Virus record (IMG/VR): IMGVR_UViG_3300007513_000003
Strand: one strand, 5' to 3'
Length of the DNA: 64,000 bases
Origin: a virus
Lineage: Duplodnaviria; Caudoviricetes
A program made the position numbers and the translations under genes. This document shows positions 1 through 64,000 of this stretch, piece after piece. The number at the start of each line of letters is the position of its first letter. Position 1 is the first letter of the stretch. The notes under the pieces were generated by a model. The model saw nothing but the letters and a program-made list of their open reading frames with translations. It did not search any database and was not told the origin of the DNA.

Positions 1-1
1 G

Positions 2-3000
2 CAATTGGTGCAAAAGAATAATAAATTATCAAAACCAAACCAATACCTAGTAACTAAACTAGCAGATAGTTTAGTGGGTCTTGATTCTAAAAATCGATCC
101 GTACCGGATCCTACATTACAACCAGGATCAAAATATGGTATTTTAAACTATCCAAGGCAAACAATGTTTGTCAACAAAAACGATGCTATTAAAGTCTTAG
201 TTAATTATAGTAATTCAGTATTTGTTGAAAACAGAATGGCAATAGAATATAGTTTAAGTAAACTACAGACTGCAGAAGCATTGCCAATAGATGGCTTTGA
301 TGAAGTTGTAGAAACATATGCTGAATTAACTTATATAAACACCGCAACAATTTCTAATGGATATACAGTGGTAGTTAAAAAAGATGAAACAAGAGGTAAT
401 TATTGGACACAATACTCTTGGTCAACAGCTACACAACTTTGGGCTTTTGATAAAAAACAAAAATATGATACATCTAAATATTGGGATTATAGTGATTGGT
501 ATAAGACCGGATATAGTGTTAACACTGTTATTAATTATACTGTTGCCACTAGAAATGATTTAGATAAATTAACTACCAGCACGGGTGATATTGTCAAAGT
601 TCTTGACAATGGGCAAGGTCGTTGGGAACTTTATGAAAAAACAAACCCTTACGAATTAATAGGTGAAGAAAACGCAAGTATATCTTTAAAAACAGAATTA
701 TATACTTTACCTGGGCCATTAGAAGAAATAAGATATATTATTGATGCATTAAAAGATGATTTGTTTATTAATTCATTAGAAGAACATTTTAATAAAATCT
801 GGTTTCAATTGGTCCAATATGCATTAGTTGATCAAAATTTACAGGTCGATTGGGCGTTTAAAACTAGTTTCGTAGGAGTAAATCAAACAGTAAGAGAACT
901 TTCTGAAATTGTTAATTATAGTTATGATGTTCAGGATAGTATAGAAAGTTACATTGAAGAAGCAAAGCCATATAGAACAAATTTAAGAGAATATATCTAT
1001 AGATATCCATATCTTGAAATATCTCACAATGCAGTAACAGATTTTGATTTACCAGGTTATTGGGACGAGACACAACAGATATTCCGCTCACCAAATGTAT
1101 ACGAGGCAGATGATGATCAGCGTATGCAAACAGGGCCATGGGTTAACTGGTTTAACCATTATACAAAACACGTAGAATCTATTACAGTTACTGAAGGTGG
1201 CAGTGGTTATGGTAATAGTGATATTGATGAATATGCAGAATCTGCATATGATACCACAAAATATGATGGGGCAGCCGTATCAACAACGCCTCCGGTTGTC
1301 TTTATTGAAAGCGGAGCACAATGGGAACTTGGCTATAGTTATACTAGCGACACCGACCCAGGCGAAGCAGGCGCACAAGCAGTTCTTGTGGTTCCAGAAC
1401 ATAGTCCAGATACGCTATGGTATTATAGTAGTGACATAAAAGACATGGGTTGGAAAGTGAGAATAAAACCAGCATTAAATACTCCAGAATCAAAAACATT
1501 TGCTGTTACTGTAGTAGTTGATGGCGAAGGCAATCCAGATTTTTATATTGATGGTGTAGAGCGTCCTAATTTAATATTGTATAGAGGTTCAACATATACC
1601 TTTACACAAACAGATGCAAGTAACGCCACAAGAGGGGTCTTTAGATTCTCTGCACTAGAAGATGGAACACATAGAGATGGTTCAGGCGCAACCGCTGTTC
1701 CTGTAATGACCACACCTGGTTTAGATTCAGTAGCGTCTATTACAGTTACCAACGGTGGTACAGGATATGTAACTACACCAAAAGTAATAATAGAAGGTGG
1801 TGCAGGTACTGGCGCTATAGCATATGCTAATCTAGAAAACTTTAAAGTGAGAGATATTTTAGAAACAATTAAGTTTGACCGTGTTGATGGCCCTCGACAT
1901 GTAGAAACAGTTGCAGTAACTGACGGTGGTTCCGGGTATACTTCTATACCAAATATATCATTGGCCGGCGTCGTTGATACTATCACGATAACTGAAAAAG
2001 GTTTAGGATATACAGTAGCGCCAAAAGTGCTTATTTCTGCGCCAGATGAGTTAAATGGTACACAAGCAACCGCATCATTAACACTAGATGTAGATGGTTC
2101 AATTGCTTCTGTTACTATAACAGAACAAGGCAGTGGATATATTAATAAACCATTTGTACAATTTATTAAAAATAGTCCTGCAGATCCTAATCCAACAAAA
2201 AAGGCACATGCATCAGCAATAAACACAGGATTGGGGGGTAACGGAGCACAGGCTATAGCATCCATCTCAGGGGGAGCAGTAACAAGTATTACAGTAACTG
2301 AGCAGGGTAAAGGATATCAAACGGCTCCTACCGTTGTTATTAGTGGAGGAGGTGGTAGTAGTGCTACAGCAACAGCAACAGTTACGTATTCATCTTATAA
2401 TAGATTAGAGCCTGATCATGAATTAACAAGTAAAAAACATAGTGATAGATTAACTCTTTATTATGCAGGCGGGCAAACAGGCACAAATAGTAATAAGAAT
2501 TGGAAAAATGAATTAATAGATTTGCCCAATTATGAATCAATTATTTCAGAATCTGGTTTAGAATACAAAGCAAATAAAGTGTTAGGTGCAGAATTTAGTT
2601 TAGAACCCGGTTATGACAGAGCGGCGTATGCTAAAAACGCTTTTGATGATTATGCTGTAACAGAAGAAGGTATTAGAGTTATAGCAAGTGTCGACACTGA
2701 TTTAAGTGGTGGTGATTTTAGTACATCAGGAGGTATTGATCCTGCTAATGTTGTAGTAGATGGCGATGGCTTTGTAACCGTATATACATCACACGCTCCG
2801 GAAGAACAGATTCCTGGCAGAATGTTTGATACATTAGATATGAAAGTATATGAAATGCCTTCACCTAGGAATTCGGGAGTAACGGTTAAAAAATATACTT
2901 ACTATGGTAACGGTTCAACTACTAGTTATGATTTCAGTAGTGTAGGTGGATTGCCTACAACAGACTATGGTGCAGAAGTGTATATTGATAATGTTTTAAA

Positions 3001-4891
3001 AATACGTGGTACTGATTTTACATTAAATTATGAGATAAACACAGTTAACTTGAACACTCCTGCAAACCCGGGGCAATTAGTACACGTTGTTCTTGTTGAA
3101 ACAGGTGGCGAAAATATTAGCGCCTTTAAACAAGACTTTACAGGTGACGGGTCAACAACTCAATTTATTGTTAATATTCCTTATCAATATGCACAAAATT
3201 TGTATGTAACAGTCAACGGTGGGGATGCTACATATACAGCATCTAGTTATTACAAAAAGACAAAAGTTACATTTTCATCCGCGCCCGGCGCTAATAGTAG
3301 AATAAGAGTGCATACGTTTAATATGTCTGGATTAACATTGGTTAACCCAGGATCAGGATATAGTAAAGCAAGTCCACCAACTGTGACTATTACGGGAGTA
3401 GGATCAAACGCGGCCGCCGATGCTATAGTTAATGATAATGGCGAAGTAGAAGGCTTTATTATTACAAACTTAGGAACAGGATATACGACAGCACCAACAG
3501 TTACTATTGCTCCTCCTGCTTCAGGAGTCACAGCAACAGCAACCGCGCAAGTATATGATGATAAAATTGCTGTACCATCTCCATATATTAGAATTGACTC
3601 GGAGGAATTTACACTTTCATTGCCAGGCTCACCATCATGGCCAAGTGATTATACTATTACTTATCCGAGTTTATTTGAGGAACAGGGCCCAGATATGGCC
3701 AAAGCATTTGTTTATCTAAATGGCACACGTTTAATTCCGCCCGATACAGAATACTACACCGGTGATGGCACAACAACAGTATATGCAAGTCCAACTAATC
3801 CAACGGTTAATTATGCTTCAGCCACAGATGCAGATATACAAGTGCATGTTGCTGGTGAATTAAAAACACTCACATCAGATTATACGTTTACAGGAACCCC
3901 TTCTCGCGCAGAAGTAACATTCGTAACGGCTCCTGCAGATGGTGCAGAAGTTGCCATTACAGTTAGAAACGGAAAATATTGGATTGCAAACAATCAACAG
4001 GTTATATTAGAAAATGGTAGTGGATTGTCAACGGATGCCGGTGCAGTTAATGGAGACAAGGTGTTTGTACAATCATTTGCTAACCAAACGTATAGCCAAG
4101 GGAAAACCATAACTATTGAAGGTTCGTCAATAGCAACATCTACTTCATTAGAAAGATTTGACGCTATAATTTATGATACTTCCGGATACGCAGGCGATGT
4201 AAGTGTTAGCATTGCTACGCCGGTTTATGATATTAGATTATTACAAGAAGAATATAATACCAACTATGCTTGGGTATGGTTAAATGGCGTTTATCAGATT
4301 GCTAACCATGATTATTATATTACAGATGATGGTTATTTAGTTATGACTCCTCGCACTGGAGTAATTCTAGCGACAGATAAAATTACAGTATCGACTATGC
4401 GCGGTGCTGAAGCAGAACAAGAACAAAGCATTGGATTTAGAATTTGGAAAGATATGTTCGACCAAATTGCTTATTATAGAATTGCAACAGACAATATTAC
4501 TACGCTTGCTGATACACTTGAATATACTGATTTAGAAATTCATGTAACAGACGCTTCTAAATTATTAACGCCTAATCCAAGTGATGGCATACCAGGTGTT
4601 ATATTCATTGGTGGTGAACGTATTGAGTATTGGGAAATTGATAGCAACAAACTAAAAAGAATTCGCAGAGGTACATGGGGCACAGGTGTTGTTACTACAC
4701 ATGCGTCAGGTACAGAAGTAGTAGATAGCAGTAAGCAACAAATTGTTCCGGGCGGGTCAGACTCACATACAAAGGTATGGTATGACCAAGGAACAAGCAC
4801 AGCAACAAATGGATTAGGGTTGGGAATGGCAACCACACAACAAGTAAAATTCTTAAAAGAAGGGCCGTTAACTATTCCAAAGGCATATTAA
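2..4891 (+). CDS. large virion structural protein (baseplate wedge/tail), 5' truncated by the window
   Basis: Frame open from the window edge; repeated ITVTxGGSGYxxxPxVxI motifs and F/YTGDGxTTxF motifs typical of large T4-like phage structural proteins; upstream of tail-fibre genes. Confidence 0.75.
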   Translation, partial: QLVQKNNKLSKPNQYLVTKLADSLVGLDSKNRSVPDPTLQPGSKYGILNYPRQTMFVNKNDAIKVLVNYSNSVFVENRMAIEYSLSKLQTAEALPIDGFDEVVETYAELTYINTATISNGYTVVVKKDETRGNYWTQYSWSTATQLWAFDKKQKYDTSKYWDYSDWYKTGYSVNTVINYTVATRNDLDKLTTSTGDIVKVLDNGQGRWELYEKTNPYELIGEENASISLKTELYTLPGPLEEIRYIIDALKDDLFINSLEEHFNKIWFQLVQYALVDQNLQVDWAFKTSFVGVNQTVRELSEIVNYSYDVQDSIESYIEEAKPYRTNLREYIYRYPYLEISHNAVTDFDLPGYWDETQQIFRSPNVYEADDDQRMQTGPWVNWFNHYTKHVESITVTEGGSGYGNSDIDEYAESAYDTTKYDGAAVSTTPPVVFIESGAQWELGYSYTSDTDPGEAGAQAVLVVPEHSPDTLWYYSSDIKDMGWKVRIKPALNTPESKTFAVTVVVDGEGNPDFYIDGVERPNLILYRGSTYTFTQTDASNATRGVFRFSALEDGTHRDGSGATAVPVMTTPGLDSVASITVTNGGTGYVTTPKVIIEGGAGTGAIAYANLENFKVRDILETIKFDRVDGPRHVETVAVTDGGSGYTSIPNISLAGVVDTITITEKGLGYTVAPKVLISAPDELNGTQATASLTLDVDGSIASVTITEQGSGYINKPFVQFIKNSPADPNPTKKAHASAINTGLGGNGAQAIASISGGAVTSITVTEQGKGYQTAPTVVISGGGGSSATATATVTYSSYNRLEPDHELTSKKHSDRLTLYYAGGQTGTNSNKNWKNELIDLPNYESIISESGLEYKANKVLGAEFSLEPGYDRAAYAKNAFDDYAVTEEGIRVIASVDTDLSGGDFSTSGGIDPANVVVDGDGFVTVYTSHAPEEQIPGRMFDTLDMKVYEMPSPRNSGVTVKKYTYYGNGSTTSYDFSSVGGLPTTDYGAEVYIDNVLKIRGTDFTLNYEINTVNLNTPANPGQLVHVVLVETGGENISAFKQDFTGDGSTTQFIVNIPYQYAQNLYVTVNGGDATYTASSYYKKTKVTFSSAPGANSRIRVHTFNMSGLTLVNPGSGYSKASPPTVTITGVGSNAAADAIVNDNGEVEGFIITNLGTGYTTAPTVTIAPPASGVTATATAQVYDDKIAVPSPYIRIDSEEFTLSLPGSPSWPSDYTITYPSLFEEQGPDMAKAFVYLNGTRLIPPDTEYYTGDGTTTVYASPTNPTVNYASATDADIQVHVAGELKTLTSDYTFTGTPSRAEVTFVTAPADGAEVAITVRNGKYWIANNQQVILENGSGLSTDAGAVNGDKVFVQSFANQTYSQGKTITIEGSSIATSTSLERFDAIIYDTSGYAGDVSVSIATPVYDIRLLQEEYNTNYAWVWLNGVYQIANHDYYITDDGYLVMTPRTGVILATDKITVSTMRGAEAEQEQSIGFRIWKDMFDQIAYYRIATDNITTLADTLEYTDLEIHVTDASKLLTPNPSDGIPGVIFIGGERIEYWEIDSNKLKRIRRGTWGTGVVTTHASGTEVVDSSKQQIVPGGSDSHTKVWYDQGTSTATNGLGLGMATTQQVKFLKEGPLTIPKAY

Positions 4892-4908
4892 TAGGATAAA
4901 TATACAAG

Positions 4909-5574
4909 ATGGAAAACGAACAAATCAACAACAGTGAAGAACAAAAAGATATGGAAGTGAAACAACCTAATGAAATTCCTAATGTGCATATCGAAGGCCA
5001 CATTAAAATCTTTGATCCTGAAACAGATGAAGTTTTTGTAGATAAGCGTAACGCTATTCATTATGAAAACTTTTCTTTGGCATTAGCGAAAAGTGTTGCT
5101 AATAAAACAACAGGATTTATTCACGAAATGCATTTTGGCAACGGCGGTACTTCAGTATCAACTACTGGTATTATCACTTACTTGCCTGCAAATAACTCAG
5201 GTAGTTCTGCAGATTTATATAACAAAACCTACTACAAAGTTATTGATGATACAAGTAGTTCTAATCCAGATCCAATTCGTAACAAAATGACAGTGGGCCA
5301 TACTGCTGGCACAGTTTATTCTGATATCCTAGTTACATGTTTGTTAGATTACGGTGAACCTGCAGGTCAAGAAGCATTTGATAACTCCGCTTCACTAGAC
5401 GGTACATATGTATTTGACGAACTAGGCTTAAAGAGTTGGGAAGGCACAATTGGTGAAGGCAATTTGCTTACACACGTAGTTTTCCACCCTGTACAGAAGT
5501 CATTAAACCGTTTGATTCAAATTGACTACACAATACGTATTCAAACGCTTACAAACCTAAGTTCTGCTACATAA
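4909..5574 (+). CDS. putative baseplate/tail-associated protein
   Basis: 221 aa, between structural genes; FDELGL...LLTHVVFHPVQKS..IDYTIRI resembles phage tail/baseplate proteins; GATAAATA at 4895-4902 upstream. Confidence 0.55.
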   Translation: MENEQINNSEEQKDMEVKQPNEIPNVHIEGHIKIFDPETDEVFVDKRNAIHYENFSLALAKSVANKTTGFIHEMHFGNGGTSVSTTGIITYLPANNSGSSADLYNKTYYKVIDDTSSSNPDPIRNKMTVGHTAGTVYSDILVTCLLDYGEPAGQEAFDNSASLDGTYVFDELGLKSWEGTIGEGNLLTHVVFHPVQKSLNRLIQIDYTIRIQTLTNLSSAT

Positions 5575-5618
5575 GGGCCCTAAAAAACCACTTTTTCTGC
5601 TCTATTATTCCACATTAC

Positions 5619-5637
5619 TATAAATAGAATATAAATA
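5619..5637 (+). promoter_or_regulatory. tandem T4-type late promoters (TATAAATA x2)
   Basis: Exact TATAAATA at 5619-5626 and 5630-5637 in the intergenic gap before the tail-fibre gene. Confidence 0.7.
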
Positions 5638-5727
5638 ATAGTAGCATATTATATATGTAATGCCAAATCAATTACGGCAATAATAGCCGCGGCAAACACA
5701 TAATCGATTATACATGGAGAAATAAAA

Positions 5728-7269
5728 GTGGCATATACAGTTAATAAAACAGACGGTTCAGTCTTAACTACGGTTGCAGACTCAACGCTGGATACAACAA
5801 CCGACCTGACGCTTATTGGTAAGAATTATGCTGGATATGGCGAGATTCAAAATGAAAATTTTGTCTTTATGCTAGAAAATTTTGCAAATACTTCAGCACC
5901 AAGTTCACCGGTGGCGGGTCAACTTTGGTGGGACACTGCCAATACGTTATTGAATGTTTACACTGGATCAAATTGGAAAGGTGCAGGTGGAATAACAATT
6001 AGGGCATCAGCACCATCCGGTCCTTCAGAAGGTGAATTGTGGTTTGATACAGTAAATGATCAACTATTTGCATACGACGGTGGTTCATGGATTCTTGTTG
6101 GTCCATTGTATGCAGGTGGTGTTAAAACGGGACCCGTTATAGAAACAATTACTGATACATTGGCAGTTGATCATACTGTAATTACAATGTATGTAGGAAA
6201 TTCAAGAGTTTCTATTATATCTAAAGATACGTCCTTTACACCAAACGTTGCTATTTCTGGTTTTGCAACAGTTGAACCAGGATACAATTTAAGTACAACA
6301 GTAGCAGGTGCTAAATGGCACGGAACCGCAACAAACTCAGATAAATTAGGAAGTGTTGCGGCCGCTAGCTACATGCGTTCAGATACTAATGAATCTACAT
6401 CAGGATCAATTAGTATTTTAAATGACAATGGTATAGTAGTTGGTGTTGATTCTGATTTTAGCGCAACAGTAGCAGGTGATGATGTATCACTTAAGAACAA
6501 TACAAGTAATGGTAATGTATACATTAATGTTAATCAAGGCGGTACTCCAACAAACGCTATTACTGTTGATGGTTCAACAACCGCTGTAACAATCGCGGGC
6601 GATTTATCAGTTGGTGGAACTACTACAACAATTAATACTAACAACTTGTTGGTAGAAGATCCGTTAATTGTTCTTTCTAAGAACGTAACAGGCGCGGGCC
6701 CGCATCCGGACGCAGGCTTAATAGTAGAAAGAGGATCTACTTCAAATGTTGGATTTATTTGGGATCGATCAGGTACTGAATGGGCGGCTGTCGTTACAGC
6801 AGAAACAGGTAGTACATCAGGTGATGTAACAATTGATAGTTATGCCAATATTCATTGTGGAACCTTAACCGGTCTAGCAACATCAGCACAATACGCTGAC
6901 TTGGCAGAAAAGTTTGTAGCAGACTATGACTACGATGCAGGTACTGTTGTTCAAATTGGTGGCGAATGTGAAGTTACAATGTGTGAAACAAGCGCATCTG
7001 AAGATGTATTGGGCGTTGTAAGTTCATATCCGGCGTACTTGATGAATAGTGATCAAGAAGATGGTGTTCAAATAGCATTAGCAGGCAGAGTTGCAGTTAA
7101 AATTACTGGTTCTATTGCAAAAGGTGACAGGATTGTGGCCGCTGGCAACGGAACTGCTAGAAAGGCAACAAGAAAAGAAATGACTGCATTTAACGTTATT
7201 GGAAGGGCCCTTGAAAGCAATTCTGATGAAGATGAAAAGTTAGTTCTTTGTATTGTTCGAGCAGTCTAA
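5728..7269 (+). CDS. tail fibre protein with C-terminal intramolecular-chaperone (peptidase G2-like) domain
   Basis: GTG start with GGAG RBS; N-terminal ENF/GQLWWD/GELWFD fibre motifs; C-terminal ADLAEKF...GVVS..PAYLMN...IALAGRV.VK...GD.IV...IGRALE. Confidence 0.75.
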   Translation: MAYTVNKTDGSVLTTVADSTLDTTTDLTLIGKNYAGYGEIQNENFVFMLENFANTSAPSSPVAGQLWWDTANTLLNVYTGSNWKGAGGITIRASAPSGPSEGELWFDTVNDQLFAYDGGSWILVGPLYAGGVKTGPVIETITDTLAVDHTVITMYVGNSRVSIISKDTSFTPNVAISGFATVEPGYNLSTTVAGAKWHGTATNSDKLGSVAAASYMRSDTNESTSGSISILNDNGIVVGVDSDFSATVAGDDVSLKNNTSNGNVYINVNQGGTPTNAITVDGSTTAVTIAGDLSVGGTTTTINTNNLLVEDPLIVLSKNVTGAGPHPDAGLIVERGSTSNVGFIWDRSGTEWAAVVTAETGSTSGDVTIDSYANIHCGTLTGLATSAQYADLAEKFVADYDYDAGTVVQIGGECEVTMCETSASEDVLGVVSSYPAYLMNSDQEDGVQIALAGRVAVKITGSIAKGDRIVAAGNGTARKATRKEMTAFNVIGRALESNSDEDEKLVLCIVRAV

Positions 7270-7280
7270 GTTACAAACGA

Positions 7281-7288
7281 TATAAATA
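7281..7288 (+). promoter_or_regulatory. T4-type late promoter TATAAATA
   Basis: Exact match upstream of 7395. Confidence 0.7.
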
Positions 7289-7306
7289 AGTATATATATA
7301 ACTATA

Positions 7307-7340
7307 TATTCTCTCCCTTCCTAACAGTAGGGGGAGAATA
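7307..7340 (+). other. GC-containing stem-loop in the 5' leader of the 303-aa structural gene
   Basis: TATTCTCTCCCT / AGGGGGAGAATA arms (with G-U pairs) just downstream of the late promoter. Confidence 0.45.
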
Positions 7341-7394
7341 GTGAGTTAAAACTCGAGTTTAAAAACGAAAAATCCTTAAGGAGAATTAAAAAAG

Positions 7395-8306
7395 ATGGCA
7401 TATTCAACCGGTGATACAATTCTCGCTACACACTATAATGGCTTTGTGACTAGTGTTAACACCATCTGGGGAACAGGCGGTGGTGACGATGGTTATGGTC
7501 AAAGTAATGTAATTTCAACCGTAAGCGCATCTGACACAGTAACAGCAACCCAGTGGGCAACGTTGTTAGCAAGAATTTCTTCAGCCGCGTCCCATCAAGG
7601 CAGTTCAATTACCGCTATTTCAACACCAAGTGCAGGTGATACAATTAGCGCATACGCCGCTCTATCAACAAACATTGGCACAATTGATACAAGCAAGTTA
7701 AACATTACTTCACCTAACTATGATGATACTACTAGCACTGGTAGTGGATCAGCTAGCTGGACAACAAGTACTGTTGACGAGTTTACATTAACATGGTCAA
7801 GTGGCGACGAAGCAAGATATTATTATAATGCAGGTGGTAGCACCCGTCTTACGTTTAGTAGATCAGGCGGTACATCACATACAAAAAATACAGAATGGGC
7901 AAACTTGGCAACTGCATGTGGCACAGTTATTTTTGCCGCACAAGGCACAACCAAGTCAGGCGGATCTGGTACAGTAGATACAGAAGCAACAACAATTGGT
8001 TATCATGACATGTCAACAAGCAACCAGTTAATATTTAGACAGTATGAAGGCGATAGTCCTTACACATCTAACTATATTTCTGTACAGGCAAAGTCAAATG
8101 GTACACAAGGTTCAAACAGCGACAAAGGTAGTGTTTTAACATTTACTATTACTTGGGCTGACGCGGCCGCAGATGACTTTGATGATACAGTAGACGGTAC
8201 AGTAACTAATACTGTTACACATAGAACACCAAACACAACTCAATTAAACAATGCGAGTTGGACTGGCGCGCCTACGTATGCTAGTTCAAGTTTCGCACAA
8301 TCATAA
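7395..8306 (+). CDS. Ser/Thr-rich virion structural protein (short fibre/collar-like)
   Basis: AAGGAG RBS, late promoter, MAYxxGDxIxAxxYN start typical of phage fibre proteins, S/T/G-rich. Confidence 0.65.
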   Translation: MAYSTGDTILATHYNGFVTSVNTIWGTGGGDDGYGQSNVISTVSASDTVTATQWATLLARISSAASHQGSSITAISTPSAGDTISAYAALSTNIGTIDTSKLNITSPNYDDTTSTGSGSASWTTSTVDEFTLTWSSGDEARYYYNAGGSTRLTFSRSGGTSHTKNTEWANLATACGTVIFAAQGTTKSGGSGTVDTEATTIGYHDMSTSNQLIFRQYEGDSPYTSNYISVQAKSNGTQGSNSDKGSVLTFTITWADAAADDFDDTVDGTVTNTVTHRTPNTTQLNNASWTGAPTYASSSFAQS

Positions 8307-8320
8307 CTTGACAATTTAAA

Positions 8321-8349
8321 TTGACAATTAAAAGCATTTAATATATAAT
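8321..8349 (+). promoter_or_regulatory. sigma70-type promoter for the modification cluster
   Basis: TTGACA (8321-8326), 17 bp, TATATA; a second TTGACA at 8308-8313. Confidence 0.5.
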
Positions 8350-8356
8350 AATGTAT

Positions 8357-8707
8357 ATGAGTGCAAAAGAAGTAGTAAAGAAAAAGTTTAACCAAAAGGT
8401 GGCTCATGCAACAAAGCGTGAGACCACCCTAGGTTTACTTTCCCTTCCTTATAACGGTGGCTTATTTAAAGTAACACAGGAGTTAATAAGTTTTGGTGAA
8501 TTAATGTCTTTAAGACACCAAATAGCCACACAAAATGACTTAGATGCAAATCCAACAGTAGTTTTAGATTCATTTGAAAACCCAATTTTAATTGAGGATC
8601 CAGTAGATTTTACACAGAAGTTATGGCAACGGTATTACGAAGTAACAAACGAATACTATGCCGAACTAGAAAAAATTCGACAAATTAGAAAACCAGACCA
8701 AATTTAA
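8357..8707 (+). CDS. hypothetical protein
   Basis: ORF (alternative ATG 8351), stop overlaps the next start. Confidence 0.6.
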   Translation: MSAKEVVKKKFNQKVAHATKRETTLGLLSLPYNGGLFKVTQELISFGELMSLRHQIATQNDLDANPTVVLDSFENPILIEDPVDFTQKLWQRYYEVTNEYYAELEKIRQIRKPDQI

Positions 8708-9549
8708 TGCCAGATGAAAAAGGCGTATTATTATTTGCGTATGATAACGAATCAATAAGTTACACAAATCTCGCCATTATTTGTGCTTTATTAGTACGCA
8801 AACACTTACCAGGAACAGGAATAGCGTTAGTTACTAACAATCCTGTCGATGGCCCCTTCGATCATATTATACACGTTGACGCTGGGAACAGCGGAAGAAG
8901 AACATTTAGAGGCCCGGAGGGAGAACTCGAAGAACTTACATGGCACAATAAAACTAGACCCTTAGCATACGATATTTCTCCATTCCACAAAACTTTATTA
9001 TTAGATGTAGATTATCTTATGTTTAATAATTCGTTGCAAGGGATATTTCAAACACAAGAAGAACTAATATGTCATAAAGATGTGTTTGATATAACAGAAA
9101 ATCATAGTTTTATTGATGATAAGTTATTGCATTGGAGTAGCATACCGATGCTGTGGGCAACTGTATTATATTTTACTAAAGGAGAAACTGCTAAAGCATT
9201 TTTCGATTTAATGAAAATGATACAAGAAAATTATATGTATTATTATAATCTATATAATTTCAAGAAAGGCCCATACAGAAACGACTATGCTATAAGTATT
9301 GCATATAACCTTCTAAGCTTAGAAGGTTACTTCGACAACTCCCTCCTTACCTTACCTTCTCAATATATTGTTAGTGATGTTAGAGAAGATGGTACGGTAG
9401 TGTATGAGTTTGATAATTGTTTATCAACAATAACAAATGCTAATTTACACATTATGAACAAGCACAGTATATTAGAAAATGCAAATAATATTATACGATA
9501 CGCAACACAACCTACTTTAATCCACACAGCACATGAAGCGAATCAATGA
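8707..9549 (+). CDS. GT-A fold glycosyltransferase-like protein (paralogue 1)
   Basis: SPFxKTLLLDVD DxD motif, W.T.LYF.K, RND/YAxSIA motifs; similar to the next gene. Confidence 0.6.
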   Translation: MPDEKGVLLFAYDNESISYTNLAIICALLVRKHLPGTGIALVTNNPVDGPFDHIIHVDAGNSGRRTFRGPEGELEELTWHNKTRPLAYDISPFHKTLLLDVDYLMFNNSLQGIFQTQEELICHKDVFDITENHSFIDDKLLHWSSIPMLWATVLYFTKGETAKAFFDLMKMIQENYMYYYNLYNFKKGPYRNDYAISIAYNLLSLEGYFDNSLLTLPSQYIVSDVREDGTVVYEFDNCLSTITNANLHIMNKHSILENANNIIRYATQPTLIHTAHEANQ

Positions 9550-10396
9550 TCACAGTGAGCAAATAGGTTACTTTACATTTGTTCAAAACAATGAAACAAC
9601 AGACTATTTAAAACTTGCGTATGCGTGTGGTTTAAGTTTAAAGGCAACACAAAGCATAAACAAGTTTGCTATAGCAGTAGACGAAGCAACTAAAGAATGT
9701 TTGGAAGACAAACATTATAAAGTATTTGATTATGTTATAGATATACCGTGGGGAGATGATAGCGAAGAAGATAGTTGGAAGTTAGGCAACGAATGGAAGG
9801 CGTGGGCAATAACACCATTTAAAGAAACAGTTAAATTAGACTGTGATATGGTGTTTACCAGAAACGTTGACCATTGGTGGACATTTATGCGAGAGCAAGA
9901 AATACTAATTGCGACGAATGTACGTAAATTAAATGGACACATTGCCACATCACGCAAATATAGAAGTGTATTTGATGAAAATAATTTACCAAACGTATAT
10001 AGTGGGTTTATGTATTTTCGTTACGGTGAGGAAAGTTTAAAACTGTTTAAAACACTCAAATGGGTTTACAAAAACTGGAATACAGTAACAGAGAATATTA
10101 AAAACTGTAGAGATAATAAACCCACAACAGATGTTGCGTTAGCTATTGCGTTAGTATTGCAAGAGCAAGAATATACATATACAAATAAAATTATAGATTA
10201 CCCAACATTTGTACATTTAAAACCAAGCATTCTAGAATGGCCAGAGCAACACAAAATAGAGGATGTTGTTAATATAAGTTATAGTGATGATGTGGGATTA
10301 CTTATTGGTGTTGAGCCACAGTTATACCCAGTACATGGTGCTGATTGTAAAGAATACTTGGCTGATAAAACAATAGAGTACTATGAAAGGACTTAA
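9533..10396 (+). CDS. GT-A fold glycosyltransferase-like protein (paralogue 2)
   Basis: TPFKETVKLDCD DxD motif, YSGFMYF, TTDVALAIA. Confidence 0.6.
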   Translation: MKRINDHSEQIGYFTFVQNNETTDYLKLAYACGLSLKATQSINKFAIAVDEATKECLEDKHYKVFDYVIDIPWGDDSEEDSWKLGNEWKAWAITPFKETVKLDCDMVFTRNVDHWWTFMREQEILIATNVRKLNGHIATSRKYRSVFDENNLPNVYSGFMYFRYGEESLKLFKTLKWVYKNWNTVTENIKNCRDNKPTTDVALAIALVLQEQEYTYTNKIIDYPTFVHLKPSILEWPEQHKIEDVVNISYSDDVGLLIGVEPQLYPVHGADCKEYLADKTIEYYERT

Positions 10397-10772
10397 TGAG
10401 TTTTTAGAAGCATTAGAAGGCTTTAACTATAGTGAAAAGGAAAAGCCAGATTATTGTTTATATTATGATGACTCAGGCAGAATATACGAAGCATCAACAG
10501 AAGAACGAGAAGGATTAAGTTATATAAAAGTTCCATGGAACTGGCCAAACGATAACTTTATTACAGATTGGACTGTTGAAGATGGTAAGTTAAAGCCTAT
10601 AGAAAAATATAATAGCGCAATATCAAAATATAAACAAATAACACATGCTTCAGAGTTAGACCATACTCGTCCTGTATTAGTTACTAATAAAGATCATAGG
10701 TTAATTAAACGTGTTATTAATCCAGACCAAGTCAAATTTATTAAAGATGAAAGTTATTACCAATTACAATAG
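10383..10772 (+). CDS. hypothetical protein
   Basis: 129-aa ORF overlapping the previous stop. Confidence 0.6.
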   Translation: MKGLNEFLEALEGFNYSEKEKPDYCLYYDDSGRIYEASTEEREGLSYIKVPWNWPNDNFITDWTVEDGKLKPIEKYNSAISKYKQITHASELDHTRPVLVTNKDHRLIKRVINPDQVKFIKDESYYQLQ

Positions 10773-10780
10773 GAGGAAAA

Positions 10781-11008
10781 ATGGTGACATCACATGCAAA
10801 GTTTCCGTGGAAAGTTGAAAAGGGAGACGTAATTAAAAATCAAGAGTTTAAAGAGGCAGTTAAAATATATAAAAGTGTAAAAGTATGGTGTGAATCAAAC
10901 TGTAAGGGTGAATATAAAGTCGACGACCGAGTTTATGCCCACGGCGTAAGGGTAGATTTTAAACGCCCAACAGAAGCATCATTATTTGAAGAACACTTTA
11001 ACTCATGA
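10781..11008 (+). CDS. hypothetical protein
   Basis: AGGAGG RBS; ATGA overlap with the next gene. Confidence 0.65.
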   Translation: MVTSHAKFPWKVEKGDVIKNQEFKEAVKIYKSVKVWCESNCKGEYKVDDRVYAHGVRVDFKRPTEASLFEEHFNS

Positions 11009-11931
11009 CTGAAATCATCGACATTGCGGACTTAGACTGCATATATCTAACATACGATGAACCACAAAAGGATGAGTTTTGGGCAAAGATACTTAATATG
11101 GTTCCGTGGGCAAAACACGTTGACGGTGTTTATGGTTCTGATGCGGCACATAAAGCGGCGGCAGAAGCAAGTGACACAGAACGGTTTGTTTTGATTGACG
11201 GAGACAATATGCCTGACCCGGAGTTCTTTAACCTTCAAATTACATTAGATAACGATACAAAAGATTGCGTTTTTAGATGGAAGGGACGTAATGTTATAAA
11301 CGGACTAATGTACGGCAATGGTGGTTTAAGTTGTTGGCCAGTTGAGTTTGTAATGAACATGAAATCACATGAAAACACTGATGGCAGAGATGAAACATTG
11401 GTTGAATTTTGTTTTGATGACAAATATAGAGCAATGCATAACTGCTACAGTACAACATATCCAAATGGATCCGAACTTCATGCGTGGAGGGCAGGCTTTA
11501 GAGAAGGCGTCAAGATGGTGCTGGATAAAGGATCCCGCCCCAGTCTCGATACATTTGAGAAACAAATACATGCTCGTAATTACGATAATCTATGTATTTG
11601 GCAAACAGTAGGACGCGATGTTGAACACGGCATTTGGGCAATATATGGAGCACGTTTAGGCACGTTTTTAACCATGCTTGCAGATTGGGATTATATAAAT
11701 GTAAGAGACTTTAAGTATCTTACAGAATTGTTTAATGCGGAACACGCAGACAAAGATCCAGAAGCAGAAGCAAGAAGGTTGGGCGAAATACTACAAAACA
11801 AATTAGGTATGCCTATATGCGAAATGGATGCTGAATCAAGTAAGTTTTTTAAAGAGCACTATAGCACACACAAAAACTATGATATCATGATCCAGGAGTT
11901 AGATGTAATACGCCAAATTGAAGGCTGGTAA
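11005..11931 (+). CDS. glycosyltransferase family 2-like protein
   Basis: IYLTYDEP...HKAAA..S.TERFVLIDGDN (DxD) GT-A pattern. Confidence 0.6.
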   Translation: MTEIIDIADLDCIYLTYDEPQKDEFWAKILNMVPWAKHVDGVYGSDAAHKAAAEASDTERFVLIDGDNMPDPEFFNLQITLDNDTKDCVFRWKGRNVINGLMYGNGGLSCWPVEFVMNMKSHENTDGRDETLVEFCFDDKYRAMHNCYSTTYPNGSELHAWRAGFREGVKMVLDKGSRPSLDTFEKQIHARNYDNLCIWQTVGRDVEHGIWAIYGARLGTFLTMLADWDYINVRDFKYLTELFNAEHADKDPEAEARRLGEILQNKLGMPICEMDAESSKFFKEHYSTHKNYDIMIQELDVIRQIEGW

Positions 11932-13373
11932 TGGAACTATACAAGGACAATAAGGGCGATAAAGTAGAAGTTGAAGATGGGAAATTTAAATCGGACTTTT
12001 ACAAAAGCGCAGAAAATATTACAGAGCAATTAGACTCTGTATCACCGTCCTTTTGCCTTGCTAAATGGAATCAAGTTAGTTTACATTTACCAACTGGATT
12101 AAACAACAGTTGCTACCACCCACCACTACACAAAATAGACGCAGAAGAAGTTAAACAAAATCCATCTGCTTTACATAATACGCAACACAAGAAACAAATG
12201 CGTAAGTTAATGCTAGAAGGAGAACGTCCAAAAGAATGCCAGTATTGTTGGAACATTGAAGATACTGGGCATATGAGCGACAGGCATTATAGAAGTGGCG
12301 AGCCATGGGCACACATGGACTTTGAAACTATACTTAATGCTCCGTGGAATGCAGACAAAAACCCACGCTATGTTGAAGTTAACTTTAATCATAATTGCAA
12401 TCTAAAGTGTAGTTACTGTTCACCACAGTTTAGCACATCGTGGGAAAAGGAAATGAAGCAGTATGGTGCATGGCCCACAAAAACACCACATAACGCACCT
12501 GAACATTTTACTGGCGACAGAGCATGTATTCCACATAGTCATTATAATCCACATGTAGAAGCATTTTGGAAATGGTGGCCCGACTTATATAAAGATTTAA
12601 AACACTTTAGAATGACTGGCGGCGAACCAATGATGGATAAAAATACTTACAAAGTATTTGATTACATTAATGAGCATCCAAAAAGCGATTTACATCTTAA
12701 CGTAACGAGTAACTTCTCAGTAGAGGATAAACTGTTTAACAAATATATTGAAGCAATTAAACCTATTTGCTTAGATGAAAAAGTAGAACACTTTATGCAA
12801 TATGTTAGCGTTGACACGTGGATGGAGCAAGCGGAATATATACGCAATGGATTAGATTTTAATAGAATGTGGGACAACGTTAATAGATTTTTAACAGAAG
12901 TTCCATATAGAAACAGCGTTACGTTTATTATTACATATAATAATTTAAGTGTAACAGGCATGGATAAACTGTTAGCCGCTATACATGGTTTAAGACAAAT
13001 ATATAGCGAGACTTACCAACGAGTGTGGTTTGATACTCCACTGTTGAGACAACCACGTTGGCAAAGCATACAATTATTGCCCGAAGCATACCAAATGATA
13101 CATGACGACAACATTTGTTGGATGTTGGATAATATGGAAGACGAAAAAACACGCTTTAAGGGATTTAAAGATTATGAAGTTCAACGTATGCAACGTGACT
13201 TGGCGTGGTGGCAAGAAGGTAGTAATTTAGACGAGCACTATGTAAAAGACTGTAAAGCAGATTTTTATAGGTTTTTTAACGAACACGATAAACGCCGAGG
13301 AACAAACTTCCTCGAAACTTTCCCCGAAATGATAGATTGGTGGGAAGAATGTAAGAGGTTGGCGCAATCGTGA
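11931..13373 (+). CDS. radical SAM protein with N-terminal SPASM/twitch domain
   Basis: CNLKCSYC; FRMTGGEP; N-terminal FCLAKW..SC..P...CQYCW. Confidence 0.9.
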   Translation: MELYKDNKGDKVEVEDGKFKSDFYKSAENITEQLDSVSPSFCLAKWNQVSLHLPTGLNNSCYHPPLHKIDAEEVKQNPSALHNTQHKKQMRKLMLEGERPKECQYCWNIEDTGHMSDRHYRSGEPWAHMDFETILNAPWNADKNPRYVEVNFNHNCNLKCSYCSPQFSTSWEKEMKQYGAWPTKTPHNAPEHFTGDRACIPHSHYNPHVEAFWKWWPDLYKDLKHFRMTGGEPMMDKNTYKVFDYINEHPKSDLHLNVTSNFSVEDKLFNKYIEAIKPICLDEKVEHFMQYVSVDTWMEQAEYIRNGLDFNRMWDNVNRFLTEVPYRNSVTFIITYNNLSVTGMDKLLAAIHGLRQIYSETYQRVWFDTPLLRQPRWQSIQLLPEAYQMIHDDNICWMLDNMEDEKTRFKGFKDYEVQRMQRDLAWWQEGSNLDEHYVKDCKADFYRFFNEHDKRRGTNFLETFPEMIDWWEECKRLAQS

Positions 13374-14389
13374 AAAATGAATTTAACTGGCCACTGTGGC
13401 ATTGGCATATTGAACTTAGTAGTTTATGTACGTTAAAATGTCCTAGATGTTCTAGAACAGAAAAACCACAAACATTAGAAAGAGATAATTTAACATTAGG
13501 CTTTTTTACAAAAAACTTTACTAAGGATATCTTAACACAAATAAAAAGAATTACATTGTGTGGCTACGACGGTGATCCAATTTACAATAGAGAATTTATA
13601 GAGATTTGTGAATATTTTAAAACTATTAATCCTAAAATAGAGTTAAGTATTGTTACCAATGGTAGTTACAAACCAGTAGTATGGTGGGAAAGATTGGCTA
13701 AAGTATTAAACAAATACGATCAGGTGCATTTTAGTTTGGATGGTTATGATCAAGAAAGTAATGAGAAATATAGAATAAATTGTGATTGGAATAGTATAAT
13801 GGAAGGCGTAAATGCATTAAGAAAAAAACCTGTTAGATTAGTATGGGATATGATATATTTTTCTTTTAATTATAAACATGAAGATCATATGATAGCACTT
13901 GCAAAGGAACTAAATTTTGATGCTATAAGACAAACTAAAAGTAATAAGTTTAATTTTTATTATCAACACTATGATAATTCTTTAGATCCTATAGAAGATT
14001 ACATTAGTAAATCTGGTAGATACGAAAGTAATACCATACGTCTTACAAAAAGGAAAATATACGATGATAGTTTTAAGACAGCAGTACAGTTATATAAAAA
14101 GCAATCTTTGGTGGGTGATTTAATACCTTATTGCTTTATAGGTACAAAAGGGTTATTCATTGATAGCAGAGGATATTTTTATCCGTGTTGCTGGATTATT
14201 AATAGATATAATGATGAGGCATATAAAAACTGGTTGACGCATGACAAGAACATAAAACAACGTGGGTTAGAATCAGTATTAAACAATCCTTGTTGGAAAG
14301 AATTTATAGAAAACATACCTAAGTTGGATATATGTAATTTAAAATGTAAATCAACTGAGGTTAATAAAGAAACAGTAATGAGGTTTTAA
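13370..14389 (+). CDS. radical SAM protein with C-terminal SPASM/twitch domain
   Basis: CTLKCPRC near the N-terminus; GDP, TNGS, SLDG; C-terminal PYC..IDSRG..YPCC. Confidence 0.9.
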   Translation: MKNEFNWPLWHWHIELSSLCTLKCPRCSRTEKPQTLERDNLTLGFFTKNFTKDILTQIKRITLCGYDGDPIYNREFIEICEYFKTINPKIELSIVTNGSYKPVVWWERLAKVLNKYDQVHFSLDGYDQESNEKYRINCDWNSIMEGVNALRKKPVRLVWDMIYFSFNYKHEDHMIALAKELNFDAIRQTKSNKFNFYYQHYDNSLDPIEDYISKSGRYESNTIRLTKRKIYDDSFKTAVQLYKKQSLVGDLIPYCFIGTKGLFIDSRGYFYPCCWIINRYNDEAYKNWLTHDKNIKQRGLESVLNNPCWKEFIENIPKLDICNLKCKSTEVNKETVMRF

Positions 14390-15757
14390 ATGACACTAAG
14401 AAAACCGGGTAGAGAGACCGATTTAGAGGTCAAAAAATGGCTAAATAATACTATAAGTCCATCTTTTTGTATGGCAAAATGGAGGAACGCTACAATATGG
14501 TTAGGAAGTGGAATGACAACAAGTTGTCATCACCCGCCTGCCCACGAAATAGATGTAACAGAACTTCAATCCAATCCAGCCGCTATCCATAACACATTCC
14601 AAAAAAAGAAAGATCGACACAATATGCTAATGGGACAACGTCCTGCTGGCTGTGAGTATTGTTGGAAGATTGAAGATATTGGGCCCGATGCTATTTCGGA
14701 TCGTGTCCATAAATCAGTCATTTATGACGAGGAGGATGTTAATTATGTCAAAGACAAATTACCGACAGAAAATTTTGCACTTCGCACTCTTGAGACCGCC
14801 TTTGATCGGACTTGCAACTTTAGCTGTTCTTACTGTAATCCTGCTTTTAGTAGTTCCTGGGTAAAGGATATCAAAAAAGATGGACCGTACGAAAATCTAA
14901 TTAGCGACGGTCGTAATCATTTTACTCATACCCACCCTTCTGCTCAATTATACAAAAAGGATGAAACTAATCCTTATGTTGAAGCGTTCTGGAAGTGGTG
15001 GGATGAGGAATTACACGAAACACTTGATGAACTTCGTATTACTGGTGGCGAACCATTGATGTCTGACGACATATGGAAACTATTTGAATGGTTTAAAAAT
15101 AGTGACAGGCAAACAAATATGCGTTTTGCTATTAACAGTAATCTGGGTGCCAAAGACGAACTATTAGATAGATTTATTGAAAATGCACAGCATGTTCCGC
15201 ACTTGCATTTATATACAAGTTGTGAAGCGATGGGCGTACAAGCAGAATATATACGTGATGGATTAGAGTGGAATAGATGGGTGAGTAATTGCCACAGAGC
15301 CTGTACCGAAGGAAACCTTGAAGGTTTTCATATGATGTGTACAATTAACGCATTGTGTTTAAACTCTCTTCCACAATTTTTACAGCAACAATTGGAATTT
15401 AAAGAAGAGTACGGATCGAGCTTTCCAACATTTACATTAAATATTTTACGTTTTCCAAGTTTCCAATCTCCGTTGGTATTGCCGAAAGAAATACTTGCGG
15501 AGTTTAGAGGGGATATACAAGGTTGGTATAGAAAAGCAAAGAAAAATAAGTTGATGCATGAAATGGAACGCAATCACGTAGAGCGTTTAATAGATTATTT
15601 AGATGTGGTAGAAACACCGCACAGCGATACATTTGAAAAACCAGCATTGCATAATGATTTTTATCATTTCTACAAACAATATGATGAGCGTAGAAGAAAG
15701 AATTTTGTAGAAACGTTTCCACGCCTAGCAGATTGGTATAATAGTTTAAATGGATAA
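14390..15757 (+). CDS. radical SAM protein with N-terminal twitch domain
   Basis: CNFSCSYC; ITGGEP; FCMAKW..SCHHP..CEYCW. Confidence 0.9.
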   Translation: MTLRKPGRETDLEVKKWLNNTISPSFCMAKWRNATIWLGSGMTTSCHHPPAHEIDVTELQSNPAAIHNTFQKKKDRHNMLMGQRPAGCEYCWKIEDIGPDAISDRVHKSVIYDEEDVNYVKDKLPTENFALRTLETAFDRTCNFSCSYCNPAFSSSWVKDIKKDGPYENLISDGRNHFTHTHPSAQLYKKDETNPYVEAFWKWWDEELHETLDELRITGGEPLMSDDIWKLFEWFKNSDRQTNMRFAINSNLGAKDELLDRFIENAQHVPHLHLYTSCEAMGVQAEYIRDGLEWNRWVSNCHRACTEGNLEGFHMMCTINALCLNSLPQFLQQQLEFKEEYGSSFPTFTLNILRFPSFQSPLVLPKEILAEFRGDIQGWYRKAKKNKLMHEMERNHVERLIDYLDVVETPHSDTFEKPALHNDFYHFYKQYDERRRKNFVETFPRLADWYNSLNG

Positions 15758-17063
15758 AGGATTTTTAGACGAAGATAATCCGTTTGATAGTAAGACGTTG
15801 TTACTTGATAGAAACAAACAACGATTACAAAAGAGTGATTTTACGCAATTACAGTATGAACTGTTAGCACATAGTAAACACTTCTGTATGCTGCCGTGGA
15901 TACATTTACACGGTTGGTCACAAGGCGAAGCATATCCTTGCTGTATGGCAGAGATGAATGAAACAGTAGGAAATTTACGCGACAATACTTTAGAAGAAGT
16001 ATGGAACGGTGAAAGCATGAGACAAATGCGTCTTAATATGCTACAAGATAAACCTAGCGAGCAATGCGTAAAATGTTATGAGAAAGAGGACAATGGCTTT
16101 TTTAGTTTGCGTAATGAAAGCAATAGAAACTTTGCGTATGCTGTAGATTATATAGATAGCACACAAACAGATGGCAGTGCTGATCCGAATATTATATATT
16201 GGGATATGCGGTTTAATAATTTATGTAATTTTAGTTGTAGAATGTGTGGCCCGCAGTTTAGTAGTAATTGGGTTAAAGAGTTTAATCGCATATATGGGCA
16301 AGACTTAAAGATTGAATATACACGTGGCAATAAAGAATTAAATTGGGAAATGGTAGAACCATATATAGATAACTTACATAAAATATACTTTGCTGGCGGA
16401 GAACCGCTAATGATGGAAGAACACTGGCGCTTAATAGATGAACTATTAAAACGCGGCAAAACAAATGTAGAGTTAATGTATAACACAAACTTTAGTGAAA
16501 CGAAGTATAAAAGCAGAAACGTATTTGAAATATGGAAAGAGTTTGAAACAGTATCAGTAGGTGCAAGTTTAGACGCGATAGGTGCAAGAGCAGAGTATAT
16601 ACGCAAAGGAACTAATTGGGATAAAATAGTTCGCAACAGAGAAGAAATGTTGGATATATGTCCTACAGTAGACTTTTTTCCAAGTGCTACACTGCAGGTA
16701 TTAAATGCATATCATATTGTAGATTTCCATAATGATTGGATGCATCGTGGCCTTATTAAGGCGTATGACTTTCATATTAATATATTACAAGGACCAGACT
16801 ATTATAGACTAACTATCTTGCCACAACATATGAGAGAAGAAGTAATAAAATTATATAAAGAGCATTTAGTAAACATTGCCGAAGCAGATGATATCAAACG
16901 TGCTACAAATGGATTTGAAGGCGCCATACACTTTTTAGAGAACGAAGATAGAACAGACTTATTACCAAAGTTTAGAGAGGAAATACATAAGTTTGATAGA
17001 TTTAGAAATGAAGATATGGTAGAAGTATTTCCAGAATTAAAGGAGTTAATGGATGGATTATAA
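15750..17063 (+). CDS. radical SAM protein with N-terminal twitch domain
   Basis: CNFSCRMC; FAGGEP; FCMLPW..YPCC..CVKCY. Confidence 0.9.
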   Translation: MDKGFLDEDNPFDSKTLLLDRNKQRLQKSDFTQLQYELLAHSKHFCMLPWIHLHGWSQGEAYPCCMAEMNETVGNLRDNTLEEVWNGESMRQMRLNMLQDKPSEQCVKCYEKEDNGFFSLRNESNRNFAYAVDYIDSTQTDGSADPNIIYWDMRFNNLCNFSCRMCGPQFSSNWVKEFNRIYGQDLKIEYTRGNKELNWEMVEPYIDNLHKIYFAGGEPLMMEEHWRLIDELLKRGKTNVELMYNTNFSETKYKSRNVFEIWKEFETVSVGASLDAIGARAEYIRKGTNWDKIVRNREEMLDICPTVDFFPSATLQVLNAYHIVDFHNDWMHRGLIKAYDFHINILQGPDYYRLTILPQHMREEVIKLYKEHLVNIAEADDIKRATNGFEGAIHFLENEDRTDLLPKFREEIHKFDRFRNEDMVEVFPELKELMDGL

Positions 17064-18306
17064 TGAAAAAAAGCCGTTGAAAGTTCAACTTGAGGATCTA
17101 TCACCACAAGAACAATTCAATCTCTTAGAAAATCCTACGTTTTGTATCTATCCCTGGACTCATATACATGCTTATCCTGATTCCTCTGTGCATCTTTGCT
17201 GTATGTCAGATATGAATATGCCAGTTGGTGATTTAAAAGATAATACTTTGGAAGAGATTTGGCACGGCGAGAAAATGCAAAATATACGTGATAGAATGTT
17301 TAAAGGATTGCACCTTAAAGAATGTAGTAAATGCTATGAACAAGATAAAAACGGATTCATGAGTGGTAGAGTAAGTGCAAATAAACATTTTGGACATCAT
17401 ATTAATAAAACAAAATCACATAACGTTGATCCAAATTTTGAAATTGTGTATTGGGACGTTCGCTTTAGTAATATGTGTAACTTCCGTTGTCGCACTTGCG
17501 GACCACTGTTTAGTTCTAATTGGTATAGTGATGCCGTTAAGTTAGGACAAACGCCAAATCATCCCAAAGTAATACGATGTGGTGATGACAAAGACTTTTA
17601 TGAAGAAGCAAAGCGACATATGCCATACATTGAGCAATTTTATTTTGCGGGTGGTGAACCACTTACAATGGTTGAGCATTGGAAAATTTTAGAAGAACTT
17701 ATACGACAAGAGCGTTTTGATGTAAAACTTATTTACAACACTAATATGAGCGAAATGAAGTTTAAAGGAAAAAGTATTTTTGAAATGTGGAAACATTTTG
17801 ATAGTGTTAGTGTCGGCGCAAGTTTGGATGGCATGGGCAAACGTGCCGAGTATATACGTAAAGGAACTATTTGGAAAGAGACTGAACAAAATAGATTTGA
17901 AATGTTAGAAATTTGTCCTAACGTGGATTTTTATATTAGTTGCACGTTAAGCATAATGAACAGTTTCCATATGCCAGACTTTCATCGTGATTGGATGGAT
18001 AGAGGTTTAATACAAGCACAAGACTTTAACATAAACATATTAATGAATCCACCACACTATCGCATAGACAATCTACCAAATAATCTTAAAGAAAAACTAA
18101 TCGCTAAATACAAAGAGCATATTGAATATATTAGACCGTTGGACGGCTTGCAACGAGCAACAAACGGTTATGAAAGTGCTATTAACTTTATTAATCAACC
18201 TGCCAACGAACAATTGCTACAAGACTTTTTAAAACTAACCAACCAAGTAGACGATGTAAGAAATGAAAACTTTAAAGAAACATTTCCAGAGTTGAGTGAA
18301 CTATGA
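17053..18306 (+). CDS. radical SAM protein with N-terminal twitch domain
   Basis: CNFRCRTC; FAGGEP; FCIYPW..LCC..CSKCY. Confidence 0.9.
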   Translation: MDYNEKKPLKVQLEDLSPQEQFNLLENPTFCIYPWTHIHAYPDSSVHLCCMSDMNMPVGDLKDNTLEEIWHGEKMQNIRDRMFKGLHLKECSKCYEQDKNGFMSGRVSANKHFGHHINKTKSHNVDPNFEIVYWDVRFSNMCNFRCRTCGPLFSSNWYSDAVKLGQTPNHPKVIRCGDDKDFYEEAKRHMPYIEQFYFAGGEPLTMVEHWKILEELIRQERFDVKLIYNTNMSEMKFKGKSIFEMWKHFDSVSVGASLDGMGKRAEYIRKGTIWKETEQNRFEMLEICPNVDFYISCTLSIMNSFHMPDFHRDWMDRGLIQAQDFNINILMNPPHYRIDNLPNNLKEKLIAKYKEHIEYIRPLDGLQRATNGYESAINFINQPANEQLLQDFLKLTNQVDDVRNENFKETFPELSEL

Positions 18307-19649
18307 ATGAAAAACTAAAAACTGTTATACATAAAGTAGACTCTTTTAAGGAAACACCTACACTATGCTACTTGCCCTTTATGCATATGGAAGCAGATGC
18401 TAAAGGATGGCTTAAACCTTGTTGTATGACAGAAGGGCCTGTGCGTAAAGAAGGAACAAATGAGCCGTATAATTTAAACAATGGCGACAATATTACAAAT
18501 GCGTTTAATAGTCCTGATATGCAAAAGTTACGACAAGACTTCTTAGACGGCAAAAAGCCTGAGATTTGCAAAAAGTGTTGGGATGAGGAAGACGCTGGAT
18601 TGGAAAGTAAACGTATAAATTGGGCACACTACTTTACACATCACTTGCCTGAAATGCGTGATATTTTTAGTAAAGATATTACAGAAAATGATATTGCATA
18701 TTTAGACTTAAAGTTAGGAACTATTTGTAATTTAAAATGTAGAATATGCGGATCATGGAGTAGTAGCAAATGGGCGCAAGAAGAAATAGAATTAGATATA
18801 AAGTTCCATGGACTTAAAAAAGAAGATGCAAAAAAATCATCAGCATATTACTATCTAAAGCAAGGCGAATGGCCACGCAAAAGTCCGCAATTTTGGGAAG
18901 ACCTAAAGGAAATATTGCCTAACGTAAAGCATTTAGAGTTTACAGGCGGTGAACCCTGGATGATTAAAGAACACTTTACAGTATTAGAAACATTAATTGA
19001 ATCCGGACACGCAAAAAATATAAATATTCATTATAATACAAATGGCACTCAGTTGCCAAAAGATGAATTTCATGATATTTTACCACATTTTAAACATTGT
19101 AGAATATCTTTTAGTGTAGATGATATTGGCGATAAATTTGAATACCAACGTTATGGTGCAAAATGGGATGAAGTAAACAGTAATATACTGTATATTTCTG
19201 AGAACAAAACCAGTAACATGGAAACAGAAATATGCACTACATTTAACTTGTTTAATTTCCATAACATAACAGATGTTGCAGACTGGGTTAAAGAAATTAA
19301 AGACTTAGATTCTTGGTATCTAAATTTAATGCATTATCCCAAACATTTTAATATACAAATGCATTCACCTGAAGTAAAAGATATTATTGCAAATAAGTTA
19401 AGAGCATATAATTGGCAAGAGTTAATAGATAAAAACTTTGATAACGTAAAAGAAGTAGAGTCTTTAATTTCTTATATGTATAGTGAAGATCTTAGAAAGG
19501 AAAAAGATGGTGAAGAATATCTAGACACCATGTTACATACCATTATCTGTAAAGTAGATAGTGTAAGAAGCAAAACTTTAAATGATGTTGATTCTGTGTT
19601 AGCAGAATTCATAAATTATGACTATAAAAAATGGATACAAAATATTTAA
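18303..19649 (+). CDS. radical SAM protein with N-terminal twitch domain
   Basis: CNLKCRIC; FTGGEP; LCYLPF..KPCC..CKKCW. Confidence 0.9.
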   Translation: MNEKLKTVIHKVDSFKETPTLCYLPFMHMEADAKGWLKPCCMTEGPVRKEGTNEPYNLNNGDNITNAFNSPDMQKLRQDFLDGKKPEICKKCWDEEDAGLESKRINWAHYFTHHLPEMRDIFSKDITENDIAYLDLKLGTICNLKCRICGSWSSSKWAQEEIELDIKFHGLKKEDAKKSSAYYYLKQGEWPRKSPQFWEDLKEILPNVKHLEFTGGEPWMIKEHFTVLETLIESGHAKNINIHYNTNGTQLPKDEFHDILPHFKHCRISFSVDDIGDKFEYQRYGAKWDEVNSNILYISENKTSNMETEICTTFNLFNFHNITDVADWVKEIKDLDSWYLNLMHYPKHFNIQMHSPEVKDIIANKLRAYNWQELIDKNFDNVKEVESLISYMYSEDLRKEKDGEEYLDTMLHTIICKVDSVRSKTLNDVDSVLAEFINYDYKKWIQNI

Positions 19650-20767
19650 CCCTTGTTCGAAAAACCGGCGGTAATTTCTCCTTAAAAAATAAGTATAGAA
19701 ATAAAGTCGACTTATCTGCTAAAAATTTTACATGTATTCTTCCTGAAACCAACATGACGATGGATAAAGATGGATATATTTTTATATGTAGTTGTGAAGG
19801 ATTCTTACCTTATCCTGTTGGCCATATTTTTGATTTTTATAGATTGCATGATATATGGAACAACCCAGTTGCTAAAAAACTACAAGAAAACACAAAAGCA
19901 GGATCAACATTTAAATTTTGTGATCTAAAACATTGTCATGGCCCTTTTGAGGAGGAGGATCCATTTCATGATTTTACAATTAATATAACAACGGATGATA
20001 GTTGCAATTTACAGTGCCCTAGTTGCAGAAATGAACTGATGTATTATAAATCTGGAAAACAGTTTGAAAAGAAAAAAAGTTATGTAAAAAAATTCTTAGA
20101 ACTTTTGGACAAATATAAAGGATCAGTACTTATAGAATTCGCCGGCGGTGAACCTTTTGCTAGTAAAATATATAGTGAAATTATATATAATTATAAACCA
20201 AATCCAAAACATCGTTTTACAATTAGATCAAATGCAACATTAATAGATCAATCCAAGTTTGAAACATCTACTATGTTAAAAAATAATATACAAGAATTTT
20301 CAATAAGCATTGATGCAGGCACTAAGGACGTATATAACATTGTTAGACCTCCTGGCAAATGGGAAACTGTTCTAGATAATTTACAATTTTTGAAAGATAA
20401 TAATTATGTATTTCATATGACTTTTGTTGTGCAAAAAAATAATTTTAAAGATATTATAAATTTTATAAATCTTTGCGAAAAGTTTGAAGTTAAAGGATTT
20501 CTTAACCCTGTACACGATTGGGGCACGGCGTGGGGCATAACATGGCCAGTGGTAGATCAGAATAACGGCTTGACGGAAGCAGACCGCTACACAAATTTTA
20601 AAAGACAACAAGTATTCATGCCTGACCACGAATTATATGATGAATGGGTTAAAATCTATAATAATATCATAACACATCCGTGGTTTCACGCTCCGGAAGT
20701 ACCTCCGATCACTTTCAACAGAAATATAAGCATTAGTAAAGATTCATTATTAATACCCAAAAAATAA
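19631..20767 (+). CDS. radical SAM protein with N-terminal SPASM-like domain
   Basis: CNLQCPSC; FAGGEPF; SIDAG; N-terminal TC.LP..FICSC. Confidence 0.88.
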   Translation: MDTKYLTLVRKTGGNFSLKNKYRNKVDLSAKNFTCILPETNMTMDKDGYIFICSCEGFLPYPVGHIFDFYRLHDIWNNPVAKKLQENTKAGSTFKFCDLKHCHGPFEEEDPFHDFTINITTDDSCNLQCPSCRNELMYYKSGKQFEKKKSYVKKFLELLDKYKGSVLIEFAGGEPFASKIYSEIIYNYKPNPKHRFTIRSNATLIDQSKFETSTMLKNNIQEFSISIDAGTKDVYNIVRPPGKWETVLDNLQFLKDNNYVFHMTFVVQKNNFKDIINFINLCEKFEVKGFLNPVHDWGTAWGITWPVVDQNNGLTEADRYTNFKRQQVFMPDHELYDEWVKIYNNIITHPWFHAPEVPPITFNRNISISKDSLLIPKK

Positions 20768-20768
20768 A

Positions 20769-22082
20769 ATGAAAAAAATACAAAAACCAGAAACAATGTG
20801 TATGGCACCGTGGGTGCATACTTACCTAAGTCCACAAACAGAACGTAGATTGTGTTGCGCTTCACGCGAGCCTGCACAAAGCTTTAAGCAATATATAGAC
20901 ACTGAAGCCGGCACAGGTGAATATAATCCAATATCATTAGAAGAACATTGGAATAGTGAATATATGAAAAGTGTACGTAGAGCACACATGGCGGGAGAAG
21001 AAATAGATGCTTGCCAAGTATGTAATAAAAAATTACTAAACACTGACGTATATAGAGATTATTTTTGGAATTTATTTAAACACAAATACGACGAAGTGAT
21101 AGCAAGTACAGACGAAACAGGCTACACTACAATGAAGCCAGTAAGTTGGGATTATCGCTTTAGTAATTTATGTAATTTTAAATGTCGTATGTGTGGCGAT
21201 ATGTTAAGTAGTAGTTGGGAAACAGAACAACGTAACAACAACATGATTGATTACAGTAATCCAAAAAATAATTGGATGGACCCAACTGTAAGAAAACAAA
21301 TAAGCGAGGTTCAATCGCAAGTAGTAGAAAAAGAATTTGCTGATGCAGTAGCAAATGGCAAAGTAGAAGAGATATACTGGGTAGGTGGCGAACCTCTAAT
21401 GTTTGAAGAACATTGGAAGTATATGAAACAAATTATAGAACAAGGACACGGAAGTAAAGTATACGCAAGATATAATACAAACTTATCTCGTATAGAGTAT
21501 AAAGGAACGCATTTGTTTAGAAATATACTAGACAATATACGCGACTGGCAAATATGTGCATCAATTGATGGTACAGGTGCTATAGGAGAATACATACGCG
21601 ATGGTTTAGATTGGAGTAAGTTTTTACACTATTATAAACAAGGTATGGCGGCACAAAAGCATCCAAACCAAATGCGTTTAGACTTTACTTTAACCTTACC
21701 TGGATTATATGAAGTAAAAAATATGTTTGAATTAAGTAAGGAGTTAGATACGATGTTATTAGCAAAAGTTACTTTTGCTTTTACACCGGACATTATAATG
21801 AGTCCATTGTGTTTACCACGTAACTTATTAAACGACAAAGTAGATCAATTATTAGAAGAATGTAAGGAGGCAACATGGAAACAACAACCGCTAATAGATG
21901 TATTAAAAAATCTAAAAGAAAGACCAACTTTCCAAGAAGAGTGGTCCGACGAGTACGAACAAGGCATCTTGAAAGGCAAACAACGCATGGCAAAAATTGA
22001 CAATCTGCGTAAAACCAGTTATACTATAGATAATATTTTGAATGGCGAGATTTTAGAATGGTGGAAGACGATAAAAGTTTAG
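20769..22082 (+). CDS. radical SAM protein with N-terminal twitch domain
   Basis: CNFKCRMC; VGGEP; MCMAPW..LCC..CQVC. Confidence 0.9.
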   Translation: MKKIQKPETMCMAPWVHTYLSPQTERRLCCASREPAQSFKQYIDTEAGTGEYNPISLEEHWNSEYMKSVRRAHMAGEEIDACQVCNKKLLNTDVYRDYFWNLFKHKYDEVIASTDETGYTTMKPVSWDYRFSNLCNFKCRMCGDMLSSSWETEQRNNNMIDYSNPKNNWMDPTVRKQISEVQSQVVEKEFADAVANGKVEEIYWVGGEPLMFEEHWKYMKQIIEQGHGSKVYARYNTNLSRIEYKGTHLFRNILDNIRDWQICASIDGTGAIGEYIRDGLDWSKFLHYYKQGMAAQKHPNQMRLDFTLTLPGLYEVKNMFELSKELDTMLLAKVTFAFTPDIIMSPLCLPRNLLNDKVDQLLEECKEATWKQQPLIDVLKNLKERPTFQEEWSDEYEQGILKGKQRMAKIDNLRKTSYTIDNILNGEILEWWKTIKV

Positions 22083-22606
22083 AAACAAATTTTACTACAG
22101 TAGACGCAATACATATTGTTGAAAATTTAATAACTGCTGATAGTGGTTTTATGTATATGGCCACTTCATTAGGAAATGGTCATGATGCATTACAAACTCA
22201 TCCATATGTAAGTTTGGTTCAGTCATGCTTTATTAGAAAAGTTCCTTATATTTTTATATCAGATTTGTCAGACCATAGTAAAAATATTCAAACATACAAA
22301 AAGATATCTTTATTATTAGATGGCACAATTGACGGTAGTTTACATGGACGTATGAGAATGAATAGTCCCAGAGCCACTTTTATAGGCAGAGTAGAATTAG
22401 TAGACAAGAATGAACACAAATCAAAGTTTTTAGAAAAGCATAAGAAAGCAAGAGGATTTTTTGACTTTTTAGACTTTAATATGTATAGACTCAATGTCGA
22501 GTCTATTAGGTTAAATGGAGGATTTGCTAAGGCAGCTTGGATACGCACCAGTATTGATGAACAAGAATTTCTAAAGTTTGATACTACAACAATAGGAGGA
22601 ATATAA
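22058..22606 (+). CDS. HugZ/pyridoxamine 5'-phosphate oxidase-like (split-barrel) protein
   Basis: PYVSLV..IFISDLSDHSKNI...SLL...RATFIG...F.DF..YRL......GGFAKA pattern of the HugZ/HutZ family. Confidence 0.75.
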   Translation: MVEDDKSLETNFTTVDAIHIVENLITADSGFMYMATSLGNGHDALQTHPYVSLVQSCFIRKVPYIFISDLSDHSKNIQTYKKISLLLDGTIDGSLHGRMRMNSPRATFIGRVELVDKNEHKSKFLEKHKKARGFFDFLDFNMYRLNVESIRLNGGFAKAAWIRTSIDEQEFLKFDTTTIGGI

Positions 22607-22607
22607 A

Positions 22608-23384
22608 ATGGATAAGATATTAGACAAATCTGAACCATGGGTTGGTTCACAACACATTGATTTTAACGACAAATATGACATGTTTGATATTGCTAAGTTA
22701 AGAGAAGTTTTTTCTATACTTAGAAAATATAGAGAAACATATTATTCAGTTGAGGAAAAAGATAAATCTAAAGCACTGAAAAAAGTCTTAGATCTAATAG
22801 TAAAAAACAAAGATTATTATGATTCTATAGATATGGAAAAAATTCGCCCACTAGTTACTGACAAAAAAGGAACAGAAGGAGTTATATTAGTAGGGCAAGC
22901 AGATAATCCGTTGTACTCTCGTTTTAATGTTCTTGAGGACCAACACAGTATTAAAGAGTTTACTGATAATAAAAAATACATGCAAGAAATAGGAAAACAA
23001 TTAATTGAACATTTAAATTTGCAAGACTTTATTTTAGATTATGATGTAAATTACGTATGGTCAGCAAAAAATACTAGCATCGACTGGCATGTGGATAATG
23101 TTATAACAGTTCCGGATAGATTGTTAAAGTCTAATAACACTACTTTTACACCTATTGTTATAGCTATTAACTTAGATAGCGAAACTAGTAAACGTGGAGC
23201 AACAGAGTTTAGAGAAGGTGACAATTATTATAAAGTAGATACCTACAAGGTAGCGTTAATTAATAGTGGTATAGAACATCGTGTAGAAGCAACACCAAAT
23301 GAAAGACTTACGCTTAGAGTATGCCTATATGGTAAAACATTTGAAGAAGTAAAGGAGAAACTAATCAATGAAAAAATTAGATGA
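22608..23384 (+). CDS. 2OG-Fe(II) oxygenase-like protein
   Basis: WHVD...GATEF...N.G.EHRV....R.TLR (HxD...H...R) in the C-terminal half. Confidence 0.7.
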   Translation: MDKILDKSEPWVGSQHIDFNDKYDMFDIAKLREVFSILRKYRETYYSVEEKDKSKALKKVLDLIVKNKDYYDSIDMEKIRPLVTDKKGTEGVILVGQADNPLYSRFNVLEDQHSIKEFTDNKKYMQEIGKQLIEHLNLQDFILDYDVNYVWSAKNTSIDWHVDNVITVPDRLLKSNNTTFTPIVIAINLDSETSKRGATEFREGDNYYKVDTYKVALINSGIEHRVEATPNERLTLRVCLYGKTFEEVKEKLINEKIR

Positions 23385-24474
23385 AATTGTAATGACGTTA
23401 AGAACAAGATATCATAGTACTATGGATGTCTATATTGACGTATATGATACAGGGTTAAGTCGCAAATGGCTTACAGCGTTAAACGGAATACTTAACGACA
23501 ATTTAATACTTGAAAAAAACTATTGCTTTTTGGGTTTTGTAAACGGAAAACGATCAGGGCAATTGATTCTTGATGAAATCAACGATACGATAGACTTTAT
23601 TAACAGTAGTTCATTAAACTATAATATAGAAACAGCGCCATATACATTAGAAAATTGTATTAATTATGGTGAAGTAGGGTTTGGCCATCCAGGACTATCC
23701 ATTAAACATGAAAAGTTTAATTGGTTACATAGATGGTTTGAAGAATTACAAGGCATTGATACAGGTGATACGTCAACGTCAATGTCTCGGCATTTTAAAA
23801 ACGCCACACCTGAAGAAAAGTATCATATAAGGCAACTTAATTTGTTATGTCACGAGTTTGAAACATGGGCATTAACTAATCGTAAGTTAGTACAGGCGCC
23901 TGAGTGGATGCAGAAGTCACAATTAATGTGTTGGTTAAATGCACCACGCTTTGATTTAGTAGATGAATCAGACTTCGAAGGGTTTGGAATTGGTAGCTTA
24001 GACAAAGTGTTTGGCGGTGTTTATGTAGGTGTTAATAAAGCAGTTGGTAAAACGCATTGGGAAGTTTTTATAGATGAAGGTGGTGCATTAGATATCAGTG
24101 GTGGCAATACAATGACATTGGGTGAAATTACTATTGCATGCCGATCACAAACAAAAGCCGCAGGTGATTTTGATATTAGTTGGTCAAGGAAGTCAGATTT
24201 CCCACATCATAATGAACGAATTAATGAATTTATAAATTGGTTAAGGCAAAACGGATTAGATCCTGATGATCCAACATTAACATTGGGGCATCCACAGGTA
24301 GGACAAGTTAACTTACAAAAGTCTTTTAATACTGACATACCTTATCTAACTTGGTATATTATGAATGACTATTTAGATGTTTATAAGTTACAAACATCTG
24401 ACGCAAGTGCTACATTCGATTATTTTTGGCACGATAGTAACTTTAAACAATTACAAATAGATCAAATACGTTAA
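23368..24474 (+). CDS. hypothetical protein (paralogue of 29714..30640)
   Basis: 368-aa ORF; shares LHRxF, LNxxxH(E/D)x(E/D), GK, W and LGxV/I motifs with the 309-aa ORF. Confidence 0.65.
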   Translation: MKKLDEIVMTLRTRYHSTMDVYIDVYDTGLSRKWLTALNGILNDNLILEKNYCFLGFVNGKRSGQLILDEINDTIDFINSSSLNYNIETAPYTLENCINYGEVGFGHPGLSIKHEKFNWLHRWFEELQGIDTGDTSTSMSRHFKNATPEEKYHIRQLNLLCHEFETWALTNRKLVQAPEWMQKSQLMCWLNAPRFDLVDESDFEGFGIGSLDKVFGGVYVGVNKAVGKTHWEVFIDEGGALDISGGNTMTLGEITIACRSQTKAAGDFDISWSRKSDFPHHNERINEFINWLRQNGLDPDDPTLTLGHPQVGQVNLQKSFNTDIPYLTWYIMNDYLDVYKLQTSDASATFDYFWHDSNFKQLQIDQIR

Positions 24475-24482
24475 ATAAGAAT

Positions 24483-25310
24483 ATGAAAATATGCATCTCA
24501 TCCGGAGATAGTTTTACTTATGGTGCTGAATTACCAAATGATAGTATTGGACCTAGTAAATATGCTTGGAGTAATTTAGTATCTAATAAACTAGGAGCCA
24601 AGCACATAAACACGGCAGCTAGTGGAAGAGGCAATGCATTTATGGCACGGCGAGTGTTATATTATACTATTGAATTCTTAAAGAAGTATGATCCTGAAGA
24701 TGTTTTTGTACAAGTCATGTATACATTTATTGCAAGGCGCGAGTTCAAATTAATAAATGGAACATTGAATGACCAAATGTATAAAGTAGATTCAGAGTGG
24801 TTATCGTTAGATCCTTATGCCGCAACCAATGAAGTAAAATCTGAATGGTTTAAAAAGGTTAGTTCTGATGCTCCCAATTACGAAAGTACTAAAGCCACTT
24901 TAGAAAGAAAATATAATATATATAAAGAAGCAGGCATTGTAGACTTAGCAAAAGCATGGTATTATACTGTAAGCGATGAAGACGATGTATATACCAGTTT
25001 AAAAGAAATATTATTACTTCAAGAATTTTTGAATAGTAAAAATATTAAATACTTATTCACATACGTAGGACATCATACGCCTTCGCAATTATTTGAAGAT
25101 CATACTAATCAATATACTATTAATTTAAGAACATTAATTGATAAAGATGTATGGTTTCATTTTCCCGGAGCATGGCCAACAAGTAAGTATTTGGGATTCA
25201 ATGACTGGGCACTTATAAATAATTATGAATTTGCAACTTCGCATCCTTTAGAGAAAGCACACGAAGACGCGGCAGAGATAATTTATGAACACATTAAAAA
25301 AATACTATAA
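24483..25310 (+). CDS. SGNH/GDSL hydrolase-like protein
   Basis: GDSFTYG block I, G.GN block, C-terminal HP.E.AH. Confidence 0.75.
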   Translation: MKICISSGDSFTYGAELPNDSIGPSKYAWSNLVSNKLGAKHINTAASGRGNAFMARRVLYYTIEFLKKYDPEDVFVQVMYTFIARREFKLINGTLNDQMYKVDSEWLSLDPYAATNEVKSEWFKKVSSDAPNYESTKATLERKYNIYKEAGIVDLAKAWYYTVSDEDDVYTSLKEILLLQEFLNSKNIKYLFTYVGHHTPSQLFEDHTNQYTINLRTLIDKDVWFHFPGAWPTSKYLGFNDWALINNYEFATSHPLEKAHEDAAEIIYEHIKKIL

Positions 25311-25419
25311 AAAAGCAAAGTATCAAGCTATGCGTCCTATTAACGCAATTAAGCGTGAGATACGATATAGAAAGCGTTTAAAAGAACTTAAAAAGAGAGA
25401 TCCATTTATATACAAATAA
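25285..25419 (+). CDS. small basic protein (44 aa, ...KRLKELKKRDPFIYK)
   Basis: Not in the ORF track; read by hand; fills the gap between two genes. Confidence 0.5.
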   Translation: MNTLKKYYKKAKYQAMRPINAIKREIRYRKRLKELKKRDPFIYK

Positions 25420-25449
25420 ATATTTAAATATTTATTAATAAATATTTAA

Positions 25450-26520
25450 ATGAAAGTTGATTACTTACGTTATATAAGAAGCACACCTTCAATAAGTTCT
25501 ATTAGACACAAGTATAAATTGGGAGATAACCAATTACATCCTTTTAAAGAAGATGTTTATTGTATAATGCCAAGCAGTTCAATTCTTGTTAACAAACTTG
25601 GCCACGTATTCATCTGTTCATGCCATGGTCATTTACCTTATCTAATTGGTAATATAAAAGATTTTAACACTATAGAAGAAATATGGAACAATTCAATTGC
25701 TAAAAAACTACAAGAACATACTTCAGCAGGAAGCAGTTTTAAGTTTTGTAATACAGCAAAATGCACCGGGCCTATACGATTCGGTGATTTCCCTCAAAGG
25801 TATTCATTTATATTTGCTATTGATGATAGTTGCAATTTACAATGTCCAAGTTGCCGGCCAGAATTTAGGTTTATTAATAAGGGTCCTGAATTTGAGTTAA
25901 GAAAAAGTTATGCAATGCATTTTTTAGATTTGGTGTCAAACTTTGAACACGCGTCTTTAATAGAATTGGGAGGCGACGGAGAACCATTTGCTAGTGGAAT
26001 TTATGGTGATATAATCTATAATTATATTCCTAGAAAAAATCATAAATTTACAATTCGGTCAAACGCCACACGCATAAATTATAAAAAGCTTTTAAATTCA
26101 AAAGTTATGGATCAAGTAACATCTTTTGCAGTTAGTATTGATGCAGGAAGTGAAGAAGTATATAGAAAAGTGCGTTACCCAGGTAACTGGAGTACTGTTA
26201 TTGATAGTCTAGACTTTTTGAAAGAGAACAATCGTTATTTTCATTTATCATTCGTATTACAAAAAAATAATTATAGGGATGTTATAAATTTTGCAAACCT
26301 ATGTCAAAAGTACAATGTTGGTGCCACTATTAGTAGTATAGAAGATTGGGGTTCTTGGTGGGTTAACAATTACAATACCAACTTATTTTTAGAGCAAGCA
26401 GTTTTTTTGCCAAACAATTCATTGTACAGTGATTGCATAAACATGTTAAACAAACTTAAAAATCACCAACATTATAAAAATGGATATATAACATTAAAGG
26501 GTTCATTAATTAATATATGA
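25450..26520 (+). CDS. radical SAM protein, close paralogue of 19631..20767
   Basis: DDSCNLQCPSCR; GDGEPFAS; SIDAG; shares identical 20-bp DNA blocks with 19631 gene. Confidence 0.88.
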   Translation: MKVDYLRYIRSTPSISSIRHKYKLGDNQLHPFKEDVYCIMPSSSILVNKLGHVFICSCHGHLPYLIGNIKDFNTIEEIWNNSIAKKLQEHTSAGSSFKFCNTAKCTGPIRFGDFPQRYSFIFAIDDSCNLQCPSCRPEFRFINKGPEFELRKSYAMHFLDLVSNFEHASLIELGGDGEPFASGIYGDIIYNYIPRKNHKFTIRSNATRINYKKLLNSKVMDQVTSFAVSIDAGSEEVYRKVRYPGNWSTVIDSLDFLKENNRYFHLSFVLQKNNYRDVINFANLCQKYNVGATISSIEDWGSWWVNNYNTNLFLEQAVFLPNNSLYSDCINMLNKLKNHQHYKNGYITLKGSLINI

Positions 26521-26750
26521 TAGTAATCGACTACCACGGCTATTCCATACAAGAAGCATATGATGACATTATTGCTACTATTAAAGAATGCCATGAAGAA
26601 AGAATTAAAAAAATAAAAATAATTACAGGCAAAGGAAGTATTTGCCAAGAATTCCCACTGTGGATCGAATGTAGCCCACTAGTAAGAAAAATAGAACAAA
26701 GCGACGACGGCGGGTGCTTTTACCTATGGATATTAGTCAAGAAAAAATAA
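26517..26750 (+). CDS. Smr (small MutS-related) domain protein
   Basis: IDYHGYSIQEA...IKIITGKG motif. Confidence 0.75.
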   Translation: MIVIDYHGYSIQEAYDDIIATIKECHEERIKKIKIITGKGSICQEFPLWIECSPLVRKIEQSDDGGCFYLWILVKKK

Positions 26751-27373
26751 TATTCACAAACGGTGATAGTTTTACGTTTGGGGATGAGTTAGAACATCCG
26801 TTTTCTGAATGTTGGCCAGCCAAGTTGGGTGAAATAACTAGACTTCAAGTAGTTAATTTTGCACGTTCCGGTGCCGCAAATAATCGTATAGTAGAAACTA
26901 CCAAAAACTTTTTTAACGATTTGGCCAGACTATCTGTTTTTAATACTGGTAAAAGGAAATCATTGAATTCAGTAACTGAAATAGAATGTGCTGTAATACA
27001 ATGGACTTCGTATATTCGATTGGGGCCAAACGAAACTATACCAAAGAATATTGTGTTAGGAGAGAATGAAAAAAATTATCTATTAGATAATTTTTTTGTA
27101 CAAATAAGAGAATTACAGGATTTTTTCGAGTCTAGACGTATACCTTATTTGATGCTTAATGCTTTTGATAATGAAAAAGTAATACCACAATGTAATTCTG
27201 AGTTTAAAGACCTAGTTGACGATAAGTATTTTATAGGGTGGCCAAACCAAGCAATAGTTAATTGGGTGTATGGTATGGATCACGGTCCTAAAGGCCATCC
27301 AGGAAAATTGGCACATGCTGAAATAGCAGAGATTATCTATGAAAATATTAGGAATAAGTTGCGGGTTTCATGA
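26726..27373 (+). CDS. SGNH/GDSL hydrolase-like protein
   Basis: NGDSFTFGDEL, N.A.SGAAN, GHPG..AH; ATG 26726 preferred over TTG 26714. Confidence 0.75.
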   Translation: MDISQEKIIFTNGDSFTFGDELEHPFSECWPAKLGEITRLQVVNFARSGAANNRIVETTKNFFNDLARLSVFNTGKRKSLNSVTEIECAVIQWTSYIRLGPNETIPKNIVLGENEKNYLLDNFFVQIRELQDFFESRRIPYLMLNAFDNEKVIPQCNSEFKDLVDDKYFIGWPNQAIVNWVYGMDHGPKGHPGKLAHAEIAEIIYENIRNKLRVS

Positions 27374-29006
27374 CGCTGCCGCCAGTTTAATAGACGATTC
27401 TGGAAATATACTTTTTGCTGGACACGCGGAAAGATATAGTAAGCAAAAACACGACAATAACTTAAATTATGAATTAATAATTGACGCACTTAAACATGGA
27501 TTTCCCGAAGTTGTTTCGTATTACGAAAATCCATGGATTAAAAAAACTCGCCAAGCATATTCCGGACAATGGAAAGATGCATTAAGTTTAAAAAATCTTT
27601 CCATTAAAAAAATGCTTGTTAAGCAAACTGAATTAAGTTGGAATTTTACCAAACATTTTAATTATCATAATCACCATTTATCCCATGCCGCCGCGGGCTT
27701 TCAAACAAGTCCATTTAATGATGCAACTATAGTAGTTATTGACGCGATAGGAGAATGGGATACTATTACAATATGGAATGCACAATACAATCACAATGGT
27801 TATGCAAAATACGAAAAAGTTTGGGGTGCAAAATATCCAAATAGTATTGGTTTGTTTTATAGTGCTATGACTGATCGCGTAGGCCTACGCCCACTAGATG
27901 AAGAATACATTTTAATGGGAATGGCCGCATATGGATTTCCAATATATTCGCGAGACTTAATTGATACCTTTTGGGAAACAAATAACTTAAATAAAATAGT
28001 TTTTAAACTAAAAGAGAACTTACACGCTGGTACAAATTGGCGAAGTAATGAACTTCGGTACGGCGCACGGCTCGCGGCCAATTACTTGGCAGAAATGGAA
28101 GATCAAGATAATTATGACATTGCGGCATCTTCGCAACAAGTTTTAGAGTTTATGGTAGGCCATATTATGACTCACGCTAAAAAACATTGCAAATCTACAA
28201 ATTTAGTTTATATGGGCGGCGTTGCATTAAATTGCGTTGCAAATACAAAAGTAGCAAATAACTGGAATAATATTTGGATTATGCCTAATCCAGGAGATGC
28301 TGGTAGCAGTTTAGGTGCCGCCGCATTAACATATGGTAAAAAATTAAATTGGGAGCATCCATATCTCGGCTATGATATTAGTGGCCAATATCCAGAAGCA
28401 GAGATTATAAAAGAGTTGTTAGAAGGAAACATCGTGGGTGTTGCTAACGGTAAAGCAGAGTTTGGTCCAAGAGCATTAGGCAATAGAAGTTTATTAGCAG
28501 ATCCACGCGGTGATGATATTAAAGATAAAGTAAATGAAATAAAACGCAGACAAAAGTTTCGTCCATTTGCGCCAATGATATTAGAAGAAAGAGCACATGA
28601 GTATTTTGATATGCCAGATACTTTATTGTTTGAAACAGCAACTAGAGCAGATTATGCAAACAAACATGGCGTAATACTACATCGCAATAAAAGGAAATTA
28701 GCATCTCCTTATATGCAGTTTGTAGCCAAATGTAAGAAGCCAAAAGAGTTCCCGGCTATTGTACATGCAGACGGAACAAGTAGAGTGCAAACAGTAGGCC
28801 CAAATGATAATCCAAATGTAAGAAATTTACTTAAAATGTGGGAATACTATACAGGTTGTCCAATGTTATTAAATACCAGTTTAAATATTAGAGGTGAGCC
28901 AATGGTAAATGATGTTGCCGATGCTATAAGATTTACTAAAAAATATGGCATTCCTGTATATACTGCCGCCGGTGCAGTTACCATGGGTAGGCATGTGAGG
29001 TTTTAA
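27339..29006 (+). CDS. carbamoyltransferase (NodU/CmcH/TobZ family)
   Basis: ILGISCGFHDAAA, HHLSHAA, IDAIGE, GGVALN, DAG, EFGPRALGNRS, RPFAP, LLNTSLN.RGEP. Confidence 0.93.
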   Translation: MKILGISCGFHDAAASLIDDSGNILFAGHAERYSKQKHDNNLNYELIIDALKHGFPEVVSYYENPWIKKTRQAYSGQWKDALSLKNLSIKKMLVKQTELSWNFTKHFNYHNHHLSHAAAGFQTSPFNDATIVVIDAIGEWDTITIWNAQYNHNGYAKYEKVWGAKYPNSIGLFYSAMTDRVGLRPLDEEYILMGMAAYGFPIYSRDLIDTFWETNNLNKIVFKLKENLHAGTNWRSNELRYGARLAANYLAEMEDQDNYDIAASSQQVLEFMVGHIMTHAKKHCKSTNLVYMGGVALNCVANTKVANNWNNIWIMPNPGDAGSSLGAAALTYGKKLNWEHPYLGYDISGQYPEAEIIKELLEGNIVGVANGKAEFGPRALGNRSLLADPRGDDIKDKVNEIKRRQKFRPFAPMILEERAHEYFDMPDTLLFETATRADYANKHGVILHRNKRKLASPYMQFVAKCKKPKEFPAIVHADGTSRVQTVGPNDNPNVRNLLKMWEYYTGCPMLLNTSLNIRGEPMVNDVADAIRFTKKYGIPVYTAAGAVTMGRHVRF

Positions 29007-29010
29007 TATA

Positions 29011-29583
29011 ATGGATAAAAATACAATAGTAATATATGGCGCAAAAAGGAGTGGTAATCATTATTTGCAAAGTTATTTTAAAAACCAAGGGCATGAGTGC
29101 GAATTTAGACATGAAGCAGATTACGCTAAAAAATTATATGATGAAAAAGGAAAACATCTAATAGTTTTAGTGCGTAATCCTAGAGACCAAATTATATCTA
29201 ACTCTTATAGTATGTTTAATGCTGATAAAGATGGGTATAGCGTGGGCACAAAAAATCGACCATTAACAGATTTATCTCCGCAAGAAATACCATATCAAGT
29301 TGTTGGTTCAGCATGCCAATACCTTAAAGATTTTACAGATACCATGGTACCGCTTATAGCAACTCGCCCATACCAGTTCATATTATATGATACCATAGCA
29401 CAGAAAAATTTAAACAGTATATACACAAAACGCGATCTAGAATATTATAAAAAAGCAATCTTAAATTATGATGGTATTTTAGATGTGCTTAATAGAAGCG
29501 ACATAGAAGAATATTGTTTAAAAATATGGCGAGCGTTTAATCTTCAACAAACAGTTTTTTATCCTGAATTAGCAAATGTATGA
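29011..29583 (+). CDS. sulfotransferase-like (P-loop) protein
   Basis: IYGAKRSGNHYL 5'-PSB-like motif and LVRNPRD 3'-PB-like motif. Confidence 0.6.
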   Translation: MDKNTIVIYGAKRSGNHYLQSYFKNQGHECEFRHEADYAKKLYDEKGKHLIVLVRNPRDQIISNSYSMFNADKDGYSVGTKNRPLTDLSPQEIPYQVVGSACQYLKDFTDTMVPLIATRPYQFILYDTIAQKNLNSIYTKRDLEYYKKAILNYDGILDVLNRSDIEEYCLKIWRAFNLQQTVFYPELANV

Positions 29584-29588
29584 CATAA

Positions 29589-29596
29589 TATAAATA
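29589..29596 (+). promoter_or_regulatory. T4-type late promoter TATAAATA
   Basis: Exact match in an AT-rich intergenic gap. Confidence 0.55.
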
Positions 29597-29713
29597 TAAT
29601 TAATACTATAAAAATTTCTATAAAATTAATATAAACAAGTTCAATCAAATAATATTTTCAATTAATTAATAATTAAATTCGATCAAATAGTTTTTCGATT
29701 AGGAAAACATTTG

Positions 29714-30640
29714 ATGAACAGGATTGAACTAGTTAGCCAAGGGCGTTCTTTGGCAGTTATTGAGTTTCGGAATCATCCATTTGTTAACAAATGGTTCGAA
29801 CATTGGAAATATATAAACTCTAATTTCCAAGCATATACGCTAAATTATCTATATCCAACAAATTCGTGGAAGCCAGCACCGTCTATAGACATAGTTAAAA
29901 AATCAATTGATTCTATTAGAGACGCGGGGTTATACCTAAACTCTATTACAAATACACATATATTCCCATATGATTCAGATAATTTTCCAAGTTATGATAT
30001 TTTCTTAGAAAATGGATTAGAAGCACAGCAATATTTAAACACATTCCATAGGCATTTTACTAATGGTATTCGCGAACCTCATGGAAGAGATTTATTAAAA
30101 AATGGAATGATTAAAAAAGAAGAGGATACATCCAATTGGATTAACAGAATACAAGAAATCAACCAAGCAGTTCATGACTTAGATAGTTATACAAGAACTC
30201 CCCATTTGCAAAGTATTCCTATTTTAGATTATTTCAGTATACAGTATCATTTATATAATGAAAACATGTATCTGTCAGAAAGTGTTCATTGTCCTATTAC
30301 ACCCGAAGAATGTTTAAGTGCGGCAGATGATAGTAATAATTGGAATGTGTGGCTAAAAGTAGATTTACTAGGCAAAGATTACATAACAGGATTTATAAAT
30401 CATGATAATCCTACTGAATGGGATATACAATATTTAAATAATTATACTGGTATGTTTGTACTTTATCCTAACAAAACGCCAGTAGATTTTTGCAAAAACA
30501 AAATATTTTACAAATGGTTGCAACAATATAACTTAGAATATGATCCTAGAATGTGTGGCATTCCGCTTGGTAAAATAAACTATATTGTAGATGATTATCA
30601 TAATTATCATAATTCAGATTTATTGATTCAAGAATTGTAG
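29714..30640 (+). CDS. hypothetical protein (paralogue of 23368..24474)
   Basis: AGGA RBS; shared motifs with the 368-aa ORF. Confidence 0.65.
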   Translation: MNRIELVSQGRSLAVIEFRNHPFVNKWFEHWKYINSNFQAYTLNYLYPTNSWKPAPSIDIVKKSIDSIRDAGLYLNSITNTHIFPYDSDNFPSYDIFLENGLEAQQYLNTFHRHFTNGIREPHGRDLLKNGMIKKEEDTSNWINRIQEINQAVHDLDSYTRTPHLQSIPILDYFSIQYHLYNENMYLSESVHCPITPEECLSAADDSNNWNVWLKVDLLGKDYITGFINHDNPTEWDIQYLNNYTGMFVLYPNKTPVDFCKNKIFYKWLQQYNLEYDPRMCGIPLGKINYIVDDYHNYHNSDLLIQEL

Positions 30641-30688
30641 TAAATTCTATTAACAAAATTAAATATTATATACAGTAAGATTTCCCAC

Positions 30689-33600
30689 ATGTATGACATA
30701 ATAAGCAGGGATGACATCGATGACATTCACGAGGCGGCCGCCAAATGCAAAACGAGATATTTTTGGTACGTTGATCATGGTGTTGATTGTACTGGGTTTG
30801 ATTTCAATTGGGTTCCTGTACCATGGGAATCCGAGTTTGTACATATCTTCCCAAGCAAATGGCAACGTGACGGCGGAATAAGATTAGTCAATAAGCAACA
30901 TCCCGAAGAACAAATAAAATTACATAATAGTAATGTTGTTCCACGAGAATCTACGAAAAGAAATTGGATTCTCAATGACGATACTGATTACAGTAACTTC
31001 GACTTCAGTTGGCATCCTGACAATTTGGATGACGATTTTACATACGTCTTTCCTTCGCAGTGGCAAAGAGATGGTGGCACGTACTATGTTACAGAGCCTG
31101 GCGCGCCTAAGAAGTATGTTAGTGATCAGGTAACAAAACGCACAAACTGTTTGGATAACTGGAAACTACCGAATGTAGACACAACTGAGTTCGACTTTAG
31201 TTGGCACCCCGATCCTGCTGAAAAACCTTACACGTATGTTTTCGCTTCGCAATGGCAACGTGATAGTGGAACACACTATATTACAGAACCCGGCGCACCG
31301 CGTAAGTACGCTAATGACCAAACAACAATAAGAGATGTTCCTGTTAGTTCCGATACTAGTGTTGTGTCTGCAGATAATATTAAACATACTAGCGATATTA
31401 AACACGGTTGGAAACTACATGAAGATACAGACTACAGTAACTTTGACTTTAGTTGGCATCCTGATCCATCACACGGAGATTTTACTTATGTGTTTCCTTC
31501 ACAATGGCAAAGAGATGGCGGTACATACTATGTTACAAGTCCTAATGCACCGCGTAAGTATGTTAGTGATCAGGTAACAAAAAGAATACCAAATAAAGAT
31601 AATTGGAGTCTCAACAAATATACTGACTATACTAATTTCGATTTTAGCTGGCATCCTGACCCATCATATGGTAACTACACGTATGTTTTCCCTTCGCAAT
31701 GGCAACGTGATGGCGGCACATATTATGTAACTGCCCTCGATTCGCCTAAAAAGTATATTAGCGACCAAGTAACAAAACGTACCAACTGTCTAGATAATTG
31801 GGAATTGCCAGACAATATAGACACAAGTGAGTTTGACTTTAGTTGGCATCCTGATCCCTCGCACGGCGACTACACATATGTATTTCCTTCATTATGGCAA
31901 CGTAATAGCAATGTTTGTTATACTACAAAAGAAGGTGCACCAAAGAAATACGTAAGCGACCAGGTTATTAGACCACTACCTAAAAAAGAAGATTGGATTA
32001 TTCCTAGTAATATAGACGAAGATAGTTTTGATTTTAGTTGGATGCCTGATCCAGATGATCCCCCATACATATATGTTTTTGGTACACAATGGCAGGAAGA
32101 TGGTGGACCTATATATGAAGTAGAAGGTGCGACTAAAATAAATTATATTGATGAACCAAGAGCAAAAGCATTGCCCACTACAGAACATTGGCATACAGAT
32201 AGTGAAACAGACTATAGCACATTTGATTTTAGCTGGCATCCAGAAGAGTCACAAAAAGACTTTAAACATGTGTTTGGATCACAATGGCAAAAGACTAGTA
32301 AGACGTTTTACTACAATGGCAATAATTCTAATCCAAAAATAAACTATGTAACAGACCAACGTGTAACAAGTAAAAGCGACACATTGCCTCGTTATAATAT
32401 TGAAACAACACTAGAGGATTTAATAAACGATCATCCTACTGAACGCTTTTGGGCGTTGAATTCAGAAATGGATTATGAAGAGTTTGACTTTAGTTGGCAC
32501 CCAGACGCAAGCCAAATGGATTATGTTCACGTGTTTGGGTCTCAATGGCAAAAGCATAGCCAAACATTCTACGTAAATGCTCCTGCCTACTTAAAAGGCA
32601 ATACCCACTTAAATTTTGTGGGAGATCAGAAGGTAGTAGCGAATAGCACCCTGGATATCTTCTATATCGACAAGGGAGGAGAAAATAGCGCAGAACGCTT
32701 TAAATCACTGCTTCTAAGACACCCACAGATGGTCAAGACACGGTTCTTTGGGAATATACGTGATACACTACTACGGTGTGCTAAAAAATCCAATACAGGG
32801 CGATTCTGGGCGATTTCGAGCGAGAACAATTATGACAGTTTTAACTTTGATTGGCATTGCGAACCATGGCAAAATGGAATGCTACATGTATTTGGCAGTA
32901 AGTGGAACAAGTGGAGTAACACGTTTTTAGTAAATGCTGATGATTTTATTCGCACCTTTGACTGGGCAGAAAATATTGAAGATGTTTATAATTTAAATTT
33001 TGTAGAAGATCAACAGGTACAATTGTACGACGACAATAGAGAAATATGGTATGTTGATTTTGGTAACAACGTAGATTTTGCGCCATTACTAGAATATAAT
33101 AAAGCAAGATTCTTTGGTAATTGGTTAGAAACATTAACACGTATTGTAGAAAGAACAGACGAAGATTATATATGGGTATGCGGGAGTATATGTGATTATT
33201 CATTATTTGACTTCGGCTGGGAACCTGAGCCATGGCAACAAGACATGCTTCATGTATTTCCTAGTAATAAGCAACTTGAAGGCGACACTTTTTATGTACC
33301 TGTTAAAAAGTTTAAAGAACAATCTAGTAATTTAAAAGTATTGGGTTGGTTTGATACAGTTAACTATGTTAAAGATATTAATGTTTCGCGTTGTAGTTGG
33401 CCTATAGTTAATAATATACATGAACTAGATACATTATATGGATGGATTTTACACAACAATCAAAAGACTATAGATTATGATCCTCCTTTCTGGAAAACGC
33501 CAGAACTTCACGTTTTTAACAGGAGTGGTAGCGTGTCCTTAGTACCCCGTGACTGTAAAAGGGAATTTCGAACACAATTATATGACTACCCGCATATATT

Positions 33601-34363
33601 GCGCCATTCGGGGTTCAAATGCGAAGATAAACCACTAGATATTGTGTTTATTTCCAATGGAGAAAAAAACGCCAATAAAAATTGGGATCACTTAGTAGAA
33701 GTATATAAGAATAACAACTGTACAAATACACTATTAAGAAGTAGCGGCGTGAATGGTAGAACACAGGCATATCAAGCGGCCGCGAATCTTAGCAGAACAG
33801 AATGGTTTTATGCTGTATTTGCAAAAACAGAAGTGATGCCAGATTTTAAATTTGACCTAGTTCCTAATTATTTAGAAGAAACAAAACATTATATGTTACA
33901 CAGTCGTAATCCTCTTAACGGATTAGAATATGGTGCTATGAATATTAACATGTATAATAGACAGTTAACTTTAGATACTAAGCCCGGATTAGACTTTACT
34001 TTAAGTAGCAATCACGACACTATTCCTATTGTTGCTAGTATTAGTAGATTCAATGAAGATCCATGGGTAACTTGGAGAAGTGCATTTAGAGAAGTATTAA
34101 AACTTAAACGTGAAGTAGATTTAGGTGATCCTAGACCAGAAATTGCATATAGACTTAAAGTATGGTGTACTATTGCAGAAGGGCAGAACGCGGAATGGTG
34201 CTTGGCAGGAGCAAATGATGCATTAGAGTATTACGAACAAGAAAATGGTGATTATAACGCATTGTTAAACAGTTATGATTGGCCATGGTTAAAAGCCTTT
34301 TTCGAAGAACGTTATTCTAATATTAGCAACCCATTACCTCTTGATACCGAGGAAGAGTTTTAA
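30689..34363 (+). CDS. 1224-aa repeat protein with C-terminal GT2-like domain
   Basis: 11 FDFxWxP...VFxxxWQ repeats; C-terminal DIVFISNGE...AYQAAA..S.TEWF similar to 11005 gene. Confidence 0.75.
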   Translation: MYDIISRDDIDDIHEAAAKCKTRYFWYVDHGVDCTGFDFNWVPVPWESEFVHIFPSKWQRDGGIRLVNKQHPEEQIKLHNSNVVPRESTKRNWILNDDTDYSNFDFSWHPDNLDDDFTYVFPSQWQRDGGTYYVTEPGAPKKYVSDQVTKRTNCLDNWKLPNVDTTEFDFSWHPDPAEKPYTYVFASQWQRDSGTHYITEPGAPRKYANDQTTIRDVPVSSDTSVVSADNIKHTSDIKHGWKLHEDTDYSNFDFSWHPDPSHGDFTYVFPSQWQRDGGTYYVTSPNAPRKYVSDQVTKRIPNKDNWSLNKYTDYTNFDFSWHPDPSYGNYTYVFPSQWQRDGGTYYVTALDSPKKYISDQVTKRTNCLDNWELPDNIDTSEFDFSWHPDPSHGDYTYVFPSLWQRNSNVCYTTKEGAPKKYVSDQVIRPLPKKEDWIIPSNIDEDSFDFSWMPDPDDPPYIYVFGTQWQEDGGPIYEVEGATKINYIDEPRAKALPTTEHWHTDSETDYSTFDFSWHPEESQKDFKHVFGSQWQKTSKTFYYNGNNSNPKINYVTDQRVTSKSDTLPRYNIETTLEDLINDHPTERFWALNSEMDYEEFDFSWHPDASQMDYVHVFGSQWQKHSQTFYVNAPAYLKGNTHLNFVGDQKVVANSTLDIFYIDKGGENSAERFKSLLLRHPQMVKTRFFGNIRDTLLRCAKKSNTGRFWAISSENNYDSFNFDWHCEPWQNGMLHVFGSKWNKWSNTFLVNADDFIRTFDWAENIEDVYNLNFVEDQQVQLYDDNREIWYVDFGNNVDFAPLLEYNKARFFGNWLETLTRIVERTDEDYIWVCGSICDYSLFDFGWEPEPWQQDMLHVFPSNKQLEGDTFYVPVKKFKEQSSNLKVLGWFDTVNYVKDINVSRCSWPIVNNIHELDTLYGWILHNNQKTIDYDPPFWKTPELHVFNRSGSVSLVPRDCKREFRTQLYDYPHILRHSGFKCEDKPLDIVFISNGEKNANKNWDHLVEVYKNNNCTNTLLRSSGVNGRTQAYQAAANLSRTEWFYAVFAKTEVMPDFKFDLVPNYLEETKHYMLHSRNPLNGLEYGAMNINMYNRQLTLDTKPGLDFTLSSNHDTIPIVASISRFNEDPWVTWRSAFREVLKLKREVDLGDPRPEIAYRLKVWCTIAEGQNAEWCLAGANDALEYYEQENGDYNALLNSYDWPWLKAFFEERYSNISNPLPLDTEEEF
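30990..32320 (+). repeat. intragenic ~195-bp (65-aa) tandem repeats
   Basis: Repeated TT(C/T)GA(C/T)TT(C/T)AG(C/T)TGG...CAATGGCAA blocks; protein FDFSWHPDP..YTYVFPSQWQRDGG. Confidence 0.85.
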
Positions 34364-35318
34364 CAAATGGTTGTTCTAAAAACCAATTTAAATAAGTAGG
34401 AATTCCTATCTCAATATCCATTGTAGGATTCCAGTCTGTATATTCTTTTAGTTTGTTGCTGTTTAATGTGTCTCTATTAGGATAAAAACTGTCATGTGGC
34501 AATATTTCCATATCTCCACCTAATCTTTCTTGTACCCGCATGGCTGCTTCTAAAATAGTTTTTCCATTACCACGGGTGCAATTAAAAATTTCGTTAGTGG
34601 TGTTTTCATTTATAGCACAGACAGCAAATGCACTAGCGACATCTTCTACCCAACTAAAATCTAATTTATTTTCTGCGCCGTGGACATGTATTTTTCCTGT
34701 AGTTAACGCAGATTCTGCCATTTTACTAATTACTCTAACTATCATATCTCTTGTGCCATACAAAGCACTAGGTCGAAGTATAGCATAGTTTAATCTTTTT
34801 TCTCTATGCCATATTTCGCACATACGTTCGCCTTGTAGTTTATAACTCCCGTACAATGTTTTAGGATCTGTCTTGCTTGTTTCATCTGGCGCTTCACTTT
34901 CAAAATTACCATAAACCATACTACTGCTAGAAAACACAATCTTTTCTACGTTATATTCTGTACATAAATCTAGTGTTGTTGCTGTTGCTGTAATCATATT
35001 GTTGGTAGCATCAACAACATTGCGTTTTACCATGTAAGCGTTTGGATATGTTGCTAGATGTATTACTATATTTGGTTTAAAAGTAGAAAAAACACCGGAC
35101 ATAAACTCTGTATCTTCTATTTTTCCTTGAAACATATGATCAGCACAAGCAAGTTCTTGTCGTTGTTGCAATATACAAAAGTATTCATCGTCTGGAAAAA
35201 TATAATACTGGTGGTAACAGTCTACTACCGCTATTTCGTGACCTTGTTTACGTAGTATGTCGCTAGTATGCGATCCAATAAAACCGTGGCCACCTAATAT
35301 TAAAATTCTTTTAGACAT
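34323..35318 (-). CDS. NAD-dependent epimerase/dehydratase
   Basis: GGHGFIG, SSSMVYG, YGSYK catalytic motif, DFSWVED. Confidence 0.9.
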   Translation of the reverse strand: MSKRILILGGHGFIGSHTSDILRKQGHEIAVVDCYHQYYIFPDDEYFCILQQRQELACADHMFQGKIEDTEFMSGVFSTFKPNIVIHLATYPNAYMVKRNVVDATNNMITATATTLDLCTEYNVEKIVFSSSSMVYGNFESEAPDETSKTDPKTLYGSYKLQGERMCEIWHREKRLNYAILRPSALYGTRDMIVRVISKMAESALTTGKIHVHGAENKLDFSWVEDVASAFAVCAINENTTNEIFNCTRGNGKTILEAAMRVQERLGGDMEILPHDSFYPNRDTLNSNKLKEYTDWNPTMDIEIGIPTYLNWFLEQPFVKTLPRYQEVMGC

Positions 35319-36358
35319 TGTATAACTCTTTCTATTTCATTATTTGTCATATAAGGACAATTGGGTATTGTTAGACTAGTTTGTTGTAAACTTAAACTAT
35401 TATTATATTCTTTTATATTAATATTGAACAGTTTTTCTTGTATAGGTAAAATACTATAATGTATTTGTGTTAATATACCATTAGATTTAAGATGTTTTAT
35501 TAATTTATCTCTGCTTTCGCACTTAATTACAAATTTACTATAGGTACAATCTTCTTTATATACAGGAAGTTCATACTTGTTGCCTATTTCTGTGGTATAT
35601 AGTTTAGCAATATATCGTCTTTTATTTTTATGTTCTGTTAATAAATCTAACGTGTTATTTAATACCACAGATTCTGTGGTACTAATCATGCTATTCATTC
35701 CTAAAACTTCACTAGGAGTAGAATTGTTTATTTTTCCGTGTAATCTTCCTAGAGTTGCTAACTTAGCAAAGTTATCGCTATTAGTAACTAATGCGCCGCC
35801 GCTTCCTAATGTAGTACAGGGCTTGGTAGGACTAAAACTTAGCACACTAAACGCAGAATTACTTAATGGTGCTCCTAGACTTTGCGCCGCGTCTTCGACT
35901 AGTAATAAGTTATTATCATTACAAAACGTTTCAACTAGTTTATTTGCGGGGCTTCCCCATAATGTAACATATAATAATACCTTTGTGTTGTTAGTGATTT
36001 TTTCTTTTGCTTTAGTTAAATCTAGATGATAATCATCCCCAACATCTACAAACACGGGTTTTAGTCCCGCAAGTAAAATGCTAGATGCTGTTGCAATAAA
36101 CGTATAAGCAGGAACAATTACTTCGCTATTGCTAGGTAAATTTAGATTGCGTAAACCTTGTACAAGGGCGTCTGTACAACTATGGAACAATGTTGTATTT
36201 TTTGTATTAATTAAAAAAGATATTTTATTTTCGACTTGTTTAGTTATATCTCCACCCTGACATACTCCGGTAGACAAAACTGAATCTATATCTTGCTTAA
36301 CATTAGACCCTATTTCATTCCAAAGTCTATCAAGATTAAATACTTTTACATCGTCCAT
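35300..36358 (-). CDS. DegT/DnrJ/EryC1/StrS PLP-dependent sugar aminotransferase
   Basis: SCTDAL, TFIATA, EDAAQS.G, SFSPTK (Schiff-base Lys), G.GGA. Confidence 0.92.
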   Translation of the reverse strand: MDDVKVFNLDRLWNEIGSNVKQDIDSVLSTGVCQGGDITKQVENKISFLINTKNTTLFHSCTDALVQGLRNLNLPSNSEVIVPAYTFIATASSILLAGLKPVFVDVGDDYHLDLTKAKEKITNNTKVLLYVTLWGSPANKLVETFCNDNNLLLVEDAAQSLGAPLSNSAFSVLSFSPTKPCTTLGSGGALVTNSDNFAKLATLGRLHGKINNSTPSEVLGMNSMISTTESVVLNNTLDLLTEHKNKRRYIAKLYTTEIGNKYELPVYKEDCTYSKFVIKCESRDKLIKHLKSNGILTQIHYSILPIQEKLFNINIKEYNNSLSLQQTSLTIPNCPYMTNNEIERVIQCLKEF

Positions 36359-36918
36359 TTAACTAGTTCAAAACTCTCCGCATAAGGATTTTTCGTAGAT
36401 GTCCCCCGTAATATAGCAAGAGCACGAGTTTGTTCTAATAATTCATCACTTACATCAATAAATGATGAGCACCAATCTAACTTATCTTGTATAGTATTCA
36501 TTCCAAAAAACACATTTGGATTAAATGATTTATTATTGTTTACATAAGCAGTAACTTCATATTGCAATATAATGCCAGAAAATTTTCTACTACTTGCTAA
36601 TGCTAGTTGATTTACAGTTTGATGGTCTTGATGGCTGTCGCCGTAATGAGGTATTAACAAATAATCGTAATTATTATTGTATAATATATCGTCTAGTCTA
36701 GAAATACTATCACTACTAAAGAAGGGTCTTTGGACATCGTCAAAAAATTCATATTCATATTTTAAATTAAAAGAATTAATGTCAACCGATTCTTCTTTTT
36801 CCTTATAAAAATAAACAATTTTAACAAAACTATTATTGCTAAGTTCGCTTAACAAAAATCCGCCGGCTCCTAACTCTACATCATCTGGGTGCGGACTAAG
36901 AGCTAAGATAGTTTTCAT
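36346..36918 (-). CDS. PIG-L/LmbE family deacetylase
   Basis: LALSPHPDDVELGAGG and DSHQDH motifs; ATGA overlap with the thyX stop. Confidence 0.88.
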   Translation of the reverse strand: MKTILALSPHPDDVELGAGGFLLSELSNNSFVKIVYFYKEKEESVDINSFNLKYEYEFFDDVQRPFFSSDSISRLDDILYNNNYDYLLIPHYGDSHQDHQTVNQLALASSRKFSGIILQYEVTAYVNNNKSFNPNVFFGMNTIQDKLDWCSSFIDVSDELLEQTRALAILRGTSTKNPYAESFELVKWTM

Positions 36919-37826
36919 AATTCCCACTTGTCTTTAAATTCAGAAAGTTCACGCTTGCTCATATCAAAGTGTTTCGCGAGAAGTTCTTCAGATCTATAAT
37001 CTTCTAAAATATCAAACCAGCGTTTACCTGACATAATACGTTTAATAAGACTTTTTTCCATGCGACTCACAGTAGTTGCGTTTTCAATATAATCTTCATA
37101 TGCCTCACACGCCAATGGAAACTTATTTACAATTAAACCATACATTGCTTTTGCTAGTTCTTGTATCTCCCATTGTGCATGGTAGTCTGCTCTTAGTTTT
37201 ACATAATGAAAAAAGTTGTTTAAATCTATTTTCCAATATAATTCTGTATAGTTGTTGAGAGGCAACACCGCACGGGCCAACTCTCTTGATAATCCTTGCC
37301 TAAGATCACTATCAATATTATAATTGTCATTGGGATTCTCCCCTAATAGAGACAAATAATCTTTATAGTTCTCTCTTCCAATTCGCTTAATAGTGTTATG
37401 GCACATAGTTTCTTCAATGGGAATTAACGTACCGTCCCTACCTTGCTTATTGATGACACTTTGTGGTTTAAGGTTTGCTTTATCAGGAACATAAAACTCA
37501 TCTGACATAATACTATATCTGCCAGAATATTCATTCAAGTTTGCCGTTCTGTGTCTTACGTGTTGCCTCATAACAAAAATGGGCATTTTCAAATGGAATT
37601 TAACCTCACACATCTCGAGCGGTGATGTGTGTCGGTGCTTAACTAGATATCTGATAAGTGCCCTGTCGTTACGAGTACCTTTGGTACCATTACCATATGA
37701 TACTCTTGCAGCTTGGACAATTGCTTCGTCTGAACCCATAGTGTCAACGAGTCCTACAAAACCATAGTCCAAATACTTTACATAGTTTTCATCTTTTTCA
37801 AAATTAATGTCTGAAATTTTTGTCAT
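36915..37826 (-). CDS. thyX: flavin-dependent thymidylate synthase
   Basis: AARVSYG, HTSPLE, RQHVRHRTANLNEYSGRY (RHRx7S), LARAVLP, HAQWEI. Confidence 0.95.
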   Translation of the reverse strand: MTKISDINFEKDENYVKYLDYGFVGLVDTMGSDEAIVQAARVSYGNGTKGTRNDRALIRYLVKHRHTSPLEMCEVKFHLKMPIFVMRQHVRHRTANLNEYSGRYSIMSDEFYVPDKANLKPQSVINKQGRDGTLIPIEETMCHNTIKRIGRENYKDYLSLLGENPNDNYNIDSDLRQGLSRELARAVLPLNNYTELYWKIDLNNFFHYVKLRADYHAQWEIQELAKAMYGLIVNKFPLACEAYEDYIENATTVSRMEKSLIKRIMSGKRWFDILEDYRSEELLAKHFDMSKRELSEFKDKWEL

Positions 37827-37832
37827 ATTAAT

Positions 37833-37861
37833 ATTATATGATTATAATTGATTTTTGTCAA
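37833..37861 (-). promoter_or_regulatory. consensus sigma70 promoter, probably leaderless thyX mRNA
   Basis: TTGACA, 17 bp, TATAAT, then 6 nt to the ATG; no SD. Confidence 0.75.
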
Positions 37862-37868
37862 TGCAATA

Positions 37869-38186
37869 TTATAAGTTTTTTAAAACTTTATTTGTTGATG
37901 ATTGTATATCTGTAGTAACTTTTTCAATGTTTAAAACATAGTCAATTGAAAGTACACCATCATAACTTTCTATGCGGTGTGTAAGTTCTTCTTCTAAATC
38001 ACGCGGATCTACTCCTTCTGCTAGGAGATCTATCACACTAACCACAAATTCCTTGCCTTTTTCGTCGTGTAATATTAAGTGATCAATATATTCGATGGGA
38101 ACATTAGTGATATTAATGTTTTCAATAATGTTTTCCCATCGCTTTTTGAAAGATTCGGTTAAGAAAACTTCGTTATGCTGAGACAC
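37869..38186 (-). CDS. hypothetical protein
   Basis: GTG start at 38186 overlapping the upstream stop is preferred over the track start 38330. Confidence 0.55.
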   Translation of the reverse strand: MSQHNEVFLTESFKKRWENIIENINITNVPIEYIDHLILHDEKGKEFVVSVIDLLAEGVDPRDLEEELTHRIESYDGVLSIDYVLNIEKVTTDIQSSTNKVLKNL

Positions 38187-38721
38187 GGGCCTTGGTAGCC
38201 TTCTTCTTGGAAGTTTTCTTTTTAGTTGTCTTTTTTGCTTTCTTAGTAGGTGAAAGTTCTTCTGCTTTAGTAAGTAATCTTTCTGCTTCTGCTTGTAGTC
38301 CTGCGGCTTGCCTACGCAAATCAGACGCAATATTTTCGTCTGTTAAGGCGCCGTCCGTATCTTCTGAAGTTGTGGCTTCCTGTCCGCGTATTGCGGCATT
38401 AACTTCATTTAAAGCAATACTAGTTTTTGTGTCTGGCGTAAGTGCAACATCAGATGCTGGAAGTTTCATAATTCGTCCGCTTGTATGCAAACTTTCTAAA
38501 ATTGGTCTCCCTGCACCATTCATTCTAGTATGTAATACTTCTGCTAGTGTGTTGGCTTGTTGACCTTCATCACTTTCTAAAACTGTTATTAAAGAATCGT
38601 GATCATCTTGAGATAATGATGCTGTTCGCGCTACCAAACAATTATCTGGCTCGCCGGGTACTTCCCTAAAAAGTAATACGATTTTATCGTTAGTTGAAAT
38701 TTGCTTGCCAACGTGTTTCAT
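38173..38721 (-). CDS. hypothetical phage protein
   Basis: GGAG RBS; MKHVGK...LFREVPGEPDNCLV; Lys-rich tail. Confidence 0.7.
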   Translation of the reverse strand: MKHVGKQISTNDKIVLLFREVPGEPDNCLVARTASLSQDDHDSLITVLESDEGQQANTLAEVLHTRMNGAGRPILESLHTSGRIMKLPASDVALTPDTKTSIALNEVNAAIRGQEATTSEDTDGALTDENIASDLRRQAAGLQAEAERLLTKAEELSPTKKAKKTTKKKTSKKKATKARVSA

Positions 38722-38745
38722 ATATTTCTCCGTTTATATTATTGA

Positions 38746-39036
38746 TTATTCAGCAGTCGCGTCTGGTGCGTCTGCTTGTACTTCTTGTTCTGCTGGTTCT
38801 GTTGTAGGAATATGATGTCTTAAAAATAGTACTAGTCTATCATAAGTTACACCCACAGCAGTCATTTCTGCGGCATTCCATGCGCCACGGCGTGCTCCGA
38901 CTTCAATGATTTGCTTTACAGCGGCCAAATCTTTAAGATTAAATTCTGGTGCTTGTCCTGCATCAGGGGATGCTTGTGACGTGCCATCAAGAACATCTAC
39001 TGGGGTTTCTGTTGCATTTTCAGTATTGTCCGACAT
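38746..39036 (-). CDS. hypothetical protein
   Basis: AGGAG RBS; 96 aa. Confidence 0.65.
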   Translation of the reverse strand: MSDNTENATETPVDVLDGTSQASPDAGQAPEFNLKDLAAVKQIIEVGARRGAWNAAEMTAVGVTYDRLVLFLRHHIPTTEPAEQEVQADAPDATAE

Positions 39037-39062
39037 TAGTTTTTCTCCTGATAATTAATTGT

Positions 39063-39566
39063 ATGAAAAGAACCATATTAACTATAATCCTTTCACTAGT
39101 ATTTATTACTATATCATCAGCACAAGAAAATTCTGAACCAGAGCAACCATCGACAGAAACAGTACTAAAATTCTTTACATATGCTCAAGAAGGTTTAGAA
39201 TGTTTATACGCTAACGAAGAACTTATACGATTAATGGATACATATAAGTCATTTAACGAAATATTTCAAGTAATGGCGCCAGATAGAATAAATGATGTTG
39301 ATGTAAGGCTAGGTAAAAATATAGAATTGTTTGAACAATTTGTTTATAGTACAATTGGATATCTAGATAGTATTCCAGATGTTACTGAAGAACAATTAAC
39401 AGAGTTTATTAATGAAAACAGAGATAAAACTTATGAAAAGTTATATTATCGCCGCGACGTTACGGATCCAATACAAATTCGAAAACAAATAATAGAAACG
39501 TTTGAATATGTAAGATGGTGCAGAAACTGGATTAAAGAAGGTTTGGGCGAAACTGCTATTAATTAA
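39063..39566 (+). CDS. putative exported protein (signal peptide)
   Basis: MKRTILTIILSLVFITISSA-Q Sec-type signal; start 39063 preferred over the track start 38949. Confidence 0.6.
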   Translation: MKRTILTIILSLVFITISSAQENSEPEQPSTETVLKFFTYAQEGLECLYANEELIRLMDTYKSFNEIFQVMAPDRINDVDVRLGKNIELFEQFVYSTIGYLDSIPDVTEEQLTEFINENRDKTYEKLYYRRDVTDPIQIRKQIIETFEYVRWCRNWIKEGLGETAIN

Positions 39567-39939
39567 TTTCATTTAAAAGTGGGCATGTTAAAACAAAATA
39601 ACTTGCTTCACTGGGTTCTTCAAACCCCACTACCCATTCCAATGACCAAAGCATATCAAATGTACTAGTTTGATTCTTAATTGGTGAGGTTATTTCTATT
39701 GTTTTATTAAGTGATATTTTAGTATCAAAGCTCAATAAAACCTTTTTTGTAATACAGTAGCGTCCATTGAGTGTAAGATAAATCCATCTATCTATGTCTT
39801 GTACTAGGTCTAATTTTGTGGCAAATGATTTAGATCTAATAGGAATTGTTACAGGTGTGAAATAAGGTGGAATGTTTTCACACTTTCTAGTGTTTAAAAC
39901 ATTGTGTGGATTAACCGTTCTTGTATTATATAGACCCAT
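39559..39939 (-). CDS. hypothetical protein
   Basis: 126-aa ORF behind a TTGACA promoter (39971-39976). Confidence 0.6.
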   Translation of the reverse strand: MGLYNTRTVNPHNVLNTRKCENIPPYFTPVTIPIRSKSFATKLDLVQDIDRWIYLTLNGRYCITKKVLLSFDTKISLNKTIEITSPIKNQTSTFDMLWSLEWVVGFEEPSEASYFVLTCPLLNEIN

Positions 39940-40047
39940 ATATAATATATAGCAAAAATAGTACAGAACCTGTCAATAAACATATTGCAAGAGAGAAAAT
40001 AATCCTTTCAATATTGCTAAAAAGTTTCCAGATCTGTTTTATTTTAT

Positions 40048-40269
40048 CTACCATAACATTCCAATAACGTATATCAGCGTAAGACCTGCGTTAAGAACTA
40101 CAAGGCTGGTTTCCTTCCATAATATACCTGTGAGCGTCCACATACTATTAGCAACAATAAACATCCAAACATACTGCGGATGTATATTAAAGGCCGCTAA
40201 TGTAGCCGCCAGTATTAATATCGCAGTACTCATCCATGCAAGTGTTTGATAAGGTTTTTTAGTACTCAT
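40048..40269 (-). CDS. small membrane protein (PnuC/DUF6552-like)
   Basis: Three hydrophobic segments, W..G..WK..SL...N pattern. Confidence 0.55.
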   Translation of the reverse strand: MSTKKPYQTLAWMSTAILILAATLAAFNIHPQYVWMFIVANSMWTLTGILWKETSLVVLNAGLTLIYVIGMLW

Positions 40270-40271
40270 GT

Positions 40272-41555
40272 TTATTCGAATAATCTCTCAAATTGTGTTA
40301 AAGTATTGTCATTGGAAGAACTGTAAACCCAAATTGGCTCAATAAAACAATCTTTCATATGCTCTTTATTGCCGCCTTCTTCATTTTTTGGTCTCTGTTT
40401 CATTCGCATACCAATAACTTCTTGTAACGGCATCCCAACACTAGCCATAAAGTCTGTCATTGGATCACAAACATAATGTCTTTTGTTTTTAATATTGGCA
40501 TCTATTATATTTACTGCTATAACACCTGTTTGCGGATTAATTAGATTACTAACATTTTCTAATGTCACAAATAAAAAGTCTTTAAGCCAACTGTCAAACT
40601 CTTTATACTTAAACCAACTTTGTGTTTCCTCTTTAATGCCCTCTGCGTAACGCTCTGTATTATAATATGGCGGACTAGTAAATGCTAAATCATAGTTTAG
40701 TTTGGGGAAGTCTTTTATATCTTCAGCAGGCGCATTGAAAATGGTTACTGTTTTTGCACCTGTGTAGGTAAACCATTCTAATCCATTACAGGCATTAAAC
40801 TGCATCAACTGTCCATCGTTGTTAAAAATATGCTTGTCATAAAACTTACATTGTTCCATATATGCTTTATAAACATCAGGATTTGGATCACACCCTACAT
40901 AAACTTCCGCATTACTTGCCCAAAAGCCTGCTAATCTATCTCCCCACCCACAACTAGTATCCAAAACTGTTTTAGCATTAAATCTGTTATAAATGTATTT
41001 TGCTACAGTTGGTTTAAATTGGGTAGCAACATAAGCACCGAGTCTGAATGCTTCTCTGTATTTGCTTTCATCTACAAACTTTACAACACCATCACGCCAA
41101 AATGTCCAGTTAAGGGATTTTAATGCTTCTTTACTGCTCCATATATCTAATGGACTATTGTGTGACCAGCCACCACATTTTAGTCTGTTCTGTTGCTGAA
41201 AATAATTGCTAATGTCATTATAATAATGATTAATGTCTATAACGTCTTTACAATAGTCTTGGCAGGAATATTTGTAATCATTAAATTTATCTGTGATGCT
41301 TGTAGTGTAACCATATAATAGTTTGTTATGGTCCATTCCTTTAAGTTTTTTAAACTTTTCTATTACATCGTTTTCAGTTATATCTTGAAATGGAAATGGA
41401 ATGTTATTTTCTGTGATATAATGAGCGAGTGCTTCTATTGCTTCTTTCTTTTCGTAGTGCTCTTTAAACTCCTGCCATTCACTCGTAGAAAAAACAGGCA
41501 ACCCTGAAGGAGTTGCCTGATTCTCTAGGGCTTTTAGTATCTCCAGATTTACCAT
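40272..41555 (-). CDS. DNA amino-methyltransferase (m4C/m6A type)
   Basis: VLDTSCGWGDRL SAM motif and FTSPPY catalytic motif. Confidence 0.75.
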   Translation of the reverse strand: MVNLEILKALENQATPSGLPVFSTSEWQEFKEHYEKKEAIEALAHYITENNIPFPFQDITENDVIEKFKKLKGMDHNKLLYGYTTSITDKFNDYKYSCQDYCKDVIDINHYYNDISNYFQQQNRLKCGGWSHNSPLDIWSSKEALKSLNWTFWRDGVVKFVDESKYREAFRLGAYVATQFKPTVAKYIYNRFNAKTVLDTSCGWGDRLAGFWASNAEVYVGCDPNPDVYKAYMEQCKFYDKHIFNNDGQLMQFNACNGLEWFTYTGAKTVTIFNAPAEDIKDFPKLNYDLAFTSPPYYNTERYAEGIKEETQSWFKYKEFDSWLKDFLFVTLENVSNLINPQTGVIAVNIIDANIKNKRHYVCDPMTDFMASVGMPLQEVIGMRMKQRPKNEEGGNKEHMKDCFIEPIWVYSSSNDNTLTQFERLFE

Positions 41556-43636
41556 ATACCCTTAACCGCCGCCATTAGACGAGCGTTATTATCGCCTTGC
41601 ACATGGTTAACATCGTCCGTATACTTAAGGCTCAACTCAAAGTTACTGTTCTTAGAAACTTTTTCCTCGTATGACATAGTATAATCAATGTGCCGGCCAT
41701 TTGGCTCCATGTCTGCAATAAAGTCTGAAAATTGCAATCCACCTTGCTCAATGCGTAGTGGTTGTGCGATTTTAAGTTTTAACTTCTTGTAAGACATGTT
41801 AGCACCAAAACCCATAGCATGAAAGTCTTCTACGTCTTTGACGTAACCATAACTGCCGTTTGCTGTACCAAATGCATAAGTGGCATTAGCACTAAAGTTC
41901 CATTCACCAATGCTTTTCTTACGGCTAATATTAATATAACGAGTGTTAGGATTATTAATATGCATCAGGCTCTGTCCAGGTGACCAACCCAAAAGGCTGT
42001 TATCCATACCAATTGCGACATCAACTTCTCCGTAACGCAAACCCACGACGGCATTGTCAATCTCACCATATTCGTCTGCTTTAGTAGCACCAAACGTTAG
42101 AGCAGTATTGCCATTAAAATCAAACACAGGAACCATATTAATGTCACTAAAGGACATGATTTTGCTGTTATCTACAAAACTATTTTGCATATTTAATAGT
42201 TGATCCTGCACAAAACTTAACTGCCAAAAATTCGGCCCGCCTTGCATCACTTCAGCAAACCTGAATCGATGAAACCCGCCGCCAGTATCTTGCTCTTCTG
42301 TCTCGTCGTCGCTAGATGTCGACACAGCCGCAGGTGCAGGAGAAAGTAACGTTCCGAAGGAACCGTCTTCATACACAATAATCCAATCCATGCGGCCGTC
42401 GTTGTTAGCATGAGTGGGAAACAACGCGCCTTTGGATCCTGCCTTCGGCACGTTTGCAAAGATAGGAGTGCCAAGTTGTCGGAATGTTCCATTTCCGTTG
42501 TTTAACCAGATCCCTCCGTGTTGTGAACCAACATTGCCTCCATAATTAAAAAAATGGTTAATAAAAAGGTCGTTTCTACCGTCGCCGTTTAGGTCAACCA
42601 GCATCGGCGCTTGGCCCTTTGTGTGTGGGACAACACCATTTAGACCAAATTGCTGTTTTAAACTCACACCGCCTGGGCCTGTAGCAAAAACACGAATCCA
42701 ACTATTTGTGGCACATACGTCACCGCATTCGTCATGCACAATGATGTCGCGGCCGTTGTTATAGACGGCCCTCAGTCCTGCTACGCCGGGAATCGTATCT
42801 GGATATATTTGCATCAATGAGAATGATTTACCCCCATTGTTCTTATACACGTTAATAGCGCCACGCCTTGCTGACACACCATCCAACGCAATAGTTGAGT
42901 GATCATCCATGTAGCCTCCCGAGGAACGAGAGTCCATATCTCCGGAAATAAGTTCAGGATACCCGTCACCGTCCAGATCCATAAGTGTTCCTGCAAAAGC
43001 CTGGTTCATCATCCTTATTTGTCCGAGGTCACTGATCTCCCCGTTTACGTTCATTCCTCTTGCGCCAGGATTGAAGCCAAGATAAACCACCGTACCACCA
43101 GAGAAGCCAACAATATCTAAACGCCCGTCTTTATTGACATCTCCTATTGCTGAACCGTGCCAATGAAAACTAGGGCCAGGGGCCGCATTAATGCCGTTAT
43201 AGATTAAAGCAGGACGTAGGTCTCCACCCCAACCATTTCCTAGCGCAATAGGCCCTTGGGCAAAATAATTTCCAGTCCATTCGCTTACTGTCGAAGCAGA
43301 GGGAACACCCCCGGCTCTCGTCGGACTATAAGATCCGTCTGGATTACTGAGAAACACAAAAGGTGGAACACTCTTAGTCCAGCCCATCGGACAGCCTTGA
43401 TTACAGTAAACGCCATGGGCCGCTGGAAAAACCATCACATCAGTTTTTCCATCACCGTTCCAATCTCTTGCAACGGCATTCCCGCTATCCGCAAAGTGCT
43501 CAAGCCACGGGACGGTTCCGTGACCTGCTTTGAAACTATACGGTCCCTCTAATGCATCTGCTGTACTATGGTAACCAATTACCAAATGGTAACCAATTAC
43601 CAAAGCCATTAGAGCGACCACCTTTATTATCTTCAT
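41549..43636 (-). CDS. FG-GAP/VCBS repeat protein with signal peptide and C-terminal beta-barrel-like domain
   Basis: AAGGAG RBS, ATG 43636; DWNGDGKTD, DVNKDGRLD, DLDGDGYPE, DLNGDGRND, NNDGRMD repeats; amphipathic C-terminus ending in W. Confidence 0.75.
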   Translation of the reverse strand: MKIIKVVALMALVIGYHLVIGYHSTADALEGPYSFKAGHGTVPWLEHFADSGNAVARDWNGDGKTDVMVFPAAHGVYCNQGCPMGWTKSVPPFVFLSNPDGSYSPTRAGGVPSASTVSEWTGNYFAQGPIALGNGWGGDLRPALIYNGINAAPGPSFHWHGSAIGDVNKDGRLDIVGFSGGTVVYLGFNPGARGMNVNGEISDLGQIRMMNQAFAGTLMDLDGDGYPELISGDMDSRSSGGYMDDHSTIALDGVSARRGAINVYKNNGGKSFSLMQIYPDTIPGVAGLRAVYNNGRDIIVHDECGDVCATNSWIRVFATGPGGVSLKQQFGLNGVVPHTKGQAPMLVDLNGDGRNDLFINHFFNYGGNVGSQHGGIWLNNGNGTFRQLGTPIFANVPKAGSKGALFPTHANNDGRMDWIIVYEDGSFGTLLSPAPAAVSTSSDDETEEQDTGGGFHRFRFAEVMQGGPNFWQLSFVQDQLLNMQNSFVDNSKIMSFSDINMVPVFDFNGNTALTFGATKADEYGEIDNAVVGLRYGEVDVAIGMDNSLLGWSPGQSLMHINNPNTRYINISRKKSIGEWNFSANATYAFGTANGSYGYVKDVEDFHAMGFGANMSYKKLKLKIAQPLRIEQGGLQFSDFIADMEPNGRHIDYTMSYEEKVSKNSNFELSLKYTDDVNHVQGDNNARLMAAVKGIW
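43568..43603. repeat. perfect 18-bp tandem duplication (LVIGYH x2) in the signal peptide
   Basis: ATGGTAACCAATTACCAA x2. Confidence 0.9.
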
Positions 43637-43646
43637 TCCTATCTCC

Positions 43647-44945
43647 TTAACTGTAAGATGTTTCATAGTATGCATGAGCACCAAACGGTGGTGTCGGTGC
43701 TCCCTCTAAATTGTGAGTATGAATAATCCAGCATACGTCACAATACTGTTCATCGCCCCAAGAACCCCACGGATAACCATCCGTGAACATAACAAGTTTC
43801 TTAGGTTCGATTGCGTTTTCCTTTAGGTATTCATATACTGCTTCAAAACTTGTACCGCCACCGCCAACAATTTCATACTCGTTTATTTCGAAGAGATTGT
43901 CAGCAGTGAAATCTTTGACGCTGTATATGTCAGTATCAAAGCAAAACACCTTGATATTGAATGTAGTGTAGGCATCCATAATGCCTTTGATTTCTGACAA
44001 GAAGTCTCGAACCATATCTTCACTGATACTGCCGCTTACGTCGATACCTATTACAATATCGATCGTATCATCAGGCATCATACCAGGCAACATCACGCCA
44101 GTATGCCAGGCCTTTCGATTGGGTTTCATCCAGGAAAAGTCGCTTTTAATAGTGCTCTTAATTTGGACGTCCAACAGATCTCGCCAATTCATCTTAGGCT
44201 CTGTGAGTTCCCTGAGCATACGTTTGACGCCTGCCGGCACATTACCAGCACCAGCAGTCTGAGCCGCTGACATGATTGCTTCTTTCATCTCATCACGGAT
44301 TTCTTTTCTTTCCTTTTCCGAAAGTACCGGACGCTTGCCGCTTTCATTACCATCTTCGGAATCACCAGATCCGTCTTCGCTATCTCCATCCTGATCAAGA
44401 TGGTCATCCAGTACACGATTTAATAGATCGTCAATATCGATCTTTTCAGCGTTCTCATACAGATCGTCATATACTTCTTCATATGACCAATCATCGTATT
44501 TTCGGTCGTATACGATAGGAACTACGTCAATCGGCTCACCGATTCTGTATCTGATCAAATCACCATTAACGCAATAATCTGCGGCGATGTTTGACAACTG
44601 CGGATCTCGGTCGTTTCTACGACCAATGTGATCGTATACAACATGAAGAACTTCGTGTCCAAACAGAAATTCCATATTTTTAGATGACAGCATTTTGCAG
44701 AATTCAGTATTGTAGTAGAACCTGCGGCCATCTGTGGCGGCAGTAGGACACCATGCGTCAGCGTTTACAAGGGTTAAGCGAGTAGCCAAATTACCAAAAA
44801 ACGGTTCTTTGAGCAACAAGCCAATTCTTGCTGTAGTAAGGGCTTCGCGAATCTCTTTGTCTAGATCCGGATCTGTTTCAAACCCGACCTTAAGGTTGGG
44901 ATTATTCTTCAGTTTTTTGTCAGCGGTAGTAGAATTATCGGACAT
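43647..44945 (-). CDS. VWA domain protein with N-terminal HExxH metallopeptidase-like domain (DUF2201 type)
   Basis: TAATDGRR, GHEVLHVV, NIAADY, DVSGSIS MIDAS, GGGT, FTDGY. Confidence 0.88.
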   Translation of the reverse strand: MSDNSTTADKKLKNNPNLKVGFETDPDLDKEIREALTTARIGLLLKEPFFGNLATRLTLVNADAWCPTAATDGRRFYYNTEFCKMLSSKNMEFLFGHEVLHVVYDHIGRRNDRDPQLSNIAADYCVNGDLIRYRIGEPIDVVPIVYDRKYDDWSYEEVYDDLYENAEKIDIDDLLNRVLDDHLDQDGDSEDGSGDSEDGNESGKRPVLSEKERKEIRDEMKEAIMSAAQTAGAGNVPAGVKRMLRELTEPKMNWRDLLDVQIKSTIKSDFSWMKPNRKAWHTGVMLPGMMPDDTIDIVIGIDVSGSISEDMVRDFLSEIKGIMDAYTTFNIKVFCFDTDIYSVKDFTADNLFEINEYEIVGGGGTSFEAVYEYLKENAIEPKKLVMFTDGYPWGSWGDEQYCDVCWIIHTHNLEGAPTPPFGAHAYYETSYS

Positions 44946-44978
44946 TTTTGTACTCGAGTTTTTACTTTCTATACTAAT

Positions 44979-45032
44979 ATTTTAGCATTTTTCGGGCGAT
45001 TTGTCACGAAAAATGGTGCTCTAAGTGCTTGA
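44979..45032 (-). promoter_or_regulatory. sigma70-type promoter with upstream IHF-consensus box
   Basis: AATCAAGCACTTA, 14 bp, GTGACA, 17 bp, TAAAAT. Confidence 0.65.
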
Positions 45033-45043
45033 TTTAAATGAGT

Positions 45044-45083
45044 CCCCCTGGAGTTATTCCAGCATTGCGCTGGCTCCAGGGGG
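45044..45083. terminator. long GC-rich stem-loop after the AAA ATPase gene
   Basis: CCCCCTGGAG/CTCCAGGGGG outer stem plus CCAGC/GCTGG inner stem; no clear U-tract. Confidence 0.5.
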
Positions 45084-45098
45084 TTCCCAAGTACTCTG

Positions 45099-46223
45099 TC
45101 AGCCCTCCATCGCTGAGATCACATACTTGCCGAAGCGTTTATGAAACTCGTCGAACGACTTGAGTTTGCCCGGCACTAGCGGGAGGTTATAGTTAGTGAG
45201 CGCCATCTTAGCACCCATTACCGTAACTTCTGTAAGGAAGTTATCCATCATAAAGCGGAAGAAGTTATCGCACATTTCATGCCACTCTTTGCCCGGATTG
45301 GCTTTCTTTGACTTCTTAAAAGCATCACGCAACTCGTAGCACATGGCAATCGTCAGTGAGTACATCGCTGACACTTCCTTTACCGTAAGGCTTTTCACCT
45401 TCCCTTCCAAAATGTCGGTTGGGTTAGGCAATTTGCCAGAATGTTTACGATGGGCGTTGAACTTGATCGCCATACCTTCGCCTACAGTACCGGCAACGAG
45501 ATCCGAAACTTCGCTTTCAGTCATTTCAGGATCGCCATCTTCATCCTGAAGCAATTCACTCACGAACACCCAGGATCTGGGAGTAGCAAAGGACCGCTCA
45601 TTTGAGCCCGGATCAAAGTTATAAAGGTCGTTTTTGGCGAATGTAAGGTAACCAAGAACGTCACGATGTATTTGATTTTCGATCGCCCAATCCTGCCAGG
45701 TCTCAAAATCAGCCGCCACTTCAACATGAACGAAGCGATTAGCCAACGGTGCTGGCATACGATAAGTGACACCACGGTCAGTCTCGCGGTTACCAGCCGC
45801 CACAATAACGACATTATCGGGCAGGTTGTAAGTACCAATTCTGCGGTTAAGCACCAACTGGTAAGCGGCCGCCTGAGTAGCCATGGGAGCAGAGTTCATC
45901 TCGTCCAAAAACAGGACGACGACATCATACTGGCTAGCCAATTCTTCTGAAGGAAGATCAACTGGCTGAGCCCATGACATATTGTTTTCTGTCTGGTTGT
46001 AGTAAGGAATACCACGGAGATCAGTAGGCTCCATAAGAGCCATACGCAGGTCCAACATGAGACCATTGACGTCATCGGCCAACTGACTCACGAGATCAGA
46101 CTTGCCAACTCCGGGAGGTCCCCAAAGGAATACGGGTCGCTTACGAAGCATCGCGCGACGAATCGCCTTCTTGGCCTCCTTCAGGGTATTAGTGCGAACT
46201 TCGCTTGTTTGATTTTTGCTCAT
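45099..46223 (-). CDS. MoxR-like AAA+ ATPase
   Basis: GPPGVGKS Walker A, LFLDE Walker B, AAGNR, PLANRF; ATG 46223 with AGGAG RBS. Confidence 0.9.
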   Translation of the reverse strand: MSKNQTSEVRTNTLKEAKKAIRRAMLRKRPVFLWGPPGVGKSDLVSQLADDVNGLMLDLRMALMEPTDLRGIPYYNQTENNMSWAQPVDLPSEELASQYDVVVLFLDEMNSAPMATQAAAYQLVLNRRIGTYNLPDNVVIVAAGNRETDRGVTYRMPAPLANRFVHVEVAADFETWQDWAIENQIHRDVLGYLTFAKNDLYNFDPGSNERSFATPRSWVFVSELLQDEDGDPEMTESEVSDLVAGTVGEGMAIKFNAHRKHSGKLPNPTDILEGKVKSLTVKEVSAMYSLTIAMCYELRDAFKKSKKANPGKEWHEMCDNFFRFMMDNFLTEVTVMGAKMALTNYNLPLVPGKLKSFDEFHKRFGKYVISAMEG

Positions 46224-46243
46224 TGTACTTGGGTCTCCTTGAG

Positions 46244-46606
46244 TTATCGTCTGAGGTATACGCAACCATGCTCGGTGATGACACTCTCACCACAGTCATC
46301 GCTGAAGATGTTGCCACGAACTCCGTTCTTGACAGGCGCTTTCCACGAGCCCTTAAGAATGTCGCCGTTGTTCATATCAACAAAACTGTGGACAGACTGG
46401 CTTCGGTCACGCAACACTTCATTGCCGTTGTCGTCGTAATCGCGACTGACTTTGATAACCTTCGCATAGCGATTACCAAAATTGACAGTGATGTAGTCTG
46501 ACGGAGAATGAGTAAATTTCATGCGCTCAAAATACTCATCTTGCAGTCTCTGGACCAAATCGCAATATTCATAGATTCGGTCATTCATTTCACGGGTGTT
46601 TTTCAT
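46244..46606 (-). CDS. hypothetical phage early protein
   Basis: GNRYAKV...VHSFVD..NGDILK.SWKAP..GVRGNI. Confidence 0.7.
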   Translation of the reverse strand: MKNTREMNDRIYEYCDLVQRLQDEYFERMKFTHSPSDYITVNFGNRYAKVIKVSRDYDDNGNEVLRDRSQSVHSFVDMNNGDILKGSWKAPVKNGVRGNIFSDDCGESVITEHGCVYLRR

Positions 46607-46643
46607 GTACTTGGGTTACCTTATTTCTTTAGCCTATACATAT

Positions 46644-46732
46644 ATTATATCGTATTTTGGTGCAAAAGTCTAATATTTTGAACACCTAAGTGCTTGAAAA
46701 ATAAGGGCTTTTTAGATAACGTAAATGCTTGA
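46644..46732 (-). promoter_or_regulatory. sigma70-type promoter with duplicated IHF-like box
   Basis: TTCAAGCACTTA, 14 bp, TAGACT, 17 bp, TATAAT; second box copy 35 bp further upstream within a ~26-bp direct repeat. Confidence 0.65.
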
Positions 46733-46749
46733 AAAATAAGGGTTTTTTT

Positions 46750-46780
46750 AAAAAGAAAGAAAAAGGGGCGATTCGCCCCT
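46750..46780 (-). terminator. Rho-independent terminator
   Basis: AGGGGCG-aat-CGCCCCT stem followed by a T-tract on the - strand, right after the HNH stop. Confidence 0.8.
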
Positions 46781-46785
46781 TCTTC

Positions 46786-47298
46786 CTAGCCTAGTTTTTC
46801 ATTAATTGCTTGAATAATATGCTCAGCATATTTTCCAGGATTCTCTAAATCAGAAATCATATCCAGAATACTAGCAACAAATTCTATATCTGTATTAGTG
46901 TCTCCTTTATTTTGATTTAGCCTGGCAGCCCTTATACGCATATTACTAGGATGGTCTGTGCCTCCTTCTGCTTTGGGTATAATATGATCCAATTGGGGAC
47001 TGTACATTTTGTCCTTGGTAATGGAATTCAATCCACTGCCCCAATCATATGAAAACCATTCGTCAATTACGTAATGACCTCTACTTTTTTCTAGATTATT
47101 CTCAATAAATTCTAATGCTTCTTCTTTAGTCCACTTATACTTTTGTTTATAAAATCCTAAAATTTTATGCTTGAAAAGTATATCGGGATCGTTAATATTA
47201 TCTATTAAGTAATCATAAAGGTCTTGAGTATAATACGTGTCATCATCATACTGAGTAGTAAAGACTCTGTTTTGTATTTGCTCATTTAACGTAGGCAT
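46786..47298 (-). CDS. HNH endonuclease-domain protein
   Basis: LDHIIPKAEGGTDHPSNM......N..KG. Confidence 0.8.
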   Translation of the reverse strand: MPTLNEQIQNRVFTTQYDDDTYYTQDLYDYLIDNINDPDILFKHKILGFYKQKYKWTKEEALEFIENNLEKSRGHYVIDEWFSYDWGSGLNSITKDKMYSPQLDHIIPKAEGGTDHPSNMRIRAARLNQNKGDTNTDIEFVASILDMISDLENPGKYAEHIIQAINEKLG

Positions 47299-47299
47299 A

Positions 47300-48520
47300 T
47301 TAGGCCGCCTTTTGTAAGGGCATTACGCGAAAGTCTTTAAGGTACTTGTCGGCAATTACCTTGTTGTTAAATGTAATCGGCTTCCATTTAACATGCGGTG
47401 CAGTAGTTTTTATCAACTTATGCAATGCGCCTGCAATAATAGAGGGCTCTGGAATGTTTAGTTCTTCTCCAACTCCCTCCTTTTTGGCACGTTTGGCATC
47501 AAGGTGCAAACCATTCCTACTAGGAAGGTACTTATGGTTAATGGCTTGCCCTATTTCATAGTCTATTTGATAGATGTCTAAATCAAGTCCTTCTTGATTC
47601 TTAATAAACTCACAAATGCCCCAAATATTAGGACTAGCAATAGGACTACTGCTAAGGGCGCCAACGTGGATTCTTACAGCACGTTCAAATATTTCCTGGC
47701 CATAATCATCATAGTGACGTGACATATTGAACACACCTGTACACTCTTTTGATTTTGCTTTTTCTCCACCTTTCTCTATCATCTTAGCCTGTACACGCTT
47801 TAAAATGTTATAGATGTTCCAAGCAGTTGTGTACGCTGGTTTAGTATCTTCTAAAGCCTGTACCTCATCCTTTGCGCCTTCTTCTATTAAAGATTTAACT
47901 GCTTGTACCATGTTGCGGTATCTATCGTAATGGCTAGCCACAAGGCTGTTTAGATTAACTGCGGCATATTGCCATACATCAACACTACGGCGCTCACTCT
48001 CTTCGTACTCTAAAGGAATGTCACGAACGCCTAATATCACGCATGACAGATAACGATGTTGTGCATCATTAAGATAAAATAGATCTTCTTTTTTACTATA
48101 CCGCGCGGTTCCCATAAGGACCCATTTGGGGTCAAATACAAAAAGAATATCTAATAGCAAATGGCGTAGTTGTATACCGCGTTGAACTTGGTTATTCTTT
48201 ACTACTTTTATGACTGGCTTAAAGGCATCAGGATGCCTTTTTAATCCTTTTTCTATTAAGTCATTAGAGGTTAACCAATCTAAATCAATACCAAGCAATG
48301 CCTGTGAGTTCTTCAGTACTGTTAGAATTTGATTGGCAATTTGAAATAGGGATGGATCATCGCCTAATCCGCTTGTGTCTACATATTCAGGTACTTTACT
48401 ACAAAGTTCAATTCTTTCAGAAGTAGTAAGTTTGCTGATATGCTTACGCTTTGTCTTCGGTCCGAAGACCTGAAGTAGGTCTTCGCCGAAAATCTCTTTC
48501 GGATCTTTGTCTGGATACAT
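47300..48520 (-). CDS. ParB-like/DUF6551-type protein
   Basis: VQR.....H....FDP....YLNDAQHR (DGQHR-like) motif; AAGGAG RBS. Confidence 0.55.
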   Translation of the reverse strand: MYPDKDPKEIFGEDLLQVFGPKTKRKHISKLTTSERIELCSKVPEYVDTSGLGDDPSLFQIANQILTVLKNSQALLGIDLDWLTSNDLIEKGLKRHPDAFKPVIKVVKNNQVQRGIQLRHLLLDILFVFDPKWVLMGTARYSKKEDLFYLNDAQHRYLSCVILGVRDIPLEYEESERRSVDVWQYAAVNLNSLVASHYDRYRNMVQAVKSLIEEGAKDEVQALEDTKPAYTTAWNIYNILKRVQAKMIEKGGEKAKSKECTGVFNMSRHYDDYGQEIFERAVRIHVGALSSSPIASPNIWGICEFIKNQEGLDLDIYQIDYEIGQAINHKYLPSRNGLHLDAKRAKKEGVGEELNIPEPSIIAGALHKLIKTTAPHVKWKPITFNNKVIADKYLKDFRVMPLQKAA

Positions 48521-48552
48521 GATACTGTCTCCTTAATAATCGATAACGGTCA

Positions 48553-48648
48553 TCAACCATCCGGGTGCTTTACCGGTGCCTGGCTGCGTTTCTTTATAAA
48601 GGGGATCCTTAGGATGTATCTTGGAAACAGTTTAGAATTGTATGCCAT
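48553..48648 (-). CDS. 31-aa small ORF upstream of the ParB-like gene
   Basis: AGGAG RBS; MAYNSKLFPRYILRIPFIKKRSQAPVKHPDG; read by hand. Confidence 0.35.
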   Translation of the reverse strand: MAYNSKLFPRYILRIPFIKKRSQAPVKHPDG

Positions 48649-48734
48649 CTTTTTTTCTCCTGTGGAATGATGATTTTGTTTACAACTTTGTTTACATGAT
48701 GTCTTCGGTCTAAGCCAACATCAGTTCAGGAGTA

Positions 48735-48753
48735 AGGGGGGCAGCGCCCCCCT
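48735..48753 (-). terminator. GC-rich hairpin after the HTH gene
   Basis: AGGGGGGC-agc-GCCCCCCT; weak U-tract. Confidence 0.55.
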
Positions 48754-48776
48754 GTGTCCTGTGTGGTTAGTAATGA

Positions 48777-49022
48777 TTACTGACCAGCAAGTGCGCGGTA
48801 ACCAGCGGCTACAACTGCGCGAGAAGGAGTACCCATGCGATACTTGTTGACAACACGACCTTTTGTGTCGGTGTGTGCATTCAAGTAAATCGAGTGACCT
48901 TTGAATCGAAGATTCTGAATGGTCGCACCCGGGTTACCAACTCCCCAACGAGCAGAGATCTGCGCCGCTGAAAGTTCCTGTCCTTCTTGAAGTGCGTTTA
49001 GTACTTTATCAGTATTGCTCAT
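48777..49022 (-). CDS. small winged-helix DNA-binding protein
   Basis: VLNALQEGQELSAAQISARWGVGNPGATIQNLR..GH.I HTH-like pattern. Confidence 0.65.
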   Translation of the reverse strand: MSNTDKVLNALQEGQELSAAQISARWGVGNPGATIQNLRFKGHSIYLNAHTDTKGRVVNKYRMGTPSRAVVAAGYRALAGQ

Positions 49023-49081
49023 TTTACATTTTCCTTGGGCTCGAGCCCTATTTACTATAGCAGAAAAGGTCTGCCAACCTC

Positions 49082-49147
49082 TTTCGCGATATCGCGAAAT
49101 TCTTTACAACTATATATAATGATATACTCACTACCATTATTTGTCAA
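49082..49147 (-). promoter_or_regulatory. sigma70 promoter with downstream 18-bp palindrome (candidate operator)
   Basis: TTGACA (49142-49147), 17 bp, TATCAT; TTTCGCGATATCGCGAAA at 49082-49099. Confidence 0.65.
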
Positions 49148-49166
49148 CCTTTTTTACTAACTTTTT

Positions 49167-49194
49167 GATTGCCCGGGATTAATCCCGGGCAATC
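49167..49194. repeat. perfect 28-bp palindrome (hairpin/terminator)
   Basis: GATTGCCCGGGATTAATCCCGGGCAATC. Confidence 0.8.
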
Positions 49195-49208
49195 TGTGTG
49201 GTTTCTAC

Positions 49209-49388
49209 TTAGTGTATTGTGACTTCCTCGTCTTCGTCGTGTCCTGTTAAAACTTGTACAAGGCTTTCTAGAGATTTTATCTCATTTTGTTGCAGCTCTA
49301 TGAGCAAGGCTTGTGTGTCTGCTAACCTTCCCCATACAATGCTTAATTCTGCTAATTGCTTTTGTCTTTTTTGTCTTTTAGTAGACAT
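49209..49388 (-). CDS. hypothetical protein (59 aa)
   Basis: GGAG RBS; below the track threshold; promoter TTGATT-17-TATATT at 49421-49449. Confidence 0.6.
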   Translation of the reverse strand: MSTKRQKRQKQLAELSIVWGRLADTQALLIELQQNEIKSLESLVQVLTGHDEDEEVTIH

Positions 49389-49492
49389 TTACGCTCCGTG
49401 TTGTGTTTATCGTATATAATAATATAGCAAAGACAATAACAGAAATCAAGCATTTCTACATAAAATAAACTTATAGCAATTATAAATTCTTT

Positions 49493-49738
49493 TTATGAAT
49501 TATTTTCAACTATTTCTACATCAGCGAAAGGCACTAGAAAAACCCAGCCTTTTTCATGGTCTTTTATTTCATAGACTTGAGTCTCAAGATCCATGGCCAT
49601 GATCATTCCTACTCGGTTTAGGGATTTTTCACCTGCTACTGGAAGATCGGATGTCGAATATGATCCGCCCGGGCGTCCAAACTGGTCCACAGGAAACTTC
49701 TTCTTGTACGTACATTTTGGTGTGTCATACATGCTCAT
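49493..49738 (-). CDS. hypothetical protein
   Basis: ATG 49738 preferred. Confidence 0.55.
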   Translation of the reverse strand: MSMYDTPKCTYKKKFPVDQFGRPGGSYSTSDLPVAGEKSLNRVGMIMAMDLETQVYEIKDHEKGWVFLVPFADVEIVENNS

Positions 49739-49922
49739 CTTGTTTTCTTTCAGACTTGTTAGAAAATTGGCCAAAGTCACTGGGTGAATCTATGCGAGCG
49801 TAGCCCAGCGTCTCGATAAACCACATCATCGCATCCGGATGAAGTGAGCATACTCGAGCACCATTCTCGTCATAGAACCCAGGACCTTGGTAATCGGTCA
49901 ACATTGTTAAATTAGTTCTCAT
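49725..49922 (-). CDS. hypothetical protein
   Basis: AAGGAG RBS. Confidence 0.6.
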   Translation of the reverse strand: MRTNLTMLTDYQGPGFYDENGARVCSLHPDAMMWFIETLGYARIDSPSDFGQFSNKSERKQDEHV

Positions 49923-49933
49923 TGTGCTTCTCC

Positions 49934-50104
49934 TTAATCTATATGTCCTGTGATGGCCAAAAGAATTATTACACCGATCGCAATTCCGAATACAGCAAAA
50001 GATTTAACGAGTCCTTTGAAAAACCCTTCGGGATCGTTTACTAGATAGTGGATATTAATACCAACACTTAACACTGGCACCACTAACAAAATGAATAACC
50101 ACAT
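49934..50104 (-). CDS. small two-helix membrane protein (56 aa)
   Basis: Read by hand; two hydrophobic stretches; fills the gap. Confidence 0.5.
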   Translation of the reverse strand: MWLFILLVVPVLSVGINIHYLVNDPEGFFKGLVKSFAVFGIAIGVIILLAITGHID

Positions 50105-50108
50105 TATG

Positions 50109-50438
50109 CTATGCCTCTACTGATAAACGAGTGCTAGGCACTCTCCATAAGCCGTGTTGCATACAATCCACAACAACCCTAGAGCGTTTTATTTCTCGTA
50201 CTACTCCAGACATTGTAGGGGGGACCTTTCCTCTATTAGTTTTGCGTCCTGTGTCAACAGTAACCTTATCTCCTACTTTTAGAGATTTTATTAATGTGTT
50301 ACCTTTCCGTCTGCGTTCTCGAATAATATTTTGATGAATCATATCCAACTCATCCATGGATAGATCTCGAAAATCAGTGTTCATGATTCGTTTGAACGCC
50401 GAACTCATTTCGTCATGATTGACATGAATATTATACAT
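50109..50438 (-). CDS. hypothetical protein (SH3/KOW-like C-terminus)
   Basis: LKVGDKVTV...GVVREIKRSRVVV pattern. Confidence 0.6.
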   Translation of the reverse strand: MYNIHVNHDEMSSAFKRIMNTDFRDLSMDELDMIHQNIIRERRRKGNTLIKSLKVGDKVTVDTGRKTNRGKVPPTMSGVVREIKRSRVVVDCMQHGLWRVPSTRLSVEA

Positions 50439-50439
50439 A

Positions 50440-50628
50440 TTACCACCTATCCTCTTTCCAGGTATAATAATTAAGACGCTTCTGCACCGTTTCGCCGGCG
50501 AAATTTTCTGAGATATATCTGTTAAACAGTTTTGTAGTCATTTCAGGGCAATCGTCTGCTATCCAGATGCGATCCATTTCAAAGTAAAGATCAACATCAG
50601 ACATTTTCTTTGGATTAATCTTGCTCAT
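50440..50628 (-). CDS. hypothetical protein
   Basis: ATG 50628 preferred. Confidence 0.5.
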   Translation of the reverse strand: MSKINPKKMSDVDLYFEMDRIWIADDCPEMTTKLFNRYISENFAGETVQKRLNYYTWKEDRW

Positions 50629-50694
50629 GGCTGTGTCAGTGTTGCCCACAAAGTCAGAACTAAGCCTGCCATAATAAACAACTCGATAATAACA

Positions 50695-51105
50695 TCAACC
50701 ATTGGTTAATACCTTTCGTTGTCGTTTAACCATATCGTTGATGTAGCCTTCTACACACGATTCGTGGCCACCGACGCGCCAATGGTAGTATCCCTTCATC
50801 GCGTCGTCAGATTTTTTCGGTTTCCAGTCGTATATAGTAGCGACTAGTTTATGCTTCCAATATTCTGGTTCAACATCATCTCCTGTAACGCTCATCTCTA
50901 CACGAAACTCGTTATGTACGTTTTGATATCCTCGCGAAGCGCGGATCCGCGCATCCTCAAATGAGTATTCGGGGTCTTTGTCCATACCTACATTAAAAAT
51001 AAAGAGAGATCGAATCTCCTCGTAGGTTGCGACAACTGCCCCTTGATAGGTTGTCAGGTGAATGTTAACGTCATCACCCAATGCTGTGATAGTGTAGTCA
51101 ACCAT
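50695..51105 (-). CDS. hypothetical protein
   Basis: 136-aa ORF, tightly packed. Confidence 0.6.
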   Translation of the reverse strand: MVDYTITALGDDVNIHLTTYQGAVVATYEEIRSLFIFNVGMDKDPEYSFEDARIRASRGYQNVHNEFRVEMSVTGDDVEPEYWKHKLVATIYDWKPKKSDDAMKGYYHWRVGGHESCVEGYINDMVKRQRKVLTNG

Positions 51106-51106
51106 T

Positions 51107-51397
51107 TTAAAAATACCTCACGCGAGTATTGTCAGTGTTTTCGAATTTATCCGCTTTGTTGCGCCGTATACCGGGCAATGCTCCTTTCGGAACTTCGTTT
51201 TCAGTCAAGTAGCCAAACCCCTTGTAATTGCCAGAGTCCATAAGGACTTGCTCAACCATCAACATCACGCCTTGGCGCCAGTAGCGATCAACAGGAACGT
51301 ATTTGCTTTCTACCTCGCTCCAACGCATAGATGCTTCAAGGGCTCGATTTGCCATACCCTTAACTTTCTCAACTTCGATTGTCTTTCGATGTGCCAT
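51107..51397 (-). CDS. hypothetical protein
   Basis: 96-aa ORF, TAATG overlap. Confidence 0.65.
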   Translation of the reverse strand: MAHRKTIEVEKVKGMANRALEASMRWSEVESKYVPVDRYWRQGVMLMVEQVLMDSGNYKGFGYLTENEVPKGALPGIRRNKADKFENTDNTRVRYF

Positions 51398-51963
51398 TAC
51401 GAGTTCAACTCCTGAATCATATCATACGCTTCTTGTCGCGAAAGTCCCATATCGCGATGGTCCTTCTTGGTGATACAAAACAAGGCCCACAACTGCTTCT
51501 TGGTCGCTTCGCCTTCGAGAGCAGTCCACTTCTTTACGGACTTCTTCTTGGCGGCCTTCTTTTTCTTGGATGACGCCTTCTTTACTCGATCGCTCGCACC
51601 AGGCTCGTAAACATACGGCTGGTTCCATTTGCCGAGATTAATGTCAACATACCAACCAACATCAAAGTAGTCTGTCATAATGTCGGAGTTATCGTAGTTA
51701 TCGATGTTGAGCAGATCGTTGGCCTTGGTCAAAAACTCCTTGGCTTTGCCAGTCCAATGACTATCGATCCAGTATACGTTTACCTGGTTATGGGTATGCT
51801 CTGCGGTTCTGGAATTTTCAAAGTCGATGGCACCAGACTTGATGGTAAGGACCACTGTGCTGTGATTTTGGACGGACAATGAACCTTTGAGTCCGTACTC
51901 CTTCAGCAGTTTTCGCATTGCGGGTTGAACTGCTTTCTTCCGTTCTTGATTATACCATGCCAT
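51397..51963 (-). CDS. hypothetical phage early protein
   Basis: GGAGG RBS; NYDNSDIMTDYFDVGWY motif; TAATG overlaps. Confidence 0.7.
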   Translation of the reverse strand: MAWYNQERKKAVQPAMRKLLKEYGLKGSLSVQNHSTVVLTIKSGAIDFENSRTAEHTHNQVNVYWIDSHWTGKAKEFLTKANDLLNIDNYDNSDIMTDYFDVGWYVDINLGKWNQPYVYEPGASDRVKKASSKKKKAAKKKSVKKWTALEGEATKKQLWALFCITKKDHRDMGLSRQEAYDMIQELNS

Positions 51964-52454
51964 TACGCGGCCTCCGCACGAAATTCTTCGAAAGTTTTGG
52001 TTTCACCGTCCTCATAAACATAAAGGACAGGATTGTATTTGTCCGCTTCACCAGCAACGATGGTCTTGGACGACCGCATTCCAATGACGCCTTCAGCGTC
52101 ATCGGACCAACTGTAGTCCCGAGCGCGGAACTGTTCAGCATAAAAGCCGATATCAGTTTCGACCAGGATCCAAGGAGTTTCCCACTCCTCGCCAACCGGC
52201 TCGCACTCGTCGAGCAAGTTACAACCGATCACATACTCCTCAAAGGCGGGATTGTCCCGGACGGTAACCGCGTCACCAACACGATCAGCAAGACCGCCGG
52301 GTTTAACAGCCTCAATGGCTTCCATGGGTGACAGGTTTTCAACCACATAAAGTTCGCCACCCTTGGCTTTCCAGTATTGAGGACATTCACCCTGGCCGTC
52401 CCAATCATGGGCGCCGTAGTTTTCGAGAATCTGTGTAGTAATAACGATTTTCAT
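51963..52454 (-). CDS. hypothetical protein
   Basis: ATG 52454 downstream of a promoter; TQILENYGAHDWDG.GECPQYWKAKGG. Confidence 0.65.
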   Translation of the reverse strand: MKIVITTQILENYGAHDWDGQGECPQYWKAKGGELYVVENLSPMEAIEAVKPGGLADRVGDAVTVRDNPAFEEYVIGCNLLDECEPVGEEWETPWILVETDIGFYAEQFRARDYSWSDDAEGVIGMRSSKTIVAGEADKYNPVLYVYEDGETKTFEEFRAEAA

Positions 52455-52485
52455 ATTTCTGCCTGTTTCTTTAGCGTATATATAC

Positions 52486-52539
52486 ATTATACGGGATCTG
52501 GGCGAAATTGTCATGAAAAAAGGTGATGTAAGTTGTTGA
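52486..52539 (-). promoter_or_regulatory. sigma70-type promoter with upstream IHF-consensus box
   Basis: AATCAACAACTTA, 14 bp, ATGACA, 17 bp, TATAAT. Confidence 0.65.
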
Positions 52540-52573
52540 TTTTAAAGGACTTTTAAAAAAATGCTAAAAAATA

Positions 52574-52990
52574 CTAGAATTCAAGCGATAATCGCATAGA
52601 TTCCACAATTTTATTAAGGGAATTTCCGCTTAAATAAAACATTGTAGCCAGTTTTTCTTCAAAAATCGAGATTTTCATTGCTTTATGTAATTTCCCTATT
52701 TTATTAGAATGTATGAAATACGGGCTTGGGATATAGTGGTCCAAATCTAGATACAGATGCAGTTTCCCTTCGTAATCATCTATATCTAGATCGAACTTGT
52801 ATTCCTTTATATCCAACTCTTTTGTTATTGTTAGATATCCCGGCTTAGTAAGTCGTAGTCCATTGCTAGATTCTCTAATATTATACCACCAGAAATCAAG
52901 ATATTTTTTTCTATTTTTTTGATTATCTGGTATATCTAGCAGACTAAAAAATTTTGTTGTGTAGTCTAATTTTGTTAATTGCTTACTCAC
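52574..52990 (-). CDS. hypothetical protein
   Basis: 138-aa ORF overlapping the upstream stop. Confidence 0.65.
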   Translation of the reverse strand: MSKQLTKLDYTTKFFSLLDIPDNQKNRKKYLDFWWYNIRESSNGLRLTKPGYLTITKELDIKEYKFDLDIDDYEGKLHLYLDLDHYIPSPYFIHSNKIGKLHKAMKISIFEEKLATMFYLSGNSLNKIVESMRLSLEF

Positions 52991-53276
52991 TAGGTTTTAC
53001 TTTTTTCCCTTTAGATAATAAAAACACTGAGAATTTATCTGTCTTAAATTGGGAATTTAATTTTTTAGCCAAGTTATGTGCGTGACCTGGATTACCAAAG
53101 GCTATTCTTTTGTATTTTGGCCCAGGGTAATTGACTAATAGATTACTTGTCTTAAGGTTGATTGGCTGACCGTCATAGAACACTGTCCAGATACCTTCTA
53201 CTTCTAAAATCTGGTCTGACTTATATGTGTCCTTGTTAATGTGTTCTAAAAGAACTTTAGGTTTTGGCCTGCTCAT
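52983..53276 (-). CDS. hypothetical phage protein
   Basis: GGAG RBS; GATAAATA at 53328-53335 upstream. Confidence 0.7.
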   Translation of the reverse strand: MSRPKPKVLLEHINKDTYKSDQILEVEGIWTVFYDGQPINLKTSNLLVNYPGPKYKRIAFGNPGHAHNLAKKLNSQFKTDKFSVFLLSKGKKVKPSE

Positions 53277-53353
53277 ATTTAATCTGCTTCTCCATTATAT
53301 GTACAAGGCATAATATGTACATATAACTATTTATCCGCAGATTAAATATTTTA

Positions 53354-53596
53354 TTACTCGAATTCTCCAGCGTCAAACTCTACTTTAATAACGTTGTCTT
53401 CAAGTTTTTCTTTTTGTAATCTAATGATTTCTTCTTGACAAGTTGCAATATGAGTCAAAAGTACAGCCAAACAATGTTCAAGATCTTGGCAATGTTGCTT
53501 GCCTATCCTTAACTCATTTTGTCCGGTGTGTCTAATTCCGGCAATTTGGTTAAGTAGATTTTCTACAGGGCGCAAATTAAGTTGAGGATTTGGCAT
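53354..53596 (-). CDS. hypothetical protein
   Basis: 80-aa ORF. Confidence 0.6.
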   Translation of the reverse strand: MPNPQLNLRPVENLLNQIAGIRHTGQNELRIGKQHCQDLEHCLAVLLTHIATCQEEIIRLQKEKLEDNVIKVEFDAGEFE

Positions 53597-54065
53597 ATCT
53601 TAATGCTTCCTTTGCCTTTTCAATCGTTTTAAACGGGCCTTTATATCCGTATCTATCTAATGTAATAAGTTTAGGACAAAACGCCGATGTCCATCCTATT
53701 TTTATAAAGTTAACAATATAATATCCGGCACAAAACCAACATTTACTATCCTCTCTTTTATTAAACATCGGAAGTTTTCTTTTAAGATCATATATAACAT
53801 TATATGCATTCTTAGAATTAATTGGATAGTTGTGTACTTCTTCAGATGCTTTTGTTGGTTTATCACTTGCTTTATATTTAATAAAGCGAAGTGGATACTT
53901 ATCTAACAATGTTTTTTTAGAATTGAATGCTATCTTTTTGCCGTGTTGCGTAACAACATAGTGAGAGTCTCCTATTCTGTTTAATAAGCCGACACTTTCA
54001 CCATTTCGTGATAGTATCCAAAATCTGTCTTTTACTAGTGGTTTTGCTACAGTGTCATCTGTCAT
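53577..54065 (-). CDS. hypothetical protein
   Basis: 162-aa ORF. Confidence 0.65.
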   Translation of the reverse strand: MTDDTVAKPLVKDRFWILSRNGESVGLLNRIGDSHYVVTQHGKKIAFNSKKTLLDKYPLRFIKYKASDKPTKASEEVHNYPINSKNAYNVIYDLKRKLPMFNKREDSKCWFCAGYYIVNFIKIGWTSAFCPKLITLDRYGYKGPFKTIEKAKEALRYAKSST

Positions 54066-54338
54066 TTATCTACCTATGTCCTTGATACAGTCTTTGCTGA
54101 TAACTTGATATGCTCCTTTATTATAAGCAGGAGCGATTGTATGATTTGTTGATTTCAATGAATCACGGCACGGGCCCAATGGGATTCGTGTGTCTAATGA
54201 AGGATAATTAGGGCTATTAGTTTCGTAATTGGGAAAGGGATTAACCGTAGAAGTTAATCTTATTTTCTTTTTCCGGCCAAATACCTTTAGACGCTTCTTC
54301 CGCGCCGCCCTTACTTGCCTTTCTTGATACGTGCTCAT
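54066..54338 (-). CDS. hypothetical basic protein
   Basis: TIAPAYNKGAYQVI C-terminal motif; TTGACT...TATAAT promoter directly upstream. Confidence 0.65.
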   Translation of the reverse strand: MSTYQERQVRAARKKRLKVFGRKKKIRLTSTVNPFPNYETNSPNYPSLDTRIPLGPCRDSLKSTNHTIAPAYNKGAYQVISKDCIKDIGR

Positions 54339-54380
54339 ATATAATATTATAATTGAAAAAGTTTATATAGTCAAGTGATA

Positions 54381-54626
54381 TTAATCGTCTTTGTTTATAT
54401 CACCAATATCTACTTTGAGGTTTATTCTGTATTCGTCCCAGTATTTCTTGTGTGCTTCAGTATGAATTAACTTAGCAAGTTTCGCTTGACGTTCACGATA
54501 TTCGCCTTGCTTGAGCCAATACTCTTCTTCAGTGTATCCACTTTTGTTAACGTTTTCCATGAACTCTCTTTGCTGTTTAATGAGTTCTTCGATTGCTTTT
54601 TGCTTTTCAGTTTTTTTGATCGTCAT
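54381..54626 (-). CDS. hypothetical protein
   Basis: 81-aa ORF. Confidence 0.6.
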   Translation of the reverse strand: MTIKKTEKQKAIEELIKQQREFMENVNKSGYTEEEYWLKQGEYRERQAKLAKLIHTEAHKKYWDEYRINLKVDIGDINKDD

Positions 54627-54810
54627 TTAAGTTATCGTTTGCTACTGATAATACAAAATCTTGTATTGTAACATCATCATTGTTTTGGAAATTATCACAA
54701 TATAAGTCCCAATAATAGTCCATATACATTACTGAAACTTCTCTTGGCATTTTTTGATAAAAATACCACTTTTCAAATTCTTCTATTTTTTCTTTTATAT
54801 CTGTAGTCAC
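54607..54810 (-). CDS. hypothetical protein
   Basis: GTG start overlapping the rnh stop. Confidence 0.5.
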   Translation of the reverse strand: MTTDIKEKIEEFEKWYFYQKMPREVSVMYMDYYWDLYCDNFQNNDDVTIQDFVLSVANDNLNDDQKN

Positions 54811-55775
54811 TGTGAATACCTTGCGTTTAATAAGTCGCTAAATTTGTTTGCTTCTTCGCCTAGTTTAAGTAAATTGTGCTTACCGCAAAATTTAAGAAAG
54901 TGTAGTCCAACGTTGCCATTGTCTTTTTGGACAATTTCTCCGATGGTTTCGACTATTTCATTACGAATTTCTTCAGGTTGTGCTGTAAGATCAATTAATA
55001 TACGATTACGCTCATAATCATCTTTTACGCGGTGTTCTATTTCGTTATGGTCTATCCATCGCTGTAACATCATATTGTTCCAAACATAACCCTTATTGTG
55101 CCTGTCCTCAAATGCTTCTTTTAACACAGTCTTACGAACACGTGGATAAGCAGTAAACACGTTATCGCTTGGATCACCACGCATACACTTTTCAAACAAT
55201 AACCATTCTGGATTAGGAATCTCTTTGGGCTCTTTAGTTTTCTTATCAATAACCATATTGCCCTTCTTGTCAAAAATGCCTTCGTTGGTTATTAACTGAT
55301 CCGTAATGCCATTATACTGTTTAACATTAGTATCTAGCAGTTGATAAAAATCACTGTCACTGCTAATGATAAAATGTTCGTCATCTGGATGTCCTTGTAT
55401 AAATCCAGCAATAAGATCATCCGCTTCAAGTGTTGGATTTTGAATTACAGTACAATTGGTTTTGCTTCTAAGAAATGCAGTAAAATCTTCAAACACTTCC
55501 CAAAACAATTCATCTTCTTCCTGTTCTTTTTCAGTAAGTGCTTGTCGTGCTACTACTCTATTCTTTTTGTATGGCTCATAAAAGGACTTGCGCCAACTTC
55601 TGCCTTCCAAACAAAATATAACATGGTCAGCATTAAACTCACGCCATACTTTGGCCACGGATCCAAGAGTTACATGGATAGCAAGACCTAGTTTAGTGTC
55701 AGTATCAACACTTTTGGCAACTACGTGCCTTGCTCTAAAAAACATATTAGCGGTGTCTATTAATAGATATTTCAT
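54807..55775 (-). CDS. rnh: T4-type RNase H / 5'-3' exonuclease
   Basis: LLIDTAN, EG..WRK..Y..YK.NR, LEADD.I, SSDSDFYQL, RGD.SDNV. Confidence 0.88.
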   Translation of the reverse strand: MKYLLIDTANMFFRARHVVAKSVDTDTKLGLAIHVTLGSVAKVWREFNADHVIFCLEGRSWRKSFYEPYKKNRVVARQALTEKEQEEDELFWEVFEDFTAFLRSKTNCTVIQNPTLEADDLIAGFIQGHPDDEHFIISSDSDFYQLLDTNVKQYNGITDQLITNEGIFDKKGNMVIDKKTKEPKEIPNPEWLLFEKCMRGDPSDNVFTAYPRVRKTVLKEAFEDRHNKGYVWNNMMLQRWIDHNEIEHRVKDDYERNRILIDLTAQPEEIRNEIVETIGEIVQKDNGNVGLHFLKFCGKHNLLKLGEEANKFSDLLNARYSQ

Positions 55776-55937
55776 TTAACCTTCTGCTTTTGCGATGGCT
55801 CTGGACCAATAACGAACAATAATTTCTTGTACATCTTTATCTGTCCAATCGCTGGGCATATCATAACCCTTAACAACTAGCCAGATTGTATTAGCTAATT
55901 CTCTGTCTAATTTTTTATCTAAATCTTTGTCCGTTAT
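55776..55937 (-). CDS. 53-aa ORF with possible ATA start
   Basis: Open frame ending TAA directly before the rnh ATG; no ATG/GTG/TTG near its 5' end. Confidence 0.35.
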   Translation of the reverse strand: MTDKDLDKKLDRELANTIWLVVKGYDMPSDWTDKDVQEIIVRYWSRAIAKAEG

Positions 55938-55956
55938 ATGTCCGATTAAAAAACAT

Positions 55957-55987
55957 GAAAAGTAGAACGGCTAGCTCTGCCTAGCCG
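55957..55987 (-). terminator. Rho-independent terminator
   Basis: CGGCTAG/CTAGCCG stem followed by TTCTACTTTT on the - strand. Confidence 0.7.
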
Positions 55988-56012
55988 AACCACTTTATCA
56001 GAGTAAGCGATA

Positions 56013-56246
56013 TTACTTCTTCGTAAATAGCCAATAAAGAACTGCAACCGCTACTAAGCCAACAAGTCCGTTGCTACCTAGTGCATTTACAAGTCCGATA
56101 ATGTTACCTACTACATCGCCTGGCAAAAACGCTACACCAGGGCCGAAAATGATTTGTAGGACTACTGCTAGTGAAACTAGAGCAACGCCTACTTCAGTCA
56201 ATTTTCTTACCCAGCCTAACGCTGTGTCAACGATATTTCCAGCCAT
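56013..56246 (-). CDS. small two-TM membrane protein
   Basis: AGGAGG RBS; hydrophobic; G..GLVGLVAVAVLYW. Confidence 0.7.
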   Translation of the reverse strand: MAGNIVDTALGWVRKLTEVGVALVSLAVVLQIIFGPGVAFLPGDVVGNIIGLVNALGSNGLVGLVAVAVLYWLFTKK

Positions 56247-56272
56247 ATCTTACCTCCTTTTTGGTTGTTTTT

Positions 56273-56363
56273 GATATAAAATATTTTATATCGTTGTTAC
56301 TCTGTATTACTACAGAATTTTTACAACACTTTCAGTATAACATTGTCATACTAACTGTGTCAA
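56273..56363 (-). promoter_or_regulatory. sigma70 promoter plus 20-bp palindrome in the leader
   Basis: TTGACA (56358-56363), 18 bp, TATACT; GATATAAAATATTTTATATC at 56273-56292. Confidence 0.5.
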
Positions 56364-56945
56364 GTATTTTAATAATATTCTCGCCCACTTTCTGTGTGCG
56401 GCAGGTCCGAAATACTGTGTTCCGGAGTTAAAATCAAAATTTTGTGCTTTTAACTGAGAAACCATGGTTTCATCGGAATCATATGGACTAATATAAGAAT
56501 CGCCAAAATCATATTGCTCGTCAGTAGAAACATCTAAGCAATTTTGTGCATTGAACATTAAATGTTTAACATCTAATGTTTTTAAATCTTCGTGTAATTG
56601 AATCACGTCTTTTAAGTGATCCTGTGGAGTAGCAAGGGAATAATTCCATTCCTCAAAACCTACTACCGCAACTGTGTCTTCTGGATTAGGCTTATTGCTA
56701 ATATATTTCATTACTTCATTTATAATGGTTTTATTTACCCAACCTGGTTTAGATATATTAAAAGTGCCTATTTTCATAACAGGCGTAAAATGTATCCAGA
56801 ACGCCTGTGCTTTATTTTCTGGGTGTGAGTCATCACCATGCGTTTTATATAATGAATCTTCGTTGGCATATATATGATCATTGACGCATTGAACGCCTGA
56901 TGTATGTGCCCCTCCTACGCATATGATAGAACTAATGGTATTCAT
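56346..56945 (-). CDS. degenerate SGNH hydrolase-like protein
   Basis: ICVGGAHTSG in place of GDS(F/H)TxG; N.S.PG; YFGPAAHRKWA in place of HPxxxAH. Confidence 0.5.
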   Translation of the reverse strand: MNTISSIICVGGAHTSGVQCVNDHIYANEDSLYKTHGDDSHPENKAQAFWIHFTPVMKIGTFNISKPGWVNKTIINEVMKYISNKPNPEDTVAVVGFEEWNYSLATPQDHLKDVIQLHEDLKTLDVKHLMFNAQNCLDVSTDEQYDFGDSYISPYDSDETMVSQLKAQNFDFNSGTQYFGPAAHRKWARILLKYLTQLV

Positions 56946-56950
56946 TTAAA

Positions 56951-57337
56951 TTATTTATATTCTTTTTTCCCGTTTTGTATGTCTCGCATTTGTATATTAA
57001 TATTGCTACCTACGACGTCTTCATCATATGTTTCCATAGCAATTTGTCTACATAAGTCTTGAAACCATTGATCCACCACTTCTTCGTCTGTTTCACCAGT
57101 TAATCCGTGACCACGTAACATTTTAACGAATGGGTCGTTCCAATCTAATTCAAACGCACCATTAAGTGGGTTCTCACTATTAATTTCTACATCCACAATG
57201 GTAAACCATGGTTCACCCTTTTTTGTCGCTTTCTCCTTTGGCGTCAATTTTTTCTTTGGTTCTTTAACTGGTTCTGGGGTTGGCTCAGAACCAAATGCAT
57301 TTTTTAGTTTTTCAAATATATCCATTATGTTCCCCAT
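56951..57337 (-). CDS. hypothetical phage protein
   Basis: EKAT..GEPW...G.FELDWN..F...L...G..GETDEEVVDQWF. Confidence 0.65.
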   Translation of the reverse strand: MGNIMDIFEKLKNAFGSEPTPEPVKEPKKKLTPKEKATKKGEPWFTIVDVEINSENPLNGAFELDWNDPFVKMLRGHGLTGETDEEVVDQWFQDLCRQIAMETYDEDVVGSNINIQMRDIQNGKKEYK

Positions 57338-58209
57338 GCATTACCAAACAGATCAGAGTGTAGTCTTGGACTATAACGTAATCCATGTTTCATAACTGCT
57401 TCTGCGACAATGCGTGTATTCTTTTTATAATCATCATATAAACCACCTACAGGCATACAATAAACAGGACAGTCAACGCCTGCTTCTTTATATACTGCAA
57501 TGGCTTTTTCTACTTCATCCATGCTTTCTTCGCTATCAATAACAAATTTAAAATACATGTCTGAGAAAGGCATTTTATAATATGCGGCCGCCACATCAGG
57601 CTTAATTGCTTTTCCCCATGGTTCGCCGCTTGCTGATAGTTTAGGAGAGCACGACCAGGTAACATATGGTCTGATAGGAGTCCTGTAATTAGCAAAATCA
57701 CCGGTCCAATTTCGCCAGTCGTAAAACCATTCAAAAATTTTGTCAGTTAAATTTCTAGTAGTATTAGTCTCGAATGTAACATTTTTTAAATCCTGCATAC
57801 GATCATGTGCAAATAAATCAGGATATATTTTTTGCCACATCATAGGCTCACCGCCCGTAATAACTAAATGTATGTCTTGCCCATTGGGCATTATCCAACT
57901 GCCATTGGGCGTTTTTGCCAATAGATCATCTACTAATTTGTCTAAGTCTACATCTGTTGCTAAATATTTAAATCGTGGATCCCAACTTGCATAACTGTCA
58001 CATCCTGTGCTAACTAATGGCAAATCATCAAAGTGTGTATAATCAGCGGCAAAAACGCCGAGTCGCTCTTTGCTTAACTCACCGCGTGGCATTCCAAAAC
58101 CTTGGCATTTTAAATTACAACCAAACAGTCGCAAGAAAACAGACGGCACGCCTGTAAACTTACCCTCTCCTTGTAAACTATAAAATATTTCTGTATATCT
58201 AATCTTCAT
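57325..58209 (-). CDS. queE: 7-carboxy-7-deazaguanine synthase (radical SAM)
   Basis: EIFYSLQGEG..TG.P.VFLR.FGCN..C (insert) CDS, ITGGEP, FETN, SPKL, R.H..L.G. Confidence 0.92.
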   Translation of the reverse strand: MKIRYTEIFYSLQGEGKFTGVPSVFLRLFGCNLKCQGFGMPRGELSKERLGVFAADYTHFDDLPLVSTGCDSYASWDPRFKYLATDVDLDKLVDDLLAKTPNGSWIMPNGQDIHLVITGGEPMMWQKIYPDLFAHDRMQDLKNVTFETNTTRNLTDKIFEWFYDWRNWTGDFANYRTPIRPYVTWSCSPKLSASGEPWGKAIKPDVAAAYYKMPFSDMYFKFVIDSEESMDEVEKAIAVYKEAGVDCPVYCMPVGGLYDDYKKNTRIVAEAVMKHGLRYSPRLHSDLFGNAWGT

Positions 58210-58534
58210 CGGGTTTATTTCCTTGCCATTTATCGCCAAATAATTTATGTAGTGGTATTGCTTGATGTTCTTCCTTAGTCATACCCCAACTAGGCCCCTT
58301 TAACATTCGCTGTATTTTAATTTGCATATCGTCGTATTCTTCTTTCCATTCTTGCTTTTCTTCTTCTAATCTTTTTGGAAGTTTATCTAATATTATAACA
58401 ATTTCTTTAAGATTGTCAAGTGTATTACGTTCAGTTCGTGATATGTATACACTGTGTCGAGGTATTTTAAAATTATCGAAGCATTTGTCTATTAGGTCTT
58501 TTGCCTTATTAATGTCATCTTGCATAACTCTCAA
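58199..58534 (-). CDS. hypothetical protein
   Basis: 111-aa helical ORF, overlaps on both sides. Confidence 0.55.
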   Translation of the reverse strand: MRVMQDDINKAKDLIDKCFDNFKIPRHSVYISRTERNTLDNLKEIVIILDKLPKRLEEEKQEWKEEYDDMQIKIQRMLKGPSWGMTKEEHQAIPLHKLFGDKWQGNKPDED

Positions 58535-59717
58535 TGCCTCCTTCCCTGTGTATGTCTAACGTTAAGCAATGCAATCCACCATCCCAAAAGAATCTATGCC
58601 TAAACGGAGTTACTATAGGCTCTACATTATGCTTTCTAAACCATTTAAATAATTCTTTATTTTCGGTTAGGCACAGTACAGTTTCAGGATTTACCATCAA
58701 TACATTAACGTCCCAAATTGTTTCTTCACAAAATCCTACCCACTCGCTAAACCATTTATCTACGTAGTCAATAAGTTCGTCGTTGTGTTCTTCGCCTGGA
58801 ATCCACCATTTTCCTTGTACTTTTTCTCTAACTTCTAAGAATGGTGACATATTAGACCATTGGGCGTCTGGCAAGTAGAATACGTCCCAATTTGGAAAAT
58901 ACTTTTTAAACTGTAGTGCTTCGCCATTTGATATAAATGCGCCGGGTTTTATTGGTGCGTATATACCATCCGAATGCCCGTCGTTAAAAGCAGTTATAAT
59001 ATTATAGTTGTCTTTAAAATGATTTTTAAAGTATTTGTAAACATGCGGCCGCAATCCATCTAATATTATTGTATCCCCAAGCCGCACAATATTTGGTCCC
59101 TCATTCAAATAATCGTCTTTCCACGGGAATTCAATAATATTTGCGCCTTGTTCTTTTAATTCTTTGAATAATGGTTCATAAAATATAGCAAGGGCCCGGC
59201 TGGCACCTCCCTGTGGATATAATGGATTAATAGTATTTATACAAGCCGGGTTTACTTCTGGCATGCTGTACGGTCTTAACTTATAAAAAGTTTCTCCTAC
59301 TATGATTTGATCGTCCCGTGGAAATAATGGCGGTCGGGTGAGTGCGCCTGGATCTGCATATATATCGTAGTTTGCTAAAAAACTTTCGACACCTTTCCTA
59401 TCAATTAATCTTGGAAAATAATTTAATACTTCATCAATAATAATGTTTAAGTTTTCATCAACACAAGCTCCACCAACTTTGTATATATTATATACTTGAT
59501 CAAAATCAAAAAGTTTCGGGCGTTTAACAGTTACGCCATAACTTTCTAATACTTCTTTAATGTTCTCTAAATCTTCTATGGTTTCTTCAGTAATTTGTTG
59601 CAGAATATTTTTTACTTTAATATTATCAACGTAGTCAAAGAACTCCGGACGATAGCAATCGCCTAACCAACATTCTTTTAGTGGTTGGAATCCTGTGTTA
59701 CAATTGATTACACCCAT
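58515..59717 (-). CDS. amidinotransferase (AGAT/StrB1, pentein superfamily)
   Basis: FQPLKEC.LG, PRD, EGP, HSDG, C-terminal DGGLHC.TLD..R catalytic Cys motif. Confidence 0.85.
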   Translation of the reverse strand: MGVINCNTGFQPLKECWLGDCYRPEFFDYVDNIKVKNILQQITEETIEDLENIKEVLESYGVTVKRPKLFDFDQVYNIYKVGGACVDENLNIIIDEVLNYFPRLIDRKGVESFLANYDIYADPGALTRPPLFPRDDQIIVGETFYKLRPYSMPEVNPACINTINPLYPQGGASRALAIFYEPLFKELKEQGANIIEFPWKDDYLNEGPNIVRLGDTIILDGLRPHVYKYFKNHFKDNYNIITAFNDGHSDGIYAPIKPGAFISNGEALQFKKYFPNWDVFYLPDAQWSNMSPFLEVREKVQGKWWIPGEEHNDELIDYVDKWFSEWVGFCEETIWDVNVLMVNPETVLCLTENKELFKWFRKHNVEPIVTPFRHRFFWDGGLHCLTLDIHREGGIESYAR

Positions 59718-60184
59718 CCATTAAACCCTGCTTCGGGGTTATGATAGGTTGAACTGTTCTTGTCATTTTCTCTTGCTTCTACACTAATAACCCATGCTCT
59801 GCCACCTGTTCTTTCGCGTAACCATCCATCAGCATAATTACAGATACGCATAGCAGTGCCTTCCATACCTGGCCCTTCTTCTTGTACAATTAATTTACAT
59901 ACACCCGCATCGTGTAGCATTTGGAATGTTTCCATATATGGGTCATCGTGATCAATAACAAACGTATGGTCATAATTCTCTTCTAACCATCTCTTTAGTT
60001 CTTTCAAGTCACTATAATCAACAAGAAATCCTTCTTTTGTCATAGTGTGTGCGCCAAACGTAAAATGAAAACTACGGCTATAGCCGTGTATCATAGCGCA
60101 GTTTCCGTCATGCTTGTGTTGTCTATGAGCACACGGAAAGTTATAAAATGTTTTTGTAGATGTAAATTCAGGTACTCCGCTCAT
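59708..60184 (-). CDS. queD: 6-carboxytetrahydropterin synthase
   Basis: AHRQ..H.G.C..IHGY, VDY..LK, DH, E......V.V.E..KNS. Confidence 0.9.
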   Translation of the reverse strand: MSGVPEFTSTKTFYNFPCAHRQHKHDGNCAMIHGYSRSFHFTFGAHTMTKEGFLVDYSDLKELKRWLEENYDHTFVIDHDDPYMETFQMLHDAGVCKLIVQEEGPGMEGTAMRICNYADGWLRERTGGRAWVISVEARENDKNSSTYHNPEAGFNGWV

Positions 60185-60292
60185 TTATTTTTCTCCTTGC
60201 CATAAAAGATTATAGCCTAATACAATGGTGTGCATAATGACTAGATTGCGTACTAGCGTCTTATCAACACCTTCTAAATATTTTGATAACAT
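60185..60292 (-). pseudogene. probable remnant of a VUT/YhhQ-like deazaguanine-precursor transporter gene
   Basis: Strong GAGGAGG RBS, 35 aa MLSKYLEGVDKTLVRNLVIMHTIV..., resembling the LxxxHxxV first helix of YhhQ; stop abuts the queD ATG. Confidence 0.4.
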
Positions 60293-60326
60293 TCATTTCC
60301 TCCTCAGTTGATCTTTAATGTTTTTA

Positions 60327-60869
60327 TTACCAATTTTTATCACTCCACCAGTTTTCCCACGGAAAAACAATCCACGAGGGATCTTCAATTTTATTAATCA
60401 CTAATGAGGTGTAAGAGATTTCTGTAAATCTACTCTCCTCATTATTAACTAGCGAAGCAAAACGAACATTAGAGCCTACAACTTTGTCCCAAGACTTAAC
60501 ACCCGGTATCGGCGCATTCATCCAATCATTTACAATCCAATCAAATGTAGCACCAGAATCATTTATATCATCAACAACAAGTATATTTTTAGGTTCGATT
60601 ACTTCTTCATGACTAAAACTAGTTTTAGTTATGCCTGACGCGTCTGCCGCCATTTCTAAACTAGATTGTAGATTGTGTCCATCTCGTAATCTAACATCTA
60701 ATGTATGTAACGGTGTTTCTAAATAATGACTCAACATTGTAGCAGGAATTAGTCCTCCCCTTGTAATACCTACAATGTATTCAGGCCGCCAATTACCAGC
60801 ATAAATCTGTTGAGTAATATCTAAAACTTGCGACTTAATGTCTTGTGTATTTAGATAGATCATTTTCAT
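60327..60869 (-). CDS. type I phosphoribosyltransferase (Gpt/Hpt-like)
   Basis: VGITRGGLIPA..LSH, LVVDDINDSGAT PRPP motif, WIVFPWE. Confidence 0.88.
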   Translation of the reverse strand: MKMIYLNTQDIKSQVLDITQQIYAGNWRPEYIVGITRGGLIPATMLSHYLETPLHTLDVRLRDGHNLQSSLEMAADASGITKTSFSHEEVIEPKNILVVDDINDSGATFDWIVNDWMNAPIPGVKSWDKVVGSNVRFASLVNNEESRFTEISYTSLVINKIEDPSWIVFPWENWWSDKNW

Positions 60870-60886
60870 ATATTTAAGTCTCCTTG

Positions 60887-61573
60887 CTATCGCGGAGCAA
60901 ATTCTTGCTGAAGTTTGATATTGTCAAAGAACTCTTTTTTAGTAGAAGCATCTTCTTTAAATGATCCTTTAAGCACTGTTGTTTGTGTTAGACTAGAGTG
61001 TGCCATGACACCCCTATTTTCTACGCAACCATGCGTTGCTTGTACGTAAACACCTACATTACTAGAACCTGTTGCTTTAATAATTTCATGTGCTATGTCG
61101 TTGGCAAGTTCTTCTTGTAGTGTTCCCCGTCTGGCACACCATTGTGCTATACGTGTATATTTGGATAATCCTATAAGTGTGTCTGCCGCGATAATGCCAA
61201 TATATGCAACTCCGGTTACTGGTTGAAAATGATGGGAGCAAACGCTACGTATTTCACTTCTTACAACAAGCATGCCTTCGTAACCATCCTCTACATGATT
61301 AGGAAATGCGGTTGCATTGGGCATGTTATCAAAACGGCCGCTCATAAGTTCTCTTATATACATTTTTGCTAAACGACGCGGCGTGTCAATAGAGTTAGGA
61401 TCACTATGCCTATCAATAAGCAGAGTGTCCAATACTCCTTCAAACTTTTCCGTTAGTTCATCAATGAGCAGATCTTTTTCTTCTTCTTCGATAAATTCTG
61501 ATATATTGTCTCCTGCCCAAAAACGTCCACCGTGTTCTAGCATTCTGTTTCTAATTGTTTTACTAATGCTCAT
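60887..61573 (-). CDS. folE: GTP cyclohydrolase I
   Basis: DTPRRLAK, SVCSHHF, GLSKY.R, LQE, HGCVENRG; GGAG RBS before ATG 61573. Confidence 0.95.
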   Translation of the reverse strand: MSISKTIRNRMLEHGGRFWAGDNISEFIEEEEKDLLIDELTEKFEGVLDTLLIDRHSDPNSIDTPRRLAKMYIRELMSGRFDNMPNATAFPNHVEDGYEGMLVVRSEIRSVCSHHFQPVTGVAYIGIIAADTLIGLSKYTRIAQWCARRGTLQEELANDIAHEIIKATGSSNVGVYVQATHGCVENRGVMAHSSLTQTTVLKGSFKEDASTKKEFFDNIKLQQEFAPR

Positions 61574-61594
61574 ATATTTCTCCAAGTACTATAT

Positions 61595-61623
61595 ATTATA
61601 AAGATTATTTAGGCAAATGTCAA
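61595..61623 (-). promoter_or_regulatory. consensus sigma70 promoter for folE-PRTase-queD-amidinotransferase-queE
   Basis: TTGACA, 17 bp, TATAAT. Confidence 0.8.
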
Positions 61624-61630
61624 TTATTTG

Positions 61631-62830
61631 TTAAAATTTAGACTCCGCAACATGGTCTCTATATCTATTTCCATCACGGCGCCACTGTTCTCCGTTGCCC
61701 TCCATAATATCACATATGCGATCAATAGTACCATTCGTCCAATCGGATATTCTTCCCATGTTAAAACTTGGCATTCTTAGAGCAGTATCAATTTTTTCAA
61801 TAGCAGAGTGCATACTCCAAGGAATATACAAACGATCTGCATCATTAGCAAAAGTTTCAGGGAAACTGCGATATGCAGGATATACTACATTACACCCTAG
61901 TGTATCCGCTTCACTTACAGTATTGCTTACCCAATCTTGTAGCGCACAATTGAATAATACCTTACTGTCGTTAACGATATTATAATAATCATTCTTATTT
62001 AGGTCAGTATAAATTTTTAGAACTCCTTCTGCTTGTAATTTCAATGCACGATCTAAATATTTTTGATTGTTACTGCGTAAAGGCCCGCCGCTTAGAACAG
62101 CGAACTCAACATCAGTTATACTATCTACATATTGATTTTGGTGCTTTAGATGGCCAGTTACTGTTTCAACAATATCCATAAAGAAGTCAGGTTGTTTTTC
62201 TTGATCAAATCTTGCCGCAAATACAACACGATTAGATCTTTCACTCCACTTCTTTACCTTATTTCCTACTCTTTCAAGAACTTCACTTTTGCCAAAACTC
62301 AATCCTGATATGTTGTATATAGGAGCAGTCCAGTTAGCAATACGCATATGGGCAACCATTTCTTCATTAGTAGCCAATACTGTAGCAAACTCATTAACCA
62401 TTTGCTCATACAAACTCATCCACTTGGACATACCCCATACATGGACAAAGTCATCAGGATCTACCGCCTGGGCAAGACAACGGACATAAACTTTGGGGCG
62501 TTGATTTTCGGGAATCTGGTTCATAATATACGGAAGTGATTCTATACCAGGTTGAAACATATCCTCAAAGAAGATAGCATCCTCCCCTGTCACAGTTCCA
62601 TCACGCATCATTTGGACTAGGTTCATCATTTGGCTCATACCAAAATAACTGCGTCCATGTGCGTCTAACACTTGTCCTACAGATATTGCTTTAGTATTGT
62701 CAATAGTCTCACCGGGCACAACTATATAGTCTATGCCTCTGCGTTTAAATACACGCTCACTCCATTCTTGTAATTGTAATGTATATCTTCCTTCATAAGG
62801 CTCAAGTCCCATGTATATTAATTTACGCAT
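61631..62830 (-). CDS. GT-B fold glycosyltransferase
   Basis: FAARFDQEKQPDFF and DWVSNTVSEA (D/E-x7-E) donor-binding motif, YPAYRSFPE. Confidence 0.75.
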   Translation of the reverse strand: MRKLIYMGLEPYEGRYTLQLQEWSERVFKRRGIDYIVVPGETIDNTKAISVGQVLDAHGRSYFGMSQMMNLVQMMRDGTVTGEDAIFFEDMFQPGIESLPYIMNQIPENQRPKVYVRCLAQAVDPDDFVHVWGMSKWMSLYEQMVNEFATVLATNEEMVAHMRIANWTAPIYNISGLSFGKSEVLERVGNKVKKWSERSNRVVFAARFDQEKQPDFFMDIVETVTGHLKHQNQYVDSITDVEFAVLSGGPLRSNNQKYLDRALKLQAEGVLKIYTDLNKNDYYNIVNDSKVLFNCALQDWVSNTVSEADTLGCNVVYPAYRSFPETFANDADRLYIPWSMHSAIEKIDTALRMPSFNMGRISDWTNGTIDRICDIMEGNGEQWRRDGNRYRDHVAESKF

Positions 62831-62919
62831 TGTGTTTTCCTTTAGTAATTAAGTAGATGGGCGTTACTGTAAGAACCATGCTATTAGCACAGTAAACATC
62901 GCCGTTGTTGGTATTACCT

Positions 62920-63068
62920 CTAAACAGTAACTCCATCTATGTTCGTTGTCTTAAGACCAGTTACATACCATTCAGGTGCAGGTCTTGCTTTGTTCCAGGC
63001 GGCAAATCTAGATTTTTCGCCCAAATAAAAATTTCTATTTGCATCTCTGCAAGTATAAACCTATTCAT
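62920..63068 (-). pseudogene. out-of-frame remnant resembling a pyrimidine-dimer glycosylase-like family gene
   Basis: MNRFIL start in one frame; NRNFYLGEKSRFAAWNKARPAPEWY in another. Confidence 0.35.
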
Positions 63069-63478
63069 TGATAAAGCCTTTCTATATCAACCTCATCACA
63101 AAATTCTCCATATTGTATTTCTACAATATGCAATGGTGTATAAGAAGGGTTCATGATTTGATGCCATTCTCCGGCTGGCACGTGGTAAGATTCATGCTTA
63201 TTTAATATAATAGTTCTAGCATCACGTTCTATAAAATTATGCCGATTGCTAAGATCTCCTTTGCTACAAGATTCAGTATAGTTTGGTGCTAATATAAGTC
63301 TTGCAACACCAGATTCTACAATCCAAAACTCATTTCTATGTTCATGACGTTGGAAACTCATACAGGAGTTAGGATTTACGACTAGCTCCTTAACCTTCAT
63401 ACTTTTGAAGTTAGCAAGAACATCATAAACTCCCCAATCTCGTTGGATATCAAATTTATTGTTGTCTTTGTTCTGCAT
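63065..63478 (-). CDS. cupin, mannose-6-phosphate isomerase type II C-terminal-like
   Basis: RDWG.Y.VL...VKELVV.P...SFQRH.HR.E.W.V..G ... EIQYG....E.DIER; ATG 63478 preferred. Confidence 0.8.
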   Translation of the reverse strand: MQNKDNNKFDIQRDWGVYDVLANFKSMKVKELVVNPNSCMSFQRHEHRNEFWIVESGVARLILAPNYTESCSKGDLSNRHNFIERDARTIILNKHESYHVPAGEWHQIMNPSYTPLHIVEIQYGEFCDEVDIERLYQ

Positions 63479-63677
63479 TGCTTTTTTTATAAGGTTTTCT
63501 AAAATGTGGATACCCTGGCCAATATCTTGCCTTGCCAGTCTCCTTCCAGCGTAAAAAGTCGCTATATGGACTCTTTTCCTTATATAAATGTGCCTCATCA
63601 AAGACTCGTCCAAATTCTCGACAGAAGTCACGATATGCATCCAAATCATCAAAGATTTGTTTCACTGCTTTTTTCAT
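63456..63677 (-). CDS. hypothetical protein
   Basis: 73 aa; IFDDLDAYRDFCREFG..FDEAHLY. Confidence 0.6.
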   Translation of the reverse strand: MKKAVKQIFDDLDAYRDFCREFGRVFDEAHLYKEKSPYSDFLRWKETGKARYWPGYPHFRKPYKKSNAEQRQQ

Positions 63678-63698
63678 AACAGTACCTTGTTATTGTTG

Positions 63699-63998
63699 TT
63701 AGTTAATGTTTTTATAAGCGATTACAGGATAGACGCAATGGCATCCATTCTCGTCATCTTCGCTTACGTCTATTTGGACTTCTCTGCCTTTATAGCGTTC
63801 GTTGATTGCTAGGTAGAGATCGTCTGCTATCATTTCACAGGACTTGTAGTCTAATTGTAAAGTGCCTGTGGAATAAAGATTTTCCAACCAACGTTTAAAT
63901 TGAATAAATTCAATATCTCTGTCGTCGTGGAATACTTGTATAGTAACCTTAAAGTGGAATGTGTGGCGATGTGGATATCCGAGAAAGGATACATCATA
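63699..63998 (-). CDS. second T-fold (QueD/PTPS-like) protein, 5' truncated
   Basis: Frame open to the window edge: HRHTFHFKV...DRDIEFIQFKR...SCEMIA....V.V.EDDENG. Confidence 0.6.
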   Translation of the reverse strand, partial: YDVSFLGYPHRHTFHFKVTIQVFHDDRDIEFIQFKRWLENLYSTGTLQLDYKSCEMIADDLYLAINERYKGREVQIDVSEDDENGCHCVYPVIAYKNIN

Positions 63999-64000
63999 CT

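Follow-up and report, generated by a model that had tools for sequence, protein, structure and literature searches.

A glycosyltransferase gene of an uncultured marine giant phage lies among the genes of a DpdL-type 7-deazaguanine DNA-modification module, and on balance we favor the interpretation that its product is a working part of that module, putting a hexose on a deazaguanine base. The 64,000-nucleotide stretch that was analysed (the window) ends within dpdL, and all of the module genes are on one strand (Table 1). The genome it comes from (G000) is about 31% complete, and gene context was read from IMG/VR loci and GenBank phages, among them a relative that is 86% complete (G002) and the complete genomes of BUCT-ZZ01 and ACP17. 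An 8-kb region compared with phages by megablast gave no match. The original prediction placed the transferase gene and a cupin gene on either side of the que genes; both are upstream of folE and in the same orientation.

Table 1. Genes and promoter of the module in the window (CDG, 7-carboxy-7-deazaguanine).
Feature	Coordinates	Strand	Basis and remarks
dpdL, proposed CDG decarboxylase, QueD-like T-fold	63699..64000	-	cut by the window end; full 151-aa ORF is L083:26-481
73-aa ORF between dpdL and cupin gene	63456..63677	-	from the L083 ORF list; no Pfam or PHROG match
Standalone PMI-type cupin, 137 aa from ATG	63065..63478	-	PF01050
DpdL-linked GT-B (GT4-like) glycosyltransferase P0001, predicted, 399 aa	61631..62830	-	fold, motifs, linkage
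Sigma-70 promoter TTGACA-17-TATAAT	61595..61623	-	12/12 consensus matches
folE, GTP cyclohydrolase I	60887..61585	-	PF01227 1.8e-40; NCBIfam FolE 6.6e-43
Gpt/Hpt-like purine phosphoribosyltransferase	60327..60869	-	PF00156 4.7e-13; phrog_8995; weak xanthine/hypoxanthine PRT NCBIfam matches
queD, CPH4 synthase	59708..60184	-	PF01242 1.2e-20; phrog_2389 1.9e-34
400-aa accessory gene	58515..59717	-	no Pfam match; outside the conserved module
queE, radical-SAM CDG synthase	57325..58239	-	phrog_2076 3.3e-55; NCBIfam QueE N-terminal matches

The GT-B protein with a D-x7-E motif noted originally is real, being a two-domain, GT4-like ORF with intact donor motifs, and its structural model predicts a GT-B fold, GT4-like nucleotide-sugar glycosyltransferase. 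The AlphaFold2 model (pLDDT 94.3, pTM 0.92) has two Rossmann domains in a GT-B fold with an interdomain cleft. Over residues 1–380 it aligns to dozens of GT-B chains, those of GT4 enzymes among them, with Z scores from 26.7 to 20, the closest being GT4-type retaining enzymes (sucrose-phosphate synthase, Z 26.7; BshA, 25.3; PglA, 24.5; PimA, 24.1), and Foldseek matches reach E values down to 5e-12. The pteridine glucosyltransferase 5ZER aligns with a Z score of 23.1 and T4 alpha-glucosyltransferase (AGT) with 20.7 (rmsd 3.9 over 318 residues). The comparison with T4 AGT and BGT drawn in the original prediction has no counterpart in sequence, and the AGT fold match is no better than those to LPS, PimA and BshA enzymes. 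A closest homology to LPS GT4 enzymes, named beforehand as an argument against a role on DNA, is seen at the fold level only, where it has no discriminating power, T4 AGT being a member of the same fold cluster.

Conservation was computed over 63 homologues of the transferase. D299-x7-E307 occupies the position of the GT4 EX7E motif, the first E being a D here, and aligns to the E...E of CapJ; R207 and K212 are at the GT4 donor-diphosphate position, matched in WlaC by the motif GRLDxNKNP. Conservation of each of these four residues is 90% or more, up to invariance. High conservation is also seen in the N-terminal acceptor domain (E10, Y12, R15, Y16, T17, W23, D56, R60, D90, D124 and D127), while the accompanying sugar genes vary. 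The match to Pfam Glycos_transf_1 (PF00534) scores 22.3 bits, under the 26.4-bit gathering cut-off, whereas the BCSR5 homologue passes at 42 bits and PF00534 is found in many metagenomic homologues; by this scoring the family is a divergent offshoot. The family has roughly 800 representatives, and ESM Atlas returned only viral 'hypothetical/GT1' clusters. Compared with the small-acceptor GT4 enzymes (BshA, MshA, PimA, sucrose-phosphate synthase and BGluT 5ZER), which are the best structural matches (Z 23–27) and share the R/K diphosphate motif and an EX7E-like D-x7-E, the window family differs in having only 7–13% identity to them, a distribution confined to phages in the loci examined and a distinctive conserved N-terminal domain. 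The basic DNA-binding face named as a check in the original prediction was approached through net charge: the transferase is acidic (pI 5.3; family median 5.7), and the pI values of T4 AGT and BGT are 6.1 and 9.05. A clamp-docking tail is present in neighbouring DpdA-like proteins and in a second transferase of BUCT-ZZ01, and in neither the transferase family nor the two T4 enzymes. Neither net charge nor the missing tail separates a DNA acceptor from a small-molecule one, because T4 AGT too is below pI 7 and both T4 enzymes are tail-less.

The association of the transferase with deazaguanine genes is consistent across phages. The order dpdL-GT-(variable)-folE-PRT-queD-queE holds in about 80 IMG/VR relatives. 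DpdL directly abuts the transferase, together with FolE, QueE and QueD, in 13 of 13 distant viral contigs (30–45% identity), where the replication backbone is different and includes UDG-PolA. The family profile also matches a gene beside or near DpdL in the isolates BUCT-ZZ01, ACP17, PA5oct, Phosso, BUDD and BCSR5 (E values 3e-148 to 3e-40), with varying gene orders; for one distant homologue, P0268, no IMG/VR locus was found. Overall, the transferase is at or near DpdL, FolE, QueD and QueE in every locus inspected (more than 100 phage loci), and the adjacency to DpdL recurs on five or more unrelated phage backbones, in which the gene order is shuffled and the ORFs often overlap or abut. In the IMG/VR and GenBank phage loci examined, the family is confined to phages and always accompanied by que genes. 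Six DpdL phages have no transferase within 9 kb (phiST, RHph_I1_18, Bakedbeans, Ahp1, D479 and MA9V-3), and all six carry a DpdA3 of the phiST gp042 type, such that transferase and DpdA3 are mutually exclusive among the DpdL phages compared. A literature search, with most subscription journals outside its reach, returned no paper tying a glycosyltransferase to DpdL.

DpdL is a PTPS/QueD paralogue in which the motif LxxxHRHxF replaces the CxxxHGH of QueD (PMC10516641). The gene just upstream of the cupin gene and the 73-aa ORF, overlooked in the original prediction, encodes DpdL, with LxxxHRHxF present; its product matches phrog_17812 (1.3e-34) and is 61% identical to ACP17 ASD50405 and 33% identical to phiST gp040 (E 7e-16). 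FolE, QueD and QueE are all present in the window and QueC was not found. QueC (PF06508) and a canonical TGT are absent from the window genome, from three large relatives and from the complete BUCT-ZZ01 genome, the absence of QueC leaning mainly on the relatives because the window genome is so incomplete. The comparison with queuosine glycosylation in tRNA made in the original prediction is irrelevant here because, with QueC absent, CDG or 7-deazaguanine is the last product of the pathway; a role of the QTMAN/QTGAL type was rejected, as queuosine would not be available as a substrate.

The closest described system is the DpdL/DpdA3 dDG system of phiST (Nucleic Acids Res 2023, PMC10516641), which likewise has FolE, QueD and QueE without QueC, a DpdL with the same motif, and a location in the replication module. 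It differs in having DpdA3 and MazG-like and kinase-like genes and no glycosyltransferase, whereas phages of the window clade carry the GT4-like transferase together with sugar genes, the Gpt-like PRTase and a distinct long TGT-like protein.

The DpdA-like gene of the window genome is not visible because the contig stops at dpdL. Upstream in 72 of 79 relatives there is a protein of about 490–540 aa with DSGGFQ and HFLG motifs, 36% identical to PA5oct gp0316, and in the 13 distant loci the next gene matches phrog_887, 'queuine tRNA-ribosyltransferase' (1e-37 to 1e-40). The 490–540-aa DSGGFQ proteins gave no match in PHROGs, and Pfam searches at E values up to 10 recognised none of the long TGT-like proteins except BCSR5_062 (E 0.04). 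Two hhalign runs that aligned the 490–540-aa protein to the TGT-like family of BUDD, ACP17 and BUCT-ZZ01 disagreed, at 84% and 8%. An AF2 model of a 489-aa representative, from a shallow alignment, has a pLDDT of 48, and no PDB sequence matched either this protein or the profile of the DpdA-like neighbours in the 13 distant loci (A3). Replacement of DpdA by the transferase as the inserting enzyme was rejected, since clusters bearing the transferase keep the TGT-like gene.

In the pathway we propose, FolE, QueD and QueE would convert GTP to CDG, and DpdL would decarboxylate CDG to 7-deazaguanine. A TGT/DpdA-like enzyme, whose gene lies a few kb upstream in relatives, would then swap guanine in DNA for the analogue, and the transferase would move a hexose from a nucleotide sugar to the deazaguanine, either as the free base before insertion or in DNA. 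Virion DNA would end up with a purine analogue that bears a sugar and acts as a shield from restriction, and the Gpt-like PRTase would most simply recycle the guanine freed by the exchange. Of this, the analysis shows the identities of the genes, the fold, the conservation of donor motifs and the linkage; the acceptor, attachment atom, order of steps and sugar are as we infer them. A sugar-bearing purine is possible in phage DNA because the transferase travels with deazaguanine genes, although no paper found describes one of the kind proposed for the module phages. At C7, 7-deazaguanine offers no obvious oxygen as a nucleophile, and the sugar would therefore need N2, O6 or a ring carbon; we know of no such linkage in DNA. 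The earlier suggestion that a hexose is added to a modified DNA base is kept in part: gene context strongly supports membership of the module, and either DNA or the free base may be the acceptor. We count against the proposed pathway the C7 chemistry, the equal closeness in fold to small-molecule transferases, the promoter before folE and the end of the window contig ahead of any DpdA-like gene; the acidic family and the lack of a clamp tail also point that way but decide nothing.

Several published observations favor this pathway. PA5oct, a carrier of the module, is resistant to restriction where sites contain G and is struck by nucleases that sense hypermodified DNA, and the authors left its modified base unidentified (PMC12191111). 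Co-expression of ACP17 dpdA and dpdL gave no dDG, and it was suggested that a further enzyme is needed (PMC10516641); these two genes are the ones that flank the transferase gene. The glycosyltransferase HuiG of the huimycin pathway puts GlcNAc from UDP-GlcNAc onto the 2-amino group of a 7-deazapurine base. Compared by description only, HuiG resembles the window transferase in having a 7-deazapurine acceptor and a gene beside those for FolE, QueD and QueE, and differs in belonging to actinomycete secondary metabolism, in using O-methylated preQ0 and in a product that is not in DNA.

The PMI-like cupin of the original prediction is also real (PF01050, mannose-6-phosphate isomerase C-terminal, 2.5e-27; 95.8 bits against a cut-off of 23.6; Cupin_2, 4e-08), with the metal ligand patterns HxH...E and PxGxxHxxxN intact and readable as HEHRNE and PAGEWHQIMN. 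It corresponds to the type II PMI domain of bifunctional GMP/PMI enzymes and differs from these in standing alone, with no guanylyltransferase part; against the TIGR01479 equivalog it scores 80 bits (cut-off 373), over the C-terminal cupin part only. A 'mannose-6-phosphate isomerase' of cyanophage S-SCSM1 is 30% identical. The window cupin is not, as had been supposed, a conserved partner of the transferase. Its close relatives are few (77, 71 and 63% identity), it is missing from its slot in other window-clade loci, with a 50%-identical cupin in the same slot of locus L110, and its distribution indicates that it is a lineage-specific accessory replacing GalE in the window sub-lineage, where it may serve in sugar supply or tailoring. 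GalE (UDP-glucose 4-epimerase; NCBIfam equivalog 307 vs 262 bits) adjoins the transferase in 64 relatives, and the donor in most relatives is therefore probably UDP-Gal or UDP-Glc. Other relatives have a nucleotide-sugar dehydrogenase, an RfaE-II-like nucleotidyltransferase, a DegT-like protein or a cupin near the transferase. A sugar that differs between sub-lineages is suggested by the GalE, PMI cupin, UDP-sugar dehydrogenase or swapped transferase beside the conserved core.

Other roles for the transferase were weighed. It could glycosylate a free deazapurine or pterin, with the aglycone coming from FolE and the QueD/DpdL T-fold enzymes, to give a soluble metabolite that never enters DNA, such as a deazapurine glycoside resembling huimycin or a glycosylated pterin of the sort made by the cyanobacterial BH4 glucosyltransferase. 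The 5ZER fold match, as good as those to most GT4 enzymes, the paralogy of DpdL to PTPS/QueD, the HuiG precedent and the acidic, tail-less transferase are all compatible with this. However, the CDG-specific QueE is always in the module, the module is inside the replication module and adjoins the DpdA/TGT-like gene, phiST has dDG in its DNA with the same DpdL, and the DNA of PA5oct itself behaves as G-modified (PMC12191111); we regard a soluble product as unlikely. Somewhat less probable again is that the transferase and its sugar genes serve to remodel a glycan of the host or the virion, such as an envelope polysaccharide altered to exclude superinfecting phages, and that the deazaguanine neighbourhood reflects only shared early expression or inherited synteny. 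Cupin isomerases, nucleotidyltransferases and multiple transferases are common in jumbo phages and cyanophages, where they are thought to diversify the surface polysaccharide (PMC7824862), and the solved structures nearest to the model belong to GT4 enzymes from glycan and lipid pathways. Against this are the recurrence of DpdL adjacency on unrelated backbones, the absence of the family from DpdL phages with DpdA3, its restriction, in the loci examined, to phages with que genes, and an acceptor domain that is conserved while the sugar genes change.

There is a small chance that the fold was recruited for a non-sugar step, helping DpdL and DpdA to make or insert 7-deazaguanine and leaving plain dDG in DNA, as the failure of ACP17 dpdA and dpdL alone to yield dDG in E. 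coli (PMC10516641) and the mutual exclusion of transferase and DpdA3 could suggest. The conserved GT4 donor-binding residues argue otherwise, as do the phage GalE or other nucleotide-sugar genes that adjoin the transferase in most relatives, and the phiST dpdA/dpdL pair, in which no transferase is involved, likewise failed in E. coli. T4-style glucosylation of a 5-hydroxymethyl-pyrimidine in DNA, with the deazaguanine genes unrelated, is highly improbable. T4 AGT is a structural neighbour, is also acidic overall and, like BGT, is a phage GT-B enzyme encoded in a DNA-metabolism region, but the family HMM finds neither T4 a-gt nor b-gt at E values up to 10, and the genetic partner here is DpdL and not a ThyA homologue. 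The hydroxymethylase for such an acceptor is missing: a ThyA-family gene (PF00303) is absent from G000, G002, BUCT-ZZ01 and ACP17 and present only in PA5oct. With a ThyA-like gene missing from most module phages, glucosylation of hmC or hmU was rejected as the role of the transferase.

Returning to a hexose on deazaguanine, it is conceivable, at somewhat under even chances in our estimation, that a clade ranking among the most abundant marine jumbo phages (genomes of about 350 kb) together with PA5oct, ACP17, BCSR5, BUDD, Phosso and BUCT-ZZ01 carries glycosylated 7-deazaguanine in DNA, the sugar differing between sub-lineages. If so, a purine analogue bearing a sugar would be known from a genome for the first time. 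To our knowledge, DNA glycosylation has been found only on hydroxymethyl-pyrimidines, and the eight 7-deazaguanine DNA bases that we know of have small substituents at position 7 or none. With a dedicated transferase in the DpdL pathway, one would expect a hypermodified purine of a new class, a prediction testable on cultured phages; if correct, it would explain why ACP17 dpdA and dpdL alone gave no product, and would suggest what the 'modified G' of PA5oct is. It would also matter for restriction evasion, for sensing by type IV and END nucleases, for artefacts in the sequencing of marine viromes and for enzymatic tools that label purines in DNA.

Within the module, the perfect sigma-70 promoter lies in the 45 bp that separate the stop codon of the transferase gene from the start of folE, and because it stands between them, co-transcription of the two genes is not assured. 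The Gpt-like PRTase is kept in 60 related loci as well as in BUCT-ZZ01 and PA5oct, whereas no more than 5 of 83 loci have the 400-aa accessory gene; its counterpart at that position in L110 (L110:4849-6015) encodes a product 67% identical to the accessory protein.

P0001, the 399-aa glycosyltransferase, belongs to a very large family (>8000 clusters at ~78% identity; 815 representatives at the 50% level with E <1e-3) that is seen only in viral or metagenomic data. About 80 IMG/VR loci related to the window, the window clade, keep the order dpdL-GT-(variable)-folE-PRT-queD-queE. We also retrieved 13 distant loci through homologues of 30-45% identity; their replication backbone differs and includes a PolA fused to a UDG. 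DpdL abuts the transferase, on either side, in all 13, FolE, QueE and QueD are also there, and the gene that follows is clearly recognisable as a phage TGT/DpdA (phrog_887, 1e-37 to 1e-40). In L097-L108 of these, the module adjoins the gene of this polymerase, which carries a uracil-DNA glycosylase domain (PF03167) and a 3'-5' exonuclease domain, and clamp and clamp-loader genes lie next to it. The family profile further matches a gene at or near DpdL, in variable gene order, in six isolates: Synechococcus phage BUCT-ZZ01, Acidovorax ACP17, Pseudomonas PA5oct, Sinorhizobium Phosso, Xanthomonas BUDD and Burkholderia BCSR5. No transferase without DpdL was encountered among the loci examined. DpdL itself does occur with no transferase gene within 9 kb, in phiST, RHph_I1_18, Bakedbeans, Ahp1, D479 and MA9V-3, and these six all have a phiST-type DpdA3 instead, so that transferase and DpdA3 are complementary. 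Clusters of this type (L084, L090-L093) recurrently contain a dNMP-kinase-like ATPase and a dUTPase/MazG-like gene, a hint of nucleotide-level steps in the DpdA3 variant, and in Bakedbeans gp176 and MA9V-3 XQU63047 DpdL is the C-terminal portion of a longer protein.

The ORF upstream of the cupin and transferase bears L-x3-H-R-H-x-F, exactly the change from QueD CxxxHGH that defines DpdL, the proposed 7-carboxy-7-deazaguanine (CDG) decarboxylase of Cellulophaga phage phiST, in whose DNA all G is replaced by 7-deazaguanine (dDG) (PMC10516641). It shares 33% identity with phiST gp040 (E 7e-16) and 61% with ACP17 DpdL. Neither QueC nor a canonical TGT was found in the window's contig, three large relatives or the complete BUCT-ZZ01 genome, and the pathway therefore stops at CDG or 7-deazaguanine and does not go on to preQ0 or queuosine.

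The original prediction had described a GT-B protein with a D-x7-E motif, and this is borne out. Structure prediction from a 63-sequence alignment gives a two-Rossmann GT-B model (pLDDT 94.3), closest to GT4-type retaining transferases: sucrose-phosphate synthase (Z 26.7), BshA (25.3), PglA (24.5), PimA (24.1) and the pteridine glucosyltransferase 5ZER (23.1). T4 alpha-glucosyltransferase scores 20.7, on par with LPS WaaG. By alignment, R207 and K212 match the GT4 diphosphate-binding motif and D299-x7-E307 takes the position of EX7E, all four residues being invariant or nearly so; against Pfam GT1, P0001 scores slightly under the cut-off.

We infer the acceptor of the transferase. A T4-style hm-pyrimidine is unlikely, since no ThyA-family enzyme is present in the window's contig, an 86%-complete relative or the complete BUCT-ZZ01 and ACP17 genomes, and the transferase sequence shows no relationship with T4 a-gt or b-gt. 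Net charge does not tell a DNA acceptor from a small molecule (pI 5.3 for P0001; 6.1 and 9.05 for the T4 controls AGT and BGT), and the missing clamp tail is equally non-discriminating, as both T4 enzymes also lack one. HuiG is a precedent for a glycosyltransferase able to use a 7-deazapurine base, and no paper connecting a glycosyltransferase with DpdL was found in the literature. Expression of ACP17 dpdA and dpdL alone did not yield dDG, which made the authors suspect that an enzyme was lacking (PMC10516641); the ACP17 transferase gene is positioned between these two genes. PA5oct DNA withstands enzymes whose sites contain G and is a target of nucleases sensing hypermodified DNA, the responsible base being left unidentified in that study (PMC12191111). 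The original inference is partly supported, on better grounds than those first given: a close and recurrent linkage with DpdL and the deazaguanine pathway, and no resemblance to the T4 enzymes or to queuosine glycosylation. The transferase very probably belongs functionally to the deazaguanine module, and we lean slightly towards a sugar-bearing deazaguanine that ends up in DNA; a soluble glycoside, an unrelated glycan role and a non-sugar role jointly share the rest of the probability.

A role of the transferase as replacement for the base-exchange enzyme was rejected, because transferase-bearing isolates retain long TGT-like proteins that bear the motifs DSGG[FL]Q and H-x-LG: BUCT-ZZ01_034, ACP17_403, BUDD USV40850 (annotated as queuine tRNA-ribosyltransferase), BCSR5_062 (PF01702, E 0.04) and PA5oct_0316. 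The window contig ends at dpdL, before the position of a DpdA-like gene in its relatives. Of 79 window-clade loci, 72 have, ~3-5 kb upstream of dpdL, a 489-aa protein homologous to PA5oct_0316 (36% identity, E 3e-88), tentatively the base-exchange enzyme. Such proteins (~490-540 aa, with DSGGFQ and HFLG) are as abundant as the transferase (>7000 clusters); those of the window clade match no Pfam or PHROGs family, and hhalign to the TGT-like family of BUDD, ACP17 and BUCT-ZZ01 gave 84% or 8% depending on set-up. They probably represent a so far unclassified subfamily of DpdA that has a clamp-docking tail. Several DpdA-like proteins have, at or near the C-terminus, a short tail resembling that of their own DNA polymerase (SLDDLFE and TLDELFE in ACP17; T(Q/M)FxxLF, with TTFTSLF on PolB, in the window clade; compare SLDFLFG of T4 gp43), which fits enzymes working at the replication fork. 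In BUCT-ZZ01 a second, weak GT1_4-like protein, UTS52035, adjoins the DpdA-like gene; their C-termini (SLEDFFND and SLDSFFD) resemble T4-type clamp-binding tails, unlike the DpdL-linked transferase, which has none.

The predicted PMI-like cupin also holds: it lies far above the PF01050 cut-off with metal ligands intact, and corresponds to the C-terminal domain alone of a type II PMI. Its close relatives are few. In 64 relatives a UDP-glucose 4-epimerase directly follows the transferase (307 bits against the NCBIfam GalE equivalog cut-off of 262), and others contribute a nucleotide-sugar dehydrogenase, RfaE-II-like nucleotidyltransferase, DegT-like protein or small cupin; the window has the upstream cupin instead of GalE. 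As a sugar-supply gene the cupin is optional and does not define the deazaguanine module, and the transferase has the look of a genuine sugar transferase whose sugar supply varies. Locus L110, from a close relative, has the window's layout (dpdL, cupin, transferase, folE, PRT, queD, 400-aa accessory gene, queE), and its accessory gene is 67% identical to the window's, yet its transferase is only 17% identical while matching the family profile at 2e-31, which looks like a swap inside a conserved module. Together with the GalE/cupin variation, this marks the slot as a hot spot exchanging sugar genes and even the transferase; the family is defined by its conserved N-terminal (acceptor) domain.

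Features at the right end of the window, in gene order, and proteins of compared loci
Feature	Coordinates	Strand	Size
dpdL	63699 onwards, cut by window end; full ORF L083:26-481	-	151 aa
ORF between dpdL and cupin	63456-63677	-	73 aa
Cupin	63065-63478	-	137 aa
P0001	61631-62830	-	399 aa
Promoter TTGACA-17-TATAAT, in 45-bp P0001/folE gap, just before folE	61595-61623	-	
folE		-	
Gpt/Hpt-like phosphoribosyltransferase	60327-60869	-	
queD		-	
Accessory gene		-	400 aa
ORF upstream of queE		-	111 aa
Second promoter, inside or just before 111-aa ORF	58392-58419	-	
queE		-	
UTS52035	L001:7010-8353		447 aa
DSGGFQ/HFLG protein	L043:4538-6007		
Bakedbeans gp176	L090:8251-9402		383 aa
MA9V-3 XQU63047	L093:8431-9312		293 aa
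L110 transferase	L110:1822-2913		

The window corresponds to bases 180-64179, read on the reverse strand, of a 111.8-kb IMG/VR viral contig (~31% complete), and homologues of its genes on contigs up to ~350 kb indicate a jumbo phage source. Every gene at its right end is on the minus strand. The 73-aa ORF shares 23 nt with the start of the cupin gene and has no family match. Both promoters match the sigma-70 consensus at 12/12 positions, which divides the deazaguanine genes into separate strong early units. The Gpt-like phosphoribosyltransferase, absent within 9 kb in ACP17, BUDD, BCSR5 and Phosso, is kept after folE in 60 relatives, BUCT-ZZ01 and PA5oct; it could salvage guanine freed by base exchange, or act in deazaguanine nucleotide synthesis like TubE and ToyH, which make a deazaguanine nucleotide.
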